NCBI GenBank assembly: GCA_025355565.1
Contig: JANXZK010000002.1
Span: forward strand, 15,238 to 79,237
From: a bacterium
GTDB lineage: Bacteria > Patescibacteriota > Minisyncoccia > Phycocordibacterales > PALSA-1337
Length of the DNA: 64,000 nucleotides
Reading direction: 5' to 3'
Below are positions 1 to 64,000 of this stretch, one piece after another. Position numbers and translations under genes: made by a program. The notes under the pieces were generated by a model. The model made no database searches. It saw only the letters and a list, made by a program, of their open reading frames with translations, and was not told the origin of the DNA. Within the stretch, counting starts at the first letter, position 1. Each line of letters starts with the position of its first letter.

Positions 1-1058
1 AACATTCAAGATTTCCCCCGTCTCGAACACATTCTTTACTTTACCATCCCTGTCGCTAAATTCAACCCTGACCACTTCAGCGACCTTATTCCTCCTTTCT
101 TCCACCTGTCTCCGGAGTTCCTCTTCCATTTTGTCTTTTTCTTTCTCTAGCCGACGTCTTTCTTCTTCAAGCGTCTTTCCCTTCAGAGCTTCCGCCGCCT
201 TTTGAGCCAAGGCCAAATCTTTTTCAGCCTTCATCCTCGCCCTTTTCTGTTCCCTCTCAATCCTCCTCTCCTCATCGCTCATATTCTGATAGACATACTC
301 ATTCCCTACCTCCTCGGCAGTGCCGACCAGAGCGACCACACCTTCGCGCAAAAGCATCGCGCGGTCACAATATCTCTGCACTGTAGCGATGTCATGCGTC
401 ACCAATATGACCGTCTTGCCCATCTCCTTGTACCGTGCGAACTCTCGTAGGCACTTGGACTGGAAATTACTATCCCCCACCGCCAATACCTCATCCATGA
501 GAAGGATCTCCCTATTGGCATGAATAGCGACGGAGAAGGCCAACCTGACCTGCATACCACTCGAATAGTTCTTGATCTTCTGGTCGATGAAGCGCTCCAG
601 CTCGGAGAAAGCCACGATGGAATCGAACTTTTCATCTATCTGCTTTTCAGTGAGACCGAGAACAGTCGCGTTCAGATAGATATTGTCACGTCCAGAAAGC
701 TCCGGATTGAAACCGATGCCGAGCTCTAGGAACGGCGAGACCAGGCCGCGTATATTGACCGAACCGCCATTCGCCGTATACACGCCAGCCAGGATCTTTA
801 GGAGCGTAGACTTGCCACTGCCGTTACGACCGAGGATGCCGAAGAACTCTCCCTTCTTCACTTCGAAAGAGACGTCTTTCAGGGCGAAAAACTTTTCATA
901 ACTCTTCTTCTTGAAGAGGTTCACGAAAGCTCCTTTCAGGCTATTGGTCCGCTCATGCGGTATGGTGAACTGCTTCGAGACATTCCTGACGGAGATGGCG
1001 GGAATGGCGGGGATGTGCCCCGTTGCAGTCGCTTTGGATTTGTGTACGTTATTGGTCA
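1..1058 (-). CDS. ABC transporter ATP-binding protein (Wzt/TagH-like, polysaccharide or teichoic-acid export), partial; C-terminus lies beyond the window edge
   Basis: Minus-strand translation from the ATG at 1058 gives MTNNVHKSKATATGHIPAIPAISVRNVSKQF...FFGILGRNGSGKSTLLKILAG, a Walker A/P-loop of ABC ATPases. The ORF runs off the 5' edge, so it is absent from the ORF track. It lies downstream of the ABC-2 permease at 4671..5450 in the same orientation. Confidence 0.8.
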
Positions 1059-1063
1059 TGGGT

Positions 1064-2074
1064 TTATTTAGCCTTCGTTTTCTTTATCTTCTTTCTCCCT
1101 TTTGCGCTTTCTATAGCTCTCTGCGCCGCTTCGTCAAAATCAACGTCCTGTTTCGCTTCGATCTGCTTGTACTCATCGAATTTCTTCTCCGCCATTTCCT
1201 TCATGAGTTCATGGGAGATTTTACCCGCATCTTTCAAGATATTCCTATCATTGATGGTCAAAAAACCATGTAACTTTTCTACCCAGTCCTTCATAGTCAT
1301 CGGTATTCGTTTCATGGCTTGTCCATCGGCGAACACTAGATATTGTTCAACTAGATTATCTAACTGCAACAGCTCCTGTTCAGTTAGATAATTTTTTGCG
1401 ATAACAACCTCCTCCTTCGTCGGCTTCGCCCCTCTAAAATTGGTGAGCCCCAGATACTTCTTACGGCTATCTACCCTCCCAACTACTATCTCTGCTGTTG
1501 TTTTTCCAGTGATCGCGAAATGCACTTTGTTCTGAACTGTTTTAAAGAACGAAATGCTCTCTTCGTTTGTCGGGTCATAATCGACACTGGTCGCGTATAT
1601 ATCAGTGATCTTACGATAGAATCGCTTCTCTGATGTGCGGATATCAGCTATACGTCGAGTCAATTCCTCGAAATAGTCAAACGGTAAGTCAGGATTCTTC
1701 AGACGTTCATCATCAAGTATGAATCCTTTCACTATATATTCCGATAATCTTTCCGTGGCCCATTTACGGAAAGCGGTGCCTTGTGAGGATTTTACCCTAT
1801 ATCCGACGGCAATAATGAGGTCCAAATTGAAATAATGTGTAGGTTTTTCCAGAAAATCGGAATTTCCGATTTTCTGCATAGTCTCACGTTCCACAAGTTC
1901 ACCCTCTTTGTATATATTCAAAATATGTTCGTTGATAGTCGACCTAGCCTTGCCAAATAACTGTGCCAGGAGATCCAACGTCAACCACACAGTATCACCG
2001 TCAAACCGCACATCTATCTTGACGTGACCCTGCGAATCTCTATATATGACGATCTGTGAATTGAGATTTTTCAT
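1064..2074 (-). CDS. RhuM-family (virulence RhuM) protein
   Basis: Strong match to the RhuM family: IYRDSQGHVKIDVRFDGDTVWLTLDLLAQLFGK...INEHI, FNLDLIIAVGYRVKSSQGTAFRKWATERLSEYIVKGFILDDERLK. I placed the start at the internal Met (MKNLNSQ) because the longer ORF (to 2233) overlaps the upstream gene. Confidence 0.8.
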   Translation of the reverse strand: MKNLNSQIVIYRDSQGHVKIDVRFDGDTVWLTLDLLAQLFGKARSTINEHILNIYKEGELVERETMQKIGNSDFLEKPTHYFNLDLIIAVGYRVKSSQGTAFRKWATERLSEYIVKGFILDDERLKNPDLPFDYFEELTRRIADIRTSEKRFYRKITDIYATSVDYDPTNEESISFFKTVQNKVHFAITGKTTAEIVVGRVDSRKKYLGLTNFRGAKPTKEEVVIAKNYLTEQELLQLDNLVEQYLVFADGQAMKRIPMTMKDWVEKLHGFLTINDRNILKDAGKISHELMKEMAEKKFDEYKQIEAKQDVDFDEAAQRAIESAKGRKKIKKTKAK

Positions 2075-2123
2075 TATTCTTTCATCTATATCATTTCCGC
2101 CACCGTCTGTTTCCTGCCCCGGT

Positions 2124-3248
2124 TTACACTGATAATAGATCCTTCGGCGTAACGATGCTAGCTTTCGCATGCGGATACAGTTCTTCAAATTGTGAAAAAG
2201 ATACATCCTTACCGCCGCTCCATTTGCATTCATAGGCGGAGATAGTGGTACCTTTTTTTTCGATCACATCGATCTCATGTCCTTTTCTAGTCCTCCAAAA
2301 CATTATTTCCGGAGGAAAAATAGACAGATTTGTTCCCTCTTTTATCTTCTCACTCACGAAATAATTTTCAAATATGGAGCCAGTATCTTTGCGGTCAATT
2401 AGCGGAGTCTCTATATCGACCAATGCATTCCTGACTCCGACATCCAGAAAGAATATCTTAAAAGCTTTCTTCAGCTCTGTTCTTGGATCATTGGAAAACG
2501 AACGTACTATCCTCACGATGAATGACTGCTCCAGCAATCGTATATATCTCTGTACGACAGATCTACTCACACCTAATTGTGTCGCCAATTCGTTGAGCGA
2601 CACCAACTGGCCGACTTGCAAGGCAAGCAGTTTGAGAAGATCCTCGAATGCACGAGGGTTTCGTATCGCCTCGAATATGAAAACGTCCTTATACAGATAC
2701 TGTGTGGCGATATTTTTTAGCACGATCTTCTTTTCTTCAATAGTGGATGCAGCGACAACAGCTGGATATGCGCCATATAGGATAAGTTCGTGAAGTCCTT
2801 TCATATCCACGCTTCTAGACACCTTTATTTCATCCAACGAAAGCGGTAGTAACGTGAACTCAAAGACTCTCCCCGTCATTGGTTCCTTTATCTTGTTTGA
2901 TAGATCAAATGACGAAGACCCCGTAGCCACTATCTGAACACCAGGATATGTATCATGAAATGCCTTAAGAATAGCTCCGATATCTTGGATAGTTTGTGCC
3001 TCGTCGAACACGACGATCTTTCTTCCCTCAACAAGCGGCAGTAATTCGTCTGGTTTCCCCACCACGAAATGTTTCCTGACATCCGCTAACTGGCAATCAC
3101 AATAGGCCCCATCCTTCCCAAACACTCCGACTATCTTCTTGACGAGGGTTGTCTTTCCAGATTGCCGAGGGCCCAAAATGGCCAACATCCTCCCTTTAAA
3201 CAAAGATTCGTTGATCAATCCCTCAATTTGGCGTTTGAATATAAGCAT
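2124..3248 (-). CDS. AAA+ ATPase of the COG1373 family (AAA_14 + DUF4143)
   Basis: Walker A ILGPRQSGKTTL, Walker B VVFDEAQ, and the C-terminal DUF4143-like part. The start may instead be the upstream Met at 3299. Confidence 0.75.
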   Translation of the reverse strand: MLIFKRQIEGLINESLFKGRMLAILGPRQSGKTTLVKKIVGVFGKDGAYCDCQLADVRKHFVVGKPDELLPLVEGRKIVVFDEAQTIQDIGAILKAFHDTYPGVQIVATGSSSFDLSNKIKEPMTGRVFEFTLLPLSLDEIKVSRSVDMKGLHELILYGAYPAVVAASTIEEKKIVLKNIATQYLYKDVFIFEAIRNPRAFEDLLKLLALQVGQLVSLNELATQLGVSRSVVQRYIRLLEQSFIVRIVRSFSNDPRTELKKAFKIFFLDVGVRNALVDIETPLIDRKDTGSIFENYFVSEKIKEGTNLSIFPPEIMFWRTRKGHEIDVIEKKGTTISAYECKWSGGKDVSFSQFEELYPHAKASIVTPKDLLSV

Positions 3249-3367
3249 ATTATGACTATTGTAACAAATTGCTCTTTGAAGAGCAATTTGTATACTCACC
3301 TTATTTTGGAGCTTTTTGATGCAAATTGTAACTGGACATTAGGTTTAAACTAAGTTCCACAAGGAGC

Positions 3368-4594
3368 TTATAGCTCCCACGGGTATACAGTCATTGTTCT
3401 GTCTTTATTTTCTCCATATAGAGCCACTGTCTTGTAATCACCCGATGCATATTCCCTGGAAAAATACTTCATAGCCGAGGTATCTACGTTAGAAAAATTA
3501 AGTTTCGTTTCTATAGGCAACGGGATATTCTTTTCCTTTAGGATGAAATCTATCTCTCTTTTATCGGTTGTTCTCCAGAAATAAACTTTACTAATTCCGT
3601 GCTTTTTGATCAATTCCGAAAATATGCTTGTCTCGAAAATGTTTCCCAATGTCTCTTTTGGAAATTCCTTTAACCATAATATGCTCATAAGCCCTGTATC
3701 AAAGAAAAAAATCTTGGGTGTCTTGAAGAGCTCCTTCCTCTTGTTCTCGCTGTAGGGTCTAACAAGTTTGATGATGTATGTTTCCTCCAAAAGGAAAAGG
3801 TATTTTTCCACGGTTATCTTTGATAAGTTTACCGTGTTCGCCAATTCTGTCACATTGAGAAGCTGCCCGCTCTGCGACGCTAATACTTCTAACAATCGAT
3901 TGAACTTATCGATTTCTTTTATCTCCGCCAGATCCCTGATATCCTTCTTTATATATGTATCGATGATCTGATTCAGATAAGCGCTTTTCTTCTCTGTATC
4001 AGGGGTTAATACTATTTTCGGATAACCGCCATACCTGACATACTCTTCATAATGAGAAATGAGCTCCGATATCTTTTTTGAGGTATGTATTTCGCCCCAG
4101 TCCACAAAAAAATCTTTGAACAATAACAACTCATCGAACGACAGATTAAATATATCGAAATTCACAGTTCTGCCAACCAAAGAATCCTTGAATTTGCTTT
4201 TGATATTGAAACTAGACGAACCGGACACGATCAGTTTGATTTCTTTGTGATGATCGGCAATGATCTTGAGAAATGACGAAGGGTTCTCAAGGTATTGGAT
4301 CTCATCTATGAATACGAACAGTTTTTTTGGTGAGATCGCTAATCCCTCCTCCTTTAGATATGACAAGAACGACTCAACACCGTCATCCAAAATTTCCTTA
4401 AGCCGACTATCTTCGAGATCGATAAAGTGTGCTGATTCCCCTTTTTCTTGAACGATTTTCGCTAAATAATACAGAATATGAGTCTTACCGACTTGTCTCG
4501 CGCCATGAAGTACGATGATATCATCAGTAAACAAATACGGCGCTATTTTATCGATTATGATTCTTTTATACAATATTTCTGGGATTTTGATCAT
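3368..4594 (-). CDS. AAA+ ATPase of the COG1373 family (AAA_14 + DUF4143), paralog of the adjacent gene
   Basis: VLHGARQVGKTHIL Walker A, VFIDEIQ Walker B, and the same architecture as 2124..3248. It is strongly AT-rich compared with its neighbours. Confidence 0.75.
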   Translation of the reverse strand: MIKIPEILYKRIIIDKIAPYLFTDDIIVLHGARQVGKTHILYYLAKIVQEKGESAHFIDLEDSRLKEILDDGVESFLSYLKEEGLAISPKKLFVFIDEIQYLENPSSFLKIIADHHKEIKLIVSGSSSFNIKSKFKDSLVGRTVNFDIFNLSFDELLLFKDFFVDWGEIHTSKKISELISHYEEYVRYGGYPKIVLTPDTEKKSAYLNQIIDTYIKKDIRDLAEIKEIDKFNRLLEVLASQSGQLLNVTELANTVNLSKITVEKYLFLLEETYIIKLVRPYSENKRKELFKTPKIFFFDTGLMSILWLKEFPKETLGNIFETSIFSELIKKHGISKVYFWRTTDKREIDFILKEKNIPLPIETKLNFSNVDTSAMKYFSREYASGDYKTVALYGENKDRTMTVYPWEL

Positions 4595-4670
4595 ATGAAA
4601 ATATGGCTTATCATATAACGCAGTATACTTTAAAACCGATTTAAAGTAAAGTACACTATACTTTAAATCC

Positions 4671-5450
4671 TTATATCATCTCCGCCACGGTCTTCTCATA
4701 TTTCCTGAATATGAAGAAAGCGATGATTCCTGCGACCACGATACCTGCGACCATGGCCATGAAATGCCAGAAAGTGGTGAAGTTGCCATTGATGATCCCC
4801 TGCTTGGCATAATGGATGATGAAAGCCAATGGATTCAGCAAGATGAACTGCCAGTATTTTGTGGGGATGATAGAGAGTGGATATATGATAGGTGAAGCAT
4901 ACATGAGAACGGACAAGACCACCTCCCAGACCATCGATAGGTCACGGAAACGAACATAGAATGGTGCTGTGAGGAATGAAAAAGCCACGGCTAAGATATA
5001 CAGCAATATGGCGTACACGATGAACATGGCGATGCCTGCGATCGAAGGGATCTTGTTATATAGAATGAAGAAAAGCGCCAGGACGATCAGATTCATGCCA
5101 AAGACGAACAGAGCGTTCATGGTCGAGCCTAACACGATGGTCCATCTCGGCACATATATCTTCGTGACCAATTGCGATTTATTAACCAGAGACATGAGTC
5201 CTGTCATCGTCGCTTCAGAAAAGAATTGGAACAGAAGTATGGCCGTCAAGAGTTCCAATGGATAGAGCGGCGTCCCAGAATTCCTGAAATTGAAGAGCGA
5301 TGAGAAGACGAAGTTCAATATCGTGAACATGAGGAGCGGTTTCAAGATCACCCACACATAGCCCAAAACACTGCCATGGTAGCGTAGCTTGAAGTCCGTC
5401 TTCGCTATACGCATCACTAGTTCTCTGTGGTTTTCGTGGGTGGGGGGCAT
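4671..5450 (-). CDS. ABC-2 type transporter permease (Wzm/TagG-like polysaccharide export)
   Basis: Six predicted TM helices. The conserved ABC-2 N-terminus FKLRYHGSVLGYVWVILKPLL is typical of Wzm/TagG permeases. Confidence 0.8.
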   Translation of the reverse strand: MPPTHENHRELVMRIAKTDFKLRYHGSVLGYVWVILKPLLMFTILNFVFSSLFNFRNSGTPLYPLELLTAILLFQFFSEATMTGLMSLVNKSQLVTKIYVPRWTIVLGSTMNALFVFGMNLIVLALFFILYNKIPSIAGIAMFIVYAILLYILAVAFSFLTAPFYVRFRDLSMVWEVVLSVLMYASPIIYPLSIIPTKYWQFILLNPLAFIIHYAKQGIINGNFTTFWHFMAMVAGIVVAGIIAFFIFRKYEKTVAEMI

Positions 5451-5538
5451 GGGATGACTTATATATGTTACGCTCGGTTGGAATCATACTACATTAAAAA
5501 CCGCACAGTTCCAACTTGGAAAAATCACACCAACAACA

Positions 5539-7716
5539 CTATGGTTGAACTTCCTTTATTGCCGCTTCGATCTCGTCCCTCGCCTGCGGATAGAAACTCT
5601 CTATTGAGCGCAGAATCGCCACCGCTTGATCAACATTTCCGGCTGCATATTGTGCTCGAGCCTTCTGGATCAGAGAACTTATACTTTCTGCTTGAGCTAT
5701 AAGCCTCTGATATACCTGAGTCGCCTCCGCCAATCGACCAGACGATGCGTAGCCTTTCGCTTCACTGACGAGAGCAGTGTCTGCCCCAAGAACTCGCATA
5801 CCCTCATCGCCTCGACCATCAATAACGAGCGCCACGGCATACGCAGATGCCGCCTTGGCATATCCTGGAGCCAATTCGTAGGCATGTTTTAGTACTGCCA
5901 CAGCCTGATCCATCTTATTCTCAAACATATAGACTGAGGCCAGTTCAAAAGCTATAATTTGTTCATTTGGAGCCAAAGATAATCCTTTAGTTAGCGAGGT
6001 CTCTGCCTCAAGAAGCTTGCCTATCCGTTTTAAGAAAGGACCGCTTACGTAGTAAACGTAAGCATCATTAGGAGTAGCGGCTATCTGTTCAACTATCCGT
6101 TGCAAAATCAGATCTATAAAAGATTGCTTGACCGCGCCACTGGCCGAAGGATTCTGCATGACATTATCAGCGCAAGATATCATCTCATAGAGGATATACT
6201 TGCTCGACATGGTGTTACCAAAAAATGTGGCCATCTTGAATAGATCCAGACTATTATCCGGCTTGGAACACGAGTAGCTGGCCTTACTAAGATACACATT
6301 GGAGAGCAAAGGTCTTATATTCAGATAATAGACCGTAAATATTGCAGTAACGATTATAACGGGTGCGATGACGTATTTCGTTGCATCTATAGAGACAGAT
6401 ACCTTCTGAGATTCCCTCACTTCAGCGCAACCATCTCGACTACCATGCAAGGAATCGACCAGAGCAAGTACTGTAAAGAAGAATACGTAGCTAGCCAATG
6501 TATCAAAAACAAAAAAGTTGTGGACGAAATATCCCAACAACAAACCTATCATAGTGCATTTCGTCCTATGAGCGATCGATGACTTGCATATCGTGATCAA
6601 AAGCGAAATGAAGATGGCTAGATATGCCAAAAACCCGGCGAAGCCGAAAGCAACAAGCTGATCGATCACTACATTATGTGCCATATCAACCCACTGCTCA
6701 ACGTTGTACATGGCCGGATTGTAATTCTTCTGAAAGGAATAGATAAAATTTCCCTGTCCCCAGCCCAAGATAGGCCTTTCCATGATTCCATTCATGCCTA
6801 TCGGCCAAATATATTGTCTGGATTGGTCACTTGCCGTCCAAGATATAGACGCAAATCTCTTCAGCGTAGAGTTACCCTGAACAGCTGAACTCGTACGATT
6901 CAACCAAAAAAACACACCGATAATGATCACGAGGGCTATGGCACAACCATACATGATGCGCAATCTCTTTCTAGACTTGGACCCCAAAACAGAGTAAACT
7001 GCAAGTGCGAGCATGGTCCCGAGAATCAGTCCCAGAAACGTACCCCTTGTGCCCGTCTCGAAGATGTCGTAGGTGAACAACAATGCCAGAACAACGTATG
7101 TGGAGAGCAGCGCCTTCGAACAATCACCTTGCTCCAATGTATCAATAAACAGATACACAGTGAAAAATACATTGAATAACAGATATGCTGCCAGGAAAGT
7201 TGGATTACCAAGGAATGAGTCAATGCGAATGGTATCGAAATGCATCGCCGTCCACCCAAAACTCTGGAACAATCCGTACACAGCGACGATAAGTGCAACC
7301 ACCAAAGACAGGTTGACCCATCTGCGCCACAGTCTCTTTGTATCGCCGACAGCGAACATACTTTTGATCACCAAATAAAATGCAAAAAGATGGGAGATCG
7401 TTATCCAGCCGTCCATTCGGTCAAAATTCGACCATAAACTTTGTAGAGGATCGATACCGACTAGATCACAGATGAAAGACACAGCTACAAATACTGCTAC
7501 AACGATAGTAAGTGGCGTAAATCTCGGACGATATCTCGTGTCTAGTATAGCCAAGATTGCCCAAGTAGCTACTGCAATTTCGACTAATACCCTAAAGTAA
7601 AACGCCTGCCCCGTCACATACGGGACAACCATTGACGATATCACCACGACTGGAAAGATGGGTACCAAAAATATGGCAGCCATCGTCACATATTTTGAGG
7701 TTCGCTTGATATCCAT
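5539..7716 (-). CDS. O-antigen ligase-like (Wzy_C) polytopic membrane protein with C-terminal TPR repeats
   Basis: ~10 TM helices, a large loop with a Wzy_C-like region, and a C-terminal TPR-like helical repeat region (AYELAPGYAKAASAYAVALV...). Confidence 0.6.
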   Translation of the reverse strand: MDIKRTSKYVTMAAIFLVPIFPVVVISSMVVPYVTGQAFYFRVLVEIAVATWAILAILDTRYRPRFTPLTIVVAVFVAVSFICDLVGIDPLQSLWSNFDRMDGWITISHLFAFYLVIKSMFAVGDTKRLWRRWVNLSLVVALIVAVYGLFQSFGWTAMHFDTIRIDSFLGNPTFLAAYLLFNVFFTVYLFIDTLEQGDCSKALLSTYVVLALLFTYDIFETGTRGTFLGLILGTMLALAVYSVLGSKSRKRLRIMYGCAIALVIIIGVFFWLNRTSSAVQGNSTLKRFASISWTASDQSRQYIWPIGMNGIMERPILGWGQGNFIYSFQKNYNPAMYNVEQWVDMAHNVVIDQLVAFGFAGFLAYLAIFISLLITICKSSIAHRTKCTMIGLLLGYFVHNFFVFDTLASYVFFFTVLALVDSLHGSRDGCAEVRESQKVSVSIDATKYVIAPVIIVTAIFTVYYLNIRPLLSNVYLSKASYSCSKPDNSLDLFKMATFFGNTMSSKYILYEMISCADNVMQNPSASGAVKQSFIDLILQRIVEQIAATPNDAYVYYVSGPFLKRIGKLLEAETSLTKGLSLAPNEQIIAFELASVYMFENKMDQAVAVLKHAYELAPGYAKAASAYAVALVIDGRGDEGMRVLGADTALVSEAKGYASSGRLAEATQVYQRLIAQAESISSLIQKARAQYAAGNVDQAVAILRSIESFYPQARDEIEAAIKEVQP

Positions 7717-7758
7717 ATAATTATGTCTGTTCAGGATTTAAACCCACTGTAACATGTT

Positions 7759-9303
7759 CTACTTCCCTTTATTTAATTGTTCTCGTGTTGCGGGACCTAC
7801 TACACCAATCACACTTAAGCCGAATTTCTTTTGATACGCCTGAACTGCCGCCTTTGTCTGTGTTCCAAAATATCCTGTGATAACACCGGTAAATAAGCCA
7901 TCGCTCTTTAAACGTTCCTGGAGCAACCTAACCTCGGGGTCTAACACACCATATGCTGTCATACCGGAATACAGATAACGAGTGAACGTCTCGGAGACTG
8001 GCGCAGATTGGACATAAGCTGGCTGAATAGTCGTTTGAGCTAAACTTGCACCAGACGGAGTTTTCGATGAATTTCCGACCCATAGATAGCTTTGACCTAC
8101 TAGACCCCTAGCGTTTGTGAAAGAAATGACCAATGGCAAAGGTGGGATATCTTTGCCAGTAGATCTATAAGAGGCATAATACAGTCCATCGCTTCCCTGA
8201 CTCACTGCTGTCTGAACCCCACCGATTCTGACTTGCACATTTGTTACAGTTTCATTCGTTCCAAAATTGATACTAATGGTGCTCCCGGCGCCAAAGAATA
8301 AGCCTAGAACGTTGTTCGAGGAGATCGATACCGAAGAAAGTTGAGGTGGCTGATTGAACCCCGAAGTCACGGGAGCCAGAACTGTAGGCTGAGTCGGTAT
8401 AGCACTACCAGGAGCTAGAGAATGAACCACTATAGAGCCACAAAGATACCCTGCGGCACATACTGATACCGTTGACTGCCCCACAATGAGACCTTTTAAC
8501 ACTAGACTCGTACCACTAACGCTTGCCGATACTGCATCTTTATTTGTGTTCGTTATACTATCATAAAAACCTGGTCCATATATGCCAATATTCTGTGCAG
8601 GTTGTCCGGCGACGACATACGCAACAACTTGACTGAAAGTAATAGATTGGGTTGGTGCCCGAACCGATACATTAACCGTGCCACAACCGGCAGTCCCAGC
8701 ACAGACCGAAATGACTGACGACCCGACATTCAGACCAGTGACCAGCATCGAATTGTTATTTGCCTGAATAGTAGCCGATACTACTGATGGATTAGAATTC
8801 CCTTGTACCAACAACGTATTCACTGTATTATCTGCAAAAATATTTGCGCCCTGCCCTATTGTCAACGAAACATTGTTTTTAGATAGAGCTAATAATCCGT
8901 TTTGACCAGATATACTCCAAGTAGCCGGCCAAGTTACCTTCGTAGAGTCAGTCCCGTTTACTGATACGTATACAGACATTCCGCCACTCAATCCATAAGA
9001 ATTTGGAGCAACAGAAATGGTAAATGCGCCGTTAGAATCTGTGCTACCGATATCTATCGAGGTATAGTGAGTATCTACCGTAGTATTATTGGCGGAATAA
9101 TTTGGATAACTGAATTTCACAATTGCATTATGCTCTGCACCTATAACGCGTAGATTGACCAAAGAAGCGGTGCTAGTTAGAGTCAGTGACGGGGTAACCG
9201 AAGCCGACACTCGGTTATACGATGTTAACGGCATTATCATCAATACAGTTGTCATAAGAGTAATATTTGTAAAATATCTAAAGATATATTTGTTTGTTGC
9301 CAT
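7759..9303 (-). CDS. Secreted Ser/Thr/Asn/Gly-rich surface protein with C-terminal peptidoglycan-binding (PG_binding_1) domain
   Basis: N-terminal signal/TM segment, long low-complexity β-rich region, and a C-terminal LQERLKSDGLFTGVITGYFGTQTKAAVQAYQKKFGLSVIGVVGPATREQL PG_binding_1 motif. Confidence 0.6.
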   Translation of the reverse strand: MATNKYIFRYFTNITLMTTVLMIMPLTSYNRVSASVTPSLTLTSTASLVNLRVIGAEHNAIVKFSYPNYSANNTTVDTHYTSIDIGSTDSNGAFTISVAPNSYGLSGGMSVYVSVNGTDSTKVTWPATWSISGQNGLLALSKNNVSLTIGQGANIFADNTVNTLLVQGNSNPSVVSATIQANNNSMLVTGLNVGSSVISVCAGTAGCGTVNVSVRAPTQSITFSQVVAYVVAGQPAQNIGIYGPGFYDSITNTNKDAVSASVSGTSLVLKGLIVGQSTVSVCAAGYLCGSIVVHSLAPGSAIPTQPTVLAPVTSGFNQPPQLSSVSISSNNVLGLFFGAGSTISINFGTNETVTNVQVRIGGVQTAVSQGSDGLYYASYRSTGKDIPPLPLVISFTNARGLVGQSYLWVGNSSKTPSGASLAQTTIQPAYVQSAPVSETFTRYLYSGMTAYGVLDPEVRLLQERLKSDGLFTGVITGYFGTQTKAAVQAYQKKFGLSVIGVVGPATREQLNKGK

Positions 9304-9316
9304 AATCTTGACTTAT

Positions 9317-10345
9317 TTAATTAGTAGCAGACACGATAAAGGTAACTGGGACTGTGGTTGAATTGTAGTTGTCATTTCCTATAAGTAATGTATGCTGTCC
9401 TGCAGGTACAGTAGTCGGGATAGTGAACACCAAAACTGTTCCGTCTGGAGACACATATCTTTTCGTTGCTCGAAGATTTGAATAATTTGTATCAAAATAT
9501 ATGGATGACGACATAGTAAATCCTGAACCAAATAGCACGATCGATGTAGCATCATCCGCATAAGCTGAAGATGGTATGACCGAGGTTGCAGCCAGTTGTG
9601 AAGCGACGATCGTAAACCATCCACTCATCTGGTCGCTCGAAACTGAACTACCGCCTGCGCTCTGTAATCTTATGCGATACGTACCCGCTACGACATTTTG
9701 ATATGCATCGGGCTGAGATAGATAAACCCTACCGACTTTCCACAAATATTGATCATCGCCTATACTAGTAGACTGGTTCAGTACAATGAAGCCCGCTCCC
9801 GATCCTCCTGGTTGCTCCAAACTCAGATTGTATGTACCCAACATAGGTTTGCTCCATCGGATAACCGTGGAACTTCCCACGGAAAGAACCTGTCCGACAG
9901 ATGGCGATATTATAGATCCGTTAGCAGTTGTAAATACAGGACTTGTAGTTACGGCTAGTGTTTGTGTTACAGGGTTGGTTACTGTTGAAGAGTTGCTGAC
10001 ATCAATGGAACACGTCTTCTGTTTGATCGCCGTTCGGGTAAGTGGTCCAACATAACCTGAGGCGGGAATATTATTATTGCCCTGAAATAACTTCACCGCC
10101 GCAGTTGTCGCTGGTCCGAAATATCCCGTTGAAGCAGTTTTGAAATATCCTGATGACTTCAGGTAATGTTGAAGTTCAGACACGAAACCTTGTGATCCAG
10201 CATCACTAGATCCGGAACCTATGTCATGTGACAGATTTATACAAGTCATATCTGCTCTTGCGGTAAGCCCCGATAAGAACAAAACGCAAATAGACGTCAC
10301 CAAAACAATGGAGAAAGATGTCCAATTAAATATATTCTTATTCAT
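9317..10345 (-). CDS. Secreted protein with N-terminal PG_binding_1 domain and Ser/Thr-rich region
   Basis: Signal peptide, then LQHYLKSSGYFKTASTGYFGPATTAAVKLFQGNNNIPASGYVGPLTRTAI. Confidence 0.6.
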   Translation of the reverse strand: MNKNIFNWTSFSIVLVTSICVLFLSGLTARADMTCINLSHDIGSGSSDAGSQGFVSELQHYLKSSGYFKTASTGYFGPATTAAVKLFQGNNNIPASGYVGPLTRTAIKQKTCSIDVSNSSTVTNPVTQTLAVTTSPVFTTANGSIISPSVGQVLSVGSSTVIRWSKPMLGTYNLSLEQPGGSGAGFIVLNQSTSIGDDQYLWKVGRVYLSQPDAYQNVVAGTYRIRLQSAGGSSVSSDQMSGWFTIVASQLAATSVIPSSAYADDATSIVLFGSGFTMSSSIYFDTNYSNLRATKRYVSPDGTVLVFTIPTTVPAGQHTLLIGNDNYNSTTVPVTFIVSATN

Positions 10346-10375
10346 CTCTCAATAATACCACATTTTCATGTACAC

Positions 10376-10401
10376 AAAAACCACTCTTTCGAGTGGTTTT
10401 T
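10376..10401 (-). terminator. Rho-independent terminator (bidirectional hairpin) downstream of the 10450..12303 gene
   Basis: aaaaaCCACTCtttcGAGTGGttttt: perfect 6-bp GC-containing stem flanked by an A-run and a T-run. Confidence 0.55.
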
Positions 10402-10449
10402 GTTCCAACTTTGTAACCCGTTGGGAGGAGTAGAACTTAACTTAGACTA

Positions 10450-12303
10450 CTACTGGAACATAACGGCCTTGAGTACACTTGAAATCTGTGAAGACTGCAA
10501 GAACAAGTTAGCCGGTGTTGAAGCTGAAGTTCCATAATTAAGTGTTGATACAGAGACTGTACCAGACTGTGCATTCGATCCGTTAGCTTGATAGGTGACC
10601 GTGAAGGTCTTTGTGCTACCTGGGCCAACGTAGAAGTACAGTGGAGGCACGCTCGTATCATCCTGGCTTGAATCATTATCAGAGAAATCTTTTGTAGAAG
10701 TCGAGATAGTGAATGTAGAAGAATGAGTGACTCCGACAGCCAAAGCTGCGTTCGTCGAAACATAGACTGGGTTGTTTCCAGCAGTCAAGCTATAAGTAAA
10801 CTTGAATGTTTGAGAACAAGTTGCCAATGTAGTGTCGCAAGTCTTTGCACCGAACGATGTTTGCAAGTTGCTTGCAGTGACGCCTGTGGAAGTAAAGGAC
10901 TGGGAATTCGCCAACAGAGTATTAGCTGAGTTATTTATAACAGTGTTATAAGTAGCATCAATAACTGATGGATTGAAGTAGGCACTAGTTGATACCGTTC
11001 CTGCTGTAGGCAGAGATACTCTCAATGTGGTGTTGTCAATGACTCCAGCAGTATTTTGGACAATCGTTGCTGAAATAGTCATAGGTACATATACATCAGC
11101 AGTCAACGGAACATTCAAATTACTGAATGTGGTAGTAGTACCAATCGTGCTAGCTGAATATGTCTGACCATTAATCTTCAATTGTACATTCGCAAGAGCT
11201 GAAGCAGCGGACACTCCAGCTAGGCTGTCAATTTTGACATCCAACCTCTGAAGTGTACCAGCTTCATTCTGAACCTTTATATCGAAGATACCGAGGACAA
11301 CGTTCTGAGTTTGAGCGGCTGTTGAAACCTGGATAAGTCCCTGTGCAGGTGAATTTGAATCAGTTGTTACAACAAGCTGACCAATGTTCGAGCCCTGGTA
11401 AGTGAAGCCTCTATATCCTGTACCCTCTGTTGTGGTAAGAGTACCGTCACCTCGTGTCTCTGTGCCTGTGATACCTGTTCCATCAACTGCACGAACCTGA
11501 GCCTGTGTGATAGCAATCGGACCACTTGAGCGATCTGAAACCGCGTTGAATGATAGATTGACTGTCAAGTATTTGCTCTGAGTTGCTTTAACAACAAGGT
11601 TGACTGGGACTGTGATCCTGTAATCTGAACCAACAGTGAGTTCGCTGAAATTACCTTGATTCAAGTTGTTGACTGAACCAACGACTGCACCTGTTTCATC
11701 CTTGATCGTGATCGAGTTAGCATAAAGCCAAACACGGGTATTGAAGTCAAGAGAGAAATTGGTAACTGCCATATCGGAAGCGTTAGCCTGAAGCTTGTAT
11801 CCTACAACATCGTAAGCCTGGCCCTTGTAAGCTGTTACGCCTGAAGGAGTTGTCCAGATTGAGAATGCAAGAGTACCAGCAATGCCTGGAGTTGTGATCC
11901 CTACTGGAGCACCAACTACTGGAGTTGTGCCTGTCCTAGGAGTACAATCATATCCAACTGGACAGACTACTGTACCTGTTGGAGTTGTTAGTGAAGAAAC
12001 ATCTGAACCATTCAAAGCTGCGCGGGTCAAAGGACCAACGAAACCTGTTGAAGGAATGCTGTTTTCTGCTTGGTAAGCTTTGACGGCTGCCTTGGTTTGT
12101 GAACCGAAGTAACCTGTCTGTGCTGCGCCTGAAGCAATAGAAGGAATACTGTACCCTGCGCTCATGAGCATTCTCTGAAGAGCTGTAACTGAAGCACCTG
12201 TTGAACCAACCGTTAGGTTAGAATTAAAGGTGAAACCCTGTGCTGAAGCGATCATAGCGACTGCCAATACGGCAACGCCTGTCGCGATCATTATTTTTTT
12301 CAT
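10450..12303 (-). CDS. Secreted protein with N-terminal PG_binding_1 domain and long Thr/Ser/Gly/Val-rich region (paralog of 9317..10345)
   Basis: Signal peptide MKKIMIATGVAVLAVAMIASA, then ALQRMLMSAGYSIPSIASGAAQTGYFGSQTKAAVKAYQAENSIPSTGFVGPLTRAAL. Confidence 0.6.
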   Translation of the reverse strand: MKKIMIATGVAVLAVAMIASAQGFTFNSNLTVGSTGASVTALQRMLMSAGYSIPSIASGAAQTGYFGSQTKAAVKAYQAENSIPSTGFVGPLTRAALNGSDVSSLTTPTGTVVCPVGYDCTPRTGTTPVVGAPVGITTPGIAGTLAFSIWTTPSGVTAYKGQAYDVVGYKLQANASDMAVTNFSLDFNTRVWLYANSITIKDETGAVVGSVNNLNQGNFSELTVGSDYRITVPVNLVVKATQSKYLTVNLSFNAVSDRSSGPIAITQAQVRAVDGTGITGTETRGDGTLTTTEGTGYRGFTYQGSNIGQLVVTTDSNSPAQGLIQVSTAAQTQNVVLGIFDIKVQNEAGTLQRLDVKIDSLAGVSAASALANVQLKINGQTYSASTIGTTTTFSNLNVPLTADVYVPMTISATIVQNTAGVIDNTTLRVSLPTAGTVSTSAYFNPSVIDATYNTVINNSANTLLANSQSFTSTGVTASNLQTSFGAKTCDTTLATCSQTFKFTYSLTAGNNPVYVSTNAALAVGVTHSSTFTISTSTKDFSDNDSSQDDTSVPPLYFYVGPGSTKTFTVTYQANGSNAQSGTVSVSTLNYGTSASTPANLFLQSSQISSVLKAVMFQ

Positions 12304-12825
12304 TTTTTATAATTTTACGCACCCCTCTCCACTTTATTAATAATTCGTCCTACGCCGCTCTCGCGAGCTTCGAAGGACAAGGAAGGAGAGTTAAATGCGG
12401 CTAGTAAACTAACTGATAATCTAACTCGATTCCACTTCTTGTGTCTGACGCTATCGACACGCTAGATACAAGATTTTGTGGGTACACGAAAGACGAACTT
12501 TACAAACTAATTATTATTCAGTTTTCAAAGTTCGTTACTTGTCCTACATAGCTTTATGCGAAGTAGGACTCCCCATCGCCTTATGCTCTGGGACGAGTAT
12601 GTAATAATTACGAGACCGCTTACACACTCGTTGCAAAACATTATAGCTCACTATTCACCTATCATGCAAAAGGGCTATGTGTGGATAACATTATTTACTA
12701 AAAAGGGCATCAAATCCATGCAAATCCATGCTTTTGTGGCTCTGTGTAGTAATAGAGCCATTCTATAGGATATGGCATCGAAAGTCAATGAGCCGCGAGA
12801 TGTTACCTGACTCTCTCAGGTTAGG

Positions 12826-13632
12826 TTATTTCAACGAATACCTACTCCATCTCCTTTCCCCTTCCTTCATGATGAGACCCCTACTAACCAGATCCAGGAG
12901 CTCACGTTGAATAGTCTTCTCGCTGCAATCTTTGATGACTTTGGCAAAGTCTTTGATGGTAAGATTGCTCTGCGTCTTTAGGACATTCAGGATCGTCTCT
13001 TGTCTATTTGTTTTCTTCTCCCGAATCGATATGTGTCCTTGAATAGATGTTCTATTGCTTGATACTTCATACTTCACACCCCCCGCCTGTCCTTTAGCAT
13101 CACCTTGGTTGGGATTGCCGCCACTCCTACTATCCAATCTAAAGCCTGAGCTAAACAGATCAGGTGTCTTAAAGAATGACTCTGACAGCACGTAACCAGC
13201 CTTTTCGGCACTCTGAGCGAGACGGTCACGGAGCATAGCGACAACGAGATCGATCTCTCTCACGAGCAATCCATGATTCATGTCAGAAATAAGGTTGGAG
13301 ATCTTGGCAACATTCAATAGCGAAAGAGTTTCCAGTGCCGCGGTGAAGATAGACTGGATGACGCCGCTCTTGTCTCCAGGGACTGAACTCGATGCCGTAA
13401 AGGACGAAGAGAGAAGATCTATACCGCGATCTCGCAATTCCCACTTGATCGGCTCGTCATCCTTGAGAAGTCCAGAAACGAGATAGAGCGCAGCAGTGAT
13501 CTTTTCTGTCTTTTTGAATAGATAGACCAGATAGTCTTCAGCCGAGAAAAACCCCAATGATTTCCAGTTTAATGGGTTACTGAACGAGTCTGGGTTGTTT
13601 GTCTCTTTGTTGTCCATATTTGTCTTTTCCAT
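12826..13632 (-). CDS. Hypothetical protein with C-terminal winged-helix DNA-binding-like region
   Basis: 268-aa ORF. The C-terminal ETILNVLKTQSNLTIKDFAKVIKDCSEKTIQRELLDLVSRGLIMKEGERRWSRYSL resembles a wHTH. It is divergent from ftsK. Confidence 0.45.
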   Translation of the reverse strand: MEKTNMDNKETNNPDSFSNPLNWKSLGFFSAEDYLVYLFKKTEKITAALYLVSGLLKDDEPIKWELRDRGIDLLSSSFTASSSVPGDKSGVIQSIFTAALETLSLLNVAKISNLISDMNHGLLVREIDLVVAMLRDRLAQSAEKAGYVLSESFFKTPDLFSSGFRLDSRSGGNPNQGDAKGQAGGVKYEVSSNRTSIQGHISIREKKTNRQETILNVLKTQSNLTIKDFAKVIKDCSEKTIQRELLDLVSRGLIMKEGERRWSRYSLK

Positions 13633-13785
13633 GTCCTATACATTATTTCGCTGTCTTTTAGAAAAAATGTTGATATTCCTTGTCTTTGAACATGTCCATT
13701 ATAGTCTTTGAGTTAGGAATTGCAAGCGAGAGTCTTGTCCACTCCTTAGAAATAAGTTTCACAATGCAAAATATGTTATTATCTA

Positions 13786-16158
13786 ATGATAATAACAATC
13801 AAATCACCACTAACCATCATGGCAAAGAAAAAAGATACAGATAGGGCATCAAAGACGCATCTCTTGGATGACATGAACACGGGGACAGTGCAGACGATAT
13901 TTGCCATACTATCATTCCTCGTGACAGTGATCGCGCTCCTAGCCGCATTCGGCAAAGCTGGCGTCGTCGGAGACTATGCATTTATGTTCTTCTCCAGAAT
14001 GTTCGGCATCGGCTACTATCTCATTCCTTTGGTATTTGCCATGCTGGGAATCACTTTCTTGCAGGGTGTAAAGAAGCGATTTGAGATCTCAAAAGGCATC
14101 GGTGCCCTCCTATTCTTCCTGTCCGGATTGGGACTCATCCACATCGCCTACGGAGGAGCCGGGGGGGTCTTTGGACGCATCATCGACTACCTGTTCCTAA
14201 AATCTATAGACACTATCGCCACGACGATACTCATGGTCGCGCTCCTCGTCATCTCCGTGTTCATGACATTTAACCTGCACCTGTCATGGGACATGATCGC
14301 GATATGGAGAAAGAAGGGATTGACCGAAGATGAACTGGAGGTCATGGCGAGAAAGAAGAGGGGTGACATCGAGGATGACTCGATCGAGAAACTAGCCGCG
14401 GCGGCAAATGCCAAGGATGCTGACGGACTCTCTGCTCGAGAGATCGAGGCAGCAGCGGCAAAAGCTCGCACGGATGCTCTGGCGGCAGAAAAGAGGAGGA
14501 AGAGTGGTAATGGCGCGCTCGGACTCGATCTATCGGATGATGACGAAGCTGGGTTTGCTTCTTCGATGTCGATGCCGAGCCTGAAACCGTTCACTCCTCC
14601 ACCATTGTCACTGCTCGAGAAAGATCGCGGTAAACCTGAGACCGGAGACATCAAATCCAACGCCAACATCATCAAGCGCACTCTACAAAATTTCGGTATC
14701 ACTGTGGAGATGGACGAGATATCGATCGGACCATCAGTCACTCGATACGCTTTGAAACCCGCAGAAGGCGTGAAACTTTCCCGCATCGTCGGACTGAACA
14801 ATGACCTCTCTCTAGCTCTCGCCGCCCACCCTATCCGTATCGAAGCACCGATACCCGGCAAGTCTCTAGTCGGCATCGAAGTCCCGAACACTGCCAAAAC
14901 CACCGTCGGTCTAGCTACACTCTTGGCCGCCACAGATTTCCAAGGATCGGAGAAACCATTGCTCGTTTCACTAGGCAAAGATATCACTGGCGATGCGCAT
15001 TTTAGTAATGTCGGAAAAGCTCCGCACATGCTCATAGCTGGAGCGACCGGATCCGGAAAATCAGTGACTATCCACACCATCATCACTTCTCTCCTATATC
15101 GCAATTCCCCACAGAGCCTGAAGCTCATAATGATAGACCCCAAACGCGTAGAATTGACCCTATACAACAAAATCCCGCACTTGCTGACTCCTGTTATCAC
15201 TGACCCGAAAAAGGCCATTCTAGCTCTAAAATGGGCCGCCAAAGAGATGAGTCGCCGTTACGATATCCTAGAGAAGAATACCGCGCGAGACATCGATTCG
15301 TACCACAAAAACATTCTGGCACCCGCAGTCGCCAAATGGAAAATGGGAAATGGAAAATGGAAAAATGACAAAACAGACAGCACAAATAAATCCGCGACCG
15401 ACGCTGGCCCCACCGCACTTCCTGAGACCATGCCATATATCGTCATCGTCGTCGATGAATTGGCTGATATCATGCAGTCATATCCTCGCGAACTAGAGTC
15501 CGCGATCGTCAGGCTCGCTCAGATGAGTCGCGCCGTTGGTATCCACCTCATCATCTCCACACAGCGTCCGAGCGTGAACGTCATCACCGGTCTCATCAAA
15601 GCCAACATCCCGACCCGTATCGCTCTCCAAGTCGCTTCTCAGATCGATTCACGTACCATCATCGACCAGATGGGTGCGGAAAAATTACTCGGTGCCGGTG
15701 ACATGCTCTACCTCGGCGGGGAGATGTCCAAACCTATCCGTCTGCAATCAGCTTATATCTCCGAATCAGAAGTCAAGAAAGTCGTGAAATACATCGTCGA
15801 CCAATACAAAGACGAGATCAATGACACCATCAACTTTGCCGCCACACCTACCGAAGCTGGTGCCACGGCCGCATTCGATGCCATGAGCGACAGCGACTCA
15901 CTCGATGACGATGATGACATGTATGAACCGGCGAGAGAGATGGTCATCACCAACAACCGAGCTTCGACTTCCTTGATCCAGCGCAAGCTCGGCATCGGAT
16001 ATTCGAGAGCGGCCAAGCTCATGGATATGCTCGAGGAGCGTGGAGTCATCGGTCCAGCAAATGGTTCAAAGCCGCGAGAGATCATCGGAGTTGGTGGTCC
16101 AACAGAATTACCGCCGTCCAACATCGAAGATGGCAGTGCCCAAAACTTGACGATCTGA
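13786..16158 (+). CDS. ftsK: DNA translocase FtsK/SpoIIIE
   Basis: N-terminal TM helices, Walker A LIAGATGSGKSV in the motor domain, and a C-terminal gamma domain LIQRKLGIGYSRAAKLMDMLEERGVIG. The start may instead be the Met at 13819 (MAKKKD). Confidence 0.9.
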   Translation: MIITIKSPLTIMAKKKDTDRASKTHLLDDMNTGTVQTIFAILSFLVTVIALLAAFGKAGVVGDYAFMFFSRMFGIGYYLIPLVFAMLGITFLQGVKKRFEISKGIGALLFFLSGLGLIHIAYGGAGGVFGRIIDYLFLKSIDTIATTILMVALLVISVFMTFNLHLSWDMIAIWRKKGLTEDELEVMARKKRGDIEDDSIEKLAAAANAKDADGLSAREIEAAAAKARTDALAAEKRRKSGNGALGLDLSDDDEAGFASSMSMPSLKPFTPPPLSLLEKDRGKPETGDIKSNANIIKRTLQNFGITVEMDEISIGPSVTRYALKPAEGVKLSRIVGLNNDLSLALAAHPIRIEAPIPGKSLVGIEVPNTAKTTVGLATLLAATDFQGSEKPLLVSLGKDITGDAHFSNVGKAPHMLIAGATGSGKSVTIHTIITSLLYRNSPQSLKLIMIDPKRVELTLYNKIPHLLTPVITDPKKAILALKWAAKEMSRRYDILEKNTARDIDSYHKNILAPAVAKWKMGNGKWKNDKTDSTNKSATDAGPTALPETMPYIVIVVDELADIMQSYPRELESAIVRLAQMSRAVGIHLIISTQRPSVNVITGLIKANIPTRIALQVASQIDSRTIIDQMGAEKLLGAGDMLYLGGEMSKPIRLQSAYISESEVKKVVKYIVDQYKDEINDTINFAATPTEAGATAAFDAMSDSDSLDDDDDMYEPAREMVITNNRASTSLIQRKLGIGYSRAAKLMDMLEERGVIGPANGSKPREIIGVGGPTELPPSNIEDGSAQNLTI

Positions 16159-16198
16159 TCACTGGATTTGATCCCGCATCCATATATCGACGACTCAT

Positions 16199-16579
16199 AT
16201 GACCAGAACTTCTCTCATTCGATCGATCAAGATCATCGCCTCCGCATTCGCGGCACTACTCATCATCGCCTTCGCTGTTTGGCGCTCGCTCGATTACGCT
16301 CGAGGACCGAAAGTTACGATCAGTTTACCCACGAACGGCGCGGAGATCACAGCAAAATATGTAACCGTGAAAGGCCGAGTCGAGAGAGCCAATGATCTCC
16401 TCATAAATGGCAAAGAGATCAACGTCGACGAGCATGGCAATTTTTCCGATAACATCGTGGTCTTCCCTGGTATAAATGTGATCACTGTGACCGCAAAAGA
16501 TCAGTTCGGTAGGTCAGTCAAGGATCAGCTGACTTTGATTGGCAATGATGGCTCATCTTCTACGAGTCTCACAAATTGA
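16199..16579 (+). CDS. Hypothetical small membrane-anchored protein
   Basis: 126-aa ORF with an N-terminal TM helix and a β-rich C-terminal domain. Confidence 0.45.
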   Translation: MTRTSLIRSIKIIASAFAALLIIAFAVWRSLDYARGPKVTISLPTNGAEITAKYVTVKGRVERANDLLINGKEINVDEHGNFSDNIVVFPGINVITVTAKDQFGRSVKDQLTLIGNDGSSSTSLTN

Positions 16580-16684
16580 GCAACACAAAAGGATAAAGGG
16601 GACTTGTGAGCGCGACTGGCGCGAACACGAGGAATTTTTCAGCAGAAAAATATCCGTGCCCCTGAGTCCTTTTGTGTTGCTCAA
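16576..16684 (+). promoter_or_regulatory. Long nested stem-loop (18-bp perfect inverted repeat with a 73-nt structured spacer) between the upstream gene's stop and recA
   Basis: TTGAGCAACACAAAAGGA (16576-16593) pairs perfectly with TCCTTTTGTGTTGCTCAA (16667-16684). The spacer holds sub-hairpins (gcgcgactggcgcg; tttttcagcagaaaaa; ggggac...gtgcccc). Confidence 0.4.
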
Positions 16685-16738
16685 TTTGGTGATAATATAT
16701 GATTACCTGCAAATATTATCAGAACTAATTCAAAGAAA

Positions 16739-17881
16739 ATGTCATTTCAAAAACAGAAACCCAAAGCCAAGACCACTGTGCAAGAGTCGAAAAATGCAGA
16801 CATGCCCGAGGAAAAGGCGGACGCAGTCAAAACAAAAGAGATAGATACGGAAACAAACAACGATGAATCAGCGAAGAGTGGCCGTGATAACCCATCGAAC
16901 AAGAGGACAGCCACAGATGTGAGCGATGCCTTAAACGTGATCCGCATGAAATTTGGCGAGGACTCGATCATGAAGCTCGGCGACAAGCCGAAGGTCAACG
17001 TGAACGCCGTCCCGACCGGATCGATCGGTCTAGATTGGGCGCTCGGTATCGGCGGTATGCCTCGTGGCCGTATCGTCGAGATATTTGGACCTGAGTCATC
17101 GGGCAAGACTACCCTGGCACTACATGTCGTCGCTGAAGCTCAGAAACGTGGAGGAGTCTGCGCATATATCGACGCCGAGCACGCTATGGACCCCGAATAC
17201 GCAAAGAGGCTCGGTGTGAAGATCGATGATCTGCTCATCTCACAGCCTGATACAGGCGAACAAGCCCTGGAGATCGTCGACAGTCTCATACGCACAGGCA
17301 AGATGGATGTCGTAGTGATCGACTCCGTTGCCGCTCTCACACCAAAAGCCGAGATCGAAGGAGATATGGGCGCGCATCACGTAGGTGCGCAAGCTCGTCT
17401 CATGTCCCAGGCACTCCGTAAATTGACCGCCATCGTCGCCAAGTCCAAGACGATCGTCATTTTCATCAACCAGATCCGCATGCAGATAGGCATCATGTTC
17501 GGTAATCCTGAGACGACCCCGGGTGGCAAAGCACTCAAATTCTACGCTTCCGTTCGTCTCGATATCCGCCGTATCGCCCAGATCAAGAAAGGTGAAGAGG
17601 TCATGGGTGGACGTTGCCGAGTCAAAGTGGTGAAGAACAAAGTTGCCGCTCCATTCAAGCAGACTGAGTTCGATCTCATGTACAATGAGGGCATCTCCCA
17701 GGAAGGCGAGATCATCGCTCTCGGAGAAAAATATGGACTATTACAGAAATCCGGTTCCTCCTATTCATTTGGTGAAGAGAAACTCGGCCGTGGATATGAC
17801 GCAACCAGACAATTCCTCAAAGAAAACCCGAAGATCCGCGAAGAGATCTTGAAACAGATCAGAGCGAAATTAAAAGAATGA
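16739..17881 (+). CDS. recA: Recombinase RecA with a ~55-aa low-complexity N-terminal extension
   Basis: [18 protein letters not shown] Walker [58 protein letters not shown]. Confidence 0.92.
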
Positions 17882-17920
17882 GATTATAGTGACTCATATA
17901 ATCAGATCCCAACCGTAACT

Positions 17921-18859
17921 ATGCAAAATCCATCCAAAATCATCCCAAAAGGACATCGCAAAATCATCATCTCTACCATCGCGGTCGCGATAATACTTAT
18001 CACTAGTGGTTGGTATATCTATAGTAGATTGACTTCCCTTTCAGCAAACCTAAATATGCTCTCCAACCAATTAGCGACACTCGAGACGAGGCTATCCTCG
18101 ACGACTGCTTCATTGCAGAACAATATCTCTCAAACTAGCAATAACCTGAATAGTGCTATAAATCAGCAGCTCCAAAGTTCCGCCGCCATAGCGCAACAAC
18201 TCGGAACATACCAGCAACAGGTCGATACCGTCTCGAGCACTGTCGGAACATTACAGAAATTGAGCAATACCGATCCCCAGCTCCTACAGAAATATTCGAA
18301 GGTATTCTTTTTGAACGAGTATTATGCCCCGGCAAAACTAGCCGCGATACCAGGTGATTATGAGTATAGCGAGACCAAGCAGCTCACATTGCAAGCTGAC
18401 GTCTGGCCACACTTGAAAGCACTCATAGACGCGGCAAAATCTAGCAGTGTAAACATATATGTATATTCCGCCTATCGCTCATTCAATGAGCAAAGCGCTC
18501 TAAAGAGCGACTACAAGATCACTTACGGAGCAGGGACAGCCAACTCATTCTCAGCTGATCAAGGATATTCGGAGCACCAACTCGGCACGACAGTCGACCT
18601 CATAACTGGCGGACTCGGTGGCGTATTGGATGGATTCGACGGAACGAAGGCGTATATATGGCTACAGTCAAATGCGTGGCGATATGGTTTCGTCCTCTCA
18701 TATCCGAAGGATAATAAATTCTACGTCTATGAACCGTGGCATTGGAGATTTGTCGGCGTAAAATTAGCAACCGACCTACACAATCAAGGAAAAAATTTCT
18801 ACGACCTCGACCAGAGAACCATAGACGCGTACTTGGTCAATTTCTTTGATCCTCAGTAA
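17921..18859 (+). CDS. M15-family D-Ala-D-Ala carboxypeptidase (VanY-like) with N-terminal TM helix and coiled coil
   Basis: YSAYRSFNEQ, SEHQLGTTVDL and EPWHWRFVG motifs of VanY/M15B peptidases. Confidence 0.75.
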   Translation: MQNPSKIIPKGHRKIIISTIAVAIILITSGWYIYSRLTSLSANLNMLSNQLATLETRLSSTTASLQNNISQTSNNLNSAINQQLQSSAAIAQQLGTYQQQVDTVSSTVGTLQKLSNTDPQLLQKYSKVFFLNEYYAPAKLAAIPGDYEYSETKQLTLQADVWPHLKALIDAAKSSSVNIYVYSAYRSFNEQSALKSDYKITYGAGTANSFSADQGYSEHQLGTTVDLITGGLGGVLDGFDGTKAYIWLQSNAWRYGFVLSYPKDNKFYVYEPWHWRFVGVKLATDLHNQGKNFYDLDQRTIDAYLVNFFDPQ

Positions 18860-18873
18860 TAAATTCGTCAATA

Positions 18874-18955
18874 AAAAATTAACTTTCCTACCGTCTCCTG
18901 CGGGCGCTAATCGCTAGCTACCCGTCCTCGGAGCACGTCTGGAAAGTTAATTTTT
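18874..18955. repeat. 15-bp perfect inverted repeat (AAAAATTAACTTTCC / GGAAAGTTAATTTTT) with a 52-nt spacer, between convergent genes
   Basis: Seen directly at 18874-18888 and 18941-18955. Probably a bidirectional terminator-like structure. Confidence 0.35.
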
Positions 18956-18977
18956 GATTTATCTAAGATATCTCCTA

Positions 18978-19235
18978 CTATGACAGATGCTTGGAAACGA
19001 GCTTGGTCATTTCGAACATATCGACGACATCTTTGCCGCCAAAAACTTTCTTGAGGCTCTCATCAGCATTGATATTGCGCTTGTTCTTTGGGTCTTGGAG
19101 GTTCTTTTCCTTGATGTATACCCATAGCTTCTTCACGACTTCTGACCTTGGCAACGGACCCTGTCCCACTACTGCGGCGAGTTCTGCACTGACTGTGAGC
19201 GGCTTCATAAATGCTGAATTTGGTTTTGTTGGCAT
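18978..19235 (-). CDS. SWIB/MDM2 domain protein
   Basis: LAAVVGQGPLPRSEVVKKLWVYIKEKNLQDPKNKRNINADESLKKVFGGKDVVDMFEMTKLVSKHL is a canonical SWIB domain. Confidence 0.7.
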   Translation of the reverse strand: MPTKPNSAFMKPLTVSAELAAVVGQGPLPRSEVVKKLWVYIKEKNLQDPKNKRNINADESLKKVFGGKDVVDMFEMTKLVSKHLS

Positions 19236-19331
19236 ATATATGATTGTTGATTAATAACCCTATAAGTATAACACACAAATATTGCTTTTAGGCAATAATC
19301 GTGTAGACTAGACCGATAACATCATAAACCT

Positions 19332-19904
19332 ATGGCTCTACTAGAATACAATGAAATAACCGAAAAAAAGTACATCGTCTTGGATGGCGCGCCATACGAA
19401 GTCATCACTTCGCACGTCTTCCGCAAGCAACAGAGGAAGCCGGTAAACGCAACGAAACTGAAGAATCTCATGACCGGGAAAGTCACCGAGTATTCTTTCC
19501 ATCAATCAGAAAAGATCGAGCAGGCCGAGATCGACGAGCGCGAAGTAAAATATCTCTATAACAATAGAGGAGAATGGTGGTTCTCTGAGGTAGATGATCC
19601 AGCGAAGCGATTCAAGGTCACCGAAGAACAAGTAGGCCCACAAGGTAAGTTTTTGAAAGCGAACACCGTGGTCACACAACTCCTATTCAAGGATCAGCCG
19701 ATGGGTTTCAAGATGCCTATCACTGCCGAGCTACGAGTTACCGAAGCCCCTCCCAACATCAAGGGCGATTCCGCCGCCGGTGGCAACAAAGTCGTCACTC
19801 TGGAGACTGGTGCCACGATCAATGCTCCCCTCTTCATCAATGAAGGCGAAGTAATCCGTATAAATACTGAGACTGGTGAGTATAGGGAAAGGGTAAATAA
19901 ATAG
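19332..19904 (+). CDS. efp: Elongation factor P
   Basis: KGDSAAGGNKVVTLETGATINAPLFINEGEVIRINTETGEY is the classic EF-P signature. Length is 190 aa. Confidence 0.92.
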   Translation: MALLEYNEITEKKYIVLDGAPYEVITSHVFRKQQRKPVNATKLKNLMTGKVTEYSFHQSEKIEQAEIDEREVKYLYNNRGEWWFSEVDDPAKRFKVTEEQVGPQGKFLKANTVVTQLLFKDQPMGFKMPITAELRVTEAPPNIKGDSAAGGNKVVTLETGATINAPLFINEGEVIRINTETGEYRERVNK

Positions 19905-19932
19905 CGAAAAGAAGGTCGTCCTTCTTTTCGCT
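19903..19932. terminator. Bidirectional Rho-independent terminator between efp and rpsR
   Basis: AGCGAAAAGAAGG-tcgt-CCTTCTTTTCGCT is a 13-bp perfect stem, followed by atttattt. Confidence 0.7.
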
Positions 19933-19955
19933 ATTTATTTAGCTCCTAACCCTAA

Positions 19956-20159
19956 CTAACTAGCGACATAGGGCAATAGGCCCATGAACCTGGCACGCTT
20001 CACCGCAACAGCGAGCTGACGCTGATATCTAGCCGAAATACCGCTGCGCTTCCTACTCAAGATACGGCCATGTGGATTCAAGAACTTGCGGAGGATCTCC
20101 GTATCCTTGTAATCGATGAACTTGATATTGTGCTGACTAAAATAACATTGTTTCTTCAT
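19956..20159 (-). CDS. rpsR: 30S ribosomal protein S18
   Basis: 67-aa ORF with ...GRILSRKRSGISARYQRQLAVAVKRARFMGLLPY. Confidence 0.9.
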   Translation of the reverse strand: MKKQCYFSQHNIKFIDYKDTEILRKFLNPHGRILSRKRSGISARYQRQLAVAVKRARFMGLLPYVAS

Positions 20160-20179
20160 ATTTGTAATTTTGTTTATAA

Positions 20180-20665
20180 TTAGAACGGTATGTCGTCCGG
20201 ATTGATCTCTTCTTGTGGATAATCGATCTTGTCTTTCTCTGCGGGTGCTTCACCATCCTTCGGCGCTCCGGAGGCAGAACTAGACGCGCTCTCGGCAACA
20301 TTCCCCGCGGGAGATCCTGTCCCGCTCACACTTCCCGCTCCCTTGAACCCGAATTGGACGTTCTCGGCGATGATCTCAGTTCGATACTTCTTCTCGCCGT
20401 TCGGTGCGTCCCAGCTCCTCGTCTGGATACGACCCTCGACTAGCGCCTGCTGGCCTTTCTTCAGATACTGAGCTGACAACTCACCGAGCTTGGCAAAAGC
20501 GACGATGTTATGAAAATCCACGACATCCTTGCGCTGACCGTCTTTGTCTTTGAAAGAACGATTCGTCGCTATCCCGAAGCTACAAACTTTGATACCCGAT
20601 GGGAGAGCCTTGATCTCAGGATCTCTCGTTAGATTCCCTATGATATATGCCTTGTTTAAGTACAT
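20180..20665 (-). CDS. ssb: Single-stranded DNA-binding protein
   Basis: OB-fold N-terminus (YIIGNLTRDPEIK), Gly/Ser-rich linker, and the acidic C-terminal tail ...DDIPF. Confidence 0.9.
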   Translation of the reverse strand: MYLNKAYIIGNLTRDPEIKALPSGIKVCSFGIATNRSFKDKDGQRKDVVDFHNIVAFAKLGELSAQYLKKGQQALVEGRIQTRSWDAPNGEKKYRTEIIAENVQFGFKGAGSVSGTGSPAGNVAESASSSASGAPKDGEAPAEKDKIDYPQEEINPDDIPF

Positions 20666-20698
20666 GATAGTTGCAAAGTTACTTGTTGTTAATATGCT

Positions 20699-21226
20699 CT
20701 ATTTTACCTCTCTGACCATAGCATCAATACTCTTGTCCATCTCCTCGATAGTTGCTGGGGCTACATCTTTTGCGGCCTCTGTGATCGCTCCGACTCCGGC
20801 ACCAGCGATAGCTACCGGCTCGAATGCGCGCTTTGGCATGATAGCTACGGCGATCTGTGAAGCTCTCTTGCCTAGATATGTATTCTCCTTCGTTGTGGAG
20901 AGTAATATCATGCGCAAAACTGAAGGCATGAGCTCAACAGACTTCTTTACTGCTTCCACCACGCTCGAACTGACTTCGAACTTTACCCAGCCAAAATACG
21001 CCTTATCATACTTTTCATATGATCCGGACACAGTCTTCACTCTCATCGTATAGGCTAGATGCTCGAGGTGAGGCATCTCATCGGCGATGATGGTGGCACC
21101 GGCTTTCGTTATGATACCCTTCACTTTCTCGGCCTCATCGGAGACTTTCTCCTCTGCGACTGATCCAGCGACCAAGTATCCTATCTCGTAGACCGCTAAA
21201 CGGTCATCTATATTGTTTTCTTCCAT
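20699..21226 (-). CDS. rpsF: 30S ribosomal protein S6 with Ala-rich C-terminal extension
   Basis: YEIGYLVAG...GATIIADEMPHLEHLAYTM...YFGWVKFE...VLRMILLSTTKE matches the S6 fold. This completes the conserved rpsF-ssb-rpsR order. I placed the start at the internal Met (MEENNIDD); the longer ORF extends to 21325. Confidence 0.8.
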   Translation of the reverse strand: MEENNIDDRLAVYEIGYLVAGSVAEEKVSDEAEKVKGIITKAGATIIADEMPHLEHLAYTMRVKTVSGSYEKYDKAYFGWVKFEVSSSVVEAVKKSVELMPSVLRMILLSTTKENTYLGKRASQIAVAIMPKRAFEPVAIAGAGVGAITEAAKDVAPATIEEMDKSIDAMVREVK

Positions 21227-21574
21227 ATATTGTTTGCGACCAGTGGCCCTTGAACTGGGATCTTCTCTGCTTTCGGCTTCGAAGAACTGACCGCGATTAC
21301 TGATAATGTAACACGAGATTAACACAGATATTACCCCCTTGCAAGAGTATCGACCCCTCGATCACCTCTCCACTATCTCTCTCATGCAGGCAAGAAAAAT
21401 AGCATGTTCATTGAGGCCGTCAAACTGTATCATACGAGAGATAAAATCCTGATAAAAAAGGCCTCAAAAATCGATAAAGAAAAGTTCAAATTTCGATAAA
21501 GTAATCATCAAATTTGGCCGCATATGTCGTGCCCGCGTAAAACGAGTCCTGCCCTCAGTATCTTTACTGTTTTG

Positions 21575-22399
21575 CTATATCCCGAAGAGCTGCTTTGCAT
21601 TCTGTAGTAACTGTTTTGCAACTTTCGCTTCGTCTTCACCACGAATTTTGGCGATCTGCTTCACCACTTCGATGACATAAACTGGCTCATTCCGCTGACC
21701 TCGATAGGGTATCGGCGACACGAACGGACAATCTGTCTCTGTCAATATCTTTTCGAGTGGCACAGACCTGATCAGTTCGTCATAGTCACGAGTGAAAGTG
21801 ATCACACCAGTAAATGAAATGCTGCATCCAGCGGCTAATACATTCTCCATGTCCTCCTTCGAACCAGAGAAAAAGTGAAAGTCCGCCGGAACTTTGGCAT
21901 GATCTTTGAGGATTTGAATAGCGTCGGCGTATGCATTCGGAGTATCTTGAATAGCCGCAGCCGGATTATTCGCGACTATTTTCCTCTTTATATTCCTGAC
22001 ATGCAACATGAGAGGTTTGCCCACACTATTCGCAACCTCGATATGCTGGATGAATACTTTCTCCTGAATCGCCATCTCTCCAGGACTCGTTGCTCCAGAA
22101 TATTCCAATCCACACTCACCTATCGCCACAACCTCGTCGTGCTTGGCGAGCGCGGTGAATGCTGGAATATCGAACATCTCATCTCCCCTCGAACCATCAG
22201 TCTCCGTTGGATGTAGACCGACCACGGCCCACATATGATCATGGCCTTCTGCCAATTTGACACAATCATTCGATGAAACTATATCTGTTCCGACTACGAC
22301 GATGCCGACACCAGCATCATGTGCTCGTTTTATCACTTCATCCCTATCTACGTCATATTCAGGAAAATTGATATGACCGTGTATGTCTATGTAATTCAT
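21575..22399 (-). CDS. TatD-family metal-dependent hydrolase/DNase
   Basis: N-terminal IDIHGHINF His motif, the TIM-barrel hydrolase pattern, and a C-terminal ETDCPFVSPIPYRGQRNEP. Confidence 0.85.
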   Translation of the reverse strand: MNYIDIHGHINFPEYDVDRDEVIKRAHDAGVGIVVVGTDIVSSNDCVKLAEGHDHMWAVVGLHPTETDGSRGDEMFDIPAFTALAKHDEVVAIGECGLEYSGATSPGEMAIQEKVFIQHIEVANSVGKPLMLHVRNIKRKIVANNPAAAIQDTPNAYADAIQILKDHAKVPADFHFFSGSKEDMENVLAAGCSISFTGVITFTRDYDELIRSVPLEKILTETDCPFVSPIPYRGQRNEPVYVIEVVKQIAKIRGEDEAKVAKQLLQNAKQLFGI

Positions 22400-22403
22400 A
22401 CCT

Positions 22404-23907
22404 CTATTTTCTCAAGAATAACGGCTTTTCTGGCATTTTATTTTCACGAATACAAACCAGGATCTTCTCTGCAGTCTCAGGTAAAAATGGCAACAACATA
22501 ACCGCGATCTCATTCAATGATGTTACGAGCTCGATCATCAACTTTACACCCTTTTCTCTATCAGTTTTGACGAGTGTGAAAGGCTGATCTTTTTGGATCT
22601 TCTGGTCGAGTGATGCGATCTTTTCCCAAACGACATTCATCGCTTTTTGTAGATTGAAACTCTCTATCGCCTCAAAGAATTCTGGACTCTGAAGACCGGC
22701 GAACTCGTTTGAATCCTGAATCTTGAATCATGTGCGCTTCCGCCATCTTCATGATCCTCGACGTCAGATTGCCGATACCGTTTGCTAACCCGGCATTGTA
22801 TGCTTCTTTGAATTTTTCTATAGTAAATGGGCTGTCTTCAAATGGGTGCAATTCCTTGGTTACAAAATACCTGAATGCGTCAGTACCGAATTCGGCCACG
22901 ACATTCATCGGATTGACGGTATTACCCAGAGATTTGGACATCTTCACACCCCCTTCACCTGTGACAAAACCATTGATGACGATGACCCTAGAAGGCGTGA
23001 GCCCGACTGCCATGAGCATAGCTTGCCACATTGCGGACTGTTGGCGCAGATTGTCCTTACCACAATACTGCGCTGCGCCACCGGTTTCTGTCCACCATTT
23101 CACGAACGTCTTCTGGTCATGAGGCCAACCGATCGCTGAGATATAGTTGACCAGAGCATCGAACCAGACGTACATAACATGCGTAGGGTCGCCAGGTACA
23201 GCTATGCCCCATGGCATCTTGCTAGCGAGTCTGGTCACACTGAAATCCTCGAGTCCCCTTTCGACAAAGGCACGGATCTCATTTAGCCTAGAATTAGGAA
23301 TGACAAATGAGTGCTTGCTCTCGGCGTTCGCTTCCGACGAGGCACCACGCTCATAGAGATCCATGAGAGCCTTTTGATACACGCTGAAACGAAAGAAATA
23401 ATTCTCTTCTTCGATGACTTCTATGCTCTGCAATGGATGCAGTGGACAGCGACCATCTACTAGTTCCGACTCTGTCTTTTCCAGTTCACAACCTACACAG
23501 TATTTTATAGAATAATTCTTCTTGTAGATGAGACCATTCTTGTCGGCGATCTTCCAGAATTCCTGCGCCGCCAACACGTGATGTGGATCAGTAGTACGCG
23601 TAAAAGTAATTTCTGACATGATCCCCAATCGAGGCAACATCTCTCTGAATTTGGCGGCCGCGGCATCAACATAGGTTTGCGGATCCAGGTGTTCTTGGAT
23701 AGCCTTTTGATAGATTTTCACACCATGTTCATCTGTTCCTGTATTGAAAAACACGTCAAAACCCATGAGTTTCTTGTACCTTGCGATCACGTCAGCTCTC
23801 ACGAATTCTAGCGCATGGCCGATGTGCGGCTCTGCGTTTACATACGGCAAAGTCGTAGTGATGTAAAATGGCTTTTTTGCAGCTACCTTGGGCACTTTTT
23901 TTATCAT
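22404..23907 (-). pseudogene. metG: Methionyl-tRNA synthetase interrupted by a +1 frameshift (7-bp tandem duplication at ~22708-22727)
   Basis: The N-terminal ORF (22672..23943) has PYVNAEPHIGHA and VKMSKSLGN. The C-terminal ORF (22404..22640) encodes the anticodon-binding helices ...LLPFLPETAEKI. The two frames overlap at GATTCAaGATTCAgGATTCA; removing 7 nt restores one continuous MetRS (…HMIQDSNEFAGLQSPEFFEAIE…). Confidence 0.8.
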
Positions 23908-23971
23908 TGGGAATAGTGTACAGGGAAAATGACGTTCGGGCAAAGAGTGGACAGGTGGGGGTTACAAACAG

Positions 23972-25066
23972 CTATCTCCCAGCCTTTTCCAAAACTGCCC
24001 TTTCGGCCCTCTCGGCATTTTTGTACTTCTCAATGTCATTTATATACTCCATGAGGGCCGCTGACAGAGGTACCGCGATCAGAGCTCCGAGGACACCAGC
24101 GAGTTTAGCTCCGATCACCAAGGCGAGGATAACTACGATCGGTGATATGCCAACGATCTTTCGCACCACCAGTGGATAGAAAACCTGACTTTCTAGTTGA
24201 TAGATGATGAGGTAAAGTCCGACCAAGAGCAGTCCGATACCGAGTCCTCTATCTGTAAAAGCAAGGAGGATCGGTGGTATCGAAGAAATGATCGGTCCGA
24301 ATATTGGGATGATCTCTAAGATCGCCGCTAGTAAAGCAAATAAAAGGGCGTGATTGATGCCAACGGAGATTAACAGGATATACACCAGGATACCGACAAC
24401 AATACCCAAGATGACTTGCCCTTGGAGCCACAAAGCGATCTTGCGTTGGGAACGTTTCCAAAGGTCGATGATGTAATCATGATGTTTGACTGGAGCGACA
24501 ATGCGTAAAAAGTCATCTACTCCTTCTTCTTTGACAGCCAAGTAGAATGACAGAACCACGATCAAAATGAAACTAAACAAACCACCGAATACGGCACCGG
24601 CGGTCTGGAACAGTGTCTCACTGCTTCCTACGACCAATGCACGCAATTGGTTAACTATGTCAGATAGAGACAGTACGTGTTCTCCGAAACTGTAAGACGA
24701 CCCGAAATTGAGGCCGATATTGCTGATAGGGCTCCACAATTCTTGGAACGAAACCGTTTTTGGCAATGTTGCCAAGAAATTCGTCGCATCGCTCACGATG
24801 AGAGGCATAAAGAATATGAGTATTCCGGCAAGGACGAGCGCGAGCACAACGTATATGCCGATGACACTGGCGATCCTATGGATTTTTCGCCTCTTTAGGC
24901 GTCTCACTAGTGGCTCGATAGCGGAAGCGATGACAACGGCGGCCACGATGACTACCACCACATCAAACAGATAGTATATCGCCGCGAGCAGGACCAGGAT
25001 CAAGAAGAACCGGATGATCGTACCCGTACTCACATTGATCTTCGTTGATGAAACTGGTTCTGGCAT
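23972..25066 (-). CDS. AI-2E family transporter (PerM/UPF0118) membrane protein
   Basis: ~8 TM helices and the typical AI-2E family topology. I placed the start at the internal Met (MPEPVSS) to avoid overlap with the upstream gene. Confidence 0.7.
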   Translation of the reverse strand: MPEPVSSTKINVSTGTIIRFFLILVLLAAIYYLFDVVVVIVAAVVIASAIEPLVRRLKRRKIHRIASVIGIYVVLALVLAGILIFFMPLIVSDATNFLATLPKTVSFQELWSPISNIGLNFGSSYSFGEHVLSLSDIVNQLRALVVGSSETLFQTAGAVFGGLFSFILIVVLSFYLAVKEEGVDDFLRIVAPVKHHDYIIDLWKRSQRKIALWLQGQVILGIVVGILVYILLISVGINHALLFALLAAILEIIPIFGPIISSIPPILLAFTDRGLGIGLLLVGLYLIIYQLESQVFYPLVVRKIVGISPIVVILALVIGAKLAGVLGALIAVPLSAALMEYINDIEKYKNAERAERAVLEKAGR

Positions 25067-25103
25067 ATATGATTGTCGACTTATTATATGAACAATGCAG
25101 CAA

Positions 25104-26375
25104 TTAATCAAACTTGAAATATGGCTTGAAAACCTCTGCATCCTTGAATTTCCCTATGATCGCCAAGTTTAGACCGCTATTCACAAATATCTCTCTGGCC
25201 AATTTCCTAACATCCGCCGCTGTCACTAAACTGACTTTCTTCATGAATTCTTCGGGTGTATCGATCTCTTGCTTTAGGATCTCCTGAAAGCCACAGTATT
25301 CGGCTCGCGATTCTGAAGTCTCGAGCTCGAGGAGTGTAGTGCCGGAAATATAGTCCTTCACTTTCTTGAGTTCGGCATCACCTACTAGCTCATCTTTCAA
25401 AAGGGCGCACTGTTTCAAAATCTCTCTGATAGCCTCCTCGACACGTGCATTGTCGACACCAGCGGAAATAGAGAGATCTCCATGATCAGTGAATGGATCA
25501 TGTGCGGCACGAATGTAATAACAGATGCCCATCTCATCTCGGAGCTTGCTGAAAAGCCGAGAGCTCATTCCTCCACCGAGGATCGTTGTTAGAACTGTCA
25601 TAGTTGGGATCCTCCTATCACTGATGGCGAACGTTCGCGTAGCGATAACTAGATACGTCTGATCTGTTTCCTTGTAATGCGTTCTTATCGCTGGAGATTT
25701 CTGATCTTCTACAACAGCGAGTTTCGGTCTTTTCTCATCGTTCTTGACAGTGACAAACGTTTTCTCGATCATTTTTATCGTCTCTTTTTCATCAAACGAG
25801 CCCGCTACAAGAACCGTCGTAGCACTGCTAACATAATGGTCTTTCCTATATTTTATAAAATCGTTGCGATCGAACGATCTCACGCTATCCTCAGTTCCGA
25901 GAACACTCCATCCTGCCGGCTGATCCCCGAACATGAGTTCGGACATGATCTCGTGAACATGTCGCTGTGGGAGATCGTTATACATGCGTATTTCTTCGAT
26001 GATCACTCCTTTTTCCTTAGTGATCTCCGTTTCTTTGAACAATGGATTCATGTACATATCCCCCACCACGTCCAGTGCTTGATCGAGGTGATCGGAAGCA
26101 ACTTTCGCGTAGTATCCTGTGAATTCTTGAGTCGTGAATGCGTTGTATTGCGCGCCGAGAGAGTCGAGCTCGCGCGAGATGTCGCTAGCTTTTGGACGTC
26201 GCGGTGTTCCTTTGAACACCATATGCTCCAAAAAATGAGATATGCCGTTCTGTTTCACCGTCTCATATTTCGATCCCGCTTCGACCATGACGAGTACTGT
26301 CACTGAAGGATTGTCAGGCATAGGCACAGTTATCACCCTGAGCCCGCTTTTAAAAATGGTCTTATTGAATTTCAT
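25104..26375 (-). CDS. M16-family zinc peptidase (insulinase-like)
   Basis: Inverted zinc motif HFLEHMVFKGT (HxxEH) near the N-terminus, and length 423 aa. Confidence 0.8.
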   Translation of the reverse strand: MKFNKTIFKSGLRVITVPMPDNPSVTVLVMVEAGSKYETVKQNGISHFLEHMVFKGTPRRPKASDISRELDSLGAQYNAFTTQEFTGYYAKVASDHLDQALDVVGDMYMNPLFKETEITKEKGVIIEEIRMYNDLPQRHVHEIMSELMFGDQPAGWSVLGTEDSVRSFDRNDFIKYRKDHYVSSATTVLVAGSFDEKETIKMIEKTFVTVKNDEKRPKLAVVEDQKSPAIRTHYKETDQTYLVIATRTFAISDRRIPTMTVLTTILGGGMSSRLFSKLRDEMGICYYIRAAHDPFTDHGDLSISAGVDNARVEEAIREILKQCALLKDELVGDAELKKVKDYISGTTLLELETSESRAEYCGFQEILKQEIDTPEEFMKKVSLVTAADVRKLAREIFVNSGLNLAIIGKFKDAEVFKPYFKFD

Positions 26376-26402
26376 GAGGATATTACTGTAACACAGAAAC
26401 TT

Positions 26403-27770
26403 TTAATTGACACCACCGATCCTTTCTTTCAAATAGCCGAGTAGATCCGCCTCCGCGACTCTCTCCTGTTTACCAGAATCTCGATCACGAACAGTGACTC
26501 CATTGCCCTTTTCAATAGTCTCAAAATCTACCGTGACACAGAGCGGTGTGCCGATCTCGTCCTGACGGCGGTAGCGTTTACCGATGTTGCCGTTGTCGTC
26601 GTAGTCGGTCATCGGAATCTCTTTCTGAATAGTCTTGAAGATCTCCTCAGCTTTCTTTATGAGCTCAGGCTTATTGCGCAGCAATGGGAACACGGCCACC
26701 TTATACGGCGCAACTCTAGGATGAAGCCTTAGATACACTCTCTTTTCCTTTTTCTCTTCTTTGCCTTCCTCCTTTACTGAGCCCATCTCATCTTCGGTGT
26801 ACGCATCGCAAAGGATGGCCAATACCGTTCGGTCCAATCCAAATGACGGCTCGATGCAATGCGGGATGAATCTCTCTTTTGTTTCTTCATCATAATAAGA
26901 CAGACCGACTTTGCTAAAGTCTGAATGCTGTTTCAGATCGAAATCTCCGCGATACGCCAAACCGTATAGTTCTTTTTTGCCAAATGGAAAATCATATTCG
27001 AAATCGATGGTACGTTTTGAATAATGGGCACGGTCTGATTCTGGGACTTCCAACTCATGGACTTTAGATGCGGTTAGCCCGACATCGTTCATAAATCCTT
27101 TCATCTCCGTTCTGAAATACTCGAAAGACTCTTCCCATTTCTTTGGGTTGACGAAATATTCTATCTCCATCTGTTCGAATTCGCGCGAACGGAAGAGGAA
27201 ATCTCTTGGGGCGATCTCATTTCTGAAGGCCTTGCCTATTTGAGCCATTCCGAATGGCAACCTCGGGTGTTGAGTATCGAGTATGTTTTTGAAATTGACA
27301 AACATGCCCTGCGCCGTTTCTGGACGTAGATACGAGATCGAAGAGTCGTCCTGGATAGCACCGACATGCGTCTCAAACATCATATTAAATTTCCTCTCTG
27401 CGCCGAGCTCGCCGCCACAGTCTGGACATTTCTTCTTTGTCGCCGCATCGCCTTCTATCTGATCGGCGCGAAATCTATGCTTGCATTTCTTGCATTCAAC
27501 TAGCGGATCAGCAAAACCGGCCGCATGACCGCTCGCCTGCCAGACTTTTTGGTTCATGAGGATAGCGGCGTCTACCTTGAACATATTCCTTTTCCCCCAA
27601 ACAAAACGTCGATACCAAGCTTCTTTGATATTCCATTTCAAGGCTTCGCCGAACGGCCCATAATCCCATGTCCCGGCCAAACCGCCATATATCTCCGATC
27701 CTTGAAAAACGAAACCGCGTCGCTTGCATAGGGCGACGATCGCGTCCATTTTGTCCTCTTTTTTATCCAT
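26403..27770 (-). CDS. glyQS: Glycyl-tRNA synthetase (α2 homodimeric, eukaryote/archaeal type)
   Basis: The N-terminus DAIVALCKRRGFVFQGSEIYGGLAGTWDYGPFG is the hallmark of α2 GlyRS. Class II motifs and the C-terminal anticodon-binding domain are present. Confidence 0.88.
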   Translation of the reverse strand: MDKKEDKMDAIVALCKRRGFVFQGSEIYGGLAGTWDYGPFGEALKWNIKEAWYRRFVWGKRNMFKVDAAILMNQKVWQASGHAAGFADPLVECKKCKHRFRADQIEGDAATKKKCPDCGGELGAERKFNMMFETHVGAIQDDSSISYLRPETAQGMFVNFKNILDTQHPRLPFGMAQIGKAFRNEIAPRDFLFRSREFEQMEIEYFVNPKKWEESFEYFRTEMKGFMNDVGLTASKVHELEVPESDRAHYSKRTIDFEYDFPFGKKELYGLAYRGDFDLKQHSDFSKVGLSYYDEETKERFIPHCIEPSFGLDRTVLAILCDAYTEDEMGSVKEEGKEEKKEKRVYLRLHPRVAPYKVAVFPLLRNKPELIKKAEEIFKTIQKEIPMTDYDDNGNIGKRYRRQDEIGTPLCVTVDFETIEKGNGVTVRDRDSGKQERVAEADLLGYLKERIGGVN

Positions 27771-27831
27771 ATAGGTATTCTACACTTATTTTGACCCTTG
27801 TTACAAGGGATGCCCTGGGAGGCACTGGGTC

Positions 27832-29772
27832 CTACTTCACCACATTTCCATCACCATCTTTGTAGGCCGGATCCGTACTGAATCGAGTGTTGAGAACATC
27901 CTGCGTGCTAGTCAATCGGGTTCCGGTAAACGAATCCGTCGCCCCGAGAGTCGCCTGCCCGAGCAATGTTAGTGGCTGACCGACATCAGTTATGGCTGGG
28001 GTAACCGAGACTTGGAAAGATACCTCTCTCCTATTTTGTGCATCCAAGGTGTAGGTGCTCATATTGCCAACCTGCCACGAAACCTTGCCCGTGTTAGGAT
28101 CATAAGTCACATTTTCTGTGCTCGGGCTCACACTATTCAACCATTTGACATACGCGGGGAGTGTCGCAGAGACGACAGCGCTACCGACGGCGCTCGAGGT
28201 ATTATCGACGTCCCATATCACAGTAAATGTCGTAGTCTTCTCGACCTTCACGGGGATCGGACCAGTATTCACGAATGGTCCGACAGTACGCGCCACTCTT
28301 CCAGACAAACTGACACTCGAGGCGATGCGGATGGTTCGCGAGACTGCGGCTGAGAGGTTGCTAGAGACATTGGTCTCCTGGGTACGATCAGCAGAAACAT
28401 TTGCGGAGATTTGTATGATCGGATTGACCACTGATCCCGATAGCAGATCCGAATTCTTCGGAGTCAACCTGAATGATACCGTGCCACTCTCGCCTGCACC
28501 GATAGAAGAAAACTCCGGATTCGTTTGCTGATTCCAGACGATCTCATCCGTACCAGATTTGAAATATCCTTTCCCCGGTTGCACGCTTGATTTGTCGTAT
28601 GCGGAGCCAGATATCTTCGCAGTAACTACCATGTTCGAAACAGCGACGGGCAAATTGTTTGACCAATTGATCTCGACACTATCGCCTTGGCCGAATTGAC
28701 CGATATAATCTGCGCCAGGTCGGTCGTTGTCCACTGACATGGTAAGCGCGATGAATGGCTTCTGCACGATCATGTCCTGTTCGATCGCCACATATTGCGT
28801 GCCGATATTTCTCGCGTCAGTAGAACTCTGCGCGCCCACGGCGAAACGGAATACTCGGTCATCATTATTCTCTCCGGTAAGCTTACCGTGTATGATTATT
28901 TTCCTCTCGGCACCAGGCGGTATATCCCCTATCTTCCAGGTAGCGTTGCCGGCTAGGGGCTTCAAATCAGATGAGATGAACGAATAGCCGAATGGATATA
29001 TGGCCTTGAAAACGATATTTTTTAAAGTTTCCTGAGAATTGGATTTTAGATTGACCTTCATATCATATTCCTGACCAGAAGAAACTTCTTTGAAAGTATC
29101 AACTGATAACCCTATCGGCGAAGAATTGATCAGCACGTCATATGATTTGTTCTTTGAGAACAGCGAATTGGTGCCTTTGACTTTGTATGTAACCGTGACG
29201 ACGATGGACTTTTGCATATTCTCCTCTCCGAACATGATCGCTCTCACCGTCCTCATAGCCATGCCTCCAGCGCGGATGTCTCCTATGAGTTCTCGGTAAT
29301 TCTTGAGCTCCTTGGTCGAATCATTCGGATCTGTCGTTCCCGCGGGGAAATCGACAGCGAGATCGACGAGCTGCAAATCCACATTGTTTTTGTTCGTCAC
29401 AATGATGTCGAGGGGCACAGGCGTACCCCCAGGAATCGAAACCGGGCCGTTGATCGTGATGTCGATATTGTTAGCCGATATGAGGTTCCCGCCATTAAAG
29501 AAGAGGTACGCGCCCAAACCTAGAGCAACGACACAAAAGATGACTGAGCCAAAAAGGATCTTTTTTAGATATGACATCGAATGATCCTCATAGTGCTTAT
29601 TTAAAACCGGCTCGACTGTTTCCACCTTTGGTTCTTCCCAGGTAGTCTTCACATCTGACGCAGTATCATTGAAGCGCAATTTACGGCGTGTGCGCACATC
29701 TGGAGCATTTCTCGAATAGAGTGTCTTCTTCAATTCGTCAATGTAGCTGTTGTCTTCTGATGATGGAGGCAT
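27832..29772 (-). CDS. Large membrane-anchored extracellular protein (hypothetical)
   Basis: 646 aa with a single TM helix after a ~70-aa cytoplasmic N-terminus, then a long β-rich, repeat-like ectodomain. Confidence 0.5.
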   Translation of the reverse strand: MPPSSEDNSYIDELKKTLYSRNAPDVRTRRKLRFNDTASDVKTTWEEPKVETVEPVLNKHYEDHSMSYLKKILFGSVIFCVVALGLGAYLFFNGGNLISANNIDITINGPVSIPGGTPVPLDIIVTNKNNVDLQLVDLAVDFPAGTTDPNDSTKELKNYRELIGDIRAGGMAMRTVRAIMFGEENMQKSIVVTVTYKVKGTNSLFSKNKSYDVLINSSPIGLSVDTFKEVSSGQEYDMKVNLKSNSQETLKNIVFKAIYPFGYSFISSDLKPLAGNATWKIGDIPPGAERKIIIHGKLTGENNDDRVFRFAVGAQSSTDARNIGTQYVAIEQDMIVQKPFIALTMSVDNDRPGADYIGQFGQGDSVEINWSNNLPVAVSNMVVTAKISGSAYDKSSVQPGKGYFKSGTDEIVWNQQTNPEFSSIGAGESGTVSFRLTPKNSDLLSGSVVNPIIQISANVSADRTQETNVSSNLSAAVSRTIRIASSVSLSGRVARTVGPFVNTGPIPVKVEKTTTFTVIWDVDNTSSAVGSAVVSATLPAYVKWLNSVSPSTENVTYDPNTGKVSWQVGNMSTYTLDAQNRREVSFQVSVTPAITDVGQPLTLLGQATLGATDSFTGTRLTSTQDVLNTRFSTDPAYKDGDGNVVK

Positions 29773-29825
29773 TCGCTATATTTTACAACTAAAGGCAAAA
29801 AATGGCGAACCCCTCTACAACCCCT

Positions 29826-30461
29826 CTACAACATCGACTCATGTAAAGCTTTATTTATATGCTGATTCAATATCGCTCTTTCATTGGCCAATTCCTGTAG
29901 CGATCTTACAGACACTTTCGTCGATATGATCTCTTCCAATGATTCAGGCAGCTTGCCAATATAGCCGAGCGCATGTAGCATCTTGGCAACTATCAATGAT
30001 TCAAATGTTTCGAGATCGGCTTCATCTCTAGTCGTACGGTCTGCCTGAAGCCGCTGCAAGAACTCCACACTCCCGATTATGTGGTCGAACAATTCCGGAT
30101 GCGGCTCTTCGCCCTGAAGTAAACGTCGGAGTAGCAGAGCCAGTCTCGCGATCAATTCTCGCGATTTTTCTCCATACTCACTACTTCTTGCCCCCTCCTC
30201 CAATCTCAAACCCCTAATCTCCATACTTCCAATTTCATCCGCGCCAGTCAGCCTCCAATACTCCCTCCCTCTCACCAGCGAGTATGTCCCGAATGAATGG
30301 TCCTGGATATGATACCGCAATTTGGATCTCTCCAACCGTATACCCTGTGCCGTGGCATATATCAGTCCGAATTCGCGTGTAAAGACGATCAGAATCTTCC
30401 CCGCGTCGCCATATGGGCGCGAGCCGATGATGAATCCAGGTGTTGTATGAACGGTATGCAT
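29826..30461 (-). CDS. recO: DNA repair protein RecO
   Basis: N-terminal OB-fold region GFIIGSRPYGDAGKILIVFTREFGLIYATAQG is followed by a helical domain. Length and layout fit RecO. Confidence 0.7.
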   Translation of the reverse strand: MHTVHTTPGFIIGSRPYGDAGKILIVFTREFGLIYATAQGIRLERSKLRYHIQDHSFGTYSLVRGREYWRLTGADEIGSMEIRGLRLEEGARSSEYGEKSRELIARLALLLRRLLQGEEPHPELFDHIIGSVEFLQRLQADRTTRDEADLETFESLIVAKMLHALGYIGKLPESLEEIISTKVSVRSLQELANERAILNQHINKALHESML

Positions 30462-30489
30462 ATTGCCGCGCAGGGTCTATCCTCGTCAT

Positions 30490-33400
30490 TCATGAAATAC
30501 TGAGCTTCAGTTGTAATCCCCCAACGTTCGAGAAATCGCCAGTGATATTTGCAAAAGAGATGCTCTTTGTCGAAGTCGCCGAAAGAATAGCCCTTTCGTT
30601 CCTCTCGATGAATATACGCCCCTCGCCGCTAGTTTCCACCTTGAGATCGATCTTGTCGCTCACAGTGAGACCTTTTTGTTTGCGCAGATCTTGGATAGCA
30701 CGGACGAGTTCACGAACAGTGCCTTCTTCCTTGAGGGCCGATGTGATGGCTGTGTCCAATGAGACTTTGTAACCACCAGAATCGATGAACAGATGCCCAT
30801 CCTTTTCTGTGATTCCAACATTCGATGGTTCTGTGAACTTGCGTGAGATTACGTTTTTGACATTCAATTTATCCTTGACGATGTCTCTAAAATCATCGGT
30901 GATGTCCACTATCTTTGATCTCGACTTTGCCTTGGCCGTCGAGTTTGATGTAGAACTCATGCTATTGAAACCCAATTCATAAGTCAGACTAGCGAGAGGT
31001 TGGCGTACACCTATCTTCTTGAATGATCTGAGTGACAGAGCAACTTCAACGATCTTTCTGGTCGTCTCCATATCATCTAAAAGTTTCTGATCGAACCTTC
31101 TTACTTTTGGCCAATCCTCCAAATGCACGCTCTCAACCCTACCTCCTTCCGTACCACCACTTTCTCTGTAGAGATATTCTGCGAAAAATGGGGCAAATGG
31201 TGCCATCACTTTTGATAGAGTGATGAGCACATATCGGAGTGTCATCATGGCCTGAGCTTTCCCAACATCCCCGCCATCATGACCGCCCTTAAATCGATCA
31301 CGAGAGCTCTGCAAGTACCACTGAGAAAGATCTGCGACAAAATCCTTGATGGCACGCGACGGTTCCATGAATCTGTATGCGTCTAGATTCGCTGTAACCG
31401 TCCCGACCAATTGATCCAATCGCGCAATGATCCATTTATCCAGGACATTTTGCGATTCAAATCTGCTATTTTGATTTTTAAACTTTCCATTCTCATCGTA
31501 CAGTTTGTAAAATGAAAGCACATTATCAACCATATTGAATACTTTTTTCACCACTTCATCAACAGTTTTTTCTTCAAAATTCTTGGAATCTCCCGGTTGA
31601 TTGACTGAGTACATCCAAAATCGCAGCGCGTCTGCGCCGTATTTATCCATCATCGTGATCGGATTTACGATATTGCCTATAGACTTGCTCATCTTCTTGC
31701 CTTTCTCGTCGAGAAGGTGACCGAGACAGATGACATTCTCATAAGCTCTACCCTTACCCATGATCGTACCGACCGCATGCAACGTGTAAAACCAGCCACG
31801 AGTCTGATCGATCGCTTCTGAGATAAAATCGGCTGGATAATTGGTCTTCTCCACGAATTTCTTGTTCTCAAATGGATAATGATCCTGTGCGAATGGCATA
31901 GAACCAGAATCGAACCAGACATCCATCACTTCCTTGGCACGAGTCATGACACCACCACATTTACATGGCAACTTCACGGCATCGATGAATGGTTTATGCA
32001 GGTCGAGCTCGAAATCAGCATTGTGTGGAAGGATAGAGAAATCTACTGGTCTGACCTCTGCATTTTTTAAGAGGTCTCCAAGATTCGACTCGACACACTG
32101 CGTGTGGTCAAGTCCCCTGGCGGCACCGATCAACATGCCACCGGACAATTCATGCGTCACGATCAGAATCGTTTTACCTTCATATTGTTTGTCTACATCA
32201 TAAATAAAACCGCCCATACGTTTCTTCACGTCTCCCCAGTTCTCGAGACCACCTGGTCTAACTGTAAACCTGTCACCGTTGGTCGAATCTTTGAGGAATT
32301 TATAGAAATCATTGATACTGCGCCCACTCCATGACTTACAATCGATCTCCTGGATGCGTGAATCTTTGATCACATGCCGCTCATCTAGGCCAAGAGTATT
32401 TCTCACCATGTCTGCTGTTTCTAGAGTGCGGATAAATGGCGAAACAATGATCATATCGATGTGTCTTTTTTTGAGAGTTAATGCGGTCTTTTGAACTTGG
32501 ATGCGTCCTTCTGCCGTCAGATGATATGGGTCTCCAGGATCGCTGCTTACAATATCTTTCGTATTATTCTCCGCTTCTCCATGTCGCATGACGAAATATG
32601 TGTTATTTGGCTTTTTCGCAATATCCGCGACAGACCCTACAACCCTCTTCTCATGACAGGTATCACACGTCCACACGGGTAATGGCGTACCCCAATAACG
32701 TTCGCGAGATATCGCCCAATCCTTAACCTCACGCAACCATTCACCAAACCTTCCCTCTTTGATGTGTTCTGGTTCCCAATGGATTTCTTTGTTTTCTCTG
32801 ACGAGTTTCTTGCGGAGTTCTGACATGCGGATATACCAACTGTCCCTCGCGAAATATATGAGCGGAGTATGACATCGCCAACAAAACGGATATGTATGCT
32901 CATATTTTTCCTTCGCGAACAAGAGTCCACGACCCGCGAGATCTTTGATGATCGCGACATCGGTATTCGGATCTTTCACGAATGCGCCCGCGAGGAACCC
33001 AGTCTCCTTCTTGAATGTTCCATCGTCATTCACCAGATGATATTTCGGTAGTCCAACTTTCGTCCCAATCTCAAAGTCATCTTGACCATACATAGGTGCG
33101 AGATGCACTATCCCTGTACCATCTGCCGTCGTGACAAAATCTGCGGCATAAACTTTGAATGCATTCGTGAGCTTTTCGCTTTCAGTGCCTTTTACATTGT
33201 CCTTCAAAAATGGGTAGAGTGGTTCATATGAGAGACCGGCGAGTTCGGAACCTTTGATAGTTTCGATGATCTCCGGATTGTTAAATCTATCTCTCAAAGC
33301 GTCAAACCGATCTTTCGCGAGGATCAAGATCTCGGTTGGTATATCTGCTCGTGCCACTCTGATCTTCACATAGTCGATCTCTTCTCCGATCGCTAGCCCA

Positions 33401-34131
33401 ACATTTCCGGGCAGTGTCCACGGCGTCGTCGTCCAAGCGAGCAACGATATAGGTAAATCCGGATCACTAATTTTCAATCTAAACTTGACATACAAGGAGA
33501 GATCCTTGACCGTCTCATACCCTTGGGCCAACTCATGTGAAGACAATCCCGTGCCACAACGAGGACACCACGGGACAACTTTGTAATCTTTATATAACAG
33601 ATCTTTGTTGTCTGCTTCCTTGATGACATTCCAGACTGATTCGATGAATTTTGGCTTGTAAGTGATATAAGGATCTTTGAGATCTACCCAATAGCCCATG
33701 CGGTTTGTAAAATCCTCCCATTCATGGACATATTTCCAAACACTCTCTTTGCATTTGTCATTGAAAGCGCTGATACCATATGTTTCTATCTCTTTTTTGG
33801 ATTTGAGACCGAGTTCTTTCTCCACCTGCAATTCTACCGGCAATCCATGTGTATCCCAGCCCCCTTTCCTGCGCACATGATATCCACGCATAGTCTTATA
33901 ACGTGGGATAGCATCTTTGAATGCACGGGCTTCGAGATGATGGATACCTGGATGACCATTGGCTGTTGGTGGTCCCTCATAAAAGACGAACTCGCCTTTC
34001 GGAGACTTTTTCGATAGAGATTTCTCGAATATTCCCTGTTCTTTCCAGAATGTCAAAACCTTCTCCTCGCGCTGTGCGTGGGAGGATTTTGGGACATTGT
34101 TCAGCTTTTCACTATTTAAAGTTTTCATCAT
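30490..34131 (-). CDS. ileS: Isoleucyl-tRNA synthetase (type 2) carrying an inserted histidine-phosphatase (PGAM-family) domain
   Basis: PPTANGHPGIHH (HIGH), VPWCPRCGTGLSSHE, WAISRERYWGTPLPVW, DVWFDSG and KMSKSIGN. An insertion of ~190 aa (aa ~508-700, nt ~32034-32610) has RHGEAENN, SPFIRTLETA and ILIVTHELSGG, the histidine-phosphatase signatures. Confidence 0.88.
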   Translation of the reverse strand: MMKTLNSEKLNNVPKSSHAQREEKVLTFWKEQGIFEKSLSKKSPKGEFVFYEGPPTANGHPGIHHLEARAFKDAIPRYKTMRGYHVRRKGGWDTHGLPVELQVEKELGLKSKKEIETYGISAFNDKCKESVWKYVHEWEDFTNRMGYWVDLKDPYITYKPKFIESVWNVIKEADNKDLLYKDYKVVPWCPRCGTGLSSHELAQGYETVKDLSLYVKFRLKISDPDLPISLLAWTTTPWTLPGNVGLAIGEEIDYVKIRVARADIPTEILILAKDRFDALRDRFNNPEIIETIKGSELAGLSYEPLYPFLKDNVKGTESEKLTNAFKVYAADFVTTADGTGIVHLAPMYGQDDFEIGTKVGLPKYHLVNDDGTFKKETGFLAGAFVKDPNTDVAIIKDLAGRGLLFAKEKYEHTYPFCWRCHTPLIYFARDSWYIRMSELRKKLVRENKEIHWEPEHIKEGRFGEWLREVKDWAISRERYWGTPLPVWTCDTCHEKRVVGSVADIAKKPNNTYFVMRHGEAENNTKDIVSSDPGDPYHLTAEGRIQVQKTALTLKKRHIDMIIVSPFIRTLETADMVRNTLGLDERHVIKDSRIQEIDCKSWSGRSINDFYKFLKDSTNGDRFTVRPGGLENWGDVKKRMGGFIYDVDKQYEGKTILIVTHELSGGMLIGAARGLDHTQCVESNLGDLLKNAEVRPVDFSILPHNADFELDLHKPFIDAVKLPCKCGGVMTRAKEVMDVWFDSGSMPFAQDHYPFENKKFVEKTNYPADFISEAIDQTRGWFYTLHAVGTIMGKGRAYENVICLGHLLDEKGKKMSKSIGNIVNPITMMDKYGADALRFWMYSVNQPGDSKNFEEKTVDEVVKKVFNMVDNVLSFYKLYDENGKFKNQNSRFESQNVLDKWIIARLDQLVGTVTANLDAYRFMEPSRAIKDFVADLSQWYLQSSRDRFKGGHDGGDVGKAQAMMTLRYVLITLSKVMAPFAPFFAEYLYRESGGTEGGRVESVHLEDWPKVRRFDQKLLDDMETTRKIVEVALSLRSFKKIGVRQPLASLTYELGFNSMSSTSNSTAKAKSRSKIVDITDDFRDIVKDKLNVKNVISRKFTEPSNVGITEKDGHLFIDSGGYKVSLDTAITSALKEEGTVRELVRAIQDLRKQKGLTVSDKIDLKVETSGEGRIFIERNERAILSATSTKSISFANITGDFSNVGGLQLKLSIS

Positions 34132-34213
34132 GATTCCATATTACTCTATGTCGCCTTAGCTTGACAACAACTCCCGAACTGCTATAATTGTCTCATAACC
34201 ACGAAAAAGACCC

Positions 34214-34741
34214 TTACGAGGTTTCGTCCCCGTCGGGGGCTTTTTCTTTTTGGGCCTTTAATATGTTTTTTTGATCATTTATATAAGAGATAGCGGCCTT
34301 TGTCCTCTTTAATAAAATTGAACATTTTTTCTCTGGAGCCGGAGACAATATAACCCCCAATTTTCCTCTCTCCATTAAAAATCTTACCGTGCTAGCATAG
34401 TCACCGTCACTCGATACGATGATCGCCTTATCGAATGCGTTCTCGTATGCATCCTGTACCACTTTCAAGACAAGATCGGTATCACAATTACCTTTGATCT
34501 TACCTTCGGCATCATATACAACTTCCTTAAATATCAGTGTGAAGCCAGCCTCTTGAAGATCCGTATACAGATCTTTGTACTTTGGGATAAGCCCTATGAA
34601 TATATATGCCTTACTTACATGGTATTTTTCCTTCAACCAGACTCTGAATCTCTTATAATCCATACTCCATCGCAAACGCTTTACACCTCTATGCAAATTT
34701 GCTGCATCTATATAAGCATGATTTTTTTTCATTTTTTCCAT
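34214..34741 (-). CDS. NYN-domain (LabA-like) protein
   Basis: YIDAANL...IFIGL...NCDTDLVLKVVQDAYENAFDKAIIVSSDGDYASTVRFL matches PF01936 NYN. The gene is AT-rich. Confidence 0.7.
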   Translation of the reverse strand: MEKMKKNHAYIDAANLHRGVKRLRWSMDYKRFRVWLKEKYHVSKAYIFIGLIPKYKDLYTDLQEAGFTLIFKEVVYDAEGKIKGNCDTDLVLKVVQDAYENAFDKAIIVSSDGDYASTVRFLMERGKLGVILSPAPEKKCSILLKRTKAAISYINDQKNILKAQKEKAPDGDETS

Positions 34742-34789
34742 GATTTGTAGGCCTATTCTAGCACTTCTTAGGGATTTGGGAATAAAAAA

Positions 34790-36577
34790 CTACATCCTCT
34801 TTGGCACCTTTATCCCGAGTAGCCACAACCCCTGAGTCATCACCCGCAAGAATACTTTGGTCAATTGCACCCTGTATGCAGACAATGGATCTTTCTCATC
34901 GACAATAGTTTGGTTGGCATAGAAGGCGTTGAAAGCGCCTGCGAGCGCGATCAAGTAATTCGCCACTATTTGTGGTGCGTATTCGGTCTGTGCGCGTAGA
35001 GCGACATCATCGAAACGGACGACCAGCTTTTCGAGTAGTCCAACTTTCTCTGGCAGTTTAGAAGTTGCGAATGGAAGGACTTTAAAGATTTGATGGCTGT
35101 TTGAAATCTCGCCCGCTTTTTCCAATATCGATTGCGCCCTCACCGCAGAATATTGCAAATATGGTCCGGAATCACCTTCGAATGAAATAGATGTGGCGGA
35201 ATCAAAAACAACATTGCCACCGATCGCCTGTCGCAAAATAGTATACTTGATGGCACCGACAGCGATGATCTCGGCGATCTCCTCTGACTCGTCCGGGCCG
35301 AATTTCCTATCAGCGATCTTTTCCATGACCATCTTCTCCATGTCACCCATGAGCGCATCGGCCGTAACGACATTTCCTGTCCTCGAAGACATCTTGCCCT
35401 CTTTGAACCTGATCATGCCATGGCCCACATGCATAGTCTTTGCTCCATTCTTTTCATCGATCTCTAAAAGAACTTTGGCGAGGACTTTGAAGTAGTCATT
35501 CTGTTCGTTAGCAGTGACGATGATCGAGCTCGACGCATCCGGATATTTCTCGAACTTCGTCATATTCAGACCGACATCCTTCGTCTCATATGTCGGCAAT
35601 CCACGAGAATTGATGAAAACCCGTGTATGCAGACCAAATTCTTCACCCTTGAACACGATCGCGCCATCGCTCTCTTCGAAAACCCCTCCCTTCTCCTTAA
35701 TATTTTCCTTCACCACCTTTAGCCCCACTGGCGCCATCTCGCTTTCAAAGATCTGCTCATCAAACTTCGTACCTAGCAACTCGTACAGCATGTCAAAGTG
35801 GTCGAGACTCCATTGTCTCCCTTTATCGTAAAGATCATTCACCGCGTCATCAGACCTGTCATATATCGCTTGATTCAATTCATCTATCTCATTCTTTACC
35901 AATGGATCCTCGTCATACTTCTTCGTGCCTTCCACATACATCTTTCCCAAAAATGCTGTCCTCTCATCGATGGCTGCCGCTTCGGAAGGGATTTCCCTCA
36001 AGTGTTGCTGCATCGCCCAGATGGACTTTGCGATGTGCAAGCCGATATCAGATGGGTAACAGATACGCACTACAGATGCGCCCGAATTTTCGATCAATCG
36101 TGAAAGTGATTCCCCGATAGTGTTCGACATGATGTGACCGACATGAAAAGCTTTGAACGTATTCGGGTCTGTGTATTCGATGAGAACCGTCTTCCGACCT
36201 GCCTGTTTTCCCCCTTCATTCCCACTTCTCTGCTTCGCCGCTTCGCCCTGCTGGACACCTCCTCCATTCTCCACTTTCATGATCTCTTTCGCGAACACTT
36301 CGTCCTTCAATTTGAAATTGATAAATCCAGGGCCAGCGACAGAAATGTGAGATATTGATTGGCTGATCATCTCATCGTTCCCCTTCTTGAGCAATTCAAT
36401 GAACTTTTCCGCCAATTGTTTTGGGGACATCTCTAACTGCTTGGCATAAACCATCGCCACATTCGTGGAAAAATCCCCGTGCTCAGGGTTCTCTGGGTAA
36501 TCGATCTTTGCTTCGGGTTTCGCGATCCCGAGGTTTAGTAGCACTTTCTCTAATGCGTCAATGAGTTGTTGTTTCAT
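34790..36577 (-). CDS. argS: Arginyl-tRNA synthetase
   Basis: N-terminal Add-1 domain, HVGHIMSNTIGESLSRL (HIGH), and the C-terminal DALR/anticodon-binding domain ending ...LLGIKVPKRM. Confidence 0.9.
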   Translation of the reverse strand: MKQQLIDALEKVLLNLGIAKPEAKIDYPENPEHGDFSTNVAMVYAKQLEMSPKQLAEKFIELLKKGNDEMISQSISHISVAGPGFINFKLKDEVFAKEIMKVENGGGVQQGEAAKQRSGNEGGKQAGRKTVLIEYTDPNTFKAFHVGHIMSNTIGESLSRLIENSGASVVRICYPSDIGLHIAKSIWAMQQHLREIPSEAAAIDERTAFLGKMYVEGTKKYDEDPLVKNEIDELNQAIYDRSDDAVNDLYDKGRQWSLDHFDMLYELLGTKFDEQIFESEMAPVGLKVVKENIKEKGGVFEESDGAIVFKGEEFGLHTRVFINSRGLPTYETKDVGLNMTKFEKYPDASSSIIVTANEQNDYFKVLAKVLLEIDEKNGAKTMHVGHGMIRFKEGKMSSRTGNVVTADALMGDMEKMVMEKIADRKFGPDESEEIAEIIAVGAIKYTILRQAIGGNVVFDSATSISFEGDSGPYLQYSAVRAQSILEKAGEISNSHQIFKVLPFATSKLPEKVGLLEKLVVRFDDVALRAQTEYAPQIVANYLIALAGAFNAFYANQTIVDEKDPLSAYRVQLTKVFLRVMTQGLWLLGIKVPKRM

Positions 36578-36631
36578 GGGTCAATACTAACAGAGATGAG
36601 CAAAGAGTGCGACAAAGTCGATTCCGACCAA

Positions 36632-36677
36632 TAAAAAAGCCGGTTAGCACACCGAGCTGTGTTGTCTGTGCTAACCG
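36632..36677 (-). terminator. Putative Rho-independent terminator (minus strand) in the glyA-argS intergenic region
   Basis: On the minus strand: CGGTTAGCAC-(17-nt loop)-GTGCTAACCG followed by cttttttatt, a 10-bp perfect stem. Confidence 0.45.
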
Positions 36678-36883
36678 ACCGAATTGGACCGACACCAAAT
36701 GTTAATACAGAACAGTCCCCGTAAAAGCAGGAGTCAGAAGAACCAATAGTTGATTCTCGAGCTTCATCTTCGCAAGTCCTTTCTTCTTTAACCGGAATTG
36801 ATATGTGTGACGCATAATGAGAGGGTTGCTGTTTCCAACCCTCCCTTCAACCAGAAAAACAAAACAACTATTCAAATATTAGT

Positions 36884-38137
36884 TTATGCTTCCTTCAAAA
36901 TTTTGTCAATCTTCTCAGCGATCTTTTTGAAATCTCTCTCCTTCTTTCCCCGCGTCGTCTCAGCGGCAGTTCCTAGTCTGATACCTGACGGATCAAATGG
37001 CGGTCTCGTATCAAATGGTATGGCATTTTTATTCACGATGATGCCATCCTTCTCTAACTTTTCACTGGCATCTTTACCGGAGACAGCGCCCGCTCCGAGA
37101 GAATTCTTGACCCCGCCTTGCCACGTGTCAATAAGGACGAGATGACTATCTGTCCCATTTGAAATAATCCTCCAGCCGCGCTTCATGAGTTCGTTAGCTA
37201 ATGTTGCGGCATTTTTTATAACTTGTCTTGCGTATTTTTTAAATTTAGGTTGAATAGCCTCTCTCAGTGCCACGGCAACCGCCGCGACCTGATTCATATG
37301 TGGCCCTCCCTGAAGCCCTGGGAAAACCGCCTTGTCTATCTTTTTATCCAATTCACGAGTATCGCGTTTTACGAAAATGAGCGCCGCGCGTGGACCACGG
37401 AGAGTTTTGTGCGTTGTTGTCGTAACGATATCGGCAAATGGGAATGGTGATGGATACACTCCGCCAGCGACTAGTCCGGCGATGTGCGACATATCAACCA
37501 TCAGTATCGATCCTGCAGCATCAGCCACTTCCCTCATCCGAACCCAATCGATGATCCTCGGATAAGCAGTGTAACCGCAGACGATGATCGCTGGCTTCTC
37601 TCTGACCGCCGTTTCTCGCAATTGGTCATAATCCAAAACCTCCGTCGTCTTGTCGACACCATAAGGAACTTGCGTCCAGAATTTTCCTGAAGCAGTGACT
37701 TTCTGACCGTGAGTGAGGTGACCGCCTTGATCCAAAGACATACCCATGATCTTTGGAGCAGCGATCGTTGTCGGCGGGACAGATTTGTCCGCTGATGGCA
37801 CAGACTTCACATGCGTCGCTCCTAACACCCCGAGATATACTGCCAGATTCGCTGGTGAACCGGAGAGAGCTTGAACGTTCACGTGCCAGTCAGTCATGTT
37901 GAGCCCAAACAGCTTCAGTGCCCTCTCTTTGCAGAGCTCTTCGATCTTGTCAACGATCTCGTTGCCACCGTAATATCGCTTGCCGGGATAACCCTCCGCG
38001 TACTTGTTCGTCAATTCAGAACCGAGAGCGTCCAAGACATCATCGGAAACATAATTCTCCGAAGCGATCAGGTTTATAACTTTTTTTTGACGTTTCTGTT
38101 CTGCGCCGATCAGTTTCTTTATTTGTATATCTTTCAT
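36884..38137 (-). CDS. glyA: Serine hydroxymethyltransferase
   Basis: LIASENYVSDDVLDALGSELTNKYAEGYPGKRYYGG and the PLP-binding region ...TTTTHKTLRGPR. A start at 38173 is also possible. Confidence 0.9.
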   Translation of the reverse strand: MKDIQIKKLIGAEQKRQKKVINLIASENYVSDDVLDALGSELTNKYAEGYPGKRYYGGNEIVDKIEELCKERALKLFGLNMTDWHVNVQALSGSPANLAVYLGVLGATHVKSVPSADKSVPPTTIAAPKIMGMSLDQGGHLTHGQKVTASGKFWTQVPYGVDKTTEVLDYDQLRETAVREKPAIIVCGYTAYPRIIDWVRMREVADAAGSILMVDMSHIAGLVAGGVYPSPFPFADIVTTTTHKTLRGPRAALIFVKRDTRELDKKIDKAVFPGLQGGPHMNQVAAVAVALREAIQPKFKKYARQVIKNAATLANELMKRGWRIISNGTDSHLVLIDTWQGGVKNSLGAGAVSGKDASEKLEKDGIIVNKNAIPFDTRPPFDPSGIRLGTAAETTRGKKERDFKKIAEKIDKILKEA

Positions 38138-38236
38138 GGATATATCGTAGCATATTTCATTGATAAATCTCATTGTTGAATAGCCCCCTACACCTCACCC
38201 CCGAACGACCGAGCATTCTTTCTTAGCAAGATATTA

Positions 38237-38274
38237 ATAAAAAAGTTCCCGTTGCACCCGATGCGCAACGGGAA
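38237..38274 (-). terminator. Putative Rho-independent terminator (minus strand) upstream of glyA
   Basis: On the minus strand: TTCCCGTTGC-(loop)-GCAACGGGAA followed by cttttttatt. Confidence 0.45.
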
Positions 38275-38563
38275 CCGAACCATGAACTCCGAACCACACC
38301 ACTATGAAAAGTCCTCGTAAACCGAGCCACGAACAGCGTAGCTCCCTTCCCCGAGAACCAGAGGAAGGAAAAGCGAAAATGCTACAAAAAGACAAAGAGC
38401 TGCGCTGTCCGACGTCGCACCAGCCGAAAGGCTAGAGAAGGCGACGACGTCGGACACACGCATCTGGCGACCGTGATGGAAAGATGAACACCGTAAAAAC
38501 TGTAAAATAGCGATAGCGCCGCTCTGTCATTACTCTGTCATGAGACTACTCCTACCTGATCAT

Positions 38564-39256
38564 TTATGCAAGCGAGTTATGCACAAGCTCCATAACCATA
38601 CTGTGGATAACTTCTGGGCACATCAACTTCCCTTTTTTGTCACAACAGTCGATGCGTTTCCAATCTCTTCTCGCCTTGGTGAGACTTATATATGTCTTGA
38701 CGACATCGATCTGAAATCGTTGATCCCTCTCATGTTGATCGCGAGCGCCGTTCTTCTTGCCGAGATATCCACGGCTCGATTTCTTTTTTACGAGTTGTTT
38801 CGAGTATTTCGGCGGCACATAGAGATACACGACTAGCTCCGGACGAGGCAGACCGATCTCGTCATATTCGGCATGCTCGAGAAACTCGATGAATCGTTTC
38901 CTCGCCGCACCTCGGAATTTTGTCGCCTGAAAAGCTGTATTACTCGATGTGTATCGATTGCAAATGACGACCCCATCTCTCAGGGCATCGTAGAGAGCTA
39001 CCTTGGCCATCGCCCGATCGAGCATGTATGGAAGCGAAGACATATATGGAGACATATGACGAAAATCACCAAAGTCACCTTTCAATGCCCGACCTGTCAA
39101 CGCACCAAAGAATGAATCCTCATAACGAGGAAAATCGAAATATGTCGTCTTCACTCCCAGTTTTTCCAGAGCTTCTAGCAAAAGTTTCGCCTGCGTGGCC
39201 TTGCCCGCACCGTCACCACCTTCAACGACGATCAGTTTGTTGTGAATATTTTTCAT
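38564..39256 (-). CDS. tmk: Thymidylate kinase (eukaryote-like type)
   Basis: P-loop IVVEGGDGAGKATQ, FPRYEDSFFG, and CNRYTSSNTAFQATKF...GLPRPELVVYLYVPP. These align with eukaryotic-type TMPK. The longer ORF begins at 39271. Confidence 0.75.
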   Translation of the reverse strand: MKNIHNKLIVVEGGDGAGKATQAKLLLEALEKLGVKTTYFDFPRYEDSFFGALTGRALKGDFGDFRHMSPYMSSLPYMLDRAMAKVALYDALRDGVVICNRYTSSNTAFQATKFRGAARKRFIEFLEHAEYDEIGLPRPELVVYLYVPPKYSKQLVKKKSSRGYLGKKNGARDQHERDQRFQIDVVKTYISLTKARRDWKRIDCCDKKGKLMCPEVIHSMVMELVHNSLA

Positions 39257-39370
39257 ATTTGTTTTTTGCAACTACTTTCTACATTTACAATACAAGAATT
39301 CTCTTATTTATTCAAAATATTAGATGGTGACAACCTGTTGATAATTTCCCGCATGTCCCCAATACCTCAT

Positions 39371-39853
39371 CTACCTCTTCGCCTCAAATAACTCCAATGC
39401 CCCTTCGACCAGGAAGACCCTATCTATACCTGCGGCTATCATATTATCCCAACACTGCTCGCAACACCACCAATGACCATAGAGATACAGATCGGCCCCA
39501 ACAACATTCCCTTTTTCGGTCTTCTTTATCGCATCCTTACATGCTCGCGACTCAGCATGCTGTTCACACGACGCGCAGCCTGGACACAGCCAATACTTCT
39601 GACCTGAAGGGATTTTCAAAAACCGACGCACGCAAAACTTCGTCCTATGAAATTCGAGCAGTCTTTTGTTCCGTAGTGCCGACTGATTGGCACCACGACC
39701 AATAACCATACCGTCCTTAACAACAACAGCGCCTGTTGGATGTTGCATGTCAGTTGATTCTTCATTTCGGAGTCTCATCGCCTCCTTCATAAATACATTT
39801 TCGACGGAGACATAGTTTATCGTCCTCCCTTCTGGTAGATATGGATATTGCAT
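39371..39853 (-). CDS. dCMP/cytidine deaminase family zinc-binding protein
   Basis: CPGCASCEQHAE ... YLYGHWWCCEQC zinc-ligand motifs of the CDA fold. Confidence 0.65.
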   Translation of the reverse strand: MQYPYLPEGRTINYVSVENVFMKEAMRLRNEESTDMQHPTGAVVVKDGMVIGRGANQSALRNKRLLEFHRTKFCVRRFLKIPSGQKYWLCPGCASCEQHAESRACKDAIKKTEKGNVVGADLYLYGHWWCCEQCWDNMIAAGIDRVFLVEGALELFEAKR

Positions 39854-40005
39854 GGTTGTATCTATGAGATCGAAATATGTTGCTCTGAGAGAACGTCTAC
39901 AACATGTTTCGATCTTGATTCCAATTATGATGACTATTAAAAACTACATTCCAATCTTTGTAAATACTATAAACAATCCTCGTAATTATATATAATAAAC
40001 GCACC

Positions 40006-40842
40006 ATGACCAAGTTCGATGAAGTATATCAAAATCTAGTGAGGGAGATAATGACAGACGGCATGGTCGAGTTCAGCGAGAGGACGGGTCACGAAACTAG
40101 AGCAGTAGTTGGAGCACATTTTCGTCTCGACATAGAGAAGGACGGCTTCCCGTTGCTCACACTCCGCAAATATCCGATCAAAGCATTCGTCGCCGAACAG
40201 ATATGGTTTCTGTCAGGTTCTAGGAAGCCGGATGACTTCCTCAGAGATTACACTCACATATGGGACGACTTCACCAATCCAGGCGACGTCGTAACGGTTG
40301 CGTATGGTTATCGTTGGCGCAAACATTTCGGCAGAGATCAGATAGGTTTACTAGTGGATCTGTTGAAAGCCGAGCCGAGCTCCAGACATGCTGTAGTGGT
40401 GACGTGGGATCCTGCTCAAGATGGCTTATCGACCGTCAAGAAGAAAAATGTGCCCTGCCCTTACACATTTACCGTAAACATCGTCGCTGGTCGTCTCCAC
40501 CTGCACAACATCATCCGTTCAAATGACATCATGCTCGGATTGCCATTCGACGTCGCTGGCTTTGCCCTATTGCAATGCATGTTGGCGCAAAAGCTCGGTG
40601 TCAAACCTGGTATATATTCTCATTCCATATCCAACGCGCACATATACGATACTCACTATGATGGCGCAAACGAGATCATAAAGCGTACAAATGATCACCC
40701 GACTATCAAGCTTGCATTACCAGATAATTCATTTGACAGAGCTGAGAAAAAAGATTCGAAACTACTAGATGCGATAGTAGAAAATCTCATAAAGCAGTAT
40801 AATCCTATGGAACCGATCAAAGGGCTTAAACTCATTTTGTAA
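40006..40842 (+). CDS. thyA: Thymidylate synthase (ThyA family)
   Basis: VPCPYTFTVNI (catalytic Cys region) and IIRSNDIMLGLPFDVAGFALLQCMLAQ match the R-S-x-D...LGxPFNIASYALL ThyA motifs. Confidence 0.8.
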   Translation: MTKFDEVYQNLVREIMTDGMVEFSERTGHETRAVVGAHFRLDIEKDGFPLLTLRKYPIKAFVAEQIWFLSGSRKPDDFLRDYTHIWDDFTNPGDVVTVAYGYRWRKHFGRDQIGLLVDLLKAEPSSRHAVVVTWDPAQDGLSTVKKKNVPCPYTFTVNIVAGRLHLHNIIRSNDIMLGLPFDVAGFALLQCMLAQKLGVKPGIYSHSISNAHIYDTHYDGANEIIKRTNDHPTIKLALPDNSFDRAEKKDSKLLDAIVENLIKQYNPMEPIKGLKLIL

Positions 40843-40905
40843 ATCATTATCAATCGTGATGTTTTTTATTTTTCATTTTGAAATTTCAATATTACATTAA
40901 CTATC

Positions 40906-41535
40906 ATGTCCATCATCACCAAAAAACAGATCGTCGAACTCGTAAAGTCTGGTGCACTCGTATTCAAACCAGGCCTAGACTTATTTCAACTACAAGAACA
41001 CTCTGTTGATCTCCGACTCGGATACACTTTCATGCTTCCAAAGATGTGGCACATGACGCCGCGTGGTCGTGAATCGTTGGACATCACTCATTTTGACAAG
41101 AGAAATCACGAGTATTTCGACGTGATCGAACTCGAGCAAGGACAATATTTCGAATTATTGCCACAGGAATACATCCTCGTCTCCACCTTAGAATCAGTGA
41201 AGGTGCCCAATAACCTGATGGGTGTTCTTTACCCTAGATCTTCGACAAACAGAAAAGGAATGTCCTTGGACTTGACAGGCATCATCGATGCCGGTTACGA
41301 CGGCCAACTAGTGCTACCGATCAGGAATAATACCCGTTCTCAAGCGATCAGACTCTTCCCTGGCGAACGTCTATGCCAAGTGGTATTCGAAGAATTAGCC
41401 AACCCAGTTGCGCCGAGACCCAGCAAATATCATCAGAAAGACATCATCGAAGGCGTGATGATGGAAAAGAGAGATGAGACCGAACTCATATCGAGTGGCG
41501 ATATAAAAGCACTTAAAGAAAAGTACAAAATATGA
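40906..41535 (+). CDS. dcd: dCTP deaminase / dUTPase-family protein
   Basis: GIIDAGYDGQLVLPIRN and the β-barrel dUTPase-fold pattern. Confidence 0.75.
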   Translation: MSIITKKQIVELVKSGALVFKPGLDLFQLQEHSVDLRLGYTFMLPKMWHMTPRGRESLDITHFDKRNHEYFDVIELEQGQYFELLPQEYILVSTLESVKVPNNLMGVLYPRSSTNRKGMSLDLTGIIDAGYDGQLVLPIRNNTRSQAIRLFPGERLCQVVFEELANPVAPRPSKYHQKDIIEGVMMEKRDETELISSGDIKALKEKYKI

Positions 41536-42032
41536 CTTGTTTCATCATCGCCTGCCTCACTGCTGATGGCTACATCGGTAAACATTCCACACATGCCGCA
41601 ATGTGGACTAGTAAAGGGGACAAGAAGAGATTCATCGAGCTCACCACGAGAGCCGGCGTCGTTGTCATGGGTCAGAATACTTGGACAACACTCGGTGGTA
41701 AGCCTTTGAAAAACCGCCTAAACATCGTCTACTCCCCTACTCCACTTCCACACATTCCCGGGATGGAAACAACGACCAAATCTCCTACCGAATTATTGGC
41801 TGATCTAGCGGCGCGAGGATTCAAAGAAGTTGCTATCTGCGGCGGATCACAGATATATACGATGTTCATGAAAGCTGGTCTCGTAAACAAGCTCTATCTC
41901 ACCATCGAGCCGGTAGTATTTGGCGATGGTATGAGATTATTCAAAGAAGATATGGACTACAAACTAGAAATGCAGGAATGCGTGAAGACCGAAACGGGAA
42001 CATTGTTACTAACATACGATGTGATCAGATAG
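41532..42032 (+). CDS. folA: Dihydrofolate reductase
   Basis: IIACLTADGYIG, VVMGQNTWTTLGGKPLKNRLNIVYS and ICGGSQIY. A 4-nt ATGA overlap with dcd suggests translational coupling. Confidence 0.8.
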   Translation: MTCFIIACLTADGYIGKHSTHAAMWTSKGDKKRFIELTTRAGVVVMGQNTWTTLGGKPLKNRLNIVYSPTPLPHIPGMETTTKSPTELLADLAARGFKEVAICGGSQIYTMFMKAGLVNKLYLTIEPVVFGDGMRLFKEDMDYKLEMQECVKTETGTLLLTYDVIR

Positions 42033-42157
42033 CAGGTCACCGCGGATTTCCATGCCGACAGATCTACCGTCATGATCTAACGTAACCGTTTTTCTATCTA
42101 ATAAAAATAGTGGGCCGAATAAACAGCCCACCGAATTCTCCACCTTTGCGTCATTCA

Positions 42158-42664
42158 CTATCTCGCCACAACTGCGGGTAAGTGCGGAAATGATGGCAAG
42201 TGACCCTTGACCCATCCTGAAATAATACGAAATATTTCGTCGTCAGTACCATACTCGAAAGCGTCCGGCCATTCGAACATGCTATTCGGATCATGCTCGT
42301 CACAGTAGCTCTTCCTCACTTGTTTGATGCCGTCGGACACGAATCGACTCACGCGCTTACCTCGCGGCGTGAATACCAATAGCGGCGTTCTCAGTCCGAC
42401 ACGTCGTTCGAACTCACCACCCATACCGGTAGATGGGTACTCACATACCATCACCATGAGGTCGGCAGTTCCGACACGCACCACATCATGCATATAAACG
42501 TCGCAGTTCTCGGGTGCGGGACCTTTAACGGGATCCCAAGCGAACGGCAAGACGACCGTATTCTCTAGACCGTTCAACTTGTCACGTAATAAGAACATGC
42601 GTTGACGAAACTCGACAGGCGCTTCCGAAAGCGCATGTGCCATATAGATATTGATTGAGCTCAT
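42158..42664 (-). CDS. Nucleoside 2-deoxyribosyltransferase-like protein (PF05014 family)
   Basis: N-terminal IYMAHAL and DLMVMVCEYPSTGMGGEFERR resemble the NDT active-site region (G.GME.G.A). It sits in the dNTP-metabolism cluster. Confidence 0.5.
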   Translation of the reverse strand: MSSINIYMAHALSEAPVEFRQRMFLLRDKLNGLENTVVLPFAWDPVKGPAPENCDVYMHDVVRVGTADLMVMVCEYPSTGMGGEFERRVGLRTPLLVFTPRGKRVSRFVSDGIKQVRKSYCDEHDPNSMFEWPDAFEYGTDDEIFRIISGWVKGHLPSFPHLPAVVAR

Positions 42665-42765
42665 AAGTTTTCAATTCTGCCGTCAGACTACCATGAACAA
42701 AAAAAGGGCGCCATACCCCAATTTTGTGATCCTTCAGACCTGTTCATAGATAGATCGACCGCGAA

Positions 42766-43188
42766 TCATTTTACGTCCACTCCCATAGACCTCGCTGTTC
42801 CAGCGATGATCTTTACCGCTTGGTCAACAGTATTGGCATTCAAGTCAGCCATCTTCCTCTCAGCGATCTCACGAGCTTGTGCTTTGGTGATAGTGCCGAT
42901 CTTCTTTGTGTTAGGTTTACCCGAACCCTTCTCTTGCTTCAAAGCCTTCAATATGAGGCTCGATGCTGGAGGAGACTTGAGCTTGAAATCATAGGTGCGA
43001 TCTTCATAAACGGTGATAACAACAGGGATCATGTCACCTATCATACTCTGCGTGGCGGCATTGAACTTCTTTGTAAAGTCACCGATATTGACACCAGCCT
43101 GTCCGAGCGTAGGTCCCAAGGGAGGCGCAGGAGTAGCCTTACCTGCTGGAGCGATAACCTTTACTGTTTTGATGATTTTCTTTGCCAT
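42766..43188 (-). CDS. rplK: 50S ribosomal protein L11
   Basis: [43 protein letters not shown]... Confidence 0.92.
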
Positions 43189-43236
43189 GGTGGTAATGTA
43201 AGATTGAAAAATTAAAATGAAAAATGATAATGTAAC

Positions 43237-43782
43237 TTATACCTTTTTTACTTGCAAGAAGTCAAGCTCTACCGGTGTTTCGCGACCAAACATCGAGACC
43301 AGGACTTTGATCTTACCTCTCTGTGTATCAACCTCTGCAACCTTGCCTTCAAAGTCCTTGAATGGTCCATCAGCGACTTTGACGAGATCGCCTGTGACCA
43401 AGTCGATAGCATGCTCCATGTCGCCCTTTTGCATGCGAGCAAACAACGTCTCGACTTCCTTGGCCTCCAATGGAACCGGCGAGACTCCCGCGCCAACAAA
43501 GCCTGTAACGCGAGGAGTGTTTCGCACGACATACCAGGAATCATCAGTGACGACCATCTCCACTAACACGTATCCTGGATATATCTTCTCATCCTCCTCG
43601 ACTCTCTTGCCATTCTTGACCTTGATCTTCTTCTCGGTAGGAACGATGACGTTGAATATCTTGTCCTCCATAGCCAATGACTCTATGCGTTGTTTCAGAT
43701 TGCGTGCGACTGCGTTTTCATAGCCCGCGTATGTGTGTATCGCGTACCAATTCCTCTCACCTGTTATGTGTTGTTTGGTCAT
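43237..43782 (-). CDS. nusG: Transcription termination/antitermination factor NusG
   Basis: NGN domain (WYAIHTYAGYENAV) and the C-terminal KOW motif GDLVKVADGPFKDFEGKV. Confidence 0.9.
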   Translation of the reverse strand: MTKQHITGERNWYAIHTYAGYENAVARNLKQRIESLAMEDKIFNVIVPTEKKIKVKNGKRVEEDEKIYPGYVLVEMVVTDDSWYVVRNTPRVTGFVGAGVSPVPLEAKEVETLFARMQKGDMEHAIDLVTGDLVKVADGPFKDFEGKVAEVDTQRGKIKVLVSMFGRETPVELDFLQVKKV

Positions 43783-43828
43783 AGTAAATGTAAAATCAAA
43801 AATTTAAAGTGAAAAATGAGAGCGGCTG

Positions 43829-44008
43829 TTAGAACAAAAGTGTGAGCAGTCTCGAAAATACGAAATCCGACAAGCCCAATATCGCGGCAGTGAGCACAGA
43901 CACAACGATGACCAATGTAGTAAAACGCATGGTTTGCTGTCGAGTTGGCCAGTTGACATGGACCATCTCGGCGCGCGTATCTTTGATATAATTTGTGAGT
44001 CTAGACAT
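43829..44008 (-). CDS. secE: Preprotein translocase subunit SecE (59 aa)
   Basis: Minus-strand ORF MSRLTNYIKDTRAEMVHVNWPTRQQTMRFTTLVIVVSVLTAAILGL..., with one TM helix and a position immediately upstream of nusG. It is below the ORF-track size cutoff. The track's 43804..44061 ORF is in a different frame and is probably spurious. Confidence 0.7.
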   Translation of the reverse strand: MSRLTNYIKDTRAEMVHVNWPTRQQTMRFTTLVIVVSVLTAAILGLSDFVFSRLLTLLF

Positions 44009-44048
44009 ATTTTTTTATTAAAAAACCCCGCCTGGGGACAACAGGTGC

Positions 44049-44077
44049 ATAGTACACCCATTGCCCCGCAAAGTCAA
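44049..44077 (-). promoter_or_regulatory. Sigma70-like promoter (TTGACT-17 bp-TACTAT) for secE-nusG-rplK
   Basis: The minus strand reads TTGACTttgcggggcaatgggtgTACTAT, ~40 nt upstream of the secE ATG. Two 12-bp direct repeats TAGATGCGCATT (44078-44089 and 44091-44102) lie immediately upstream. Confidence 0.45.
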
Positions 44078-44163
44078 TAGATGCGCATTGTAGATGCGCA
44101 TTATGTAATCTCTCGCACCTCACCCTCGAACGACCGAGCGCTCTTTGTAGAACGATAAAGACG

Positions 44164-44952
44164 TTAATTTATCTCGTAAGTGACACTGACACTACTGGTC
44201 ACCTTCTGCTCACCGACAGATACTTCCGGTGCGGCAAGGGCTTGTGAAGTCATCATCTTGTCTGCAACACCCATGCCGAACATCACCGGTCTCGGACTAT
44301 TTCCATTTTCAGAGAAACTGATAACGCGAACGAGGCTTACGCCGAGCTGACCGGCTAATTCCTTTGCCTTATCTTGGGCTTTTGCAATAGCGACACCGCG
44401 AGCCTGTGCTTGGACCGCGTCCAGCTTGTCAACAGAGAAGGTCAATCCGTTCACATTCTCAACCCCGAGGGAACCGATAGAAGCAAACAAGGCGCCAGCT
44501 TTGCTGAGATCACGAACTTTGACCTGTGTGCTCTGGCTGACATCATAGCCAGTCAAGACTGACTTGCTCGGTCGACAGACACCAGTCGAACTGCATACAC
44601 CAGTCTGAAATTCATAATGAGGATTGATATTATATGAAGTCGTCTGGATATCCTTATCAGCTACTCCCCCATCACGAACAACCTTTATGGCCGCGTTAGA
44701 TTGGTTTGTTGCCTGCTTCTGCGCATCGACTACCGAGCTCGCTGTTTTTGTAACTGTGAAAGAAAAAGTCGCGACATCTGGTATCGCCACCGCGTCACCG
44801 GTACCTTCGACGGTGATCGTATTTACGACCTGATCGCTCTTGCCGACATAACCGATAGACCTGAGCTCCTTGATCGATACGACAAAGAGAAAGATCGCCA
44901 ATAATACCAATGCACCGATACCAACTTTCCAAAAATTTTGTGGGGCATTCAT
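44164..44952 (-). CDS. SIMPL-domain (DUF541) protein with N-terminal TM anchor
   Basis: N-terminal TM helix, then ITVEGTGDAVAIPDVATFSFTV...AQARGVAIAKAQDKAKELAGQLG, which fits SIMPL/OMP28-like proteins. Confidence 0.65.
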   Translation of the reverse strand: MNAPQNFWKVGIGALVLLAIFLFVVSIKELRSIGYVGKSDQVVNTITVEGTGDAVAIPDVATFSFTVTKTASSVVDAQKQATNQSNAAIKVVRDGGVADKDIQTTSYNINPHYEFQTGVCSSTGVCRPSKSVLTGYDVSQSTQVKVRDLSKAGALFASIGSLGVENVNGLTFSVDKLDAVQAQARGVAIAKAQDKAKELAGQLGVSLVRVISFSENGNSPRPVMFGMGVADKMMTSQALAAPEVSVGEQKVTSSVSVTYEIN

Positions 44953-45038
44953 GGTTTTATATTTATGATTAATTATTTATAATTTACTATATCTTTCATA
45001 GACTAGGCTCTCCTGACGACGTCCATAACACCCAAATC

Positions 45039-45875
45039 TTACAGTTTTTTCGCGCACAAATCAACCAAATTTTCGAAAATGGCCAATACGGTCATAGCGC
45101 CAACACCACCAGGTACAGGAGAGATCGCTGACACAGTGAGAGAAACTGGCCCAAAATCAACATCACCAGCGAGTTGTTCTTCGCCTATTCTGGAAATGCC
45201 CACATCGATGACCACCGCGCCATTCTTCACATGGTCTACCTTGATGAGCCCAGGTTTACCGACGGCGACGATGAGAATGTCAGCGGTTTTCGTTCCTGCC
45301 ACCAGGTCAACTGTCTTGCTATGACACACGGTAACGGTCGCGCCTTCGTTCCGACACATGACAGCGATCGGTTTGCCGACGAGGTCCGAACGGCCAACTA
45401 CAGTCACATTTTTCCCCATGAGATCAACCTTGTAAAAAGCCAACAATTCTCGGACACCGCGTGCTGTTGCCGGCATTATCCCCTTTCCTTCCATCCACTT
45501 ATCCACATTAGTTGGGGTCAACGCATCCACATCTTTACTGGGATCAATAGAACCAATGACTGCGTCGCGCTCGATATGACCGGGCAATGGGAGCTGCACG
45601 ATGATACCTTGGACGTCCTCCGACTCATTTAGCTTTTTAATAGATCGCAACAATTCGTCTTGCGAGATCGTCTCCGCGAATTGTTCGTGGCTGACATTTA
45701 CGCCGATCCTTGCGGCGAATAGTTTCTTCGCACGGATATATGAAGTCGAATCTGCCCTATTCCCAACCTGGATGATGGCCAACTTCGGTGTAAAAGAAAG
45801 CTGCTTTATCCGAGCGACGAGCTCTAGTACGTGCGCTTCGCGAGTTTTTCGGCCATCAATGATGGTTGATCCCAT
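45039..45875 (-). CDS. folD: Bifunctional methylenetetrahydrofolate dehydrogenase/cyclohydrolase
   Basis: IDGRKTREAHVLELVARIKQL, PKLAIIQVGNRADSTSYIRAKKL, GKNVTVVGRSDLVGKPIAVM and PVPGGVGAMTV. The longer ORF begins at 45965. Confidence 0.88.
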   Translation of the reverse strand: MGSTIIDGRKTREAHVLELVARIKQLSFTPKLAIIQVGNRADSTSYIRAKKLFAARIGVNVSHEQFAETISQDELLRSIKKLNESEDVQGIIVQLPLPGHIERDAVIGSIDPSKDVDALTPTNVDKWMEGKGIMPATARGVRELLAFYKVDLMGKNVTVVGRSDLVGKPIAVMCRNEGATVTVCHSKTVDLVAGTKTADILIVAVGKPGLIKVDHVKNGAVVIDVGISRIGEEQLAGDVDFGPVSLTVSAISPVPGGVGAMTVLAIFENLVDLCAKKL

Positions 45876-45942
45876 AGTGGAGTCAGCATAGCATATATTG
45901 GTAAATCCATTGTCAATTATGTTCCCTAGCTTGAACACAATC

Positions 45943-46854
45943 CTATCTTGCTTTCCACCTGGCAAATATTCCCGCCGGCAAGAGTCTGTTTACTGTCTGC
46001 TGTTTACTGTTTACTGTTTCTCCTATCGCCAACTCCCCTATCTCTATCATTCCACCGAATTTCGCGACGAGCGGCAACAGATTATTTTCGTACGCCGTGG
46101 CTGAGTAGCCAGCAGAGTATCCATTGATCAAAAAGAGGAGCGGTTTCGGAGTCAATAGTTCTACACATTGGTCGACGAGTGGCAAGAAATGTTCCTCGAT
46201 CTTCCAGAGCTCATTGTCTGTGCCGTGTCCAAAGGCTGGCGGATCCATGATGATGCCATCGTATTTGTTGCCACGTTTCACTTCGCGTCGGACAAACTCC
46301 CTTGCGTCATCCAGTATCCAGCGCACAGGTTTGTCTTTGAGACCGGAAAGCTCCGCATTTTCTCGAGCACCAGTCATCGCTGTCTTTGAACTATCTACAT
46401 GCACCACGTTCGCTCCGGCTCGCGCACAAGCGAGAGTTGCGCCGCCGGTGTAACCAAATAGATTAAGGATCTTCATTTCCTTAGGCTTTAGAGAATTTTC
46501 GATTTGCGCTTTCAACCACTCCCAATTCGCTGCTTGCTCAGGAAATATGCCGACATGTTTGAACGCCGATGGTTTGACCCACATCTTGAGGCCACCAAAT
46601 TCTATAGACCACTTATCCAGCTTGCCATTTTTCATCAGCCACTTGCCGTCATTGCCGTCACGAGCGAAACATCCATCTGCCTTCTTCCATTTCTCTTCAC
46701 TCAGCTTTTTATGCCACAAAGCCTGAGGATCTGGTCTAGAGAGCACGATACTGCCAAATCTCTCCAGCTTCTCTCCTTCTCCGGAGTCGAGAAGAGCATA
46801 ATCTTTGGAAGATTCGGTTATTAGGATGTTCGATGTTTTTATTGAATCGGTCAT
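45943..46854 (-). CDS. Class I SAM-dependent RNA methyltransferase (RlmI/RlmK-like, PF10672)
   Basis: ILNLFGYTGGATLACARAGANVVHVDSSKTAM (SAM motif I), IIMDPPAFGHG (motif IV DPP). Confidence 0.7.
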   Translation of the reverse strand: MTDSIKTSNILITESSKDYALLDSGEGEKLERFGSIVLSRPDPQALWHKKLSEEKWKKADGCFARDGNDGKWLMKNGKLDKWSIEFGGLKMWVKPSAFKHVGIFPEQAANWEWLKAQIENSLKPKEMKILNLFGYTGGATLACARAGANVVHVDSSKTAMTGARENAELSGLKDKPVRWILDDAREFVRREVKRGNKYDGIIMDPPAFGHGTDNELWKIEEHFLPLVDQCVELLTPKPLLFLINGYSAGYSATAYENNLLPLVAKFGGMIEIGELAIGETVNSKQQTVNRLLPAGIFARWKAR

Positions 46855-46897
46855 AAATACATATATTATCTCGTCTCTTTACTATTATTCCAGGGCT

Positions 46898-47404
46898 CTA
46901 ATACCCGATCTCTTCTTTTACAGCGCCGAATCGCCTAAACACCACCAACGTCAAAATAAACAAGACTGTCGTGATGATTGCCGATCCTAAACAATACGCA
47001 CAATATGAATGAATAACGAATATCTGTAAAGCGGTGAACCAAACCGACGCCAAGAATCCTGGTACGGTGAGGAACAAACTCAAACGCAAGATTTCAGAGT
47101 TATGCTTTTCCAGCTTGGAGATATGCTTGGACTCCAGATATATCAGGCTACCGATCGCGATCAATAGATAGTAGACCGATCCGGCAAGTGAAACAGGAAT
47201 GCTTAGGACGACAGCGTATGAGCTAGTCAGAACTTTCTCACAACCACCAGTGATGGAACATGGCGGTATCACACCCCTGAAATGCTCAACAGACAGATAT
47301 GTCGCGTCAACAAAGCCGATAAGCGCTACCACAAAGATAGCGATAATCAAGCTACTGGGCAGTCGTTGTAGCGGCCGTGTCAATAAGTGTTTTAAATTCT
47401 GCAT
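46898..47404 (-). CDS. Vitamin K epoxide reductase (VKOR) family membrane protein
   Basis: 4 TM helices, a loop CSITGGCEKV, and the active-site CAYC in a TM helix. Confidence 0.75.
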   Translation of the reverse strand: MQNLKHLLTRPLQRLPSSLIIAIFVVALIGFVDATYLSVEHFRGVIPPCSITGGCEKVLTSSYAVVLSIPVSLAGSVYYLLIAIGSLIYLESKHISKLEKHNSEILRLSLFLTVPGFLASVWFTALQIFVIHSYCAYCLGSAIITTVLFILTLVVFRRFGAVKEEIGY

Positions 47405-48008
47405 AATTGTTCGGGGTTATCTCTCTCCCATTCAAGAAGAAAGTTGGAGTATGGTCGATACCAACTGAAACACCTTCTTCTTGCTGTGAACTTATCTTTG
47501 CGAGAGTTGTGCTCGAAACTTCGTCATTTTTGAATTTAACCAAATCCAAACCGAGCTTCGTGGCATATCCTGCGAATATCGATACCGCCTCCGGGGTCGG
47601 CTTTTCTGACCAGTCACTTTGATTTGAATATAATTCACTATACATTTCCCAGAATTTTCCCTGCATTGCCGCCGCTTCGGAGGCCTGTGCCGCCGGGACA
47701 GCGTTTCCGTGCTGAGACAATGGAAAATGTCGGAAAACTACGCGCAATGATGAAGATGCTTCTCTGTAAAGTTTTTCAACATAATAATAGTATGTTGAAC
47801 ATGCTGGACATTGGAAATCCCCGTATTCGATGAGTGTTATCGGCGCGTCAAATCTTCCTAAAATGTGATCAGCAGTCGTAACGGGAGCAGGAACACCGAC
47901 TTTGCTCGAGGGTCCTGGCACCTTGCTCATAGAAGCGATGAGCCCCCAAACGATGATGGCCAAAATGATGATAAAACTGGCCCAGAATATGATTCTCCTT
48001 GTATTCAT
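47352..48008 (-). CDS. DsbA-family thiol:disulfide oxidoreductase (thioredoxin fold), membrane-anchored
   Basis: N-terminal TM helix and the FQCPACSTY CxxC active site. It is adjacent to VKOR, the known VKOR-DsbA partnership. Confidence 0.7.
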   Translation of the reverse strand: MNTRRIIFWASFIIILAIIVWGLIASMSKVPGPSSKVGVPAPVTTADHILGRFDAPITLIEYGDFQCPACSTYYYYVEKLYREASSSLRVVFRHFPLSQHGNAVPAAQASEAAAMQGKFWEMYSELYSNQSDWSEKPTPEAVSIFAGYATKLGLDLVKFKNDEVSSTTLAKISSQQEEGVSVGIDHTPTFFLNGREITPNNYAEFKTLIDTAATTTAQ

Positions 48009-48027
48009 AGAGACTCAGTATATATGT

Positions 48028-48849
48028 CTAAATACCCTGCGTCAACGAAACGAGTTTGTACCCCCTCTTTTCTATAGTAGTAAAAACATCGTCCAAGATT
48101 TCACCTGTTATATTATCTCCGATATGCATGAGATATATATCACCCGGCGCGAGACTTGAAACGATCCTATGAGTAACATTAGCGGCAGTAATACCAGTCG
48201 ACTCTTCCCAATCACGCGCATCGACAGTCCAATAAACACCATGATATCCGGCTTTGAATGCGATGTCGGCCACTCGTTCATCCCGATCACCGTATGGTGC
48301 TCGAAAAAATGGCTTCGAAGAGACCGATACAGCTGTCGCATCCGCTACTGACGCACTCATAGACCGGCTCGTCGATGATACGATCCTGGTAAATATTCGA
48401 TCCATTTTATCTAATTCCGCAACTATTTCCCCATCCGTCAGAGTTGGCAGATGTAGATGATCGTAAGTATGATTGAAGATCTCATGTCCTCCAGACACTA
48501 TCTCCCTGACAAAATCAGCGTTTTTCTCTACAAATTTCCCCGTCAAGAAAAAAGTTCCCTTTACATGATGATTGGCGAGGACTTCTAAGATCTTTTTACC
48601 AGATTGGAGCCCAGAGCCGCCATCAAAGGTGAAGATGACCTGTTTCTTACTGGTGTCACCGTGAGTGATCTCTCTGGCAAAAATAAATGCTGGGACAGCG
48701 ATCGGCCGCGTTGTCACTACTCCATGATATACCAGATCAAATATTCCCGTAGCCACAATGATAATTCCCAAAAGGATGATTGAAATACTTTTTTTTGAAA
48801 AGCTGATGCCAGCTTTACTCTTACATCTTGCTGAATCATTATGTGTCAT
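48028..48849 (-). CDS. Polysaccharide deacetylase (NodB homology domain)
   Basis: FTFDGGSG (TFDDG motif), HEIFNHTYDHLHL (H-x-x-x-x-H metal motif), and an N-terminal TM anchor. Confidence 0.8.
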   Translation of the reverse strand: MTHNDSARCKSKAGISFSKKSISIILLGIIIVATGIFDLVYHGVVTTRPIAVPAFIFAREITHGDTSKKQVIFTFDGGSGLQSGKKILEVLANHHVKGTFFLTGKFVEKNADFVREIVSGGHEIFNHTYDHLHLPTLTDGEIVAELDKMDRIFTRIVSSTSRSMSASVADATAVSVSSKPFFRAPYGDRDERVADIAFKAGYHGVYWTVDARDWEESTGITAANVTHRIVSSLAPGDIYLMHIGDNITGEILDDVFTTIEKRGYKLVSLTQGI

Positions 48850-48897
48850 ATCGGATAATTATTAGTAGACTGCAACGTGATCAGTCCAGATGAATGA

Positions 48898-49515
48898 TCA
48901 TAATGTCACATTTCCAGCGACTAGCCCGATGATCGCTATGCCGACCGCATTGCAGAGCAGAGAAATAAAAAAGAAATTGCGGCTCTTTGTCTTGGATAGA
49001 CCCAACATCGCTATACCGATTTCATCCGGAAAAGGCGAGGCGATAACGAGCGCTCCGATAAATGGTACGAACCAACGGAATATCCTCTTGTGAAAGACGG
49101 AAAATAGTCGCTCTTCATGAGTGGCGTGTACGACATACTCCACATCATCAGCGACTCTATCTCGCATGAAGCGAAAGATGAAATAGTCCCCTATCGCTGC
49201 GCCGACTGCCCCGATCATGATCACCGCGAAGAGACTGTTTTGCTGCGCAAATCCACCGAGAAGTACGATCGCCGGTGCTGTCGTGAATATCGAAGTAAAG
49301 AACATTCCAGAAACAAATATACCGAGCACCGCATAGCCATCGAGCATGCCGACCACACCATTCACGATACCTATCCTGACGGCGAGGTAGGCTATGATCA
49401 CGCTCATCAATACGTAAACCAAATCCTCAAAAAGTTGCTCTCGATGAGTGTTTGCCCTCTTACCTTTTGATCTATTCATAAGATGAATTGTACTATGCTT
49501 TTCTCTTCTGGTCAC
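48898..49515 (-). CDS. Hypothetical polytopic membrane protein
   Basis: 205 aa with ~5 TM helices. The family is not recognisable from sequence alone. Confidence 0.4.
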   Translation of the reverse strand: MTRREKHSTIHLMNRSKGKRANTHREQLFEDLVYVLMSVIIAYLAVRIGIVNGVVGMLDGYAVLGIFVSGMFFTSIFTTAPAIVLLGGFAQQNSLFAVIMIGAVGAAIGDYFIFRFMRDRVADDVEYVVHATHEERLFSVFHKRIFRWFVPFIGALVIASPFPDEIGIAMLGLSKTKSRNFFFISLLCNAVGIAIIGLVAGNVTL

Positions 49516-49575
49516 TCGTCGGGTTAGGATCGATGATGGTCATAGGCTCTATAGACTTGCCATTCCTCATGTAGA

Positions 49576-50634
49576 CTATAAAATCTTTCGATATCTCGCT
49601 CCCCTGCCTTGGCCGATCAGCTCAAGCAAGCGCAACTCGACAAGGCGCGCTAGATTTTTCTTTATACCTTCCCGGCCCAAGTCTTTCACTTTTTCATCGA
49701 GATCAGAGATGCTCAAGGACTCATCAGCCTTAAAGAGACCAAGGATTTTCTCCTGACTTTCTGCGAGCAGCTTCTCCGGTTGTTCACCCTCCATAAGCTT
49801 CCTAGCTTTATTCGCGTGAGTGATCAGTGAATCGAGTAGATAGTTAACCCAATGAGAAACATCCTCATGGTCAGTCTTGTGATCATTCTGCGTCTTGTGC
49901 AAAGCCATATAGTATTCAGCTTTCGTATCCTCGATGATTTCATCCAATGAGACATAAGGAGTATAGGCGTAATCGGACCGAAGCATGAGAAGATTTGTGA
50001 GTGCACGCGAAAGACGCCCATTTCCATCACTGAATGGATGTATGGCCAGAAATTCGAAAATAAAGTTAGCCACGACGAGAATTGGATGAAGTTCCTTCTT
50101 TTCGAACTCCTTCGAAGCCCAGCCAATAGCGGCTTCCATCTCAGATTTCACTAGATACGGCGGAGTGGCACGGAAGACGATTACTCGCTCTCCTTTTTCA
50201 TTGACTGCCTCGACCGCATTCTCACCAGCTTTATATTTTCCTTTGTGTGACTGATCCTTGGCGGAATAGTTCAGCAAGATACTGTGAAAATGCAGGACGT
50301 TATTTTCCGTCAATTTGAGATCTTTGTAGTTATCAAAGATTCTGCCGATAAGGTCAGCGTACCCAGCTACTTCCTGCTCATCTCTATTCCTGGGAGGATT
50401 GGATTTTAGACCACGCAAAAACCTGGCAATCTCCTCGTCAGTCATCTGAGCACCTTCAATACGCGTCGAGGCACCCGTCGAAGTGATAATGACAGTTGAG
50501 CGCAATCTTTTTAGAATTTGCGGATTCAGATTGATGCTACCCTTCCAAAGACCTTTGAATTCATCGAGTTTGGCTATCTTTGAGAGTATCTCCGGTGTGA
50601 TCCTAATCCTCTTATTAAAGCGATTTTCTTCCAT
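49576..50634 (-). CDS. Fic-family protein
   Basis: Canonical Fic motif HPFSDGNGRLSRAL. Confidence 0.8.
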   Translation of the reverse strand: MEENRFNKRIRITPEILSKIAKLDEFKGLWKGSINLNPQILKRLRSTVIITSTGASTRIEGAQMTDEEIARFLRGLKSNPPRNRDEQEVAGYADLIGRIFDNYKDLKLTENNVLHFHSILLNYSAKDQSHKGKYKAGENAVEAVNEKGERVIVFRATPPYLVKSEMEAAIGWASKEFEKKELHPILVVANFIFEFLAIHPFSDGNGRLSRALTNLLMLRSDYAYTPYVSLDEIIEDTKAEYYMALHKTQNDHKTDHEDVSHWVNYLLDSLITHANKARKLMEGEQPEKLLAESQEKILGLFKADESLSISDLDEKVKDLGREGIKKNLARLVELRLLELIGQGRGARYRKIL

Positions 50635-50658
50635 AAATATTGGTTAATTATTAACTTT

Positions 50659-50686
50659 ACCCAATATTACCCAATATTACCCAATT
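50659..50686. repeat. Tandem direct repeat ACCCAATATT x ~2.8 immediately upstream of the Fic gene
   Basis: tttACCCAATATTACCCAATATTACCCAATTgtg lies 25-50 nt upstream of the Fic start. Confidence 0.5.
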
Positions 50687-50793
50687 GTGCAAGCACGCAT
50701 CTACAAAGTTCGATTCCCCTTGCTACCCTAGCAAGGTTACGCCCATATAAAGCCACGAAAACTCGATATCATTCAAAATACTTCCCGAATCCC

Positions 50794-52839
50794 CTACCCC
50801 AACTCAAAATCCAACATCCTGCTATCTATATCAGCGCTCTTTACTCTAAAGACGACTCTGTCGCCGAGAGTAAATTTCTTGTCAGACTTACCGCCAACGA
50901 TAGAATAAGTCTTCTCATCAAAAGTGAAATAATCCTCTCCCAGACCAGATATATGGATCATGCCCTCAGACATCGACTCATCTTCGGCAACATATATCCC
51001 CCATTTCGCCACACCAGTTATCGTGCCATTGAAAGTCTGTCCTACGCGCGTACTCATGTACTCGACCTGCTTCAATTTCTTTGACGCTCGCTCAGCCTCG
51101 GCAGCGGATATCTCTCTCGAAGTTGAACTCTCGGCGATATTTTGGAAAGTCACGATATCACGGTCTCCGAAAGCTTCGTTATTCAAATGCTTGGAGAGGA
51201 CTCGATGCACCAGGAGGTCAGGATAGCGTCGGATAGGTGAAGTAAAATGTGTATAGAAATCGAACGCCAGCCCAAAATGGCCGATGTTCTTCGTAGAATA
51301 CACAGCCTTCTGCATCGACCTCACCGTTGCCGTCCTGATGAGTGACTCGTGTGGAGTGTCCTCGATCTGATCCAAGAGATCATTCAGGCTCTTCCCCGTG
51401 ACCACACCATCTTCTGATTTCAATGTATAACCCAGAGCCTTGACAAAAGTGACGAGGTTCATGATCTTGTCCTTGTCGGGAACATCGTGGATGCGGTATA
51501 TGGCTCCGGTATCACGCTTGCCCTTCTTCTTTATGGAGTCAAAAATATATTTCGCCACTTCACGGTTAGCGAGCAACATGAACTCCTCTACCAGCTTGTG
51601 AGTCTCGAGATGCGGAGTTTTGTAAACACCGATGGGTATACCGGCGCCATCAAGACGGAATTTGATCTCATCCTGTTCGAACTCGATGGCTCCGCCGGAA
51701 TATTTGTTCTTCTTTAGGATCTTCGCCAGCCGATTGAGCTCGACCAAAGCATCACAATATTGCATTCCAGCCTCGGCCGAAGCAACTGTCTGGATGCCAT
51801 CCGAATACTTTTGGACTAGCGAGGCATCCCCTTCTATCGCTGCCTGTGCAGTCTCATAAGTAAATCGGTGAGTTGAATTCATCACAGTCCTTCCAAACCA
51901 TCGTGACTGGACATGCGCGTTACTGTCCATGACAAAGATAGCTGAAAAAGAAAGCTTGTCCTCATGAGGATTCAAGCTACAGACATCATTCGAGAGGACT
52001 TCTGGGAGCATCGGTATCGTCCTATCTACCAGATACACGGAACAGCCGCGCTTCAATGCTTCTCTGTTTAGAGCCGTACCTTCTCGAACATAGTGAGAAA
52101 CGTCAGCTATATGAACACCTATCTCAAACAATCCACCAGAAATCTTCCTTATAGAGATCGCATCATCGAAGTCCTTGGCATCAAACGGGTCTATCGTGAA
52201 TGTCGGTGTACCTCGGAGATCTTGACGCCTGGCGATCTCTCCAGCCGAGATAGCTTTGTTCTGACCGATCTCTCTGGCTTCGCTCTCAACATCATTCGGA
52301 AATCCCACTTCAAATCCTCTTTCCAGAGCGATGGATTCCATCTCAACGTTATTATTACCCTTATCTCCCAGGATCCTTACGATTTCGCCTGTTGGCAATC
52401 TTTTCGGATCTGCCCAAGCAGACAATTTCACAAATACTTTTTGATCGTTTTTCAATCCTTTGATATCCTGCGAATATTGCGCCAGAATAGAGATGTTCAC
52501 GTACATTTTTCTATCATCAGGAATGACAACACACTGGCCGTTCTTCTCAATCTGAACAGTGCCAACGAACGATTCCTTAGCTCTCTCGATAACTCGGATG
52601 ACCGCGCCATTTCTTTCTAACTTGCCTCTCACACGGCTTTCAGTGACCAAAACCTCTACCTTGTCATCATTCAGGGCTGTATTCAGCAGTCCAGGCTCTA
52701 TATACACAGATTCCTTCTTTGGATCTACATCGTCAACATAGCCCGCGCCTTTCATAGTCGTAGAAATATGGCCAATTATGGTGGTTTTTACCGCAGTCTT
52801 CTTTGATCTGTGTTTCTTCACATGTTCAATATAGCACAA
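50794..52839 (-). CDS. rnr: Ribonuclease R (RNB family 3'-5' exoribonuclease with C-terminal S1 domain)
   Basis: N-terminal cold-shock/OB region, the RNB catalytic domain (…HFGLAFDFYTHFTSPIRRYPDLLVHR), and a C-terminal S1 domain (GTITGVAKWGIYV). Confidence 0.85.
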   Translation of the reverse strand: MCYIEHVKKHRSKKTAVKTTIIGHISTTMKGAGYVDDVDPKKESVYIEPGLLNTALNDDKVEVLVTESRVRGKLERNGAVIRVIERAKESFVGTVQIEKNGQCVVIPDDRKMYVNISILAQYSQDIKGLKNDQKVFVKLSAWADPKRLPTGEIVRILGDKGNNNVEMESIALERGFEVGFPNDVESEAREIGQNKAISAGEIARRQDLRGTPTFTIDPFDAKDFDDAISIRKISGGLFEIGVHIADVSHYVREGTALNREALKRGCSVYLVDRTIPMLPEVLSNDVCSLNPHEDKLSFSAIFVMDSNAHVQSRWFGRTVMNSTHRFTYETAQAAIEGDASLVQKYSDGIQTVASAEAGMQYCDALVELNRLAKILKKNKYSGGAIEFEQDEIKFRLDGAGIPIGVYKTPHLETHKLVEEFMLLANREVAKYIFDSIKKKGKRDTGAIYRIHDVPDKDKIMNLVTFVKALGYTLKSEDGVVTGKSLNDLLDQIEDTPHESLIRTATVRSMQKAVYSTKNIGHFGLAFDFYTHFTSPIRRYPDLLVHRVLSKHLNNEAFGDRDIVTFQNIAESSTSREISAAEAERASKKLKQVEYMSTRVGQTFNGTITGVAKWGIYVAEDESMSEGMIHISGLGEDYFTFDEKTYSIVGGKSDKKFTLGDRVVFRVKSADIDSRMLDFELG

Positions 52840-52887
52840 GACATGAACAACTCAATTTTTGTTATTTTCTATACGTAGCCCCTACTA

Positions 52888-53946
52888 TCAGTTACCAATG
52901 AGATAATTATTGGCTGCGAATCTGTATTGATCGATAAATATCTGTTTGAATGGTGCCATTGAATTCAATTCATAAAAGACGAGGACTGCTTCGCGATAAT
53001 CATCTTCATTTACGCTTCTATATGACAAAGGAGCACGATCGTAGGCCAGTAATACCGCGTTTGCCATCAAACGTGATGTCCGCTTGTTGCCATCCTCGAA
53101 AGGTTGTATATAACTCAATCCGAGAGTGGTAAGCAAGGATTTTTCATAGCTCGATTCGAGTCTGGATACTGCCTTTGAAAGCTTGCCCATCGCTTCGCGG
53201 ATCTGGTACACATTGTCAAGTGGTCGATATATCGATCCCGTTACGCCCACAGGACTAGAGCGGAGTCCGAAATTCACATCCATATCTTTAACTAGAATTT
53301 TATGGATTTCTTCAACTTTCGGCAGAGTCAACTCTCTGAAATCATTGGAATTTGATCTAATGAATTTGAAAGCGTCCTTGTGATTCAAGATCATTTGCGC
53401 TTCCTTTCTGTCATGTCCTGACGCTTCTTTGCCCTCGAGGATGAGCTTCTCTGTGTCGAGTAATGTATATGTGTTACCCTCGATCTTTGAGGATTTCCAT
53501 GATAGTTCAATGATGAATCGCTCGAGTTCTTTTTCTTTTAGTGCACCGGAGATGCCCTCCACACGCTTTCTATATTGTAAAGTGAGATGTTCCATTTCAG
53601 CTAATTCTTTGACAGAGAGCAAGGGAACATGAATAGAGTCGAATAGTTCGAAATTGTAATCCTTGAGGCCGTATCGCGTATCAGGTTCGGTCTGATTATA
53701 TACATGAGCATCAATTGAGATATTTATTCTTCCGAATGTAGTGATGTTGTATTTTACAGATCGGCCCGCACCACTAGAAACGATTAGACCGGAATTCTTC
53801 ATGAGTGACAACTCTCGTTTTACGGTGATCAATGAAACGTCGCCCCCGCTTGAGCGCAGTTTTTCATGTACTTCTGAGGACGACATCTTCCCTCTTTCGA
53901 GAAAAATCTTCAAAATTAATAAGTGTGGTTGAGGGATATTTTCCAT
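52888..53946 (-). CDS. Fic-family protein with N-terminal winged-helix DNA-binding domain
   Basis: Fic motif HPFEDGNKRTSRLMANAVLL. The N-terminus has HTH-like SSEVHEKLRSSGGDVSLITVKRELSLMKNSGLI. Confidence 0.75.
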   Translation of the reverse strand: MENIPQPHLLILKIFLERGKMSSSEVHEKLRSSGGDVSLITVKRELSLMKNSGLIVSSGAGRSVKYNITTFGRINISIDAHVYNQTEPDTRYGLKDYNFELFDSIHVPLLSVKELAEMEHLTLQYRKRVEGISGALKEKELERFIIELSWKSSKIEGNTYTLLDTEKLILEGKEASGHDRKEAQMILNHKDAFKFIRSNSNDFRELTLPKVEEIHKILVKDMDVNFGLRSSPVGVTGSIYRPLDNVYQIREAMGKLSKAVSRLESSYEKSLLTTLGLSYIQPFEDGNKRTSRLMANAVLLAYDRAPLSYRSVNEDDYREAVLVFYELNSMAPFKQIFIDQYRFAANNYLIGN

Positions 53947-54060
53947 AATCGTATCATTTTATGTTAATAATCATATCATTTTGATACGATTATTACCACT
54001 TAAATGTAATCCAAAAAAACAAGCCGCTCATCGCAGTCTACCGATCTATTTACGGATCTA

Positions 54061-54516
54061 CTATTTCTTTGTCTCCTTTTCTGTCGTTTCCTTGATAGCC
54101 TCGGCGACAGGAGTTGCGACGGGAGTCCCTCCTGTAACAACCTCCTCTTTAGCATCCTTTTGGGCCATGATACGACGCATCTGATGACGAATCTCTTTGG
54201 CGGCCTTACGGCGAATGAAGTAGAGCTTGGCGCGACGGACTTTGGATCGACGGACTGTTTCGATCTCATCGATCATAGGTGAGAATAGTGGAAAGATACG
54301 CTCAACACCGACACCATCGATAACTTTGCGCACTGTGAATGTGGCTCCGGCTTCACTACCATGTTTGGTCGCCAAAACTAGACCCTCGAAAGCCTGGAGG
54401 CGAAATTTTCCCTTATCTTCCTCGATCTTCTGCCACACGCGGACCAAGTCACCAGAACGGATGTCTAGTTTCTTGCGGTCTTCGATGTTTACGGGGGTGA
54501 TTACCTTGGTAGCCAT
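54061..54516 (-). CDS. rplS: 50S ribosomal protein L19 with Lys/Glu-rich C-terminal extension
   Basis: [15 protein letters not shown]...[11 protein letters not shown]...GATFTVRKV is the L19 core. Confidence 0.9.
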
Positions 54517-54532
54517 AGTGGTGTGTACATTA

Positions 54533-55351
54533 TCACAATGATAGCTTTAAATCAAATTTTTTGATCGCTTTCTTAAAATCAGTAGGCAATGGTGCCAAGA
54601 CTGTGACTTTCTTGCCTTTAAGATCGACGAATTCGATCGAGTGCGAATGTAGTGCCAATCTCTCGAACCCGAGCGCCATAGGCATCTTTGGAGCGTATAG
54701 GCTGTCCCCTACGACTGGATGATTTACGGCACTAAAATGCACACGGATCTGGTGCGTTCTGCCTGTCTTCGGTTGCACTTCAACGAGTGAGAAATTCTCT
54801 GTAACTCCCTCTTCGTCTGAATTCTTGTCCAATCTGCGAACCGTCTGATCCCTCAACTTTCCATTTTGAATCTTGCATTTTACATTTGCGATCCTCGTCC
54901 AATAAGTCTGCGCCTCCCTAATATCCCCTCTCGCCGTTGGATATGCCGACCATTTGCGGAAATCGCTCGAGCTCCTGCCGATCGGTCTATCGATCGTACC
55001 GAACTCTTCTTTCATCTCACCCCAAACGAATGCCAAGTATTTTTTCGCCACGAGGCGGTCTTTGAACTGCTGTTTCAAGCTCGCGTGACCAGCCTTGGTC
55101 TTTGCGACCACGATCGCTCCTGAAGTTTCCCTATCGAGGCGGTGGACGATGCCTGCGCGATTGAGTGGATTGCCTTCACCATCATTCATCGGGTCGCCGA
55201 CGTTCTTTGTCTTTGGATAATTTTCGAGCACCCAATCTGCCAAAAATGGTCCTTTATTCTTGCCGTCCGAATGGACCATGAGCCCTGCCGGTTTGTTTAT
55301 AACCAGACAATTGGCATCCTCATAGAGAATGGTGATCTTTTTGTTGCTCAT
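54533..55351 (-). CDS. RluA-family pseudouridine synthase
   Basis: [16 protein letters not shown] catalytic Asp motif. Confidence 0.85.
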
Positions 55352-55399
55352 ATGTTGAATATACGCTAATCTAGATAGGAACGCAAAATGATCGAGTAT

Positions 55400-55472
55400 G
55401 CGCCCTTAGCTCAGTTGGTAGAGCGACCCCTTTACACGGGGAAGGTCAGGAGTTCGAATCTCTTAGGGCGCA
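55400..55472 (+). tRNA. tRNA-Val (anticodon TAC)
   Basis: GCGCCCT-TA-GCTC-AGTTGGTA-GAGC-G-ACCCC-TTTACAC-GGGGA-AGGTC-AGGAG-TTCGAAT-CTCTT-AGGGCGC-A. Perfect 7-bp acceptor, D-loop with GG, T-loop TTCGAAT, anticodon UAC. CCA is not fully encoded. Confidence 0.85.
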
Positions 55473-55603
55473 CCGAACGAAGTGAGTGAGGTGTGCCCTA
55501 GCGAGCCAACTGCTTGGCTCGCGCAAGAGATTCGAAAAGGTCGAATCTATTTCTGAGGACGTAGTCCGAAGAAATAAGAGACCTGTACAGGTCATGTAAG
55601 GAC

Positions 55604-55622
55604 CGAATCTCTTAGGGCGCAC
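55604..55622 (+). repeat. 19-bp perfect direct repeat of the tRNA-Val 3' end (CGAATCTCTTAGGGCGCAC; first copy 55455..55473), an att-like duplication
   Basis: Seen directly. The copies are 149 bp apart. The intervening 130 bp contain a 9-bp stem hairpin (GCGAGCCAA/TTGGCTCGC), a 14-bp palindrome (GACCTGTACAGGTC) and a third partial copy (GGTCGAATCT). Confidence 0.6.
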
Positions 55623-55674
55623 AATAGATGACGTAGCTATTACGGTGGGTTAATAAACATGATAGAATATATTT

Positions 55675-57129
55675 GTGGAACAACAAGAAAATGCCAATAA
55701 AATAACAGAAAATATTGGTATAGGCGAACCAATTTTGGTTTCAAGGAAAAAATCCACGATTTTCATTTATATAATTTTATTTGCAATGCTTCTGGCAGCG
55801 ATTTTCTTCTTTATTTTTTCTGGAATGGGAGCATCGAATACAACGATCAAGTCTGATGCTTTTACATCCCTAGATAATTTTGCACAATGTCTGAAAGACA
55901 AAGGTGCTCAATTATTTTGCCATTCCTGGGATTCTAAATGCCAAAAACAAAAAGCTTATTTTGGTACAGCGGCAATCAAAGTGCCTTATTTTGAATGCGG
56001 TATCCCCAATACTATACTTGATGAAACTCAGATCTGTAGGGATAACAATATAGACACTAGCTCTATCGAAAAAATAGCCCCAACATGGATATTTGCCAAT
56101 GGCGATAGAACCACAGGAGTTGTGTCATTAAAGCAGCTCGCTCAAAAAACGGATTGTGAATTACCGCAAGATATATCTCGCCCGATTCTTATAAGTAGCA
56201 TATCTACAGCCAAACATTCAAATGCTTTTGCTTTGTCTGAAAATAATGTTTTATACATAGTCTCCGGCTCACCATATGAAAATGCCCCCACATCATTCCT
56301 TCAGATTTTTAACGTTTCTGATCCTTCAAGACCAAAGCTAGTTGCTTCCGTCAGCACAGGATTGGATCCGACAGCCGTTGCTCTCTCTGGTAATTATGCC
56401 TATGTAGCTAGTGATAGGTTGATTCAGATATTTGATGTCTCAATAATAACCAAAACCCATCTCGTTAGCTCAGTTAAAACTAAACAGCAGAGCCATGGGA
56501 TGACCGACACTCTTATTGTTGACGGCAATCATGTCTATGAAATCGGTGACTCCGATACTCTAGAAATTTTTGATGCATCGAATCCTTCAAGATTGGTGCC
56601 AATTAATTCTATCGACACTGATAATTCTCCAAGTTCAGCAGTAATTTCCGGAGATTATATTTATATCACAAATCATAATTCTAATACCTTACAAACTTTT
56701 AACATATCAAATCCGGCCAGACCTTTACTCAGTAGTACGACCAAAACTGGACGGGAGCCACTTTCTAATTTTGTTTCCGGAAAATATTTATATGTTACGA
56801 ATGCCGCCTCAAAGACTTTGCAGATTTTCGATCTTTCCAATCCGTCAGAACCCATACTAATCAACTCTGTCGCTACCTTATATCGTCCAGTGTCGCTCTA
56901 TGTTTCCGGGAATTATTTGTATACCGCAAATTATAGTGTCAATGCGATACAGATTTTTGATATTACCGATCCTGTAAAGCCTGTATCCGTAAACGCCATC
57001 GATACTATGGATAATTACCCGATGCAGATTCTTATATCAGGTGGTTATGCTTATCTACTTGGTCATGCGACAGATATCCTACAGGTTTTTGATGTTTCAA
57101 ATACAAATCATGAATTAATAAAAATATGA
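55675..57129 (+). CDS. Membrane-anchored LVIVD-repeat (β-propeller) protein, strongly AT-rich gene
   Basis: N-terminal TM helix. At least 6 repeats fit the LVIVD pattern (LQIFNVSDPSRPKLVASV...YAYVAS; LEIFDASNPSRLVPIN...; LQIFDLSNPSEPILIN...; IQIFDITDPVKPVSV...). Confidence 0.6.
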   Translation: MEQQENANKITENIGIGEPILVSRKKSTIFIYIILFAMLLAAIFFFIFSGMGASNTTIKSDAFTSLDNFAQCLKDKGAQLFCHSWDSKCQKQKAYFGTAAIKVPYFECGIPNTILDETQICRDNNIDTSSIEKIAPTWIFANGDRTTGVVSLKQLAQKTDCELPQDISRPILISSISTAKHSNAFALSENNVLYIVSGSPYENAPTSFLQIFNVSDPSRPKLVASVSTGLDPTAVALSGNYAYVASDRLIQIFDVSIITKTHLVSSVKTKQQSHGMTDTLIVDGNHVYEIGDSDTLEIFDASNPSRLVPINSIDTDNSPSSAVISGDYIYITNHNSNTLQTFNISNPARPLLSSTTKTGREPLSNFVSGKYLYVTNAASKTLQIFDLSNPSEPILINSVATLYRPVSLYVSGNYLYTANYSVNAIQIFDITDPVKPVSVNAIDTMDNYPMQILISGGYAYLLGHATDILQVFDVSNTNHELIKI

Positions 57130-59063
57130 AAAACAATCATATAAAAATATATGGTATCTTTTTAATTTGTTTCAGTATAATAAATCCTGCAATTAATTTG
57201 TACGTAGCGCGGTACTACATGCCACTGGCTGCTATATTTAGTATTCCATCATTGTCTATTATCCTCACGATTTTCATAATTCCGGGAATATATTTTTATA
57301 GAATAGGCTCGTCCCCGAGACTCATAAATAAAATGCTCATAGTTTCCGCAATAATGGGCGGTATTGTTACTGTCTTTGTAACATTAAATATGCTCGTTAG
57401 CCTCGTATCTGTTTTTGGATCTGGTCATATATCTATATTTGGTTTATTTTTCTCTTTCCTACCCAAAAATAACGGCTTGTATGTAATGATTATATATTGT
57501 GTATCGATCATAACCCTTATCGCCGGTGTGATCATGAGGTATTTCGAAAAAAATGATATAACGACACCCGAACCAATAGTGCCTAATTACAAACCACATG
57601 CGCGATCCGTAATCACATTACTTGGTCTGGTCGTTATCTTAGGTGTATTTATTTTTATCTCTGATTTATCTGGGCAGAAGAAAGATAATTATATACTTGA
57701 TCAAACAGAAAGTAATACACCGCTCCATGTCCCAATTAACACAAAAGATAACACCTCGACCAGAATTTCTACAGACAATAGTTACACCACTGTCGAGCAA
57801 GGTGCATGTCAACCATTATCCTCTGGAGATGAGGAGAAATTTGATAATTTCTTAAGAAGCGAAGATATGGCGCGGTACGATTTTAATTTACCAGGTGTCG
57901 GTATAATAAATCTTGCCTCCAATGCGTGGCGCAAGGAGTTACTGGATAAAGGCGGAGATCCTTCCTCATATAGATTCAGTCAGTCGACACCGCATATAAA
58001 ATTTATGGATCTCAATGGTGATTGTCAGTATGATGCGGTTGTCACAATAGTATATTCTGAACCAGTATATCAATCAGAAGATGATCAGTTTCCTAAATGG
58101 GTCAGCAGACCTCTGCTATATGTTTTTCTCAATAATGGAGGAATATTTACTCCGCTTGATCACGTTAAGTATGAGAATGGTATGGTAATTGATTCTGTTT
58201 CAGGATCAGGTAGCACACTTGCAATTAACATGGAATTTCCAATCGAAAAAGGTGGCAACCTAAGAACACGAAAACTTTCATATGAAGTTTCATCAGGTAA
58301 ACTTACCTCGACTTATGATAGTTTCGACGATATAACGACTTGGTCTTCTGCGTGGGAATCTGGCGTTGATCGGATTTCAGGTGTCACATTTAAGTCTCCA
58401 CCAGGATGGGGAGCAGTAAGTGTTAGTTCAGAAAAACCACCGACAAACAAGGAAGAAGAACTCGCAGAAATAAAAAGCGGGCATATTCCTCTCTTGTCTG
58501 GCATTTCTCACACAATAAGTTTCGCTCTTGATCCGAGCACTGTCACGGTGTATTCACGAGACTACAGAGAGAAACCTCTTAGTGAGTTGCCTGCAGACCT
58601 AGTGCAACAATATCTGACTAAAAAATCAATAGTCAAAAATCAAGACGATTATTTACGCCAGCCGACTTCATTCCAGTGTCTTTCTGATGATCTTGATACA
58701 AAATCCGCCCTACTTCGCTGTGATATTTCTTATCAAAAAGATAAAAATGTCATTGTTAGGGCGGGAGTCATAGGCACAGATGTGCGTTATCCACCGAATA
58801 TCATTACAACAGCGAATATTGCACCAATTTCTACAAATACTTCTTACGGATTCATTACTGCAAAGAGCACATTACCCGTAGAAGAAGTCCTTGCAGAATA
58901 TTTACCAAAATCACTTTGGGAGGACGCCGCTTCGTTGGAAGGTGCTGGTCTTGTAGAACAAGAGTGGTCTGCATACTACAATATGACAAAGAATCAAAAA
59001 AGTGTACTAGGAAAATCCTTTAACAGGTTTAATGAGTTTATCTCTAGTATCGAGGAATACTAA
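57126..59063 (+). CDS. Hypothetical polytopic membrane protein with large C-terminal extracytoplasmic domain, AT-rich gene
   Basis: ~6 N-terminal TM helices, then a ~450-aa soluble domain. 4-nt ATGA overlap with the upstream gene. Confidence 0.5.
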   Translation: MKNNHIKIYGIFLICFSIINPAINLYVARYYMPLAAIFSIPSLSIILTIFIIPGIYFYRIGSSPRLINKMLIVSAIMGGIVTVFVTLNMLVSLVSVFGSGHISIFGLFFSFLPKNNGLYVMIIYCVSIITLIAGVIMRYFEKNDITTPEPIVPNYKPHARSVITLLGLVVILGVFIFISDLSGQKKDNYILDQTESNTPLHVPINTKDNTSTRISTDNSYTTVEQGACQPLSSGDEEKFDNFLRSEDMARYDFNLPGVGIINLASNAWRKELLDKGGDPSSYRFSQSTPHIKFMDLNGDCQYDAVVTIVYSEPVYQSEDDQFPKWVSRPLLYVFLNNGGIFTPLDHVKYENGMVIDSVSGSGSTLAINMEFPIEKGGNLRTRKLSYEVSSGKLTSTYDSFDDITTWSSAWESGVDRISGVTFKSPPGWGAVSVSSEKPPTNKEEELAEIKSGHIPLLSGISHTISFALDPSTVTVYSRDYREKPLSELPADLVQQYLTKKSIVKNQDDYLRQPTSFQCLSDDLDTKSALLRCDISYQKDKNVIVRAGVIGTDVRYPPNIITTANIAPISTNTSYGFITAKSTLPVEEVLAEYLPKSLWEDAASLEGAGLVEQEWSAYYNMTKNQKSVLGKSFNRFNEFISSIEEY

Positions 59064-59206
59064 TTTTATTTCTATTCATTAATGATGACTAATCACAAGA
59101 TGTCCCAACGCAAGTCTCGTCTAATTCCGTTCGAATAACGTTCCACAGCACACAATCTAGAGCCAAACATAGCGAGGACGCCTTGATCGACTGTGGCCTT
59201 GAAACC

Positions 59207-59232
59207 AAAAGACCTCATCTCTGAGGTCTTTT
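59207..59232. terminator. Bidirectional Rho-independent terminator
   Basis: aaaAGACCTCAtctcTGAGGTCTttt, an 8-bp perfect stem flanked by A/T runs. Confidence 0.65.
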
Positions 59233-59318
59233 GAGAATCGTATATCGATATCACCCTGACACCAATTTACCATTTTCTAATATCTGTTTACTGATTACCA
59301 TTTACCAACTGCCTCTCC

Positions 59319-59672
59319 CTACATCTGCGGCATAGCCGAAGGAGCAGCTGATCCCCCCTTCTTTCCAGAAAAACCCAAGATAGCCATGACGAGACCGAGG
59401 ATGAGGTACAACCAGCCAGATGCGCTGTCACCGAGTGTGGCGACACTGAGAAGCGACAAAATGAAGAAGATGACATAGATGATGCCGACGGTCTTCAACA
59501 TACTGACAGCTGATCTTCCCGCTGTTGCCAAGAGTACGATACCAACAATGATATGAACGATACTAGCGACTGTAGTAAAACCAAATACACCGAGAACAGG
59601 TGAAGCAACGAGACCCCACACGCCGGCGATAAGGAAGATGATTCCAAATACGATAGCTGATGTTTTTGCCAT
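59319..59672 (-). CDS. DUF4383-like small membrane protein
   Basis: ~117 aa with 4 TM helices (AIVFGIIFLIAGVWGLV...). The longer ORF begins at 59711. Confidence 0.5.
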   Translation of the reverse strand: MAKTSAIVFGIIFLIAGVWGLVASPVLGVFGFTTVASIVHIIVGIVLLATAGRSAVSMLKTVGIIYVIFFILSLLSVATLGDSASGWLYLILGLVMAILGFSGKKGGSAAPSAMPQM

Positions 59673-59790
59673 GTTAAATATATTTATTAATGATTGATAA
59701 TGTTTGACCAATATAATTGTACCACACCCAGATACGCAGATTATACCATGCGCGGCTACAGATCAAAGATGAAAACCGAAAATAATCTTG

Positions 59791-59862
59791 TCCCCTCGGT
59801 TGGAATCGAACCAACATCAACGGCTTAGAAGTCCGCTGTTCTATCCATTGAACTACGAGGGG
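59791..59862 (-). tRNA. tRNA-Arg (anticodon TCT), unusual C1:G72 acceptor start
   Basis: Minus strand: CCCCTCG-TA-GTTC-AATGGATA-GAAC-A-GCGGA-CTTCTAA-GCCGT-TGAT-GTTGG-TTCGATT-CCAAC-CGAGGGG-A. Perfect acceptor, D and T stems; T-loop TTCGATT; anticodon UCU. The 31-39 pair is an A/G mismatch. Confidence 0.75.
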
Positions 59863-60137
59863 GCTAGCGGTATATTAGCATTTATTATCGAACTTTGTTT
59901 AGAGACGCGCAGATCGAGCACCTTTATAGCATTCTCCAGTGAATTCTGGTCAAAAGGCAATCTACCGTTGTCCCTCACCTCTGGAACGATAGATATAGCA
60001 GAGTCGACACGATGATACGAACTCACTCCTACGATGATGAGCGTGATAGCGACGACGCAGGTCACGACACTGATGATCACCCAGTCTTTGAATGGATCCC
60101 TACCCATATAATGGATATTTGTCTTTAATTTGCTCAT
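59853..60137 (-). CDS. Hypothetical small membrane protein
   Basis: ORF with one TM helix (VIISVVTCVVAITLIIVGV). Its last 10 nt overlap the tRNA-Arg 3' end, so its reality or exact ends are uncertain. Confidence 0.3.
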   Translation of the reverse strand: MSKLKTNIHYMGRDPFKDWVIISVVTCVVAITLIIVGVSSYHRVDSAISIVPEVRDNGRLPFDQNSLENAIKVLDLRVSKQSSIINANIPLAPS

Positions 60138-60679
60138 ATTGATTTTATTGCACTGATATCGAACGACGCTGTCCACTCCGTATGCTGCTTACTCCCCTCG
60201 CTAGTCGTGAGGTCCATCCGAACATTGCTGATCGTCGTTTTGTACGGCAGATTCTCGGCTAACTGGAGAATCTTGAACACCGATCCCCATGATCCGCGCG
60301 CAGTCACTTTTGCATTGACATAGCCGTTCTTCGCCAAACTGCCATCGCCAGGTATCGTGCTATCGATCGATGCCACAGTAACCTGTCCACCAGCCCGTGG
60401 TCCCAGAGACTCGAGGGTTTCGATGAAAGGAACCACATTGTTGACTGGAACAAATGCCGAATACAACCTTTCCCATTCTGCAGAAGAATCCGCGTTCAAC
60501 TTCTTCAATAGTTCATCCTTGCTGTTTTTTGATTGCAGACTGGCGACCTCCTCTCTCGCACTGATGACCGCATCAGTCATGCTATGAACGGAACTGCTCA
60601 CATAGAAATACAGCGACACTACAAACAATGTGACCATGATCGAGAGCGATATGAGCAAATGATGGTGTGTATGCTTCAT
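60134..60679 (-). CDS. PilO-like type IV pilus assembly protein (TM + coiled coil + β domain)
   Basis: N-terminal TM helix, coiled-coil segment, and the position downstream of pilM/pilN-like genes. The 4-nt overlaps suggest an operon. Confidence 0.45.
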   Translation of the reverse strand: MKHTHHHLLISLSIMVTLFVVSLYFYVSSSVHSMTDAVISAREEVASLQSKNSKDELLKKLNADSSAEWERLYSAFVPVNNVVPFIETLESLGPRAGGQVTVASIDSTIPGDGSLAKNGYVNAKVTARGSWGSVFKILQLAENLPYKTTISNVRMDLTTSEGSKQHTEWTASFDISAIKSI

Positions 60680-61224
60680 GGCACTATTTCATTTGTTATG
60701 GTCAATGAAAAATCCAGATCCTTACTCTTCGCTAGCTCCGATACGGGCAGATTAACCGTATTGCCTTTCATGGCCGACTCCAATCTGCCTTTATAGGCAA
60801 CCAGAGAATCTCGAGTCGGCGCGATCCCTCGCACGACCATGACGACCGTCGTCGTCCCGGTTCTCGATGTGCCGATCGAGGTTAGCTCGACTCCTCCACG
60901 CGTGGTTATCACATCTTCTATGAGCGTCGAGAAATCTGTCTCTCCACCCGATCTGTCGTTGAAGAGGGTGAGGGTGTTCGATCGTTTCACGATCTCCTTA
61001 CCATCATCAACTCCTGGATTTACTTTGTTGATATTTTTTATTTCAGAGAGCGATCTTTCTACTGTCTCCTTCTCCACCATAACATATACAAATGATGGTA
61101 ACAGGGAAACGATACCGATGACCCCGGCTATAGAAAACATGAGCAGAAATACGATACCGGCACGCATATGATACTCATGATACAGCGATTTCCTCAAAGT
61201 TGTTGGTAGGAGTGTGTGACGCAT
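60676..61224 (-). CDS. PilN-like type IV pilus assembly protein
   Basis: Short cytoplasmic N-terminus, single TM (AGIVFLLMFSIAGVIGIVSLLP), and a periplasmic domain. It immediately follows pilM. Confidence 0.5.
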   Translation of the reverse strand: MRHTLLPTTLRKSLYHEYHMRAGIVFLLMFSIAGVIGIVSLLPSFVYVMVEKETVERSLSEIKNINKVNPGVDDGKEIVKRSNTLTLFNDRSGGETDFSTLIEDVITTRGGVELTSIGTSRTGTTTVVMVVRGIAPTRDSLVAYKGRLESAMKGNTVNLPVSELAKSKDLDFSLTITNEIVP

Positions 61225-61228
61225 GATG

Positions 61229-62155
61229 TTATGAATCCAAAGCCAAACCCGCGACGATCACATAATCCATCGACTCTTGCCTAGACAACGGTGGAATATA
61301 TGAATCTATATCAAAAGCATTTTGCCACGTGTTCGCGACGCTAACAGGACAATTTGTAGCAAAGATCGAATCTAGCTGTTTAGTTTCATATTGAATGGCG
61401 CCAGTCCCAGTCAAAATGACCTTGTTGATCATAGCATCCGTCTTGGACTTCCAATATTCGATGGTATGCTTGACCTCCTCCGCTAGAGTCACATTGTTAG
61501 CCGCCGTCGAAGTAAAGCAGATGACTCCTCCAGAAACGACGTATAGTCCTGTCTTGTTTTTCATTAGATGCACGATGAGAGAGGTTTTGTCCGCCTGATT
61601 GTCGATAGCGGCACGCGCGATGGATTTTGGTGCCACTTCGAAAGTGACCGGCTGAAGGCCCAGACTCTGCAGAAACTCGATCTGCTTGTCGATATAAGTC
61701 TTCGGGACCACAGACACGCTGGCACGAAGCACGCCACCGGAAGCGGCGAGCGGCATCAAGTCGAAATAGAAGACTGCGTCTTTGGCTGACAATGGTACAT
61801 TTTCCTCTAACTTGAATTCGATATTTTGCGCGATGTTGGCGACCGAATCGCCAATTACATCCGTCTGGAATAGGTATGCTTTCTCTTCCGGAACGGATAC
61901 GGCGACATAGGATAGATCATTTTTCTCGATAAATGTCTTCAGAGTGTCTCTCAATACCTTCTCATCTTTCACATCGCCCCCGTGGACCGTGCCTACGGGC
62001 AGATCTATCGATGCGAATCTATCTATCACATGTCCATGGGTAGTCGACGCGTATTCCAGACAGCGTATCGCGTCATCGGAAATCTCCAAGCCAGCGAATC
62101 TCACGCTCATGAATCTCGGTGGAGGGAAAAGTTTGAAGAACAGAGACTGGTGCAT
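61229..62155 (-). CDS. pilM: Type IV pilus assembly protein PilM (actin-like ATPase fold)
   Basis: 308 aa with the actin/FtsA-like fold pattern (GLEISDDAIRCLEY...; VILTGTGA). Confidence 0.65.
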   Translation of the reverse strand: MHQSLFFKLFPPPRFMSVRFAGLEISDDAIRCLEYASTTHGHVIDRFASIDLPVGTVHGGDVKDEKVLRDTLKTFIEKNDLSYVAVSVPEEKAYLFQTDVIGDSVANIAQNIEFKLEENVPLSAKDAVFYFDLMPLAASGGVLRASVSVVPKTYIDKQIEFLQSLGLQPVTFEVAPKSIARAAIDNQADKTSLIVHLMKNKTGLYVVSGGVICFTSTAANNVTLAEEVKHTIEYWKSKTDAMINKVILTGTGAIQYETKQLDSIFATNCPVSVANTWQNAFDIDSYIPPLSRQESMDYVIVAGLALDS

Positions 62156-62162
62156 GGGTATA

Positions 62163-62801
62163 TTATAGCATTTTCATAGACTCTTTTATCAACTTATAAA
62201 TCCCAGGCGCCGCAGAAACAATGACGATAACCAATACGAGAGGAATTATATACTTGTCCGGATTTGGGACGATCGATCCAAAGACATAACCGATGAGCAG
62301 CATCGTCCACGTCCAGAAAAATCCGCCGATCACATTGAATGAGAGAAACGTGCGGTACTTCATCTTCCCTATCCCCGCAACGATCGGCGCGAATGTTCTG
62401 ATGACCGGCATGAATCTAGCCAGGATGATCGTTATTCCGCCATGCTTCTCGTAGAATTCTTGTGCACGGAGCAAATATTTCCTGTTGAAGAACCGCGACT
62501 CTTCTTTTGTGAATATCGACGGTCCGACTTTCTTGCCAAATGCGTAACCGGTACTATCCCCTAGAACTGCGGCGACGAATGTAGAGATGAGCAGAGCAGT
62601 GATCGGTAGATGTCCTTGTGAAGCGAAAAAACCAGCAGTTACCAACAATGAATCCCCTGGAAGGAAAAAACCAAAAAATGCTCCCGTCTCTAGATATATG
62701 ATGGCGATCACTCCCACAAAACCGAGTGTGGAAATCAAATACTCTGGATTTATAAGATCGATGAGATTCATTGTTTGTTTATTTAAATTGAAATGATCCA
62801 C
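62163..62801 (-). CDS. DedA-family (SNARE-associated) membrane protein
   Basis: ETGAFFGFFLPGDSLLVTAGFFASQG and ...RFMPVIRTFAPIVAGIGKMKYRTF, the DedA signature regions. Confidence 0.8.
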   Translation of the reverse strand: MDHFNLNKQTMNLIDLINPEYLISTLGFVGVIAIIYLETGAFFGFFLPGDSLLVTAGFFASQGHLPITALLISTFVAAVLGDSTGYAFGKKVGPSIFTKEESRFFNRKYLLRAQEFYEKHGGITIILARFMPVIRTFAPIVAGIGKMKYRTFLSFNVIGGFFWTWTMLLIGYVFGSIVPNPDKYIIPLVLVIVIVSAAPGIYKLIKESMKML

Positions 62802-62815
62802 ACACGGCGTGTGGT

Positions 62816-63013
62816 CTACGCAGCCACTGTTCCCGGTGGGATCGTCTCATTCGGTTCAAGCAATGAAAATGCTCCACCAGGAGTTGAAACAGCGAACAAC
62901 ATTCCGTTACTTTCTAGACCTTTGATATTTCTCGGCTCGAGATTGGTCACGAACATGCAGATCTTGCCTGCCTTTATTTCGATCTTCTTAAATTCGTCGT
63001 AAGTTATAGACAT
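62816..63013 (-). CDS. Truncated tRNA-binding (Myf/EMAP/CsaA-like) domain protein, 65 aa
   Basis: ITYDEFKKIEIKAGKI matches the N-terminal strand. ICMFVTNLEPRNIKGLESNGMLFAVS...LLEPNETIPPGT matches the C-terminal part of the Trbp111/CsaA/MetRS-C domain. The middle ~45 residues are absent. Confidence 0.45.
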   Translation of the reverse strand: MSITYDEFKKIEIKAGKICMFVTNLEPRNIKGLESNGMLFAVSTPGGAFSLLEPNETIPPGTVAA

Positions 63014-63082
63014 ATTTGTTGTTGATGTTAAATGTTTGATCGTTAATCATCGATCATATCGGGTTTAAATCAATTGGATCAA

Positions 63083-63478
63083 TTAAATATTCTCCGTTTC
63101 ATGTTTCTTCCGGTCCAGATAGCTCTGAAGTATGATGGCCGCGGCTGACGCGTCTGTGAGAGCTCCCTTTCCCTGCCATCTCTCCGCTTGCACACTCGTC
63201 ATGAACTCCAATTCCAGATAAACCTTGAAGCCTCTTTCCTCCAATCGCTTTTTAAATTCCATGCTATCGAGCAAGATCTCATTTGGTTCGCCTTTGTAAT
63301 TCCTAGACTCCCCCATGACGATCTCTCTGGATTCGTTGTCTGTGGCGATCTTCTCTATCTCCGAAAGCAACGTCGGTGTGTTAGAGACCACCGATACCGG
63401 CAAAGCAAATTGGCCATTCGGGTCTGAAACCGCGACACCAACCCTCTTTGATCCGTAGTCAATGCCGAGTATTCGCAT
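63083..63478 (-). CDS. ruvX: Holliday-junction resolvase-like protein RuvX/YqgF
   Basis: MRILGIDYGSKRVGVAVSD... Confidence 0.85.
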   Translation of the reverse strand: MRILGIDYGSKRVGVAVSDPNGQFALPVSVVSNTPTLLSEIEKIATDNESREIVMGESRNYKGEPNEILLDSMEFKKRLEERGFKVYLELEFMTSVQAERWQGKGALTDASAAAIILQSYLDRKKHETENI

Positions 63479-63520
63479 AAGTAAAGCATATCATGATAAA
63501 GAAAATGGTATAATAGAAGC

Positions 63521-64000
63521 ATGCCTGAGCAGTCTACAGAAAAAAGAGTGAAATTTAATAAGGGCGACCAGGCCGAGTTTTTGGCATCTATAATGAAAAA
63601 AAACAATATAACAACCGAAACACTGGCCGCTATAGCGAAAGTCAGCGTGAGACAAATCTCTCGATGGGTAACTGGAAAATATTCCCTTCCACTTTCTGTC
63701 GTTACAACATTATCGAAGAAATCTGGCTCTACGATACCTAGAAACATAACGATATTCGATCGATATTCTCACACCCATACGGCTGGTCGCAAAGGTGGAC
63801 GAGCAACGATGAAATTGTACGGGGTAGTACCAGGGTCAGAGACAAACCGACTATCTGCCTGGAATAAATGGTGGATATCTTCAGGAAAGGCAAAGGTCAT
63901 CAAAGCCTCGAAGAAGCATGTCACTCTACCAAATGCTTCCAGCGGACTCGCCGAATTTACTGGCATCATGATGGGAGATGGTGGTTTATCTAGACATCAG
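63521..64000 (+). CDS. Hypothetical HTH-domain protein, partial (runs off 3' window edge); C-terminal LAGLIDADG-like motif
   Basis: ATG at 63521 is preceded by TATAAT (63508-63513). Translation has HTH-like TETLAAIAKVSVRQISRWVTGKY and later AEFTGIMMGDGGLS, which resembles LAGLIDADG. It is absent from the ORF track because no stop lies in the window. Confidence 0.4.
   Translation, partial: MPEQSTEKRVKFNKGDQAEFLASIMKKNNITTETLAAIAKVSVRQISRWVTGKYSLPLSVVTTLSKKSGSTIPRNITIFDRYSHTHTAGRKGGRATMKLYGVVPGSETNRLSAWNKWWISSGKAKVIKASKKHVTLPNASSGLAEFTGIMMGDGGLSRHQ

Follow-up and report, generated by a model that had tools for sequence, protein, structure and literature searches.

A ~150-nt structured module with arms that copy the 3' end of the adjacent tRNA in CPR (Patescibacteria)

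Bacteria of the CPR (Patescibacteria) have tiny genomes, and little is understood of how these gain genes for the cell surface and for interaction with hosts. In the stretch of DNA analysed here (64 kb, hereafter the window), the end of a tRNA-Val gene reappears a short distance downstream and is followed by two AT-rich genes, and we asked what this repeat is. The first-pass annotation had reported that the last 19 nt of the tRNA recur perfectly 149 bp downstream, and a search for further copies bore this out: the 19-mer CGAATCTCTTAGGGCGCAC is present exactly twice in the 64 kb, at 55455-55473 and 55604-55622 (start-to-start distance 149 nt, identity 19/19). The first copy corresponds to the last 19-22 nt of tRNA-Val(TAC) (55453-55474) and the second is an orphan (Table 1). 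In all copies, the repeat begins inside the T-loop and ends with the tRNA 3' end. Hence the locus has what is seen in tRNA-targeted integrative elements, a direct repeat that reproduces the 3' part of a tRNA gene exactly and one copy of which completes the gene. The proposal that it bears the signature of tRNA-targeting integration was upheld in part; the window has no integrase and the AT-rich block lies outside the repeat pair.

The DNA between the two copies is highly structured. A third partial copy had been noticed there and was found again (GGTCGAATCT at 55539-55548). Two palindromes had also been described; hairpins or palindromes are indeed present, but there are three of them (55501-55522, 55548-55576 and 55580-55593), and an inverted copy of the tRNA end, split in two by hairpin 1, had been missed (GGTGTGCCCTA at 55490-55500 and AAGAGATTCGAA at 55525-55536). 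Antisense arm a complements the 3' strand of the tRNA-Val acceptor, while arm b is complementary to its T-loop and T-stem 3' strand, the best match of arm b being the neighbouring tRNA at each locus. The orphan forms the 3' arm of the same structure and pairs with the antisense arms. Taken as a whole, the arms are an antisense copy of the last ~22 nt of the tRNA and a sense copy of its last 17-23 nt, and they pair mutually. The inner backbone that they enclose holds helix 4 (AGGTC/GACCT), hairpin 2 (55548-55576), the palindrome GACCTGTACAGGTC (55580-55593) and helix 7 (55590-55604), and two strings within it are conserved in the alignment, TCGAAAAG and TGTAC-N6-TGTA(A/G)G. Folded as RNA, the module reaches -64.9 kcal/mol (z -7.0). 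A scan of 54500-60500 against Rfam 15 (E<=1) gave nothing over 55475-55622; its convincing matches were the two tRNAs only, two others lying far under their gathering scores. The trailer motif also has a 13/14 match flush with the tRNA-Arg 3' end in the relative L004, in the opposite orientation.

Table 1. Features of the locus, in window coordinates.
Feature	Position	Strand	Basis
RluA-type pseudouridine synthase gene	54533..55351	-	Pfam PF00849, E 2.4e-31
tRNA-Val(TAC)	55400..55474	+	ARAGORN; Rfam tRNA model, 67.7 bits
Structured tRNA-3'-end module, ~150 nt, seven helices	55475..55622	+	Covariance model R1, 178 bits
Trailer motif GAACGAAGTGAGTGA, directly 3' of tRNA end	55475..55489	+	Conserved in L033, L037 and L005 (alignment)
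Antisense arm a, GGTGTGCCCTA	55490..55500	+	Inverted repeat; helix 1 of consensus structure; arm scoring against tRNAs
Hairpin 1, GCGAGCCAA-CTGC-TTGGCTCGC	55501..55524	+	Inverted repeat; splits antisense copy in two
Antisense arm b, AAGAGATTCGAA	55525..55536	+	Inverted repeats, 100% complementary
Inner backbone	55537..55603	+	Repeat survey, fold, consensus structure, alignment
Partial sense copy GGTCGAATCT	55539-55548	+	Inverted/direct repeat survey of inter-repeat DNA
Repeat 2 (orphan), sense copy of last 19 nt of tRNA-Val	55604..55622	+	Exact match; helices 1 and 3
AT-rich inserted block, ~3.69 kb	55623..59310	+	Absence in L033, GC; right edge approximate (59305-59318)
LVIVD-repeat beta-propeller protein gene, N-terminal membrane anchor	55675..57129	+	Pfam LVIVD PF08309, E 2.6e-27
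645-aa ORFan membrane protein gene	57126..59063	+	5-6 TM segments, then ~465 aa
Bidirectional intrinsic terminator, CAAAAGACCTCA-tctc-TGAGGTCTTTTG, 12-bp stem	59206..59233	both	Folding
DUF4383-like small membrane protein gene	59319..59711	-	Pfam DUF4383, E 9e-6, just under gathering score
tRNA-Arg(TCT)	59790..59862	-	ARAGORN; Rfam tRNA model

Positions 55475-55622 are one copy of a ~150-nt structured module that is found 3' of tRNA genes in CPR. A covariance model, R1, trained on the three tRNA-Val copies (window, L033 and L037), returned two full-length matches outside the training set, 3' of tRNA-Arg(GCG) in L005 (109.5 bits, E 2e-29) and 3' of tRNA-His in L012 (80.4 bits, E 6e-21), and, across 1.05 Mb of unrelated loci, no match. 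The arms of each module, sense and antisense, score highest against the module's own tRNA, whereas the backbone is conserved. All seven helices are backed by compensatory changes. In the alignment of the five known copies, four of them sequence-independent, which for these pair counts was fitted to the model, 92.9% of cells pair as compared with 72.9% after shuffling, and 31 of 48 pairs show changes on both sides, a value reached in 0/500 shuffles (<=7 with partners slid). Hairpin 1 illustrates this well: its 9-bp stem is 100% paired in 5/5 modules with four stem sequences, one common to the window and L033, and both-side changes affect 8/9 pairs. To call this a remnant att site thus says too little, since the inter-repeat DNA is not decaying and is instead a conserved structured module recurring at other tRNAs with matched arms. 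The module is more alike between hosts than the flanking genes are. It is 86-92% identical at the nucleotide level between the window and L033, against 78% for the flanking genes, and 65% identical between the window and L037, whereas the RluA proteins share only 44%. A literature search, incomplete in coverage, retrieved no description of the module or of a serine recombinase/tRNA association in CPR.

Structural conservation this strong would be equally expected of a functional RNA. The module could be a selected, non-mobile structured RNA, for instance a tRNA-like mimic of the acceptor and T stems or a 3'-trailer element binding or sequestering the 3' end of the tRNA, the repeat being then the 3' strand of its closing stem. 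The compensatory changes in all seven helices speak for this, as do helices 1 and 3, which copy the adjacent tRNA's acceptor and T stems, the conservation of the module above that of flanking coding DNA, and its position directly after the tRNA with no intervening terminator in the window, L033 and L005. However, co-transcription is not conserved: a terminator-like hairpin separates tRNA-His from the module in L012, and the L037 module stands 3 kb from its tRNA. No Rfam family matches, and a common backbone with arms fitted to three tRNAs would hardly arise unless recombination took place at tRNA genes. Presence is moreover patchy among close relatives. At tRNA-Val, the module occurs in the window, L033 and L037/L028 and was not detected in L004-L006, L043 and L050, with a weak inverted remnant in L004 and other DNA at the L006 site; at tRNA-Arg(GCG), it is present in L005 and absent from L006. 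On balance, we regard a purely RNA function as rather unlikely.

The surroundings of the module were compared among relatives by taking the RluA-type pseudouridine synthase gene as synteny anchor. This gene is a conserved left flank (syntenic in L004-L012, L033, L046 and L058). Beyond it, the tRNA-Val and tRNA-Arg genes are convergent and the pair is kept in relatives, but for an interval that spans 20 bp to 4.3 kb and carries differing secreted or membrane genes. These data support the view, already put forward in the first-pass annotation, that the interval is an insertion hotspot. Its ancestral occupant is the DUF4383-like gene, homologues of which lie at the same position in L010, L043, L050 and L033. 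The AT-rich block had been said to end at a strong bidirectional terminator and an opposite-strand tRNA-Arg. Both exist, the 12-bp stem at 59206-59233 folding with -19.9 and -20.4 kcal/mol on the two strands (z -4.2 and -4.5), but tRNA-Arg does not bound the block directly, the DUF4383-like gene lying between.

In L033, the closest relative (RluA 80% and L19 89% identical), the module and orphan are followed by 14 nt and then by the DUF4383 stop codon. The block is missing there, and therefore 55623 to ~59310 is a lineage-specific insertion, with breakpoints at the 3' edge of the orphan and at the DUF4383 stop codon. Its composition deviates as well. The sliding GC profile is not uniform: no other 3.7 kb of the window is as AT-rich as the block, whose GC of 0.377 lies about 4.4 sd under the mean of same-length windows (0.457 +/- 0.018) and below the minimum of all 264 (0.403), in agreement with the two genes having been called far more AT-rich than the rest. 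With GC of 0.373 and 0.381, these genes are among the four lowest of the 57 window ORFs. Incidentally, the ORFs at 3368-4594 and 34214-34741 have similarly low GC. The term genomic islet is thus apt as far as composition and absence from a close relative with conserved flanks are concerned; yet the block is distal to repeat 2, with no mobility genes of its own, no terminal repeats of note except a 14-nt inverted pair ~100 nt inside each end, and no detectable third repeat at its far end. A degenerate tRNA-end copy at the far end was considered and rejected, its Smith-Waterman score of 16 being equalled by 117/500 shuffles. Comparison with related genomes for an empty site gave a block-free site in L033 and, for the module, no clean filled/empty pair with the same flanks among the relatives compared.

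These results also bear on the trivial explanation, in which the repeat is a chance or assembly artefact and the low GC ordinary intragenomic variation. That two other window ORFs are similarly low in GC is in its favour. Yet a block so far under the mean GC is missing from L033, the chance expectation for the 19-mer repeat is 0.02 (<=3 mismatches allowed), and homologous modules exist in other genomes. Furthermore, 151 nt of the repeat region are identical in three independent assemblies (L001-L003), and the repeat is therefore not an assembly artefact. We consider this explanation refuted.

Which recombinase might go with the module? An ORF survey and a recombinase motif scan, with Pfam on part of the ORFs, detected no recombinase or integrase in the window, in or next to the repeats or elsewhere, so that, as far as the window goes, the integrase search called for at first reading was negative. 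No gene combined Resolvase, Recombinase and Zn_ribbon_recom, and tblastn of the relatives' large serine recombinase (LSR) against the window gave no match and no LSR fragment. Of the five modules, only that of L037 has a linked recombinase, a truncated serine recombinase. In L037, a distant relative, and in L028, 3.06 kb separate tRNA-Val from a homologous module and orphan, and this space holds the truncated LSR (Resolvase, Recombinase and Zn-ribbon domains in L037) together with AT-rich genes. An intact 497-aa LSR is found at tRNA-Val in L058; these two are the only LSR genes at tRNA-Val among relatives. The family has >7000 relatives; of the best 120, which share 73-94% identity with the query, almost all abut tRNA CCA ends. 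Across CPR, it ends inside tRNA 3' ends, generally without making such repeats.

The L037/L028 arrangement, the intact L058 gene at the same tRNA and the tRNA-end location of the family would all agree with the repeat and spacer being the passive scar of an LSR-borne island like those of L037 and L058, whose recombinase and cargo were deleted and whose far end was left by the tRNA. Several points argue otherwise. The intact LSR copies of L059 and L060, which sit at tRNA-Leu, lack an orphan tRNA repeat within 4.4 kb, their flanks bear no significant similarity to the module, and their junction architecture differs from that of the window feature. Because the LSR always abuts the CCA end, it could have inserted between the L037 tRNA and a pre-existing module. 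Finally, a passive scar would not retain seven helices through compensatory change, and it would not reappear flush with three tRNAs of different kinds where tblastn shows no LSR fragment. We therefore find a passive scar improbable. By-eye likenesses (a CGAACG.. motif, a CTGC-loop hairpin, and the trailer against recombinase 3' coding DNA) had suggested that the module was the distal end of an LSR element; they were not significant against intact-copy flanks, and those copies have no orphan repeats, so this idea was demoted to a rival.

The explanation that we prefer, at about even odds, is that a small integrative element that targets tRNA genes resides in the hotspot, that the module serves it for attachment, and that the AT-rich block came later and separately. 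Such an element would recombine in the T-loop of the tRNA gene and would supply a replacement 3' end; the tRNA would thereby stay intact and the original 3' end would be left as the orphan. Because none is encoded in the window, the recombinase would act in trans or would have been lost. By analogy with folded single-stranded attachment sites, we speculate that the two arms, once folded together, may offer the tRNA end in double-stranded form. The 3.69-kb block, with its LVIVD propeller gene and 645-aa ORFan, would have entered later, as an insertion of its own, precisely where the orphan ends on its outer side.

How far does such an element resemble known systems? Williams reportedly distinguished, in 2002, sublocation classes of tRNA-gene attachment sites. 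Sites of P4-type and related tyrosine integrases share with the module locus a repeat made of the tRNA gene 3' part from the T-loop to the 3' end, one copy completing a functional gene, adjoining variable DNA and, as far as it was detected, uneven presence among relatives. In contrast with them, the module locus has no integrase that we could find, has ~130 nt between repeats forming a conserved multi-helix structure with an extra antisense copy, shows the same backbone at three tRNAs and has its cargo outside the repeat pair. CIMEs are cis-mobilizable elements flanked by att sites and devoid of recombination genes; their length runs to kilobases, and the ICE from which they stem is known, as is its integrase. 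Like these and other non-autonomous integrative elements, the module has attL-like and attR-like flanks and no recombinase of its own and could be mobilised in trans, but its unit is ~150 nt and its mobility is putative. Folded single-stranded attachment sites include the integron attC and the CTX-phage attP(+) hairpin. Here again an imperfect palindrome is concerned, ~60-150 nt long and more conserved in structure than in sequence, and the pairing of two inverted copies would rebuild a double-stranded recombination site; the module arms, however, copy a tRNA 3' end and not a dif or R-box core, and the likeness is one of possible working, not of membership, with no IntI or XerCD link seen. For serine integrases, the sites usually reported lie within protein genes, not at tRNAs. 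The relatives' protein at the same tRNA-Val has the Resolvase, Recombinase and Zn-ribbon make-up of LSR integrases (phiC31, Bxb1, SCCmec Ccr), and it inserts at a conserved gene 3' end like Ccr at the rlmH 3' end, but the window has no such gene and the intact relatives' copies make no long direct repeats.

A bolder interpretation, which we offer tentatively as a possibility, is that the module represents a new class of structured element that specifies a tRNA 3' end via paired arms, as a folded attachment site or a guide-like or decoy RNA, and that together with the CPR-wide LSR family it makes up a tRNA-end-targeting integration system turning tRNA flanks into cargo hotspots. The locus itself is a concrete gateway: a tRNA flank bears a conserved structured module, rewritten in its arms to fit each tRNA, and unrelated secreted or membrane genes beside it vary between species. 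Were the module an attachment site or a guide, the choice of target would be spelled out, simply and readably, in its sense and antisense arms. tRNA CCA ends would be an unusual target class for serine integrases, which serve as genome-engineering tools. If it is an RNA, it would be a new tRNA-mimicking fold.

Viral contigs had no exact match to the 21-mer, and their serine recombinase matches were just two N-terminal fragments. A backbone pattern scan of the same contigs gave 114 matches, close to the chance number estimated by hand, and the covariance model confirmed 0 of them. The 33 metagenome matches to the 21-mer were mostly tRNA-Arg(ACG) genes or anticodon-loop att fragments from unrelated phyla, irrelevant to this lineage.

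As to the cargo, the first block gene had been assigned an LVIVD-repeat product. It does belong to that family, with PF08309 matching over 3 stretches at 94.3 bits (cut-off 20.2; E 2.6e-27). The protein has 484 aa from a GTG start, or 447 aa according to gene callers, one hydrophobic segment (residues 29-47) and 852 relatives, the nearest non-self homologue being 39% identical. The second gene had been described as coding for a 6-TM protein with a big extracytoplasmic domain, and we found 5-6 hydrophobic segments within residues 1-180, followed by ~465 aa. This 645-aa protein had no Pfam, PHROG or PADLOC match, its AlphaFold2 model was unusable (pLDDT 32), and only 3 relatives turned up among 5.8e9 proteins. 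The two genes had been taken for a surface-exposed module, but they do not form a unit elsewhere: L015 and L016 have the 645-aa gene by itself, in other surroundings. Its GC stays at 0.379 in backgrounds of GC 0.28, 0.46 and 0.50.

The first-pass annotation had reported a perfect duplication of the last 19 nt of tRNA-Val, and we could confirm it. Within the window the 19-mer CGAATCTCTTAGGGCGCAC has exactly two copies, where the chance expectation is 0.02 even with three mismatches permitted, and 151 nt of the repeat region are identical across three further assemblies of the organism (two from SRA and one NCBI MAG, GCA_043724765.1). This establishes the repeat as genuine. A repeat finder also revealed an inverted copy of the tRNA-Val end, overlooked at first, in two pieces (GGTGTGCCCTA and AAGAGATTCGAA) interrupted by a perfect hairpin, GCGAGCCAA-CTGC-TTGGCTCGC.

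The 151 nt from position 55475 were predicted to fold at -64.9 kcal/mol (z -7.0), with the second repeat paired with the antisense arms and hairpin 1 as a branch. A homologous stretch was present in the related loci L037/L028, immediately left of an orphan copy (TTCGAATCTCTTAGGGCGCACCA) 3.06 kb from tRNA-Val, and RNAalifold retained the structure on the window, L037 and L033, the closest relative among the loci compared. A covariance model trained on these three (R1) gave two new full-length matches, both at tRNAs other than tRNA-Val: one in L005 (109.5 bits, E 2e-29), beginning 7 nt past tRNA-Arg(GCG), and one in L012 (80.4 bits, E 6e-21), about 20 nt past tRNA-His(GTG). R1 had no match in a negative control of 1.05 Mb, made up of viral loci and loci from other phyla. 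The modules have in common their trailer, two strings (TCGAAAAG and TGTAC-N6-TGTA(A/G)G) and the placing of their hairpins. Their arms follow the host tRNA: in L005, GATTCCTCGCGGGGGCAC copies the tRNA-Arg(GCG) end in sense and AGGAATCGAA is its antisense complement, in L012 ATCCCAGTAGGCACCC and TGGGGTGCCTA do the same for tRNA-His(GTG), and the arms of every module scored highest against their own tRNA.

In the five-copy alignment, which holds five sequences only and was fitted to the model, 92.9% of pairing cells were paired versus 72.9% after shuffling, and 31 of 48 pairs had changed on both sides, a count reached by 0/500 shuffles and far from slid controls (at most 7). Hairpin 1 showed four distinct stem sequences, 100% paired every time. 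All seven helices are supported. The repeat forms the 3' arm of a folded, conserved module present at three tRNAs, its arms matched to each, so that 'remnant att site', as first proposed, understates what lies between the repeats.

We infer that it serves as the attachment module of a small integrative element, one that is probably non-autonomous. Such an element would recombine in the tRNA T-loop and would restore the tRNA end on integration. More speculatively, pairing of the arms might rebuild a double-stranded tRNA-end site, and it is in this that we propose a likeness to integron attC and CTX attP. The main rival is that the conserved fold belongs to a functional tRNA-mimicking RNA. The module is patchily distributed among relatives, and is more similar between hosts than neighbouring genes are (window versus L037, 65% at the nucleotide level; RluA, 44% at the protein level). 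tRNA-linked islets and att repeats are of a known kind; a structured, tRNA-tailored module has no match in Rfam and no description in the literature searched, and there is a substantial chance that it represents a new class of element.

Retraining on all five copies (model R2) brought in just one more hit, a weak remnant in L004 that reads outward from tRNA-Arg(TCT). In the 'empty' Val-Arg spacer there, CGAACGGAGTGAGT and a hairpin with a CTGC loop directly abut the 3' end of tRNA-Arg; this is the module start, in the orientation opposite to the window's. The spacer could have been inverted, or the module could once have been that of tRNA-Arg.

A survey of the window's ORFs with a recombinase motif scan, and tblastn with the relatives' serine recombinase, revealed no recombinase there. 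In L037, the module and tRNA-Val are separated by a truncated gene for a large serine recombinase, which runs convergently with the tRNA and takes its final codons from the antisense of the tRNA-Val 3' end; L058, of the same lineage, has an intact 497-aa version with the YARKST catalytic motif. The family, of about 500 aa, has >7000 relatives (E <= 0.001), the best 120 of which are 73-94% identical and spread over many CPR classes; copies 90-92% identical adjoin tRNA-Leu and tRNA-Met. The genes are convergent with many different tRNA genes and end within their 3' ends. Almost all of the best 120 end in ..FPxWC and then a tail of the type PGRDSNPH (also ..WC + xxDSNPH and similar), which is the antisense translation of CCA, acceptor stem and T-loop; this places the family at the CCA end of many different tRNAs. 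We found no description of this association in CPR in the literature searched. A minority of relatives share non-tRNA tails (WCVYFTKSEPIFKTND.., WCSILELVRTHFAA..), which may derive from unintegrated forms, and L058-L060 carry, upstream of the start codon, some 100 nt from the 3' end of the gene in inverted form.

A possibility was that repeat and module are the passive scar of a serine-recombinase island. This is less likely, as no orphan repeat was found within 4.4 kb of the intact copies at tRNA-Leu, and their flanks had no significant similarity to the module. For the same reasons, the L037 lineage probably had the module already when the recombinase inserted between it and tRNA-Val; as maker of the repeat the enzyme would be a candidate, not an established one.

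The two genes 3' of the module have GC contents of 0.373 and 0.381, and the AT-richness claimed for them held on a sliding-window count (block GC 0.377 versus 0.457 +/- 0.018, minimum 0.403, for same-length windows). In L033 (RluA 80% and L19 89% identical to the window), tRNA-Val is identical, the second repeat is degenerate, and the inter-repeat DNA is 86% identical overall and 92% over 116 nt; the DUF4383 stop codon comes just 14 nt past that repeat. The window thus carries extra DNA, and this comparison indicates that the supposed islet is indeed an insertion, albeit positioned outside the repeat pair, not between the repeats. It lies flush with the orphan's 3' edge, which suggests that a tRNA-like end may again have been the target. 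Neither a third tRNA-end copy at its far side nor terminal repeats were found. Inside it is a perfect 14-nt inverted repeat (TTTTGGTTTCAAGG / CCTTGAAACCAAAA), its two halves set in from the boundaries by about 110 nt (left) and about 100 nt (right); about 0.03 such pairs are expected by chance (hand estimate). The terminator proposed as its end is present, with a DUF4383-like gene intervening before tRNA-Arg.

The first protein, as annotated, is a propeller of LVIVD repeats; it has a single N-terminal hydrophobic segment. The second, of 645 aa, is a membrane protein with a big second part, having 5-6 hydrophobic segments instead of exactly six, then about 465 aa for which no family match was found. 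It had only three relatives in a search of 5.8e9 proteins. In L015 and L016 its gene is solitary, with no LVIVD partner; homology breaks off within about 20 nt of either end, and all three copies have a GC of 0.379, in surroundings of 0.46 (window), 0.50 (L015) and 0.28 (L016). This suggests a gene-sized unit travelling between hosts. The pair is therefore better described as a mosaic of separately travelling genes than as one module.

In relatives (CPR/Patescibacteria MAGs found through the RluA neighbour gene), tRNA-Val and tRNA-Arg(TCT) adjoin, convergently except in L012. Their spacing ranges from 20 bp to 4.3 kb with differing gene content, which bears out the proposed hotspot, one for surface-protein genes.

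Features of the window and of compared loci
Feature	Locus	Position or distance	Strand	Remark
tRNA-Val(TAC)	window	55400-55474	+	ARAGORN + Rfam
19-mer copies	window	55455-55473; 55604-55622		
Inverted tRNA-Val end	window	55490-55500; 55525-55536		
Inserted block	window	55623-~59310		
14-nt inverted repeat	window	55733-55746; 59197-59210		
645-aa gene	window	57126-59063		
645-aa gene homologues	L015; L016	501-2453; 273-2117		
Bidirectional terminator	window	59206-59233		
DUF4383-like gene	window	59319-59711	-	
tRNA-Arg(TCT)	window	59790-59862	-	ARAGORN + Rfam
AAA_14/DUF4143 ATPase	window	3368-4594	-	low-GC or accessory-looking; GC 0.374
NYN-domain protein	window	34214-34741	-	low-GC or accessory-looking; GC 0.383
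Two Fic-domain proteins	window	49576-50634; 52888-53946	-	accessory-looking
R1 matches	L005; L012	1076-1248; 4999-5166		
Val-Arg spacer with module start	L004	6500-6583		84 bp
Val-Arg distance	L012	20 bp		
Val-Arg distance	L004	84 bp		
Val-Arg distance	L008, L010, L043, L050	about 0.5-0.6 kb		DUF378 or DUF4383 gene inside
Val-Arg distance	L005, L006, L049	1.1-1.2 kb		secreted Gly-rich protein with PG-binding domain
Val-Arg distance	L046	2.7 kb		811-aa secreted protein
Val-Arg distance	window	4.3 kb		
Serine recombinase	L037	939-2261	-	family proteins P0124-P0243
Serine recombinase	L058; L052; L053; L059; L060	304-1797; 73-1587; 5038-6450; 3001-4509; 3001-4521		
tRNA-Arg(TCT) 37-nt duplication	L006; L050	8487-8625; ~880-1000		
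73-nt unit	L005; L006	9792-9940; 9880-9945		
AT-rich island	L037	2062-3627		
tRNA-Arg(ACG) island	L031	7324-11293		

In unrelated bacteria (L031; L041/L044, contig Ga0172371_10003469), tRNA-Arg(ACG) has the same 21-mer 3' end, and orphan copies from anticodon loop to 3' end lie 3.9 kb and about 10.5 kb distant. We rejected these loci as relatives of the feature: they are ordinary tRNA-integrated islands with a coincidental 21-mer match.

Other observations concerned the tRNA pair itself. In L006 and L049, an exact copy of the final 37 nt of tRNA-Arg(TCT), anticodon loop to 3' end, sits 29 nt downstream, with a degenerate homologue in L050, making a second att-like repeat on the pair's other tRNA. 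Upstream of tRNA-Val, a 73-nt unit is tandemly repeated in L005 and single in L006; it consists of the first 12 nt of tRNA-Val (GCGCCCTTAGCT), then a hairpin and the 3' strand of an acceptor stem in degenerate form, and resembles a miniature, tRNA-like pseudo-copy 5' of the gene. Finally, in L037/L028 the 5' end of the serine recombinase is replaced by two genes of 31-35% GC (products of 202 aa and a 277-aa membrane protein, family match not found), another AT-rich membrane cargo at the tRNA-Val hotspot.
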